Made by a program: the position numbers and the translations under genes. From contig CAZYLT010000024.1 in assembly GCA_964648855.1 (NCBI GenBank), forward strand, positions 1-30,724: a stretch of DNA of 30,724 bases, given 5' to 3'. Origin of the DNA: an uncultured archaeon (GTDB taxonomy: Archaea; Asgardarchaeota; Thorarchaeia; Thorarchaeales; Thorarchaeaceae). This document shows positions 1-30,724 of the stretch, piece after piece (positions within the stretch are counted from its first letter, which is position 1; each line of letters starts with the position of its first letter). The notes below the pieces were generated by a model. The model was not told where the DNA came from and searched no databases. It saw only the letters and a program-made list of their open reading frames with translations.

Positions 1-2
1 CT

Positions 3-1598
3 GGTCCGCTGACCGGAACCCTAGCCCCCTGTACCGGTCGTCATGTGGTTTGCTCGCGCTCTCCTCTCACAGGACAATGGGGAGAGGCAAATGCCGGTGG
101 TCACTTCGGAGCGAAACTGAAGTCTTCCGGATTTGATGGGGTTTTCATTGTGGGTCGAGCATCTTCTCCAAAGTATCTCCATCTATCCGAGGGTGCCTGT
201 AGCATTGAAGATGCAACTAACCTGTGGGGAAAGACAACTGATGTTGTTCAGGATCAATTACGAGAGTCATTACCAAAGGCAGAGATTGCATCTATAGGCC
301 CTGCTGGAGAAAACCTAGTGCGGTTTGCATCTATTGTAAATGATGGGCGAGTTGCTGCAAGGTGCGGGATGGGGTCCGTTATGGGCTCGAAGAATCTTAA
401 GGCAATAGCTGTAGAGGGAATCCTCCGCCCCTCAATATATGACGCGGACTCTTTCAGGAATCTTGCTGTTTCAACAGCAGAAGAGCTGCGCAAGAATCAG
501 AGAACACTCTCTGAACAAGGGACTGCAATGTACGTCCGAAGAGGGATGATTGCCAATGATATGCCGGTGAAATATTTTCAGGAAACAGAGTTTGCGGTAG
601 ATTCCATCGATGGTGATGCACTACGTTCGCTACTAACGCGTAGATATGCCTGTCACTCTTGCCCAATAGGCTGTGGTCGTGTGGTATCACTGGACGAAGA
701 AGGACTACAGGGGATAGTAGGTCCCGAGTATCAAACGATTGCAGCTTTTGGTAGTAACTTGAAGATATCAGATTTGCAAGAAATCTCGATAATGAACCAC
801 CTATGCAATACTTTGGGTATGGACACAATTAGCTGTGGTAGTGTGATTGCCTTTGCTACTCATCTCTCTGAATTAGGAGAGCTAGATTGGAACCTCAAGT
901 GGAATGACCCAGGGCAAAAGATTTCGTTAATAGAAGATATTGCGTATCGCAGGGGGATGGGAAAGAAGCTGGCTGATGGGTCATTGCGATTGGCATCAAA
1001 GCATGGAGTTGAGAGTCTAGCGCTCCAAGTCAATGGGCTGGAGATACCCAATCATGACCCGCGAGCTTTTGTTGGCTTAGGCCTGGTCTATGCGATATCT
1101 GCGAGAGGGGCAAGTCATACTGAAGCTGATATGCATACTGTTGACGTAGGTGTTGATGTTCCACAATTGGGCATTCATGCATCTGATCGACTTGTTAGTG
1201 CAGGAAAGGGTTTGACGGTAGCTAGATGTCAGGATTTCCGGGCATTTCACGATTCACTGATAATGTGCCATTTTCCTGAGGTTTCACCGGATGTACTCGT
1301 TAGGCTTCTTAATCATTGCACAGGGTTTGCACTACGTCCCCAGGACATACTGGAAGTTGGGTCTAGAATAGTGAATACCAAGCGGCTATTCAATCTCCGG
1401 TGCGGTCTGAGCATAGAAGAAGAGAAACTTCCACCTCCGTTGCTAAGACCCCTGAATGGTAGTATTCCTGGAGGCATCGTGCCAGATATGTCAGTAATGC
1501 TGAAGGAGTACTACCAGTACCGTAGATGGGATTTGAAAACAGGTAAGCCGTCGAAAGAAAAACTGACAGAGCTCGGTCTGAAGATGCGCGATGATTGA
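3..1598 (+). CDS. aor: Aldehyde:ferredoxin oxidoreductase family (W/Mo-pterin, 4Fe-4S), 5'-truncated by the window edge
   Basis: The frame is open from position 3 (GPLTGTLAPCTGRHVV...). Family motifs: SPLTG, GFDG, SIGPAGEN, GMGSVMGSKNLKAI, CxxCPIGC, GPEY, GMDTIS, HDPR, and a C-terminal Cys plus EYY..R.WD..G.P. Confidence 0.95.
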   Translation, partial: GPLTGTLAPCTGRHVVCSRSPLTGQWGEANAGGHFGAKLKSSGFDGVFIVGRASSPKYLHLSEGACSIEDATNLWGKTTDVVQDQLRESLPKAEIASIGPAGENLVRFASIVNDGRVAARCGMGSVMGSKNLKAIAVEGILRPSIYDADSFRNLAVSTAEELRKNQRTLSEQGTAMYVRRGMIANDMPVKYFQETEFAVDSIDGDALRSLLTRRYACHSCPIGCGRVVSLDEEGLQGIVGPEYQTIAAFGSNLKISDLQEISIMNHLCNTLGMDTISCGSVIAFATHLSELGELDWNLKWNDPGQKISLIEDIAYRRGMGKKLADGSLRLASKHGVESLALQVNGLEIPNHDPRAFVGLGLVYAISARGASHTEADMHTVDVGVDVPQLGIHASDRLVSAGKGLTVARCQDFRAFHDSLIMCHFPEVSPDVLVRLLNHCTGFALRPQDILEVGSRIVNTKRLFNLRCGLSIEEEKLPPPLLRPLNGSIPGGIVPDMSVMLKEYYQYRRWDLKTGKPSKEKLTELGLKMRDD

Positions 1599-1663
1599 GT
1601 CTTTGTCCTCATCCGTTAGCTTCATCCATAATAATGTTCGAGCAAAGATTAGAGTGGAAGTCA

Positions 1664-2587
1664 ATGCAACAATATATCGATGTAGCCTGGCGTCTTGGGA
1701 CATTCTATCTCTTTATCGGGCTAGGCGTTCTCATATCGAGAAAGTTGCAGGGAAATGAAAATATTGAGCGATTGGTCACACAACTGCTAATCAATATCAT
1801 GCTTCCAATCCTCATGATTGATACTCTCTTGAACACTGCAGAGCAGTTATTATCTGAGGCTACTCTCATTGTTCCATTAGCTGTGTTCGCTCATGTTTTG
1901 GGTTTCGTGACATTTTATCCTCGTGTAAGAAGCCTTGAGTTAGCTAATACGAAGAAGGGCGCTCTCCTTCTCTGTGTGACATTCAACAACGCAGTATTTC
2001 TTCCCGTTCCCTTAGTATTGATGTTTATGGATAATTCAGGAATACCAGTTATCGCGCTTTACGCAGTTGTGGAGATGATTTTGCTTGCGGTTGTTGGCAC
2101 TGCTTTGGGTTCTGCCTATGACATTGGTGAAGCAAAGCGCCTTGAAATGGCAAGAAAAGCTCTATTGTTTCCTCCGCTATTAGCCGTTCTGATTGGATTA
2201 CTCTTGGCAAGTTTCGGTGTTGAAATGCCAACTGTACTGGATCCAATAACATCTGCAAATGGCACAATCATAACATATCTTGCTTTGCTAGCTGTAGGAC
2301 TAAGCCTAGGAAGAACCATCACATCCTCCGAAATCAGGATTGCACTGGAGGCTATCGGAGTCAGACAGGTTCTTGTACCCATAGCAATGTGGGTCATACT
2401 CACTTTTTCGATGATTTCAGCTACTGCACGTAGTGTCTTGCTCTTGGAAGCAATGATGCCCCCCGCGGTATTTACTGTTGTGTATTCTTCTGCGCTGAAC
2501 CTGGATTCAGAAACTGCAGCAAGTGTGGTGACTATTGGTACTCTGTTTTTGCTTCCACTTGTTCCGTTTCTTGCATTTATCATCTAA
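1664..2587 (+). CDS. AEC (auxin efflux carrier / malate permease) family transporter
   Basis: About 10 hydrophobic segments, with FNNAVFLPVP, FPPLLA, EAMMPPA and a C-terminal A..V.IGTL...P motif. ATG 1664 is preferred over the upstream TTG at 1595. Confidence 0.88.
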   Translation: MQQYIDVAWRLGTFYLFIGLGVLISRKLQGNENIERLVTQLLINIMLPILMIDTLLNTAEQLLSEATLIVPLAVFAHVLGFVTFYPRVRSLELANTKKGALLLCVTFNNAVFLPVPLVLMFMDNSGIPVIALYAVVEMILLAVVGTALGSAYDIGEAKRLEMARKALLFPPLLAVLIGLLLASFGVEMPTVLDPITSANGTIITYLALLAVGLSLGRTITSSEIRIALEAIGVRQVLVPIAMWVILTFSMISATARSVLLLEAMMPPAVFTVVYSSALNLDSETAASVVTIGTLFLLPLVPFLAFII

Positions 2588-2644
2588 GAGGACATCTTTT
2601 TGCTATGTCAAATGATATAACAGATTAAGAAAACATGTAGATTC

Positions 2645-2968
2645 GTGTTCAAGTTGCCAGAGAAGGAAAAGGACCCCGATTCAGTACGAGATTCCCTTGA
2701 TGAGATAGTCAACAAGCTCGACCAAACATCGTCTTCCAGCCACCAATGGGGAAAGACAATGAGCACTAATAGGGAACGGTGGGAGGAACTTAAGTCGCAA
2801 GTTCACAGTAGGCAAAAGCACTTGAAGGAACTGGTTCTTGAAAAGAAAGCTGGAAATATCGGTCAGGAAGAGTTTGATGAGAAATATCAGAAGATACAGA
2901 AGGAGCTAACTGTTCTAGAATTTCAAATATACAATCTTCGCTTAGGCACTGAAGTCGAAGTGGAATAG
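2645..2968 (+). CDS. Hypothetical coiled-coil protein with a SHOCT-like motif
   Basis: Charged helical 107-aa ORF containing KKAGNIGQEEFDEK. A paralogous relic at 3636-3866 conserves the protein sequence, which supports a real gene. Confidence 0.75.
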   Translation: MFKLPEKEKDPDSVRDSLDEIVNKLDQTSSSSHQWGKTMSTNRERWEELKSQVHSRQKHLKELVLEKKAGNIGQEEFDEKYQKIQKELTVLEFQIYNLRLGTEVEVE

Positions 2969-3009
2969 ATATTTTACTATTCAATGCATTATGAAATCTA
3001 TAGTCCGAC

Positions 3010-3452
3010 TCAATCTACACTTGATTTTCGGAGGATAAAGAACGCCTCAGCAATGGAGATTGTTGCCAGAATTAACACAAGCCCGATGAGAGCATATGTT
3101 GCAGCTGGATCTGTGCCCACCTGATACTCACACACCAATGCGGAGGTCAAAGTTCCCAGACTATAGGTTTCAACAGAGAGGTAGTCTGACAGTCCTGAGA
3201 AAAACATAACCCGCCACCAAAGAACCTGTGTAGCGGTATCTTCGCCTAATGGCATTGCGAATTCTCGTCCGCCTGCAATCTTGCTATATCTGACCCAATA
3301 ATCAGGTGGATGATTCCATTTGAGAGGGCAGCCTACACTTGGAGAAGCTCGGAGCCAGAAATATAGACATTCTCGCCTTCCGGCAAAACATTCACAACCT
3401 CAATCCCAAAGGCCTCTGCTGGAAATGCTACTACTGCAGTAAGTTGCGAAAA
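3010..3452 (-). pseudogene. Decayed C-terminal half of a paralog of the metal-binding protein at 3900-4982
   Basis: The minus strand reads FSQLTAVVAFPAEAFGIEVVNVLPEGENVYISGSELLQV*AALSNGIIHLIIGSDIARLQA, then frameshifts at ~3265-3270 to EFAMPLGEDTATQVLWWRVMFFSGLSDYLSV.... This matches FSDMSAVVVFPAEAYVAEAFGIEV...GSDVARLQAAGEFA...FFSGLSDYISV. Premature TAG at 3333-3335. Confidence 0.88.
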
Positions 3453-3599
3453 CTCTATCTCTTCATTTTCTTTGGTTTTTTGACTGCCAATTTCTCTGGC
3501 AGAGGTGAATCTCTCAACAAAAATGCATCAACCCTCTTGATCAACCTACTCTTGCCCCTCCTGATTATCAGTACATTTTTGAACGCGAGCTTAGGCTGA
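3453..3599 (+). pseudogene. Fragment of an AEC transporter N-terminus (paralog of 1664-2587)
   Basis: LYLFIFFGFLTANFSGRGESLNKNASTLLINLLLPLLIISTFLNA aligns with FYLFIGLGVLISRKLQGNENIERLVTQLLINIMLPILMIDTLLNT. It has no start codon of its own and stops after about 48 codons. Confidence 0.75.
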
Positions 3600-3635
3600 A
3601 GGTCCGAGTTCTCGACTTTTTTTGTTCTTACACTG

Positions 3636-3866
3636 ATGATTCATCAGGTGGGCACTGCAATGAGTGCAAACCATGAAGAGTGGGCGCGTTCGAAAAAGGA
3701 GATATCCAAACGGCACAAGGCCCTCAAGGAGATTGTGAGAGAAAAGAAAGCGGGACTTATCGGTCCTGAAGAGTTCGAAGAGAGGTATCGAAACCTACAG
3801 AACGACCCTACAGCCTTGGAGTTTCGTGTGTACAATCTCCGCCTCGGAAAGAAGGTCGAGATGTAG
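3636..3866 (+). pseudogene. N-terminally truncated paralog of the coiled-coil protein at 2645-2968
   Basis: About 40 of 74 residues are identical by manual ungapped alignment (EKKAG.IG.EEF.E.Y, LEF..YNLRLG). It lacks the first ~30 aa but might still be translated. Confidence 0.75.
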
Positions 3867-3899
3867 CACTAGATCATGTCCCGCTTCAAGATGCACATG

Positions 3900-4982
3900 T
3901 TATGAACGTCTCTCTGAACGCACCTGTTTGACTAAGAGCACTGTTTCAAGCACGACAATCACTGCTAGTACGCCAGTCGCCCCCATCCAGACTAGGTCTG
4001 ACCCATAGACTGACAGAACACTACCTGTTTCAAGCCCTGATACTAAGGCACCGATGTTGTAAGTCATGACAGAGATATAGTCTGACAGGCCCGAGAAGAA
4101 CACGGCCCTTAGCCAGATTAATTCCCCTCCATAGTCCTGTTGTAGTTGTTCCGCAAATTCACCTGCAGCTTGTAGTCTGGCTACATCTGAGCCAAGTATG
4201 AGATTAACGCTTCCATTTCTGAGTGCGTTTTGGACTTCTAGGAGTTGGTTACCGGAGATCTGCACAGATCCTTCCTGTAAGTAAGCAATCACTTCAATGC
4301 CAAAGGCTTCTGCAACATAAGCTTCTGCTGGGAATACTACTACTGCTGACATGTCAGAGAAATGGTATGTATCATCTTGAGATGCGACTAGTGCTTTGAG
4401 GGCATCAACGTCTTTGACAAACTCATCAAACGAGTCTGCCCAGAAGTCTGTGAACGTTGAATTCAGGGACGTGAGTGCAGCTCGTGTTGCGTTAGCAATA
4501 GCAATAGCATTCTTTGGAAGTAACCACCATGCATGCGGGTTTCCATCATGGTCATGTTCGTCTTGTGCCGTGTTGTGGTCATGAGAATCCTCACCCGGAA
4601 ATTGGGACAACTCCGCCCCAAAATCATGATAGTTCTCCATGGCGTTCTCATCGTCCAATGTTATGAACGGAACATTGACCTGTGAGGCCAAGTCCTCTTC
4701 CCACGGGAAGTGGCCGGTAAATACTAACAAGTCTGCGTCCTCTGCTTCTATAACAGCTTCAGTGGGTAATTGGGATGCATGAGGCTCAACCCCTTCTGGT
4801 AGGATGATAAATGTTTCAGCATATGGCCCTCCTACAGCTCTTACCATGCCCGCAAGAGGGGCGATTGAAACGCCAATTTTGAGGACCTGGCTATCTTGTG
4901 CAACTGCTTGAGGTACTGTAATGCTCAGGCTCAAACAAATTATCAGAAAGAGGGGGACAACGAATTTCCTGTTCTTTTTCAT
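3900..4982 (-). CDS. Metal ABC transporter substrate-binding protein (ZnuA/TroA cluster A-I)
   Basis: Signal peptide, PEGVEPH motif, His/Asp-rich loop (DSHDHNTAQDEHDHD), NPHAW motif and a C-terminal transmembrane anchor. Confidence 0.9.
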   Translation of the reverse strand: MKKNRKFVVPLFLIICLSLSITVPQAVAQDSQVLKIGVSIAPLAGMVRAVGGPYAETFIILPEGVEPHASQLPTEAVIEAEDADLLVFTGHFPWEEDLASQVNVPFITLDDENAMENYHDFGAELSQFPGEDSHDHNTAQDEHDHDGNPHAWWLLPKNAIAIANATRAALTSLNSTFTDFWADSFDEFVKDVDALKALVASQDDTYHFSDMSAVVVFPAEAYVAEAFGIEVIAYLQEGSVQISGNQLLEVQNALRNGSVNLILGSDVARLQAAGEFAEQLQQDYGGELIWLRAVFFSGLSDYISVMTYNIGALVSGLETGSVLSVYGSDLVWMGATGVLAVIVVLETVLLVKQVRSERRS

Positions 4983-5029
4983 TCTATATTTCCCTCGTTA
5001 ACAATAAGTAAGACCGTATCGACCGAGTA

Positions 5030-5060
5030 ATTAATAAGTTTGTTGGTATTATTAATAATA
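5030..5060. promoter_or_regulatory. AT-rich dyads in the divergent promoter; candidate operator for the NikR-like regulator
   Basis: ATTAATAA-N11-TTATTAAT (5030-5056) and a perfect 14-bp palindrome TATTATTAATAATA (5047-5060) lie between the divergent SBP and nikR genes. Confidence 0.45.
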
Positions 5061-5082
5061 ACATCGATGACTTGGTGATTTT

Positions 5083-5475
5083 ATGCCTATAGTAGCAGTA
5101 TCAATGAGTGACACGGATCTAGTTGATTTGAATAGCCTCCAAGCTAAGGGAGGCTTCTCCAACAGGTCTGAGGTCGTGCGTCATGCAATTCAGTCCTTAT
5201 TGGCTGAGCATAGGACATTGGAGGGATATACTGGAAATGTCACTGTGATTGTGACCGTGGTTTATGCTGAAGATGGGAAAGGAAAAGACTGTCAGAATGT
5301 TCAACACCGACATAGCCAAATGATTACTACGATGGTGCACTCACACACTGGTGATGGCGGTTGTATTGAGGTGTTGATTGTGAACGGTGACGCAAAGGAC
5401 GTGCGTAGATTCATCAAGGCGCTCCGGGCGAACAGGAGTGTTTCAAGGGTAAAAGCTAGTGTGGTAGGGAGTTGA
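5083..5475 (+). CDS. nikR: NikR-family ribbon-helix-helix transcriptional regulator
   Basis: N-terminal RHH (IVAVSM...NRSEVVRHAI) and a C-terminal ACT-like domain with QH...HSH.....CIEV, matching the NikR His/His/His/Cys ligand pattern. Confidence 0.85.
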   Translation: MPIVAVSMSDTDLVDLNSLQAKGGFSNRSEVVRHAIQSLLAEHRTLEGYTGNVTVIVTVVYAEDGKGKDCQNVQHRHSQMITTMVHSHTGDGGCIEVLIVNGDAKDVRRFIKALRANRSVSRVKASVVGS

Positions 5476-5479
5476 TGAC

Positions 5480-6283
5480 ATGGACAGTTCTATTCTCTTA
5501 GAAACAAAAGACCTCGCAGTGAGTTATCCAAATGGAGAGATTGCTCTATATGATGTGAGCTTCAAAATTGAGGCTCCCTCTTTTACAGCAGTCATTGGCC
5601 CAAACGGTTCAGGAAAGAGCACCCTGATTAAGACTGCTCTAGGCCTCCTAGCACCCACACGAGGTTATGTCAAAGTATTTGGTCACGACTCAAGAAATGA
5701 CGCAAGAGCCATCAGGAAACTTGTCCGTTATGTCCCTCAAAGGGATCATATTGAGCTCAATGTCCCCATAAAAGTAGGCGATATTGTCCTTATGAGCAGA
5801 CTCCTCAAAAAGCCAGCTCCGCGTATTGCGTCGAAGAGTGACAAAGACGCAGCTATGTATGCACTTGAACAGGTACAAATGGATGACTTATGGGACCGCC
5901 CATTTCCTGAACTGTCCGGTGGGCAACGTCAAAGAGTGCTTGTGGCTAGAGCACTCGCCGGGGAGGGCAAGATACTAATCCTTGATGAACCACTGGCTGG
6001 GACCGACTCGGAGAGTCAAGACCTCATCGTCAAAGCACTAGGTGACTACCATGAAGAACATGCAGTCAGTGTGATAATGGTCACCCACGACCTTAATCCA
6101 ATCCATCTTGTCATTGACGATGTGATACTGCTCCAGAGAACGCTAGTGGGGATAGGCACGCCATGCGAGATAATGAGTCCTGAAATGCTACGGAAAGTGT
6201 ATGGTCCGAACGCTAGAATTGTGGAATATGCGGGTCATATGTACTGTGTAACTCATGATTCGGGAGTTGACCGCCATGATTGA
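5480..6283 (+). CDS. Metal ABC transporter ATP-binding protein (ZnuC-like)
   Basis: Walker A GPNGSGKS, YVPQ Q-loop, LSGGQ signature, LILDEP Walker B and VTHD H-loop. Confidence 0.93.
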   Translation: MDSSILLETKDLAVSYPNGEIALYDVSFKIEAPSFTAVIGPNGSGKSTLIKTALGLLAPTRGYVKVFGHDSRNDARAIRKLVRYVPQRDHIELNVPIKVGDIVLMSRLLKKPAPRIASKSDKDAAMYALEQVQMDDLWDRPFPELSGGQRQRVLVARALAGEGKILILDEPLAGTDSESQDLIVKALGDYHEEHAVSVIMVTHDLNPIHLVIDDVILLQRTLVGIGTPCEIMSPEMLRKVYGPNARIVEYAGHMYCVTHDSGVDRHD

Positions 6284-7226
6284 AATCTTTCAGATTATTC
6301 TTGAGAGCCCCTTCTTACTCCGTGCAATAATTGGAGCAGTCCTTATTGCACTTGTTGCATCCTCAAGCGGGTCTTTTCTTGTGTTCAGAGGCCTCTCTTT
6401 CATGACTGCTGGGGTTGCACATGCAGCGCTAGGAGGCGCAGCACTAGGACTCTACCTACAGTATTCTGGCATTGTACCATGGTTCGACCCCATCTTGGGC
6501 GCCCTGATATTCAGTGTATTTGTGGCGCTGATCACTGGGTATGCAGGTGAGTCAGGAATTGCACAAAAGATGGAGGTCGCTGTTGGAGTAAGCTTTGCTC
6601 TATCAATGAGCATAGCTGTCTTCCTCATGTATTATATCCCTCCGACACAGGTGCCTCAGATTTGGGGCTACCTGATTGGTGATATACTTCTCTTAGACAA
6701 CTTTGACATTGTCATGCTTGGGTCTACTGCAGTACTCCTTGTAATCATCACACTAATATTCAACAAGGAGTTTGTCTATGTGAGTGTTGACATGGAAGGG
6801 TCTCGTGCCCATGGACTTAATGCCCGTGCATATCATTACTTGATGCTGATAACGTCCGCCCTGGCTATTGCTCTGGCTACAAAGGCTGTTGGTGCAATCC
6901 TTGTCTATGCAATCCTAGTAGCTCCTGCTGCGGCATCCAATGAAGTGATGAAATCAGTGAGGGGAGTGATGGTTTCTGTATTTGTTATAGCATTGGGTGC
7001 TGAGCTATTGGGCCTGGCTTCTTCATTTGCATTTCGTACATCTCCTAGTGCTGTCGCAGGGATTCTTGCTGGTTTTTCATATGTAGTGGCTATTCAAGTG
7101 AAGAGGATGAGAGAACGCGCGGCTATAGGTGAACGGATAAGTGAACTGATGAAGAAGACTGATACCGCCTCTTTCCATAAAAGGGGAATATTCGAATCCG
7201 GTCCACATGACCATTCCCATGGCTAA
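6276..7226 (+). CDS. Metal ABC transporter permease (ZnuB / ABC-3 family)
   Basis: FLVFRGLSF...AHAALGG, YLIGDIL and VGAILV.A.LV.PAA motifs, plus a His-rich C-terminal tail. Confidence 0.93.
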   Translation: MIEIFQIILESPFLLRAIIGAVLIALVASSSGSFLVFRGLSFMTAGVAHAALGGAALGLYLQYSGIVPWFDPILGALIFSVFVALITGYAGESGIAQKMEVAVGVSFALSMSIAVFLMYYIPPTQVPQIWGYLIGDILLLDNFDIVMLGSTAVLLVIITLIFNKEFVYVSVDMEGSRAHGLNARAYHYLMLITSALAIALATKAVGAILVYAILVAPAAASNEVMKSVRGVMVSVFVIALGAELLGLASSFAFRTSPSAVAGILAGFSYVVAIQVKRMRERAAIGERISELMKKTDTASFHKRGIFESGPHDHSHG

Positions 7227-7300
7227 ACAGACAATCACCTGTCGGTATCTTTAAGTGGGGTTGCTGAACTTCGACGAATTCGAGGTCGGTGTGAACGACA

Positions 7301-7693
7301 TTGAGCAATGAGATTCCTGAACGCGATGAGGTACTTCGATCCACAATCATTACCGTTGTGTTGTCAGCCATATTTCTTGCACTAGCTATTACATTCTGGG
7401 CATGGTCTGCTCCGGGTATTACAACACCACTAACCACTCTCAATGATATCAATCCGTTTATCGCCCCCCTGTTGGAAACTCTATTCATGCTTGTCACGTT
7501 CATTTTCCTTACTGTGACCGTCGTGAATCTGAGATTGTATCTTACCAAAGTACGTGCTGGCTGGACTGAAATCATCTTGATGTTGATTTTCATTGGTGTA
7601 GCATCACATGTGATGTTTGAGTATGCAGTTGCCATAGCTACCGTCGTTCTCTGCCTGGGCTTTGTGGCATATCTTTACCTCTTGCAGGAGTAG
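7301..7693 (+). CDS. Hypothetical membrane protein (about 4 TM)
   Basis: 130-aa ORF with four hydrophobic segments and a TTG start preceded by an SD-like GAGGT/GGTGTGA. Confidence 0.7.
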   Translation: MSNEIPERDEVLRSTIITVVLSAIFLALAITFWAWSAPGITTPLTTLNDINPFIAPLLETLFMLVTFIFLTVTVVNLRLYLTKVRAGWTEIILMLIFIGVASHVMFEYAVAIATVVLCLGFVAYLYLLQE

Positions 7694-7903
7694 GATAACT
7701 GCAGGGTTGCATTAGCCATATGAACTGCACCAGAAGCTTTATCAGCTTACTACAGGGTAGTCGATACAAGGCTGAAGGCAATCATGCCCAGGCCTAACTG
7801 ATATCGGTGATTCTCAGCGAACGTCTGGAACTGTCAGTCAAGCCCACAACTTAAGGGTCTGACTTCCCGAAGTCTACTGAGTTTCGCTTGGAGGAAAATT
7901 ACT

Positions 7904-8644
7904 ATGTTTGGCGTTTCAGGCAAGGGGTACGATACTAGTACAAGTATCTTCAGTCCCGAAGGACGCATTTTTGCCGCAGAATATGCAAAGAAAGCTGTGG
8001 AACAGGGTGCGACTACTCTTGGCGTTCAAGTCAAGGAGGGCGTGATACTTCTAGCCGAAAAGAAGCTACAGCCCTTGCAGGAACCGGACAGTATCGAAAA
8101 GATTGCAAAGGTCGATGATCATATTGGAGTATCGACATCAGGCTTCATGGCAGATGCAAGGCAACTCATTCAGGAGGCTCGTGTTAAGGCTCAGTCCTAT
8201 TGGCTGACTTATGACGAGCAAATTCCTGGTGAAGCGCTTGCAGAACATATCTGCAATGTTAAGGTAACTCGACTCTCGCTCGATATGAGGCAGGGTGGAC
8301 GTCCTTACGGTGTTGCCATGATTATCGCGTCTGTTGACCATGATGGAACTCCTCGATTATTTGTGACTGATCCTGTTGCAACTTACCGAGGCTATCTTGC
8401 TGCAGTCATTGGACGTGGCAGCGATATAGCTGGAGAGCATTTGCAGAAGAATTACAAGAGAACGAAGAAGATGGACTCAGCCATACACCTGGCACTTGCA
8501 GCTCTACGAGAGGCGAGTGATAGCGAACTTGACTCAGAAAACGTCGAGATTGCGAAGATTCCTGTGAAAACACACAAATTTGAGAAACTCTCCAATGAGG
8601 AGATAGCAGCGATTCTTTCCGAAGAAACTAGTAAGAATAAGTAG
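7904..8644 (+). CDS. psmA: Proteasome alpha subunit
   Basis: GYD...IFSPEGR...EYA, G.T.LG, KI.KVDDHI, SG..AD and RPYGV motifs. SD GGAGG at 7890-7894. Confidence 0.95.
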   Translation: MFGVSGKGYDTSTSIFSPEGRIFAAEYAKKAVEQGATTLGVQVKEGVILLAEKKLQPLQEPDSIEKIAKVDDHIGVSTSGFMADARQLIQEARVKAQSYWLTYDEQIPGEALAEHICNVKVTRLSLDMRQGGRPYGVAMIIASVDHDGTPRLFVTDPVATYRGYLAAVIGRGSDIAGEHLQKNYKRTKKMDSAIHLALAALREASDSELDSENVEIAKIPVKTHKFEKLSNEEIAAILSEETSKNK

Positions 8645-8659
8645 GAGTTGACAGTAAAC

Positions 8660-9391
8660 ATGGTTGGCGGCGGTTCAGGTCAAAAAACAGGCGATAAGTG
8701 GCTCGACCTTGATGCAGTTGTTGTGGGCATTCAGAAAGGTCATTTGAGATTCGAGCTGTTTGTAGACCCTGACTTGGCTTTCAGGTATCGAAGAGGTGAG
8801 AACATTCCTCTGCAAGATATTCTGAAGAGTTATGAAGTCTACGAGGATGCCAGAAGAGGAGAGAGGGCTACAGAGACCCTCGTCGAAGATGCTTTTGGGT
8901 CTGAAGATGTATTTGACATTGCACCTGAGATTCTCCAGTATGGAGAATTCAAGCTAACACATGAACAGAGAAAACAACTAACCGAAGAGAAGACAGAAGA
9001 CATTATTCACAATATCTCCAAGCGGGCAATGAATCCCCAGACAGGTCATCCCCATCCGCCAGACCGAATTCGGCAGGCGATGGAGGAGGCAAAAATACAC
9101 ATTGATCCATTCATAAGTGCCGAAGAACAGGTGCCGGGAATTGTAAAATCACTTCGAGTGATTATTCCTATATCCTTTGAAAGCGTAAAAGTAAGAATCT
9201 CAATCCCAGCATCATATGCCGGCAAAGGTTACAATCTTGTTGCAAATGCTGGAGTCATTAAATCTGACGACTGGGAGCCTGATGGATCATGGAAGGGGCT
9301 TGTTGAAATCCCCGCATCAAAAAGACAAGAACTTTACGACGACCTGAACAAGTTAACCAAGGGTCAGGTCAAATTAGAAATAGTACGTTAA
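8660..9391 (+). CDS. sbds: Ribosome maturation protein SBDS/Sdo1
   Basis: RFELFVDPD, NPQTGHPHPPDRI..AM and IDPF motifs. It occupies the canonical position after psmA. Confidence 0.95.
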   Translation: MVGGGSGQKTGDKWLDLDAVVVGIQKGHLRFELFVDPDLAFRYRRGENIPLQDILKSYEVYEDARRGERATETLVEDAFGSEDVFDIAPEILQYGEFKLTHEQRKQLTEEKTEDIIHNISKRAMNPQTGHPHPPDRIRQAMEEAKIHIDPFISAEEQVPGIVKSLRVIIPISFESVKVRISIPASYAGKGYNLVANAGVIKSDDWEPDGSWKGLVEIPASKRQELYDDLNKLTKGQVKLEIVR

Positions 9392-9456
9392 GATACAGAC
9401 CCAGATTAGAGGGTCTTTCATTAAAAATAAGATAGAAGAATTAGAGAGGGAACACA

Positions 9457-10239
9457 TTGGCAGTTTACTTTGAAAAAAGAGAAGTAGTCGTTCCTGGACA
9501 GCTCTTGGCAGAAGGCAGATACAGAGCCTCAGTCGGGACCTACATGGAGGGTGAGAATGTTTACTCAACCATCATGGGTCTAGCAGAGCTTAGAGGAAAT
9601 ACAGTAAAAGTCGTGCCCCTTCAGGGAGTTTATATCCCTCGTGAAGGAGATCTAGTACTTGGCACAATAACCTACGTGGCGGGAAATAACTGGAAGGTTG
9701 ACATTGGTGGACCTTACCAGGCCTCGATACACGCAAACAACGCCCTGAGAAGACCCTATGATGACGACATATCAAAATACATGGATATCGGAGATGTCAT
9801 AGCAGCAGAGGTTTCAGCTTTTGATCGAGTTACAGGCCCCTATCTCACTATGAAGGGAAGAGGTCTGAGAAAGCTCGAAGGGGGAATGGTTGTACGTGTG
9901 AGTCCGGCAAAGATTCCACGCATCATTGGCCGAAAAGGCTCAATGATCAAGATGATCATGGATGCGCTGAAAATCAAGGTCATGGTCGGGCAGAATGGCA
10001 GGATTTGGGTCGATGCGCCAACTATTGATGTTATGCGCTTGGCCAGAAAAGCCTTCAGAATGATTGAAAATCAGTCACACACATCCAATTTGACCAATAG
10101 AGTCGAAGAGATGCTGAAGGAAGAGATGGCCAAACTCGAAGAGGCAGACGAAGAAGAGTCTAGTGACGATTCTGAAGAATCAGACGAAGAAGAAATTGAA
10201 GAAGAAGATATTGAAGAAGAGGAAGTGAATGAAGAATGA
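9457..10239 (+). CDS. rrp4: Exosome RNA-binding subunit Rrp4 (S1+KH) with an acidic tail
   Basis: VVPGQLL, YIPREGDLVLG, KIPRIIGRKGSM and GQNGRIW motifs. TTG start. Confidence 0.95.
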   Translation: MAVYFEKREVVVPGQLLAEGRYRASVGTYMEGENVYSTIMGLAELRGNTVKVVPLQGVYIPREGDLVLGTITYVAGNNWKVDIGGPYQASIHANNALRRPYDDDISKYMDIGDVIAAEVSAFDRVTGPYLTMKGRGLRKLEGGMVVRVSPAKIPRIIGRKGSMIKMIMDALKIKVMVGQNGRIWVDAPTIDVMRLARKAFRMIENQSHTSNLTNRVEEMLKEEMAKLEEADEEESSDDSEESDEEEIEEEDIEEEEVNEE

Positions 10240-11036
10240 GTCAAGAAACAAAGCCCGATTATTTGATTAATCCAGAGGGGCTAAGACTTGATGGACGCAG
10301 GCCAGATGAAATGAGGCCTGTGGAAATGAAGGTAGGCGTCCTTAAGCAGGCAGATGGGTCTGCCTCAATACGTCAAGGCAAAACCTACATTATAGCAGCA
10401 GTATATGGACCCAGAGAACTACACCCAAGGCACCTTACATTAAACGATAGGGCATATCTAAGGGTGGCATATCGAATGACTACGTTCTCTGTACCAGACA
10501 GGAAACGACCAGCACCCTCTCGAAGAGAGAGAGAAATTTCAATGGTCATTGCAAACGCATTGAGCCCTGCCATATTCCTTGAGGAATTTCCCAAGGCAGT
10601 GATTGATGTCTATGTTACCGTTATCCAAGCTGATGGCGGAACGCGATGTGCTGCAACAAATGCAGCCTCCTTGGCATTGGCTGATGCAGGGATTCCAATG
10701 AGAAGCTTGGTTCCGTCAATTGCTGTAGGAAAAGCGGAAGGAAAACTCCTCGTTGATCTTGGTGATCAGGAAGACAAATACGGTGGAGGCGACATTCCTT
10801 TGGCGATACTACCAGAAAATGAAGAAATTGTGCTATTACAGCAGGATGGTTCTTTCACTCGCGAGGAGATTGTTGAAGCAATCAAGATGGGCATCAATTC
10901 ATGCAAATATTTGCATGAACTTCAGAAAGATGCTCTGAAATTGGCTTATTCTAAGAAGGCTCCCGCGGATGATGAAGACTACGATGATGACTTGGAACAT
11001 GTCCCTGGTGAAGATTTTCCGGAGGAGGATGAGTAG
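10236..11036 (+). CDS. rrp41: Exosome catalytic subunit Rrp41 (RNase PH fold)
   Basis: RLDGR..DEMRP, ADGSA, VYGPRE, PSRRE.EIS and ADGGTRCA motifs, plus the catalytic D...ED.....D region. Confidence 0.97.
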   Translation: MSQETKPDYLINPEGLRLDGRRPDEMRPVEMKVGVLKQADGSASIRQGKTYIIAAVYGPRELHPRHLTLNDRAYLRVAYRMTTFSVPDRKRPAPSRREREISMVIANALSPAIFLEEFPKAVIDVYVTVIQADGGTRCAATNAASLALADAGIPMRSLVPSIAVGKAEGKLLVDLGDQEDKYGGGDIPLAILPENEEIVLLQQDGSFTREEIVEAIKMGINSCKYLHELQKDALKLAYSKKAPADDEDYDDDLEHVPGEDFPEEDE

Positions 11037-11038
11037 AC

Positions 11039-11866
11039 ATGGGTGACTTTAGTGGTGAAGTAATTAGCCACATTGATAGAGAATACGTTCGTCAGCTATT
11101 GGACAATGGTGAACGGATTGATGGTCGTGCCTTTGATGAATATCGACCAGTCGAAATAGAACTCAACGTAGTTCCTGCTAAGGCAGAAGGCTCCGCCCTG
11201 GTAAATATTGGTGATACCAGTGTTGTTGCAGGGGTCAAAGTATTAGTTGGAGATCCATACCCAGACACACCTGACCAGGGAGTTACCGTGGTCACTGCTG
11301 AGCTACCACCTTTGGCATCACCAATGTTCGAACTTGGTCCACCAAGACAAGACGCCATTGAGTTGGCACGTGTTGTGGATAGAGGTGTACGCGAGTCTGA
11401 GAGTGTAAACGTATCTAAGCTTGTTATTGAGTCTGGAAAGAAGGTATACCTGGTGTTTTGTGACGTGTATCCACTAGAATATGATGGGAACTTGATCGAT
11501 GCATCGTCATTGGCTGTGAACGCCGCACTGGGTTCAGCTCAGTATCCTGAGATGAAGCTCGAAGACGGTGATTTAGTCGAAACCGGAAAAATACTCAAAG
11601 TGCCCGTCGAAAATCACGCTATCGAGTGCACAATCGGCAAAATCGGTAAACACTTGGTCATTGACCCTCATATCAAAGAGGAGATGGTTCAGGACAGCCG
11701 ATTAACCGTGGCTGTGGATGAGTCTCAGAATCTTACCGCAATCCAGAAGGGTGGCGGAGTCGGCCCGATGACATTGGATGAAATAGACCAATCCATGGGT
11801 ATGGCACTTGAAGGCTCAAAGCAGCTTCGAGAGATTCTAGAGCAAGCTTTGAAAGAAGTGGACTAG
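11039..11866 (+). CDS. rrp42: Exosome subunit Rrp42
   Basis: RIDGR..DEYR, AEGSA.V.IGDT, PYPDTPDQG, ELARVVDRG.RES and DGNLIDA motifs. Confidence 0.96.
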   Translation: MGDFSGEVISHIDREYVRQLLDNGERIDGRAFDEYRPVEIELNVVPAKAEGSALVNIGDTSVVAGVKVLVGDPYPDTPDQGVTVVTAELPPLASPMFELGPPRQDAIELARVVDRGVRESESVNVSKLVIESGKKVYLVFCDVYPLEYDGNLIDASSLAVNAALGSAQYPEMKLEDGDLVETGKILKVPVENHAIECTIGKIGKHLVIDPHIKEEMVQDSRLTVAVDESQNLTAIQKGGGVGPMTLDEIDQSMGMALEGSKQLREILEQALKEVD

Positions 11867-11883
11867 CGGAATATTGAGGTAGA

Positions 11884-11902
11884 GAGAGGGATTCTCCCTC
11901 TC
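11884..11902 (+). terminator. Stem-loop downstream of rrp42 (terminator or processing/stability hairpin)
   Basis: GAGAGGGA-TTC-TCCCTCTC forms a perfect 8-bp stem followed by pyrimidines. Confidence 0.45.
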
Positions 11903-12020
11903 CTCTTCAGCCGCTAAATAGATATGCTAATAAGGCTAACCGAGGGCGACTGCCTGACTTCATCAGCGCTCTCAAAGGCTATAGTTTTGAAGTCAAATTA
12001 TCACTTGAGGCGAACATAAG

Positions 12021-12449
12021 ATGGGAAGAACAAAGAAAGTTGGAACCACAGGCCGACTTGGAGCTAGATACGGTGCAAAACTTCGTAGGACTGTTCTTGA
12101 TATTGAGAAGCGGCGAGATGAACCTCATCGCTGTCCATCTTGTGCAACGAGAGCTCTCAAGAGAAAGGCAGCTGGTCTTTGGGAATGCCGCAAGTGTGAA
12201 CTTGTTTTCGCTGGTGGGGCATATGTGCCCTATACTGACGCTGGCAGAGCGGCAAGAAGAGCTATTGCACAACGTGTAGCTGGTGACTTTCTCTCTCTCC
12301 GTGAAGAAGAGGATGTGGAGTCATTAGAATTCCTTCCTAATATAGAGAAAACCCCTGTAATTGAGGCATCTGATGTCATGGAAGGCGAAGAGGAAATCGA
12401 AGAACCTCTTGAGGATTTTTCCGAAGAACCCCCTGAAGACGAAATGTAG
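12021..12449 (+). CDS. rpl37ae: 50S ribosomal protein L37ae (eL43) with a long acidic C-terminal extension
   Basis: TKKVG..GR.GARYG..LR, CPSC, GLWECRKC and FAGGAY motifs. Confidence 0.95.
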   Translation: MGRTKKVGTTGRLGARYGAKLRRTVLDIEKRRDEPHRCPSCATRALKRKAAGLWECRKCELVFAGGAYVPYTDAGRAARRAIAQRVAGDFLSLREEEDVESLEFLPNIEKTPVIEASDVMEGEEEIEEPLEDFSEEPPEDEM

Positions 12450-12460
12450 GACGGACACTG

Positions 12461-13018
12461 TTGCCTTCGGTTTTGTTGACAACTAGTAGAAGAACCTCGG
12501 GGAGAGTACGTTCATTTATACGAGACCTGGCATACTCAATTCCGGACTCGATTCGGTTTAATCGCGGCAGTATGAATATGGCTCAGCTTCGTGCACGCAT
12601 AAATCAGGTAGGGGCAAACGCCGCCATTATTGTTTCTATGTTCAGAGGAAATCCGGGAGAACTCAGCTTTATTGACGAATCAGGAGAGGAGATCCTCAAC
12701 ATACGCATGGAGAGTGCAGCTTTGCGTAGAGAGGTTTCTCCCGATTCTAGTACCAAGAATGTATCTTGTTTGGGTGTAGCTGTCAAGAAAGATAGTAGTG
12801 AACGAACACTCAGTTTGGCCACAGAACTGGCAGAACTCTTTAACATGGAGCTTCACGTAACAGCCTCTCCATATGATATCACAAATGGCCAAACAAGGTC
12901 CAGTTTCGTGTGGTTGGAGGACCTGAAAAAAGGTAAAATCCTTTGGACTCAATATATTACGGATGATTACAAAGAAATTGGTCCTAGAATCAGAATATCA
13001 TCGCTGAGACGTGGCTAA
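12461..13018 (+). CDS. Brix/Imp4-domain ribosome biogenesis protein
   Basis: LLTTSR..S.R.RSF..DL, NRG.M, GNPG and GPRIRI motifs, in the canonical superoperon position. Confidence 0.88.
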   Translation: MPSVLLTTSRRTSGRVRSFIRDLAYSIPDSIRFNRGSMNMAQLRARINQVGANAAIIVSMFRGNPGELSFIDESGEEILNIRMESAALRREVSPDSSTKNVSCLGVAVKKDSSERTLSLATELAELFNMELHVTASPYDITNGQTRSSFVWLEDLKKGKILWTQYITDDYKEIGPRIRISSLRRG

Positions 13019-13292
13019 GATGGCTGAATTATCAAACGGAGGCTCAATTGTACTAGAGATTGAAACTTCATCAGTTGGGGAAGCCACTATCTTGCTTAAA
13101 TCAGTCCAACCAGAAACCCATTCAGCCCCATCTGATAGAGCGCGGGTTGATGTATCCCAGACTGGCTCCATCCTACGCATAGAAATCACTGCAGACGACT
13201 TTGTCGCTTTACGTGCAGCGACCAATTCATATCTTGGTTGGATATCCGCAAGTATTCGCGCTCGACAAACTCTGCTAGGCGAAAGTCCTTAA
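13011..13292 (+). CDS. pcc1: KEOPS complex subunit Pcc1
   Basis: SVQPE...DRA.V...L.IEI.A.D..ALRAA.NSYL.W signature. Confidence 0.9.
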   Translation: MAKMAELSNGGSIVLEIETSSVGEATILLKSVQPETHSAPSDRARVDVSQTGSILRIEITADDFVALRAATNSYLGWISASIRARQTLLGESP

Positions 13293-13352
13293 GTCTCAGA
13301 CTTGACGCGATTATAGAGAATTCACCACTTTTAGATTTGGAGTGAGAAAAAG

Positions 13353-13715
13353 ATGGCACAGAGCATTCCTCCCGCCTTGGAGCAGGAATTGAGAAAATTT
13401 GAGAACCTTCGGAAGCAATACGAGTCATTTCAGATGACAAACCAGACGATGCAACAAGAGCTTAATGAAGTAAATGCTACTCTGGATGAACTAAAGAAAC
13501 AGCCGGAAGATGTGACAACCTACAAGTCAGTTGGAAGCGTTATGTTCGAGGTTGACAAGCCCAAACTCATGGAAGACTTAGATGACCGTCAGAAGACTCT
13601 AGAAATGCGTCTTGCTAGTACGAAGAAGAAGCTTGAAAAACTGAGTACCGACTTGCAAGAACTTCAAAATAAGATCCAAGTTGAACTCGGCAAACAAAAC
13701 CTTCGACTTCAGTGA
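13353..13715 (+). CDS. pfdB: Prefoldin beta subunit
   Basis: 120-aa coiled coil with LDEL....D...YKSVG.VM, in the canonical position after pcc1. Confidence 0.93.
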   Translation: MAQSIPPALEQELRKFENLRKQYESFQMTNQTMQQELNEVNATLDELKKQPEDVTTYKSVGSVMFEVDKPKLMEDLDDRQKTLEMRLASTKKKLEKLSTDLQELQNKIQVELGKQNLRLQ

Positions 13716-14023
13716 CCGATAAGATGAAACCGCCTGTTGACGTAGGCTTGCCTTCTCTTGATTCCAGTGAGGTCGAGATACTAGCTGAAAAATGTGAAGA
13801 AGAGATAACCGCCTTCATATTTCAGAGAATCCCCCAGAAGAGCATAGAAGAAATGACTGTGAGTTGTGCTTTGGAAATGGATGAGCAACTTAACCTTGAG
13901 ATTGAGATTGAAATTAACCAGAAGTACGAAACTGGTCATGAACTTGAGAACGTTATCGAAGCGGCTGCAGATTATGGCTCTGATTGGCTTGAAGGGCGTC
14001 TACGAGAGATGAAGACAAATTGA
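13712..14023 (+). CDS. DUF3194-like conserved archaeal protein
   Basis: Acidic protein of about 100 aa between prefoldin beta and DHH, the usual position of this family. Confidence 0.65.
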   Translation: MTDKMKPPVDVGLPSLDSSEVEILAEKCEEEITAFIFQRIPQKSIEEMTVSCALEMDEQLNLEIEIEINQKYETGHELENVIEAAADYGSDWLEGRLREMKTN

Positions 14024-15021
14024 AAATTCAGGATCTGTTAACATCTGCCCAACGCGCTTTAGTGCTTGGACACCATAACGCAGATCCTGATGCGATTGGC
14101 TCAATGTATGCATTTCAGAGCGCAATCGAGAAAGTTAACCCTAACTGCAATGTTACACTAGCTTGTGACGATGTAAGCAGGCTGTCAAATCAAGTCCTCC
14201 AAACTTTTTCACCTGATGTTCAAATCAAAGATGAAGCATCGGGCACATTTGACTTAGTCGTTCTACTCGATACCAACAGCAGACTGCAAATTGGTTCTCA
14301 ATTCCAAGATTATACAAAAGACCCCTCAAAGGTCCTTGTAATCGATCATCACGAAGAAGACCCTGAGATTTCCAAATTGGCAGCAACAAGCATTATCCAT
14401 ACTGACCGCTCATCTACCTGCGAAATAGTCACAGGCCTTTTTGATAGCATGAATTTGGATATGGACAAAATCACCGCGAACTTATTACTTGTAGGGATGA
14501 TGTTTGATACAAGACGGTTTTTCTACGCTGACCAAGAAACCCTGTCAACAGCTCTCAAGCTTCTAGAGTACGGTGCGGAGTATGAAGAATGTGTATATTC
14601 ACTAATCATTCGACCTGATAGGTCTGAGCGTATTGCCCGACTGAAGGCAGCATCTCGCACGAGAATTCATACGATTTCTAAATGGATTGTGACCACTTCC
14701 ACTGTAAATGCTTTTGAAGCAAGTTCTTGCCGCGGGCTTATCGGATTAGGCGCGGATGTTGCCATTATTGCTGGAAAGCCAGCAGAAAATGTGGTCCGCT
14801 TCAGTGCTAGGAGCACTAAAGAATTCTATGAAGAAACAAAAGTCAACCTCGGGACAGATGTCATGGAGCCATTGGGTGAAATAATCGGGGGCAAAGGCGG
14901 TGGCCACCCTAACGCCGCAGGAGCCAATGGTGTTGAAAACAGAACGAAAGGATTGAAAAAGTCGGTTGAATTCATTCGCACTGCAATAGCCAAATCGGAA
15001 TCCAATCGTCTTGATTCTTGA
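14020..15021 (+). CDS. DHH/DHHA1 family phosphoesterase
   Basis: HHNADPDAIGS, LLDT, VIDHH, SSTCEI, D-T..F and GGGH motifs. Confidence 0.92.
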   Translation: MKIQDLLTSAQRALVLGHHNADPDAIGSMYAFQSAIEKVNPNCNVTLACDDVSRLSNQVLQTFSPDVQIKDEASGTFDLVVLLDTNSRLQIGSQFQDYTKDPSKVLVIDHHEEDPEISKLAATSIIHTDRSSTCEIVTGLFDSMNLDMDKITANLLLVGMMFDTRRFFYADQETLSTALKLLEYGAEYEECVYSLIIRPDRSERIARLKAASRTRIHTISKWIVTTSTVNAFEASSCRGLIGLGADVAIIAGKPAENVVRFSARSTKEFYEETKVNLGTDVMEPLGEIIGGKGGGHPNAAGANGVENRTKGLKKSVEFIRTAIAKSESNRLDS

Positions 15022-15034
15022 GGAAGTGAAAGTA

Positions 15035-15877
15035 ATGCCTTTGGTAGAGTTTTCGGACTTCAGTTTCAAATATCTTGGCTCCGAATCTCTGGCGCTCGAC
15101 AAAGTCAATCTGACTATAGAAAGAGGCGAGTACATAGTTGTAACTGGTCCAAGCGGGTGCGGAAAGACTACACTTTGCAGAGCAATTAACGGGCTTGTAC
15201 CTCATTTTCATCGAGGGTATATTGCTGGACATGTATATGTCAAAGGAAAAGATACTCGAGAGAGTAAGGTTTCAGATTTAGCCACCGTTGCTGGATTGGT
15301 CTTTCAAAACCCTGCCAATCAGCTCGTCACACTGAACGTAGAAAAGGAGATAGCATTTGGACCTGAGAATCTGGCGGTAGACCCCCCAATTATCCGTGCC
15401 CGGATTGAGAAATTGATTCAGACACTTGGACTTGAGGACCTTCGGGACAAACACCCCCACGAGATGTCGGGTGGAGAGCAGCAGCGAGTGGCTTTGGCTG
15501 CAACATTGGCTCTAGAACCGACAATATTGATAGCCGACGAACCAACATCGAATTTGGACCCTAAGAACGCAGAGTTGATTCTTGACATTTTATCAGGTCT
15601 CAATAGACAGGGAATGACAATTCTACTGGTTGAACATCGGCTTGACCTAGTAGCTCGGGATGCTACACGAGTGATAATTATGGATCGAGGGCGTATTATT
15701 GCTGATGATACCGCCCGTGCTGTTCTATCCTCAGATTTGGCTGATGAGATTGGAATCGGGATACCAAAAGCAACGCAAATCTATCGCCGATTAAAGGCTG
15801 GAGGGATAAACCTAGATGGAGTTCCTCTCACTGGAGACGAGCTTGCCAACCTTGTGCAGGAGGCGAGTAGGAAATGA
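15035..15877 (+). CDS. ECF transporter ATPase (EcfA/CbiO-like)
   Basis: GPSGCGKT, VFQNP..Q, EIAFGPEN, MSGGEQQR, ADEPTS.LD and VEH motifs. Confidence 0.92.
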   Translation: MPLVEFSDFSFKYLGSESLALDKVNLTIERGEYIVVTGPSGCGKTTLCRAINGLVPHFHRGYIAGHVYVKGKDTRESKVSDLATVAGLVFQNPANQLVTLNVEKEIAFGPENLAVDPPIIRARIEKLIQTLGLEDLRDKHPHEMSGGEQQRVALAATLALEPTILIADEPTSNLDPKNAELILDILSGLNRQGMTILLVEHRLDLVARDATRVIIMDRGRIIADDTARAVLSSDLADEIGIGIPKATQIYRRLKAGGINLDGVPLTGDELANLVQEASRK

Positions 15878-16698
15878 TGCTTCTAGAAAATGTCCATTAT
15901 GCATACGATGGCATATATCCTGCCTTGAATGGTGTATCACTACAGATCGATTCCGGTGAACGAGTTGCTCTAATGGGGGGCAATGGTGCAGGGAAGACAA
16001 CGTTACTGAAACATATGAACGGTCTTCTTAGACCGCAACAAGGGCGGGTTTTTTTGGATGGGCGTGATTCGAGTGAGATGTCTGTTGCTGAGATGTCCAA
16101 GAAGGTAGGACTGGTCTGGCAAAATCCGGACCATCAGCTATTCTTAGATAGTGTCAAGAAAGAAGTAGTATTTGGCCTTGAGAAATTGGGGTTTGATGAA
16201 GAAGAAGCCACTAGGAAATGTTCTCAAACACTAGCGCGCCTTGGACTTGGTGACCTAGCAGATAGGTCACCATTCTCTCTCTCGGGAGGAGAACGAAAAC
16301 GTGTCGCTTTAGCGTCAATTCTTGTGACCGAGCCAAAATTTCTCGCCCTTGATGAGCCTACTATTGGACAGGATGCCCGACAAAAGGAAAAACTTGCAAG
16401 CCTTATAATGAAGCTCAATGAGAGCGGTTGTACTGTTCTGTGTGTGACGCATGACATCGAGTTTGTAGTCGAGCATTTCCCACGCACCATAGCGATGTCT
16501 GACGGAGTGATAATCGCGGATGGGGATACCAAATCTGTTCTTACAAATGATTATGTTGTGGAAAGGGCATCGTTAGCATACCCCGAGCTCGTTCGTGCCG
16601 CCAGAGCATTAAGACGCAACTCTATCGACGTACCGGAAAAGACAACACAATTGGTAGAGCTAGAAACAGCTCTATTGCGAATTCTGGGAGGGAGCTGA
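15874..16698 (+). CDS. Second ECF transporter ATPase (EcfA')
   Basis: GGNGAGKT, WQNPDHQLF, LSGGE.KR, LDEPT and VTHD motifs. Confidence 0.92.
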   Translation: MMLLENVHYAYDGIYPALNGVSLQIDSGERVALMGGNGAGKTTLLKHMNGLLRPQQGRVFLDGRDSSEMSVAEMSKKVGLVWQNPDHQLFLDSVKKEVVFGLEKLGFDEEEATRKCSQTLARLGLGDLADRSPFSLSGGERKRVALASILVTEPKFLALDEPTIGQDARQKEKLASLIMKLNESGCTVLCVTHDIEFVVEHFPRTIAMSDGVIIADGDTKSVLTNDYVVERASLAYPELVRAARALRRNSIDVPEKTTQLVELETALLRILGGS

Positions 16699-16699
16699 A

Positions 16700-17470
16700 T
16701 TGTCATTCTTGGAAGTCTTTCAATACACGCGAAAGCAGACTCCCATCCACAACTTAGACCCGCGCTCAAAGATGGTGTTCTCGATTATGCTAGCAACCAT
16801 CTCCTTGATGTTTTTGAATGTCACTTTGCTCGTTGTGTTATTGGGCATTCTGATTCCAATCCTAACTATCAGCGAATCACTTGGGCGATGGTCGAAGAGT
16901 ATGCGAGGCCTGCTACCCTTGATCCTGTTCATAATCATGTTCAACACACTTTTTTCCACTTTACAGAATCCATTCTCTCATTCAATTGCGTTAGCTGTGC
17001 GGCTTATTGTACTAATGACATCATTCTCTTTGTTCTTTCTGACGGTTCATCCCGATGAACTATCCCAAGCGTTGATACAGATGGGCGTGGGATTTGAATT
17101 TGCCTTCGCTATGAGCATGTCAATGAGATATGTTCCAACACTGGGACAAGAAGCATATGCCATAATGGATGCCCAGAGGGCAAGAGGTGTTGAATTGGAT
17201 AAGGGCAACTTGCTCACCCGAATCCGAAATATTGTCCCAATTATTGTTCCGCTCATAATTGTTTCAATTAGACGTGCCTTATCTGTCGCTGAGAGCATGG
17301 AATCGCGCGGGTTCGGTGCCTCTGAAAACAGGACATACATCCATGAACTATCATTTCGTCGTCGGGATTGGGCCTTATCGATTATATCGCTTCTGTGCCT
17401 GTTCGTGATGATTTATGTTCGCCTCTATATTCCTCTTCCTGATTGGATTCTCTGGTCTATCCCCTTCTAG
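16700..17470 (+). CDS. ECF transporter transmembrane component T (EcfT/CbiQ)
   Basis: HNLDPR.K, RYVP, AQRARG and AESMESRG X-R-X motifs. Confidence 0.92.
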   Translation: MSFLEVFQYTRKQTPIHNLDPRSKMVFSIMLATISLMFLNVTLLVVLLGILIPILTISESLGRWSKSMRGLLPLILFIIMFNTLFSTLQNPFSHSIALAVRLIVLMTSFSLFFLTVHPDELSQALIQMGVGFEFAFAMSMSMRYVPTLGQEAYAIMDAQRARGVELDKGNLLTRIRNIVPIIVPLIIVSIRRALSVAESMESRGFGASENRTYIHELSFRRRDWALSIISLLCLFVMIYVRLYIPLPDWILWSIPF

Positions 17471-17733
17471 GAATATAACAAGTGTCCAAAAAATGAGTCT
17501 AAGCAAAATCCATGTAAGGACAACAATGGGTGGTTCTTCACCAATAATCTCCAAGTGTGAATAGAGATTTTCTTATGCAAGATGGAAGATATTTTCTCAG
17601 GCTGTTTAAATGGTCTCTCTAGGTTACCAAGTTCTTCCTCTACTGAAGTGGTTCTGCGACCCCGCAAGACCGTTCTTTACACTTGCAGAAGCTTTGTTAT
17701 GGTAGGTTGTAGTAAAATGGACTAGTGTGCCCA

Positions 17734-19074
17734 ATGAACAATAATACTCGAGTCAAGATGCTTAACAATAACAATGTCCAGCAAGGCAAATACACTCTTT
17801 ATTGGATGCAAGCCTCACAACGAGCAGAAGAGAACCACGCCTTAGAATATGCGATTAAAAAAGCGAATGAACTTGATTTACCTGTATTGTGTGTGTTTTG
17901 TCTAACAAATGAATTTCCAGAGGCATCGGTTAGACATTATCAGTTCATGATTGATGGACTAAGTGAGGTTTCGAGGATCTTAGAAGATCGGAATGTAGGG
18001 TTTGCGGTGGTCCTCGGCAATCCTATTGACAGAATACCACAGGTTGCAGAGGTAGCTTCTCTGGTCGTGGTTGATCGGGATTACCTAAGACTTCAACGTC
18101 AATGGCGCACTCAAATAGCAAAGGTGGTTTCTTGCCCACTCATACAAGTTGAAACCAATGTTGTCGTTCCAATTGAGGAGGCATCGAATAAGGAGGAATA
18201 TGCTGCCTATACTATCAGACCAAAGATTCAGAAGATTCTGGACGAGTACTTGGTCGAAGTTGAAACTCATGCTCCTCAAAGGGCATTTCGCGACTCACTG
18301 ATTTCAGATATTGAGTGCTATTCTCCGAAAGATGCTCTCAATCAGAGTGAAGTTGACCAAGATGTTACGCCAGTTGATTGGATTCAGGGAGGAACTAGTA
18401 ATGCAAAGTCCCGACTCCATGACTTCATTGAGGAGAAACTGGATTACTTTGACACCAAGCGAAATGACCCCTCCGAAGACTTTCTCTCAAATATGAGTCC
18501 CTATCTACACTTTGGGCAAATCTCTCCAATATTCATTGCACTTCAAGTCATGGAAACAGACAGTCAAGGGGTTGAATCCTATCTGGAAGAATTGATTATC
18601 CGAAGAGAGCTAAGTATGAATTTTGTTTACTACAACGCGCATTATGACTCCTTGAACTGCCTGCCCGACTGGGCTCGTAGTACCCTCAAGAAACATGCTG
18701 ATGATGAGAGAGAGTATATCTATAGCCTTGAGGAATTTGATAACGCCGAAACACATGATACCTACTGGAACGCAGCTCAAAAACAGATGATACAACAAGG
18801 GAAGATGCATGGCTACATGCGCATGTACTGGGGCAAAAAGATCCTAGAGTGGACAGATAGCCCAGAGCAAGCACACGAAATCGTTCTTCATCTAAACAAC
18901 AAATACGAGCTGGATGGCCGTGATCCGAATGGCTATACCGGGGTGGCCTGGTGTTTTGGAAAGCATGATCGTGCTTGGAAGGAACGCCAGATTTTTGGCA
19001 AAGTGCGCTACATGAATGCCCGAGGTTTGGAGCGCAAATTCGACATAGAATCGTATGTAAAACAAGTCGGTTAG
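17734..19074 (+). CDS. phr: Class II CPD DNA photolyase
   Basis: YWM...QR...NHAL, EEYAA.TIRPKI, SPYLHFGQIS, EELI.RREL, HGYMRMYW.KKILEW and LN.KY.LDGRDPNGY.G..W motifs. Confidence 0.95.
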   Translation: MNNNTRVKMLNNNNVQQGKYTLYWMQASQRAEENHALEYAIKKANELDLPVLCVFCLTNEFPEASVRHYQFMIDGLSEVSRILEDRNVGFAVVLGNPIDRIPQVAEVASLVVVDRDYLRLQRQWRTQIAKVVSCPLIQVETNVVVPIEEASNKEEYAAYTIRPKIQKILDEYLVEVETHAPQRAFRDSLISDIECYSPKDALNQSEVDQDVTPVDWIQGGTSNAKSRLHDFIEEKLDYFDTKRNDPSEDFLSNMSPYLHFGQISPIFIALQVMETDSQGVESYLEELIIRRELSMNFVYYNAHYDSLNCLPDWARSTLKKHADDEREYIYSLEEFDNAETHDTYWNAAQKQMIQQGKMHGYMRMYWGKKILEWTDSPEQAHEIVLHLNNKYELDGRDPNGYTGVAWCFGKHDRAWKERQIFGKVRYMNARGLERKFDIESYVKQVG

Positions 19075-19131
19075 TCACAGAGTTTCTCTCATAGAGCAAA
19101 ATTTTGCGCACTAAACACACTCAGCACTCGT

Positions 19132-19758
19132 ATGCATACAATTTATGAGGAAAACAGGAGAATAGTATACATTCGGTGGGTGTCGTATTTGAGTAATCTT
19201 CCTGACCGGGATGAATACAGAGTAAAGGACTTGATGAATGATTTGAAGAAGATAAATCCAAGTCCAACCATTATGTATGACATTGGGAGCAACCTGATTT
19301 ATCATGAGGTTCGTGCCTGCGAGAATTCGATTGGCGAGGGTGAATGCATAACAGTTGAGATGAATGAGCTACTCCAGTTCATGCAGAATGATTATGAACG
19401 TGATCTCCTCGCTGGCCGCTTATGGAAATCAAGGGACACTCCGAGGGCAGCAATCAACAAATACATGCGCGATAAGCCTGACGAGCTCCTTTCCCACAAA
19501 TTGCGGGCACCGAGTACAAAGGTGAAGGCGATTCTTGAAGACGCGGCAAGAGAACGTAAGCGGGAAAAGGAGAAGCTCGCAACCTTTGAAAAGGCTGTCC
19601 GCAAAATGGCTGAGGAATCACCCGAGGACCCAGAATTATGGAATAGATTGCGCTTACTGCTGTGGTTGACAGGTAAGCATAATGAGGCAAGCGTAGCTTT
19701 CAGAACCGCAAGGAAGCTGGGTTGGAAACCAGAAACCAGTGATTTGGTCGGAATTTGA
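19132..19758 (+). CDS. Hypothetical protein with a C-terminal TPR-like repeat
   Basis: The C-terminus P.DPELW..L..LL...GK..EA..AF..A matches the TPR pattern. The true start may be TTG at 19189. Confidence 0.65.
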   Translation: MHTIYEENRRIVYIRWVSYLSNLPDRDEYRVKDLMNDLKKINPSPTIMYDIGSNLIYHEVRACENSIGEGECITVEMNELLQFMQNDYERDLLAGRLWKSRDTPRAAINKYMRDKPDELLSHKLRAPSTKVKAILEDAARERKREKEKLATFEKAVRKMAEESPEDPELWNRLRLLLWLTGKHNEASVAFRTARKLGWKPETSDLVGI

Positions 19759-19834
19759 GGCGTAAAATTGGGATAGGTGCACAACCTTTTCACGGGGCAA
19801 TAAGGATAACCCCTCTCGGTTTTTAAGTACGCTT

Positions 19835-20185
19835 TCAAAGGGCTTCTGTATCATGTAGAAATGCTTGGAACTCCAGTGTTCTCCCCTCTGGATCTTCAGC
19901 AAAGAACTGATAGATGCTGTATTTTTCGTTCTCAACAGGCTTGCCTATTGCAATATCAGCCAATTCACTATGGATTGCGTCCACTTTTTCTGTTGTTTCG
20001 AAAAAGAAAGTTAGCATGCCTTCTGTTTCCAATTCATTCGTTTGGCAAAATCCTACGAGGAAGTTATCCTTCCTAAAAATCGTGCAATCAGGCTGTTGCA
20101 GCCAGATTTCCATTCCTATCCGTTCAGTATAGAATTTCGTTAAGGTTTCTAGGTTCTTTGTCTTGAAGAAGACTATTCCTGGCAT
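19835..20185 (-). CDS. VOC/glyoxalase-like protein
   Basis: FY...IGM and Y.FFA.DPEGR.LEFQ motifs. ATG 20185 (MPGIVFF) is the preferred start. Confidence 0.85.
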   Translation of the reverse strand: MPGIVFFKTKNLETLTKFYTERIGMEIWLQQPDCTIFRKDNFLVGFCQTNELETEGMLTFFFETTEKVDAIHSELADIAIGKPVENEKYSIYQFFAEDPEGRTLEFQAFLHDTEAL

Positions 20186-20186
20186 C

Positions 20187-20354
20187 TTAATCACTGCTCT
20201 GGTTGCTCGGTGGAACAACTGCATAGGCATTTTCGATGAATTCCCATCCAGATGCATTCTGAATATTGGACACTACTGAACGGACTTTATCCCTTGTTTC
20301 AGTCATCCACTGAAATGAGTCTTTCATGGTCCAATGGAATCCAAGTTTCTTCAT
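20187..20354 (-). CDS. Small hypothetical protein (55 aa, MKKLGFHW...)
   Basis: The ATG-started ORF fills the gap between two co-oriented genes, with 7-nt and 1-nt spacers. No recognisable motif. Confidence 0.45.
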   Translation of the reverse strand: MKKLGFHWTMKDSFQWMTETRDKVRSVVSNIQNASGWEFIENAYAVVPPSNQSSD

Positions 20355-20361
20355 TTCACAA

Positions 20362-20961
20362 CTAACTCCTGACTGCAGGGCATCCATCACAACTATGTGT
20401 TTCTCGTAACGGACACTTCTCGCAATCAGCCCCGCACGGTGGAGAATCATAATTGTTTTGGGTGCTCTCATTCCGATTCCGTAGAAACACATTATTGACA
20501 TCAACAACTGTCACATCGAGTGCTCCAATGATTTCCGGGAATTCCTGAGGATACTGAAGCCACCATGATTTATTACTGGGTACAACTAAAACAGCATAGG
20601 AATTGTCCCCTGAAACCCCGGTCATCAAAGAACGAGGGCAATCTTGCATAGCCTTTGCGTGTTCTCTGGCATCATGTGCGGATGGCATCTTTGCCATAAG
20701 AATTCCGCACACCTCATTTTGCTCCGACTCGTTCATGGTTGATATCGTTTCGGCAAGGTGGGTCTTTAATTGCTTCCGTCCACTCCCTCTGAAACCCTCC
20801 AAATATTGCAAAGACGAATCTCGAAGTGCTAGTGGGTAATTGGTGTCTTCAGCCAATCTGAATTTGCTGAAAGCAGGTGCATTCTTGTCTATCAGGTACA
20901 TAGGCAACAACTTGATCAGAATAATACGACAGATAATGATGGACTTCCAATCGATAATCAC
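20362..20961 (-). CDS. Hypothetical protein with a C-terminal Cys cluster (DUF3795-like); N-terminus uncertain
   Basis: Ends in PCGADCEKCP......CDGCP. Confidence 0.55.
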   Translation of the reverse strand: MIIDWKSIIICRIILIKLLPMYLIDKNAPAFSKFRLAEDTNYPLALRDSSLQYLEGFRGSGRKQLKTHLAETISTMNESEQNEVCGILMAKMPSAHDAREHAKAMQDCPRSLMTGVSGDNSYAVLVVPSNKSWWLQYPQEFPEIIGALDVTVVDVNNVFLRNRNESTQNNYDSPPCGADCEKCPLRETHSCDGCPAVRS

Positions 20962-21240
20962 ATATCTACTCGTATCGGTTTGGTCATTGGCCTTCTCTTT
21001 CTACTTGTTTCACTGGCCAGTCGATCCTCTGAGAATCCGTCATCTGATAAGGATCAACTGTCGGGAATAATATACCGAGGTGCAGAGGTAATAGCGCATG
21101 ACGTCGTGTCAAAATCTGTTCCTGCGAATGTACGACGCACATCAACGCATGATGGCAGAAAGAACGAATCATGAACTTACAATCCAGTTCCTTTATGAGG
21201 AAATTATGCCTTACAAGATATATTCACTGAGTGTGATTTG

Positions 21241-23286
21241 ATGAAGTTTGATGTATCAAAAGCCATGAGAGTGAGGCTATCGGACAAGTTACCGCCGTAT
21301 CCGAAGTTTGGCTCCAAGTACAGAAGAGCTCCTAATCGAGGATACGACCTTGATTATGACGATACCATTACAGCAGTCAAGAATGCACTAAGGTATGTGC
21401 CTGAGAATCTCCACAGCGAGTTAGCGCCAGAATTCTTGGATGAACTTATGAACCGTGGCAGAATCTATGCATACCGTTACCGTCCTTCTGGCGAAATAAA
21501 AGCCAAGCGTATTGACGAATATGAAGGTATTTTGGAAGCCCGGGCTCTGCAACTTATGATTGATAATAACTTGGACTTTGATGTCGCCTTATACCCGTAC
21601 GAACTGGTAACCTATGGTGAAAGCGGCCAAGTCTGCCAGAATTGGCTCCAATATCGTCTGATCAAGAAATACCTCAAAGTCATGACTGAGGACCAGACGC
21701 TTGTTGTTAGCTCAGGGCATCCAGTTGGATTGTTTCCATCGCACAGAGACGCTCCCAGAGCAATAACAACGAATGGTCTAATGGTAGGAATGTTTGACAC
21801 TTCTGAAGAATTCCATAGAGCAACCGCCCTCGGCGTCGCCAATTACGGACACATGTCAGCAGCTCGCTGATATGCCGTAGAAATGACGGCGGGCGGATGG
21901 ATGTATATTGGTCCACAGGGGATTGTTCACGGTACTTACATCACACTCCTGAATGCCGGACGACTCTATCTCGACATTCCTGAAGACCAAAATCTCGCTG
22001 GCGTACTTTATGTGAGTTCGGGTCTGGGAGGAATGAGTGGCGCGCAGGCCAAGGCGGTGGAGATATCTGGCGGTATTGGTGTAATTGCAGAGGTAGACAA
22101 GAGTAGGATTGAAACACGGAGTGAACAGAATTGGCTGTCTCTTTGGTCAGATGATTTAGATCAAGTCTTTGAGTGGGTAGATGAACATAGAAAGTCAAAG
22201 AAAGCGGTCTCTATCGGCTATCATGGCAACATTGTAGATCTTTGGCAACACGTCGTTGATAATGACATCAAAGTTGAGCTTGCGTCTGACCAGACATCAT
22301 GTCATGCTGCGTATGAAGGCGGTTATACACCACACGGTGTTTCCTTTGAAGAGGGTCGCGAGATTCTCAAAAATAATAGAGAGAAGTTCAAGAGATTGGT
22401 CGACGAGTCTTTACGTAAGCAATTTGACCTGATAAGGACCATGACGGAACGAGGCACCCACTTCTGGGATTATGGCAATAGCTTCATGAAGGCCGTTTTC
22501 GATGCTGGCATCAAAGAGATAGCGAAAAATGAGCAGGATACAAAGGACGGATTCATCTTCCCATCGTATGTCGAGGATATCATGGGTCCCATTTGTTTTG
22601 ATTATGGATATGGTCCGTTCAGATGGGTCTGCCTGAGTGGAAAACATGATGATTTGCTCAAGACAGATAAGGCTGCCATGTCCTGTATTGACCCAGAACG
22701 ACGGGGTCAGGATCGTGACAATTATGTTTGGATCCGTGATGCAGACGAGAATGACCTAGTCGTAGGTTCTCAGGCTCGTATATTATATGCTGATGCAGAG
22801 GGTCGGGCAACCATTGCACTGAAGTTCAATGAACTGGTAAGAAAGGGCGACATTGGTCCCGTCATGCTTGGTAGAGACCACCATGACACAGGTGGAACAG
22901 ACTCTCCGTTTCGAGAAACCTCTAACATCTATGACGGAAGTAGAATAACCAGTGATATGGCTCATCAGTGCTGGGCAGGGAATGCTGCTCGAGGCATGAC
23001 TATGTGTGTGCTGTCTAATGGCGGGGGAGTTGGAGTAAGCAAGGCAATCAATGGAGGATTTGGCTTGGTTCTTGATGGATCTGAAAGAGTTGATCACATC
23101 ATTAAATCTGCCATTGACTGGGATGTCATGGGCGGCGTTGCAAGACGAGCTTGGGCGAGAAATCCCCATGCAATTGAAACATCTATTGATTGGAACAACG
23201 CTCTTGGCACAAAGGGTCAAATTACACTCCCCTTTATTCCAGAAGAAGGACTTGTGGAAAGACTGGTCCGAGATAAAATGGAATGA
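21241..23286 (+). CDS. hutU: Urocanate hydratase (long ~670-aa type), join(21241..21850,21881..23286), interrupted by a 30-nt BHB intron
   Basis: NNLD..VA..P.ELVTYG, SGHP.GLF, YIGPQGIVHGT, SGLGGMSGAQ, SDQTSCH, DYGN, GPFRWVC, GRDHHD and NGGGVG motifs. Both ORF halves share one frame. Removing 21851-21880 restores NYGQMTAG and gives 671 aa. Confidence 0.95.
21851..21880 (+). other. Putative bulge-helix-bulge (tRNA-endonuclease-type) intron in the hutU mRNA
   Basis: 4-bp central helix ACGG(21845-48)/CCGU(21875-78), 3-nt bulges ACA(21849-51) and AGA(21879-81), 9-bp inner stem 21852-60/21866-74, and outer pairs AUU/AAU. It contains the in-frame UGA. Confidence 0.85.
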
Positions 23287-23314
23287 GTATATTCACTTTG
23301 GAATCGTGCAACAG

Positions 23315-23959
23315 CTAGGAAACTCGTTTTGCTTCACGGTTACACTCTCTATGAGCTGCCCTCAGTGGCTCTGGGTAGAATCTCTTGGTCGCCTCCTTAG
23401 TCACTCTCACTGCAGTTTCAAGGCTGACCCTATGTCCTATTGAAACGAAAACCGGTTTCTTCTTGCCTTCTAGCCAAACTGCTTTTCCTATTACCTCTCC
23501 CTCATCTGTCACATCAGCTCTATCAGCGCATCGTTCCCGAATCTCTCCAAGCAATAGTGTCTTTGCCACTCCAATAGTCTGCAGATTCAGCCTAACTCCC
23601 AACCAAGAGGCGAGTCCACAACGTCGAGGGTGTAGAATTCCATTGGCATCCACAAGAACAGGAAGTCCAGGCTTGACTTTCTTGAGAAGATTCTCCAATA
23701 TTGGCCCCTCCCGGAGAAAGAAGAATCCTGGTACATAGGGGACTTCAGCTTTCCGAACCACAGTTTCATGCCAAAGTGTTGAATAATCTCCATAGTCCAC
23801 TGAAACTGCAGATGCCACCGCAACATCATTGACATAGGCGACATCTACTCCAATTGCAGTAGTTCCCGTTATGGGTGGAAAATCCTCTCTAATGATATCA
23901 TAAGCCAGGTTCTCTTGTTCTACCCTAGCCATCTCCATCATCTCTTCTGTTATCTCCAT
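23315..23959 (-). CDS. nfi: Endonuclease V (deoxyinosine 3' endonuclease)
   Basis: GVDVAY, PYVPG...LRE.P, LVDANGILHPRR.GLAS, IGVAK, PVFVS.GH and PEPLR.AH motifs. Confidence 0.93.
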   Translation of the reverse strand: MEITEEMMEMARVEQENLAYDIIREDFPPITGTTAIGVDVAYVNDVAVASAVSVDYGDYSTLWHETVVRKAEVPYVPGFFFLREGPILENLLKKVKPGLPVLVDANGILHPRRCGLASWLGVRLNLQTIGVAKTLLLGEIRERCADRADVTDEGEVIGKAVWLEGKKKPVFVSIGHRVSLETAVRVTKEATKRFYPEPLRAAHRECNREAKRVS

Positions 23960-24161
23960 GAGGGATTCCAACCTTGTATAAGGAAGCTGTTGGCGAAATG
24001 TGTATCGGTCTCAAGTCATCTGAAATCTGTTTGCCCGTGCTAACCTCCTGGAACTACATCATTCATTTGTCTTGCTTGAGAATATCTGAAGATATTTCAA
24101 TTGAAATGGGCTATCGTTATTAGTTGCATCAAATATCTGTTTGAAAAGGAAGGTGAACATC

Positions 24162-25052
24162 ATGCATCCCACTATGCGCGTAGGCGCGTGCTCTCTCTCG
24201 CCTGTGCCGGGCGATATTGAAGAAAACCTGAAATTCATAAAGAAATGGACAATAAAAGGGGCAGATGAAGAAGTCGATTTACTTCTATTTCCTGAACTTA
24301 GTCTTTCTGGGTATTGGCTTAATCACGAACTCTACGATAAGGCACAACCTCGAGATGGACCTGCGATAACGAATCTCGTTGAATTTCTTGCCAACAAGCA
24401 GCTAGACGTGGCAATTTCTGTCGGTCTTGCTGAGAAACATGGTGGTACTATTTACAACACACAAATCCTCCTAGATAAGGATGGAGAACGCTACTTCTAT
24501 AGAAAAACACATTGGCCGCCAGAGGAGTACAGTTACTGGGGAATGGGGAACAAATACCCCATACATAGATTCAAGGATTTTACCATTGCAACTACTATCT
24601 GTTACGATAATAACTTCCCTGAGATTCACAGAATCTATGGGCTTCAGGGGAGTGACTTGGTTCTAGCTCCTTATTTCTACGGAAAACAATTTTCTCCCGA
24701 TGATATGGATTCAATAACGGACTCAATTTTTGACTGGAAAAACCGTGAGAAAATGTATCTGAGAGCATCCGCAGCGGCAAACTATCACTGGATTGTAGCT
24801 TGTGTCGGCGCTGGTCCTGTGAGTGACAAATATGTACAAAACGGAAACGAAGGGGAGACATATTACGTTCCAGGTGTCATTCTCTTTGTTGATCCGGAGG
24901 GTAATGTGGTAAAAGAGTCATCTGATGAGGAGGTTGTAGTGCAGCTGCTATGGTATGATATTGATCTTGCTGAAAATATGCGGGTACGAAAGAGTGGTCA
25001 TAATTACTTCAAGAACCGTCGTCCTGATACTTACGGCAAGCTCGTTGAATAA
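24162..25052 (+). CDS. Carbon-nitrogen hydrolase (nitrilase superfamily)
   Basis: Catalytic triad FPEL / YRKTH / ICYD..FPE and a C-terminal RRP..Y. SD AGGTGA precedes ATG 24162. Confidence 0.92.
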   Translation: MHPTMRVGACSLSPVPGDIEENLKFIKKWTIKGADEEVDLLLFPELSLSGYWLNHELYDKAQPRDGPAITNLVEFLANKQLDVAISVGLAEKHGGTIYNTQILLDKDGERYFYRKTHWPPEEYSYWGMGNKYPIHRFKDFTIATTICYDNNFPEIHRIYGLQGSDLVLAPYFYGKQFSPDDMDSITDSIFDWKNREKMYLRASAAANYHWIVACVGAGPVSDKYVQNGNEGETYYVPGVILFVDPEGNVVKESSDEEVVVQLLWYDIDLAENMRVRKSGHNYFKNRRPDTYGKLVE

Positions 25053-25496
25053 TGATTATCCTGATATCTGTGTTCTAACAAGATTTGTATACTTCATTAT
25101 CTTCGAATCTCACTCCTGCCGTGGGTATCAATATGACCTCTTCTTCATTCACTTGTGTTTTTCTCCAATGAAGGACTCTCTATCTCAAATAACAGCTGTC
25201 TAAGCCAACTATGGATAATGGCATGCTCTTTAACCACTCTCTATGTGTCCATTTACACAATTCTCAGTCCAATGATTTCCCTCAAACTTCTCAGCTATAT
25301 GGCGTGCCATATGTAGGCTCACTCTTCCCATTCTGCGGCATGGCTGCAGCAGACTGATGTACTATAAACTAAGCTGGGGCGGCCATCGGAGTATGGAATT
25401 AGATATGTGACAAATTTGTTTTAAAATACGCAAAAACATTTAAATGTACATATATATAATACATTACCGTTATTCTTTGATGGGGCGTGTAACAAA

Positions 25497-26294
25497 ATGA
25501 ATAGAAAACTCAGATCAATTCTATCACTAGCTATCATCTTCTTTGGCATTCAAGTAACTTACATGCCATTAGTTATTGTGAATGAGCAACTCCGGCATCC
25601 TCCCATTGCTCCTGGCTCAGGCGATAGCGGCTGGTATGCTGGATCAATAGCAAATCAATACACCAGCTCTCAGGCAACTCACCTGCAGGTCAGCATTAGA
25701 ACCCCCACCTCGAATCCTAATAGCATTGACCAAATCTATGTTCTACTTTCGTGCTTTGATAATGCTAACAGCTATAATCAGGTTGGGTTCTCTAGCATGG
25801 GTGCTATTGACCAGCGTTGGGGAATGACAACTTCATACACTCATGATAATGACGGAAATCATGAAATCGATCGGGATGAATTCTATTATGACCCTCAAGA
25901 GGTTGTCTTAGCAACCGGCACTTGGTACACATTTACCATGTTTCTTAGTAATGGTTATCTAACCTATGAAATGTGGGTTAATGGATGGAAAGACTTCTCA
26001 AAAACCGTCTATACTGGAGGAGATTACTTTAGATTGGAACCCGTAAGCGATATATGGGATTTCTCAATCGTTGGGTTTACTCTATATGAGGAGGTATACA
26101 AAACAGAACATGGATGTCCTGATTTCGATTTCAAGTTCCAATACACATATGCGGATGGGATTGAATTTGATAACTGGGATGAATGGTATGCCGGTTCCCC
26201 GCCTGGTGTTGATGTAACTATCAGCTGCCTAAACCACTATGTTTTCATCGACAATCCTGTACTAGGCGGGGGAGGCGGCGATTTGCCTTTTTAG
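25497..26294 (+). CDS. Exported beta-rich hypothetical protein
   Basis: N-terminal basic-plus-hydrophobic signal and an aromatic/Asp-rich mature part. An AT-rich TATA-like stretch lies upstream (25438-25460). Confidence 0.7.
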   Translation: MNRKLRSILSLAIIFFGIQVTYMPLVIVNEQLRHPPIAPGSGDSGWYAGSIANQYTSSQATHLQVSIRTPTSNPNSIDQIYVLLSCFDNANSYNQVGFSSMGAIDQRWGMTTSYTHDNDGNHEIDRDEFYYDPQEVVLATGTWYTFTMFLSNGYLTYEMWVNGWKDFSKTVYTGGDYFRLEPVSDIWDFSIVGFTLYEEVYKTEHGCPDFDFKFQYTYADGIEFDNWDEWYAGSPPGVDVTISCLNHYVFIDNPVLGGGGGDLPF

Positions 26295-26313
26295 TATCCA
26301 GAGAACGCGGCAT

Positions 26314-27135
26314 CTACCACTGAATCGGTGTTTGAGAAGACTTCCTGTAGCTCAAGGCCCCCTCTATTAATATAATCATGCCAATCAATCCTATGACCAA
26401 GGCTGCATACTCTACATACAGAGCGGTATGAGAGTCATCGTTATTGTTATCGCTTAAGGGTGTGTATTCTATTGCAATGTAGGGCCTTATTGATTGGTTT
26501 TCAGATTCAGAGGATGCAATAAGTACTGAAACTCCATCCTCAGCAGTAATTGCAAATCCCAAAACTCCCCAAGACCTGAATCCATGGTTTCCAAATACAT
26601 CGATATCTAGCCGGCCCATTTCAACAGCATCTAAGGCTGAAATGGGAGTTTCCTCATAATGATCTTCAGTGGTGGAAGTCAGATTTTCTGGCTCAATTTC
26701 AGGTTCTATCATTTTATGTATTTTGATTTTCCCCGCAGATTCAATATTCGCGATGTGGAAAACAAGAATCATAGCCAAGGGATCCCCTCTTGGGGGCCCC
26801 GGAGGCAAGGCATAGAACGTCAAATATGAGGTATTTACAGTATCTTTTTCGGATTTTGTAACATTTGCAACAGATAAAAAATCTTTCTCAATATGACTTT
26901 CATTGTCGACGTTAGAAGAGAACATATCATAATGGACATTGAATCGTTGTTTCCATTTGCTAGGTTCTGTTTCGGTAGCAAAAAAAGACAAGGCAGGTTG
27001 AAGAAAGAGAGAAAAACCAACCAAACAAAGACCCACTGCAATCAGCAAAAAAGAACGAAGCTTCTCGTCATGCATTATCCGTTTAATTCGCACATCAAGA
27101 CCCTCTCTAAATGCCAAACAATCTATGATTGTCAT
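26314..27135 (-). CDS. Membrane-anchored hypothetical protein (N- and C-terminal TM; DNRLRE-like extracellular domain)
   Basis: Two hydrophobic helices flank a domain with SYLTF...and IASSE.....RPYI.IEY, which resembles the DNRLRE-domain pattern. The start is uncertain. Confidence 0.6.
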   Translation of the reverse strand: MTIIDCLAFREGLDVRIKRIMHDEKLRSFLLIAVGLCLVGFSLFLQPALSFFATETEPSKWKQRFNVHYDMFSSNVDNESHIEKDFLSVANVTKSEKDTVNTSYLTFYALPPGPPRGDPLAMILVFHIANIESAGKIKIHKMIEPEIEPENLTSTTEDHYEETPISALDAVEMGRLDIDVFGNHGFRSWGVLGFAITAEDGVSVLIASSESENQSIRPYIAIEYTPLSDNNNDDSHTALYVEYAALVIGLIGMIILIEGALSYRKSSQTPIQW

Positions 27136-27908
27136 TGTATCTAAGTTTTCGCTTTTTTCCTATACATTTGAATATAAGGGCCTCGATGGCCATTATGGCC
27201 TGAAAGTCCGGTGACGCTTATTTTCATCTGAAGCATTCAGCTCACCGCTACTAATGTCCGAGGCTAGCAGATCGAAAGTGCAGCTCGCACGTACCTAGAG
27301 TTGCGGGCGCAGCAAGAGTTGTAGTAAGTGTATATGGTCAAGAACTGCCTTCATCCGATGCAGCTATTTCTTTACTGACAGCATTTTTCATGATATATGA
27401 TATTCTAGACTAGACCCTTCCTACCAACTGATGGTGTATTAATGAGCTTTCAATAACCAGTTTTGAAGCAATTGTATATCAGGTTCTATACACAATATTA
27501 TTCCAGAAATGAACTGTGCAAGGAGATAGAGGAAGCACTGCGCCACCCGCAACTAGCAAAGGCATTCAATCAGGCACGAGAGCATACCCGAGCTTTCCAA
27601 ACAGTTATGCTGGGAAAGTGATGATAGATATTGATGGGATTGGTATTGATACTATTGGATTCCTCCAAAAGAAAAGCGACTAGTTCCTCTTTTGTACTCT
27701 GACCATGTATAAGGAAATAACTCTTAACAGTGTTGAATAGCTCCGATTCTGCAATTGTTGGAGCAAACGATTATTTCAAAGTCCTCACTACCAGCCATCT
27801 CTTCACACATTACCTTTGCAGCCGCGGTTAGCGTGTAATGCCCTCTGTTTGTCCTTTCTAACAGACTCAACATTACGAGAATGAGTTCAATCCTGAATCT
27901 CAATCATC

Positions 27909-29276
27909 CTAGGCTCTTCTCACATCATAATCACGAGGATCGGTAGCCCTGATAATGGCTGTAACAGATTCCTGATTGAATCCCTTGAAACCTTGTCTTC
28001 GTTCAATTACTTCAAGATGGCTACCTATTGCACCATTCTCCACGAAATTATCGTGAGTTCGCTCACCAATAAGACCCTCTTCCAACAAAGTGTCCACTCG
28101 TTTCTTCTCCACATCTCTTCTTTGAGCACCAGTAAAAGCTTGTTTCAAAAATGAAAAATCTGAGAAGGGTCTCATTACCTCTACGCCATAGCTCCCAAGC
28201 GATTTCCGGGCATGGGCAAAGTCTACTCTAGCAGCAAGATGATGCAGTCCCGCCTCTAGAATGCTCTCACCATGAATTGCAGTCCAAAGGCCGACTGTTC
28301 CTAGTGAATCCTTCTCATCAAGCTCCGTATGTGCAAAGTCGATATCTTTCTCCCCAGAAGAAATATCGATGTCTGCGAATACTACAATCTTGCACGTGCG
28401 TTGTTCCAGAATTTGAGCTCCCCATCCAGCACTCTCTCCAGCAAAAAACCTCTCTCGAGGTGAGAATCCCATTGCTTCCAATGCTGCAATCAATTTCATG
28501 AAATGCTCGCGTGATGAACGGTATGTGTGATGGTCATGATTTCCCCATCCCAAGCCAAATTTATCCTGGCGTGCCTTTTGAATTTGGCCGGCTCGGTCAC
28601 GGCTTTGCCAATAGACCCGCTCTGATCTAAAGAAGGCATCCGCAATTCGTGGCGGTTCCAAGTCTTCTGCAATCTCTTCAACAAGATGATGTACCGCCTC
28701 CATTCCCTCTTCAGAATCCACATAGTGCCTCCGTCTCAGTGTGAACTTCTCGAATGCTTCCTGATATCGATCAATATCTTCTGCTGGTTCTTGCACTCGA
28801 TATCCATCATATCCACTTCTCTCCACAGCAGAAACTTTGAATCCATCATTATCCTCAAGCAGGCATTTCCGGTAGGGTGAGTACTCTTCTCCTTCGATAT
28901 TATTCCCTTTTCCTGATAGTTGCACAAATTGAGCGAGGTTTTCTGGCTGCAATACCAGCTCGGTCTTGGTGTGATTTGATAGAACGATGGGGAAGAGAAT
29001 ACTATTGTTACTGGAATATACCTCCCATCCATCCGGAGCGTCAATAGAGGGGTCATGTTCAAAACCGAAGGCAGCAAGTTTTTCTTCGGTATCTGAATCC
29101 CATGGCAAAACAACATGGTCAATCCAATCAATCAACTTGGTTGACGTAGAAGGAGTTAGTTCTTCGGAGAATGTACGGACAAAATCCTGATGTTCTACAA
29201 ACTTCGTTACTATTTTCTGCAAGAACATCTCCATGTCCTCAAATAGCTGCCAATCATATTCATCCAATAGAATCAC
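27909..29276 (-). CDS. Uncharacterised VOC-superfamily metalloprotein (HPPD/HglS-like)
   Basis: NHDHHTYRS, GLHHLA and LEVIERR.GFKGF motifs give a His/His/Glu facial-triad pattern. Confidence 0.6.
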   Translation of the reverse strand: MILLDEYDWQLFEDMEMFLQKIVTKFVEHQDFVRTFSEELTPSTSTKLIDWIDHVVLPWDSDTEEKLAAFGFEHDPSIDAPDGWEVYSSNNSILFPIVLSNHTKTELVLQPENLAQFVQLSGKGNNIEGEEYSPYRKCLLEDNDGFKVSAVERSGYDGYRVQEPAEDIDRYQEAFEKFTLRRRHYVDSEEGMEAVHHLVEEIAEDLEPPRIADAFFRSERVYWQSRDRAGQIQKARQDKFGLGWGNHDHHTYRSSREHFMKLIAALEAMGFSPRERFFAGESAGWGAQILEQRTCKIVVFADIDISSGEKDIDFAHTELDEKDSLGTVGLWTAIHGESILEAGLHHLAARVDFAHARKSLGSYGVEVMRPFSDFSFLKQAFTGAQRRDVEKKRVDTLLEEGLIGERTHDNFVENGAIGSHLEVIERRQGFKGFNQESVTAIIRATDPRDYDVRRA

Positions 29277-29418
29277 ACTCGCTAGCAGAATTCCTCCTTG
29301 ATGCCCATAAGAAGAGGTGCAATATTGCTTTATGGTTTACTCCCTTCGTCGGGTCAAATCAGCAAGAGTAATTACTGAGCGTTTTTTCATTATGTACTAC
29401 ACACAGAGGGTGAAGCTA

Positions 29419-30724
29419 TTGGTTATTGAAATCGACGGAGAGTCTCTCTCCATTGAAGATGTCATTGAGGTAGCTCGTAATCATGCTGAGGTAACATTAG
29501 CAGATTCTGCTCGGCAGAAGATGGACAAGAGCAGAGAAGTCGTGGAATCAACCGTCAAAGAGGGCCGAATAGTCTATGGAGTTAATACCGGCTTTGGCGA
29601 CTTAGCCAACGTTTCAATCGATGGAAACCAGTTGGAAAAATTACAGGTCAATCTGATAAGAAGTCACAGCGTGGGAGTAGGCAGCCCCTTTTCGTTGGAG
29701 ATTGTTCGAGGTATGATGCTACTGAGAGCAAATGCATTGGCAAAAGGCTACTCTGGTGTACGAATTAAACTGGTGGAAACTCTCATCAAAATGCTGAATA
29801 GAAACTTGACACCGGTAATTCCTGAAAAGGGATCTGTGGGAGCAAGTGGAGACCTGGCCCCCTTGGCGCATATGGCTCTCGTCATCATTGGGGAAGGGGA
29901 AGCATTCTACGATGGGAAGAGAGTTAGTGGCAAAACAGCAATGAATAAGGCAGGTATTGAAATCCTGACTCTTAGGGCCAAAGAGGGGGTTGCTCTGATT
30001 AATGGAACACAGGCGATGACCTCGATTGGCGCCCTCATCGTCCAAGATGCATTGGGACTCATTCGCAACGCTTTGGTAGCATCCGCAATGAGTCTGGAGG
30101 CTCTCCGGGGGACGAGAGCCGCTTTGGACACTCGTATACATCAACTGCGACCTCATGAAGGTCAGCTAGACGTGGCTCAGGCATTACTGCATCTCTTGCC
30201 CGATAGTGAGATCAACCAATCTCATGCTAACTGCGGAAAAATCCAGGATGCCTATACTCTTCGATGTATTCCCCAAGTAATTGGTGCGAGTCTTGACACA
30301 GTGCGTTATGTCCGCAGCATCCTAGAAACAGAACTGAACTCGGTCACCGACAACCCTCTTGTATTTCCTGATGAAAAAGATGTAGTGTCCGGAGGGAATT
30401 TTCATGGACAACCTATCGCATTAGCCATGGACTTCTTAGGCATCGCTCTCTCTGAGATTGCAAATATGTCTGAGAGACGAGTCAATCGACTGGTTAATCC
30501 CCACTTGAGTGGTCTTCCTGCTTTTCTTGCCGCAGAAAGCGGTCTGCAATCAGGTATGATGCTTGCTCAGTATACGGCTGCAGCATTGGTTTCAGAGAAC
30601 AAGGTTTTGGCCCATCCTGCGAGTGTGGATTCAATTCCAACTAGTGCTGACCAGGAGGATCATGTTAGCATGGGAACAATTGCAGCTAGGAAGGCACAGG
30701 AAATCTTGGAGAATGTTCGCAATG
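29419..30724 (+). CDS. hutH: Histidine ammonia-lyase, 3'-truncated by the window edge (absent from the supplied ORF track)
   Basis: Manual translation gives YGVNTGFG, NLIRSH (His-specific SH), GSVGASGDLAPLAH (MIO ASG), LINGTQ, QDAYTLRCIPQV, GGNFHG and QEDHVSMG. TTG start after GAGGGTGA; GTG 29410 is an alternative start. Confidence 0.96.
   Translation, partial: MVIEIDGESLSIEDVIEVARNHAEVTLADSARQKMDKSREVVESTVKEGRIVYGVNTGFGDLANVSIDGNQLEKLQVNLIRSHSVGVGSPFSLEIVRGMMLLRANALAKGYSGVRIKLVETLIKMLNRNLTPVIPEKGSVGASGDLAPLAHMALVIIGEGEAFYDGKRVSGKTAMNKAGIEILTLRAKEGVALINGTQAMTSIGALIVQDALGLIRNALVASAMSLEALRGTRAALDTRIHQLRPHEGQLDVAQALLHLLPDSEINQSHANCGKIQDAYTLRCIPQVIGASLDTVRYVRSILETELNSVTDNPLVFPDEKDVVSGGNFHGQPIALAMDFLGIALSEIANMSERRVNRLVNPHLSGLPAFLAAESGLQSGMMLAQYTAAALVSENKVLAHPASVDSIPTSADQEDHVSMGTIAARKAQEILENVRN

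What the first reader, a model, noticed from the sequence alone, without database searches (positions are those of the whole stretch)
21841..21896. Canonical bulge-helix-bulge intron inside a protein-coding metabolic gene (hutU)
Seen in sequence: hutU is broken by TGA (21868-70) within a 30-nt insert in the conserved NYGQMTAG motif. The RNA folds as AUU-ACGG-[ACA]-CAUGUCAGC-(AGCUC)-GCUGAUAUG-CCGU-[AGA]-AAU. This gives a 4-bp helix flanked by two 3-nt bulges on opposite strands, a 9-bp inner stem (one G-U) and an outer exon-exon stem. Established: the archaeal tRNA splicing endonuclease cuts BHB motifs after the second nucleotide of each bulge, and RtcB ligates the exons. Applying that rule (AC|A and AG|A) removes 21851-21880 exactly and gives TAC GGA CAA ATG ACG = Y-G-Q-M-T, a full 671-aa urocanase. 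BHB introns are normally found in tRNA and rRNA; the well-known mRNA case is crenarchaeal cbf5. Inference: this is a spliced mRNA intron in a catabolic gene, probably of an Asgard archaeon. Automated pipelines would call it a pseudogene, so more such introns may be hidden genome-wide.
Basis: partly seen in the sequence, partly recalled or inferred. Interest (0 to 1): 0.95.

Follow-up and report, generated by a model that had tools for sequence, protein, structure and literature searches.

The report
tRNA-type mini-intron in Thorarchaeota hutU
The urocanase gene (hutU) of this Asgard (Thorarchaeota) archaeon is interrupted by a 30-base hairpin shaped like the organism's tRNA introns, and comparison with relatives indicates it is cut out of the mRNA by the tRNA-splicing enzymes, which published work documents inside an archaeal coding sequence for one gene only (cbf5).

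Summary
hutU (21241-23286, +) carries a 30-nt in-frame insert (21851-21880) with a TGA at 21868-21870. Removing it gives ...N-Y-G-Q-M-T-A-G... and a 671-aa urocanase.

[quoted passage not shown] This fold lies 1 kcal/mol above the minimum-energy fold.

- Homologous inserts sit at the same codon in 8 of 80 hutU-bearing genomes of the family.
- 7 of 16 pairs show compensatory changes, including an exon-intron pair (TAC/CCGU to TAU/CCAU).
- One insert is 29 nt. A second site in hutU carries 31-32-nt BHB inserts in five other genomes, and a distant paralogue carries a 32-nt one. None of these lengths keeps the frame.
- The exons are under strong purifying selection: dN/dS is 0.044 at dS 0.91, while the intron is 30/30 identical.
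- The genome encodes EndA alpha and beta subunits, RtcB, hutH and hutI.
- The insert is in the DNA at 115x and in independent assemblies.

The same genome holds similar inserts in rpoA2 and ahcY. This scan has reported such introns before on other Asgard DNA, including hutU. I class it as a new member of a known kind; the published precedent is crenarchaeal cbf5.

The parts
21241..21850 (+). hutU exon 1. It ends with the first base (C) of the Gln codon. It encodes aa 1-203 plus one base and contains the Urocanase_N domain.
   Evidence: The exon end follows from the BHB cut rule and from intronless orthologues.
21851..21880 (+). 30-nt BHB mini-intron, built as 1 + 9-bp stem + 5-nt loop + 9-bp stem + 4 + 2 nt. 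It carries an in-frame TGA at 21868-21870.
   Evidence: Homologous inserts sit at the same site in G001, G035, G008, G036, G065, G066 and G093/YT5_051.
21881..23286 (+). hutU exon 2. It starts with the last two bases (AA) of the Gln codon, then ATG ACG..., and holds the Urocanase Rossmann-like and C-terminal domains. The stop codon is 23284-23286.
21845..21848 (+). Central helix H, 5' strand (ACGG, exon 1). It pairs with 21875-21878.
   Evidence: The pair C21846-G21877 changes to U-A in three orthologues.
21849..21851 (+). 5' bulge ACA. The predicted cut lies between 21850 and 21851.
   Evidence: it is unpaired in the MFE too. It is invariant in all 8 orthologues.
21852..21874 (+). Intron hairpin h': stem 21852-21860 / 21866-21874 and loop 21861-21865.
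   Evidence: 6 of its 9 pairs have compensatory changes.
21875..21878 (+). Central helix H, 3' strand (CCGU, intron).
21879..21881 (+). 3' bulge AGA. The predicted cut lies between 21880 and 21881.
   Evidence: Orthologues have ACA or AAA here. In the MFE its first two bases pair with UU.
21836..21844 (+). Outer exon-exon helix h, 5' strand. AUU 21842-21844 pairs with AAU 21882-21884, and UCGCC 21836-21840 pairs with GGCGG 21888-21892.
   Evidence: Helix 1 is 100% paired across orthologues, with U-A to U-G changes only.
21882..21892 (+). Outer exon-exon helix h, 3' strand (AAU ... GGCGG).

Best explanation

Proposed mechanism: the transcript folds so that exon bases ACGG pair with intron bases CCGU, with a 3-nt bulge on each side. 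The heteromeric (alpha-beta)2 splicing endonuclease EndA cuts after the second base of each bulge. RtcB then joins the exons, and probably circularises the intron. The result is an mRNA for a complete 671-aa urocanase that works with hutH and hutI in histidine breakdown.

Shown here: the structure, its conservation and covariation, exact restoration of the frame, purifying selection on the exons and on the intron, and the presence of the enzymes.

Inferred, not shown: that cleavage and ligation actually occur on this RNA.
For: 1. Geometry and exact restoration of the conserved motif. The BHB fold lies within 1 kcal/mol of the MFE.
2. The same-site inserts in 8 genomes from at least 5 genera are homologous to one another. 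95.3% of cells pair, against 33-44% when slid. 7 of 16 pairs change on both sides, and 0 of 500 shuffles reach the covariation score. The exon Tyr codon covaries with the intron: TAC with CCGU, and TAU with CCAU in G035, G065 and G066.
3. Lengths that cannot be read through: 29 nt in G036 at this site. 31-32 nt at a second hutU site (after codon ~127, YGE|S) in G002, G018, G109, G068 and G083. 32 nt with a TAG in a ~37%-identical paralogue in G034, with the cut shifted by 2 nt. The stop codons inside the inserts are TGA, TAA or TAG, so this is not a codon reassignment.
4. Between the two intron-bearing genomes G000 and G001, dN/dS is 0.044 at dS 0.91, yet the intron is 30/30 identical.
5. About 70 intronless orthologues have exactly the predicted junction. 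On the hutU tree the trait needs at least 5 changes, meaning repeated precise loss or gain.
6. All intron-bearing alleles use GGA for the Gly codon whose last base opens the 5' bulge. Only 2 of 19 intronless alleles listed do.
7. The machinery is present. There is an alpha-like EndA (E = 3e-49 to the A. pernix EndA chain 3P1Z_B, with Y..H..K present) and a divergent second EndA, as reported for Asgard archaea in PMC5829648. RtcB is present.
8. About half of the tRNA genes ARAGORN finds carry an intron call, many of 30-35 nt.
9. The pathway partners hutH (in the window) and hutI are intact.
10. The insert is in the DNA at depth 115. It is also present, with no gap, in a later sample (X4) and in a contig from another study that differs at 14 of 235 positions (X5).
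11. The same genome has 30- and 31-nt inserts of the same build in rpoA2 and ahcY.
Against: No spliced transcript, circular intron or junction peptide has been seen. The MFE fold does not show the 3' bulge, and the outer helix next to it is only three A-U pairs. In G008 and G036 the fourth pair of the central helix is an A-C mismatch, and the G018/G109 site-A insert keeps only 2 of 4 central pairs, so some copies rely on relaxed recognition. Exon 2 happens to begin at a conserved ATG, so a two-polypeptide reading is not formally excluded at this site.
Confidence: 0.87

Rival explanations
1. Split gene: the insert simply divides hutU into two ORFs (209 aa and 467 aa). Both are translated, and the fragments assemble into an active enzyme. 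The hairpin has no splicing role.
For: ORF 2 starts at a conserved in-frame ATG (21883) directly after the insert. Public gene calls list the 209-aa fragment as a protein.
Against: This does not explain the covariation that maintains a BHB, including the exon-intron pair. It does not explain the 30/30 intron identity at dS 0.91. At the second site, the G068 and G083 inserts offer no in-frame ATG, GTG or TTG next to exon 2 (my reading of the translations); G002 has only an in-frame TTG and G018 an in-frame ATG inside the insert. That break also falls inside the Urocanase_N domain. By my reading, there is no Shine-Dalgarno-like motif before 21883.
Confidence: 0.05
2. Pseudogene: a small palindromic or mobile hairpin element inserted into hutU and inactivated it.
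For: The insert carries a stop codon. The hairpin resembles small insertion elements. Its distribution on the hutU tree is patchy.
Against: dN/dS is 0.044 between two insert-bearing genomes. In 13 insert-bearing genes from many genera, I saw no other disruption. hutH and hutI are intact. The intron sequence occurs only once in the genome.
Confidence: 0.04
3. Recoding: the ribosome reads through the stop (a 10-aa insertion) or hops over the hairpin, as in phage T4 gene 60.
For: In this genome the insert is in frame and forms a stable hairpin.
Against: Relatives carry 29-, 31- and 32-nt inserts, and TGA, TAA or TAG stops. There is no matching take-off and landing codon: no GGA follows the hairpin. 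The insert would sit inside the invariant NYGQMTAG motif.
Confidence: 0.02
4. Assembly or sequencing artefact.
For: The genome is a metagenome-assembled draft of 62 contigs.
Against: Contigs from the source runs cover the whole gene with 0 differences at depths 115 and 18. A 2021 sample and a run from another study hold the insert without a gap. Eight genomes share the insert.
Confidence: 0.01

Closest known systems
cbf5 pre-mRNA BHB intron of Crenarchaeota (Desulfurococcales, Sulfolobales; Watanabe 2002, Yoshinari 2006, Yokobori 2009 = PMC2738675)
   Same: A BHB-type intron lies inside a protein-coding sequence. The host has a heteromeric, broad-specificity EndA. Presence is patchy among relatives, which implies gain or loss. 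Gene callers mis-annotate the gene as broken.
   Different: The host gene is a catabolic enzyme (urocanase), not an RNA-modification enzyme. The lineage is Asgard/Thorarchaeota. The same gene family carries such introns at two sites, plus a third case in a paralogue. Splicing is demonstrated for cbf5 but only inferred here.
Archaeal tRNA and rRNA BHB introns (hBHBh' motif; Marck & Grosjean 2003), including the heavily interrupted tRNA genes of Asgard archaea (bioRxiv 10.64898/2026.10.13.758758)
   Same: The motif and the predicted cut positions are the same. The ~30-nt size matches this genome's own tRNA introns. The central helix is formed from exon 1 and the intron, as in the 37/38 tRNA intron.
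   Different: The host RNA is an mRNA. The exon side of the motif is therefore also constrained by codons: the Tyr and Gly codons covary with, or are fixed by, the structure.
BHB intron in the 5' UTR of HVO_1309, Haloferax volcanii (PMC7714728)
   Same: An mRNA that is an EndA substrate.
   Different: That intron lies in the untranslated leader and does not interrupt the reading frame. It is 46 nt long, and the host has a different EndA type.
HAC1/XBP1 unconventional mRNA splicing in eukaryotes (Ire1 cut, RtcB or Trl1 ligation)
   Same: Protein-enzyme splicing of a coding mRNA, independent of the spliceosome, with RtcB-type ligation, that changes the reading frame.
   Different: The nuclease and recognition motif differ (Ire1, twin stem-loops). 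That system is regulatory; no regulation is shown here.

Membership tests
Archaeal BHB intron (EndA/RtcB-spliced) | A 4-bp central helix flanked by two 3-nt bulges on opposite strands | tested here: met
   ACGG/CCGU with bulges ACA and AGA. The fold is -21.8 against an MFE of -22.8 kcal/mol. The helix is 93.8% paired across 8 orthologues with one compensatory pair. The 3' bulge is not part of the MFE.
Archaeal BHB intron (EndA/RtcB-spliced) | Flanking helices: an inner intron stem h' and an outer exon-exon helix h | tested here: met
   The inner stem is 9 bp, and 6 of its 9 pairs covary. The outer helix is AUU/AAU plus UCGCC/GGCGG and is always paired, but it is weak and shows only wobble changes.
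Archaeal BHB intron (EndA/RtcB-spliced) | Cutting within the bulges restores a functional product exactly | tested here: met
   Removing 21851-21880 gives Y-G-Q-M-T and a 671-aa product. The junction is identical to about 70 intronless orthologues. The 29-, 31- and 32-nt relatives are also restored in frame.
Archaeal BHB intron (EndA/RtcB-spliced) | The host encodes the splicing endonuclease and the RtcB ligase | tested here: met
   Two PF01974 genes are present. One is alpha-like, closest to the A. pernix EndA chain, with Y/H/K. The other is divergent, with no His at the aligned position. RtcB scores 597 bits.
Archaeal BHB intron (EndA/RtcB-spliced) | Spliced RNA, or an excised or circular intron, observed | not testable with these tools
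   No RNA run holds the locus.
cbf5-type pre-mRNA intron (orthologous intron) | Located in the cbf5 gene at the conserved crenarchaeal position | tested here: not met
   The host gene is hutU. This is an analogue, not an orthologue, of the cbf5 intron.
Urocanate hydratase (HutU) | All three Pfam urocanase domains are contiguous after splicing | tested here: met
   Urocanase_N matches profile positions 1-123 of 127 at the end of ORF 1. Urocanase starts at profile position 1 at residue 10 of ORF 2, followed by Urocanase_C. The product is 64-92% identical to full-length bacterial and archaeal hutU.

The most novel reading that the evidence does not exclude
Thorarchaeota may harbour a dynamic population of ~30-nt BHB mini-introns that repeatedly colonise and leave protein-coding genes.

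Observations that fit this: two separate sites in hutU, a third in a distant paralogue, and rpoA2 and ahcY in this same genome. Insertion would be limited to places where four exon bases can pair with the intron's 3' end. All three hutU-family sites share TACGGA.

If so, the closest prokaryotic relatives of eukaryotes would have a working, protein-enzyme-based system of mRNA intron gain, loss and removal. Splicing might even be used to control expression.
Probability: 0.3. Interest if true: 0.88.

Novelty: new member of a known kind. Interest (0 to 1): 0.7.

Why it matters
In the literature I could search, BHB splicing inside an archaeal coding sequence is established only for cbf5 in Crenarchaeota.

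A well-supported case in an ordinary metabolic gene of an Asgard archaeon has three consequences:
- mRNA splicing by the tRNA machinery may be wider than thought, in the lineage closest to eukaryotes.
- Genome annotation of these organisms reports truncated or broken genes where the gene is probably whole. That biases metabolic reconstructions; here it affects histidine catabolism.
- hutU offers natural intron-plus and intron-minus alleles, and two intron sites, for studying how such introns are gained and lost.

Tried and rejected
1. RNA evidence. No RNA holder was listed for the locus, so expression and splicing could not be examined.

2. Genome-wide de novo scans of G000 for BHB motifs whose removal rejoins two open frames. 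hutU is recovered cleanly. However, the number of 'rescues' is no higher than with decoy cut positions: 10 against 9-11 for short introns, and about 900-960 against 880-1000 in the relaxed scans. This structure-plus-ORF filter cannot give a census without homology. It also missed rpoA2 (short upstream ORF) and ahcY (bulged stem).

3. A search for other copies of the intron sequence in the genome gave only chance 11-13-mers. The intron is not a dispersed repeat.

4. Homology between site-A and site-B introns. Alignment z-scores are only 2.5-3.1 over 28 comparisons, against 3-9.6 for most pairs among site-B introns. I treat this as a weak hint, not as evidence of transposition.

5. A homing endonuclease or a duplicated hutU 5' end beside this copy, following lead e1-1480649. 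There is no second hutU fragment in G000 and no Pfam hit on the neighbouring ORFs.

6. My simple BHB parser on ARAGORN's tRNA introns resolved only some of them. ARAGORN's intron coordinates are unreliable in this multi-intron genome.

7. The split in G033 hutU near codon 165 is a single-base frameshift, not an intron.

Full report
**What is in the sequence**

The window is the whole of contig C24 of a 3.11-Mb, 62-contig draft genome with 44.7% G+C. Two ORFs in the same frame, 21238..21870 and 21883..23286, carry the N-terminal domain and the Rossmann-like plus C-terminal domains of urocanase. The Pfam matches stop and restart at the break.

Between the ORFs lies a 30-nt insert, 21851-21880, with TGA at 21868-21870. 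Removing it joins TAC GGA C to AA ATG ACG. That is Y-G-Q-M-T inside the conserved NYGQMTAGG motif, and the product is 671 aa.

**Structure**

Read directly, the RNA can form these elements:
- outer pairs AUU/AAU (21842-44 / 21882-84), extended by UCGCC/GGCGG
- a 4-bp helix ACGG/CCGU (21845-48 / 21875-78)
- a 5' bulge ACA (21849-51)
- a 9-bp intron stem with one G-U (21852-60 / 21866-74) and a 5-nt loop
- a 3' bulge AGA (21879-81)

As in the canonical 37/38 tRNA intron, the 5' strand of the central helix is exon and the 3' strand is intron.

The minimum-energy fold (-22.8 kcal/mol, z = -2.6) keeps the 5' bulge and both stems. It pairs UU with the first two bases of the 3' bulge. The strict BHB with the outer exon stem costs -21.8 kcal/mol. 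The BHB is therefore accessible, but 'canonical' is slightly generous.

**Organism and machinery**

The nearest hutU loci with record titles are Candidatus Thorarchaeota MAGs. One of them (L036) is the same locus as family member G032.

- ARAGORN finds 42 tRNA genes, about half of them with an intron call, many of 30-35 nt. Several of these parse as 4-bp helix plus 3-nt bulges with L = 29-35.
- There are two EndA genes. One is closest to the EndA chain of the Aeropyrum pernix structure 3P1Z (E = 3e-49). It keeps the Tyr/His/Lys pattern and aligns without a gap through its N-terminal part.
- The other is divergent and has no His at the aligned position.
- This matches the (alpha-beta)2 enzyme with the L1 loop reported for Asgard archaea, a type linked to broad substrate range (PMC5829648, PMC12397907).
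- RtcB is present.
- hutH sits at the end of the window and hutI on contig C43. Both are intact.

**Comparative evidence at this site**

Of 86 genomes in the family, 80 have hutU. An insert lies at exactly this codon in G000, G001, G035, G008, G065, G066, G093 (= isolate YT5_051) and G036. About 70 genomes have an uninterrupted CAR Gln codon there.

The inserts are homologous to one another, with alignment z of 3-9.6 for most pairs. They differ in ways that keep the structure. On 8 sequences:
- 95.3% of cells pair, against 33-44% for slid partners.
- 7 of 16 pairs change on both sides.
- 0 of 500 shuffles reach the observed covariation score.

The exon Tyr codon covaries with the intron. TAC pairs with CCGU, and TAU pairs with CCAU in G035, G065 and G066, which lie in different parts of the hutU tree. 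All insert-bearing alleles use GGA for the preceding Gly codon, against 2 of 19 intronless alleles listed.

The G036 insert is 29 nt. That gene is frameshifted unless the insert is removed at the RNA level.

**A second site and a paralogue**

- G002, G018, G109, G068 and G083 carry inserts of 31-32 nt after codon ~127 (V-T-Y-G-E|S-G-Q). They have the same build: ACGG, a 3-nt bulge, a 10-11-bp stem, then CCGN (ACGG in G018/G109) and a 3-nt bulge. None of these lengths is a multiple of three.
- A ~37%-identical urocanase-like paralogue in G034 has a 32-nt insert with a TAG at the homologous Y-G-Q|M position. Its helix is GGAC/GUCU, its bulges are AAA and AGA, and the cut is shifted by 2 nt.
- All three sites share the exon sequence TACGGA.
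- The stops inside the inserts are TGA, TAA or TAG. This excludes a reassigned codon.

**Selection**

Between the two insert-bearing genomes G000 and G001, dN is 0.040 and dS is 0.912, so dN/dS is 0.044. The 30 intron bases are nevertheless identical. At that dS, roughly half of neutral sites should differ, so the intron itself is constrained.

G035 (with the insert) and G026 (same genus, without it) give dN/dS 0.085 at dS 0.57. On the hutU tree the site-B trait needs at least 5 changes, meaning repeated precise loss or gain.

**Not an artefact**

Contigs from two source runs cover the whole gene with no difference, at depths 115 and 18. A 2021 sample has a 163-nt contig across 21785-21947 with one substitution and no gap. 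A marine run from another study has a 235-nt contig across 21804-22038 with 14 substitutions and no gap. Loose ends in these runs show intronless relatives that end ...TACGGACAG directly before 21883.

No DNA joint skips the insert. No RNA run was available.

**Other introns in the same genome**

I followed two unchecked notes from this scan.
- rpoA2 has a 30-nt insert at C2:14796-14825. Its helix is GCAC/GUGU, its bulges are AUA and UAU, it has a perfect 9-bp stem, and it contains TAA and TAG. Removing it restores R-T-F-H-Y-A-G.
- ahcY has a 31-nt insert at C44:6756-6786. Its helix is CUAG/CUAG and its bulges are UGA and AAA. Removing it restores G-H-P-S-E-V.

My own structure-plus-ORF scans could not give a census, because true and decoy cut positions 'rescue' equally many frames. 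The hutU intron has no other copy in the genome. No homing-endonuclease gene or duplicated hutU fragment lies beside it.

**Rivals**

- A split gene giving two polypeptides is formally possible at this site, because exon 2 starts at a conserved ATG. It does not explain the covarying BHB, the conserved intron, or the site-A inserts that fall inside a domain without a consistent start codon.
- Pseudogene, readthrough or ribosome hopping, and artefact are each contradicted respectively.

**Comparison with what is known**

The literature I could search states that the only BHB intron inside an archaeal coding sequence confirmed so far is cbf5 of Crenarchaeota. One further mRNA case lies in a 5' UTR in Haloferax (PMC7714728, PMC2738675). 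A 2026 preprint on Asgard tRNA introns does not mention mRNA. Public gene calls hold the 209-aa N-terminal piece as a separate protein.

This scan has already flagged BHB-type inserts in coding genes of other Asgard genomes (rpo1N, tfb, rpoA2, ahcY, uL11). It has also flagged this same hutU site on other DNA. Those are AI notes, not independent evidence.

**Verdict**

It is a new member of a known kind: a cbf5-like BHB pre-mRNA intron, in a new gene and a new phylum. Confidence is about 0.87 and interest 0.7.

Noticed in passing
L024:2115-2182 (-), L025:855-922 (+), L134:574-641 (+), L133 and L135 (- strand, ~110 nt upstream of the GGNCARGT motif): There is a second BHB intron site in hutU, after codon ~127 (VTYGE|SGQ), in G002, G018, G109, G068 and G083. 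The inserts are 31-32 nt and have four different sequences. All would shift the frame unless spliced. The exon context TTACGGAGA resembles that of the window's site (TTACGGACA).
   Followed up: partly
L032:789-858 (+): A ~37%-identical urocanase-like paralogue in G034 has a 32-nt BHB-like insert with a TAG at the homologous YGQ|M position. The cut is shifted by 2 nt. The 3' side is an internal loop rather than a clean bulge.
   Followed up: partly
G000 C2:14796-14825 (+); also C2:8719-9281: rpoA2 of the same genome has a 30-nt BHB insert in the trigger-loop codons (R-T-F|H-Y-A-G). Separate partial RNA_pol_Rpb1_5 matches lie about 5.5 kb upstream and could be a duplicated gene fragment.
   Followed up: partly
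G000 C44:6756-6786 (+): ahcY of the same genome has a 31-nt BHB insert inside the GHPSEV motif.
   Followed up: partly
G020 C34 end / C117 end; G069 C79 start; G006 C103 end; G021 C276 start; G096 C357 end: Several relatives' assemblies break contigs at or near the two hutU intron sites. This would fit mixed intron-plus and intron-minus alleles in the sampled populations.
   Followed up: no
L026:~985-990 (+): G033 hutU has a single extra T near codon 165. This is a plain frameshift or a sequencing error, not an intron.
   Followed up: yes
window 21851-21880 vs L004: The intron is 30/30 identical between G000 and G001, although synonymous sites in the flanking exons are near saturation (dS 0.91). 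The selection therefore seems to act on sequence as well as on pairing.
   Followed up: partly
G000 whole genome (ARAGORN list): Only 42 tRNA genes are found, with odd calls: tRNA-Pyl and three tRNA-SeC with 'introns', and introns of 403-2255 nt. This suggests many multi-intron or split tRNA genes that standard tools mis-read.
   Followed up: no
window 23315-23971 (-), 17725-19074 (+), 7904-8644 (+), 3-1598 (+): The neighbourhood holds an endonuclease V gene convergent with hutU, a photolyase-domain gene, a proteasome alpha subunit and an aldehyde:ferredoxin oxidoreductase. A CN-hydrolase gene (24141-25052) lies between hutU and hutH and might serve the last hut step.
   Followed up: no
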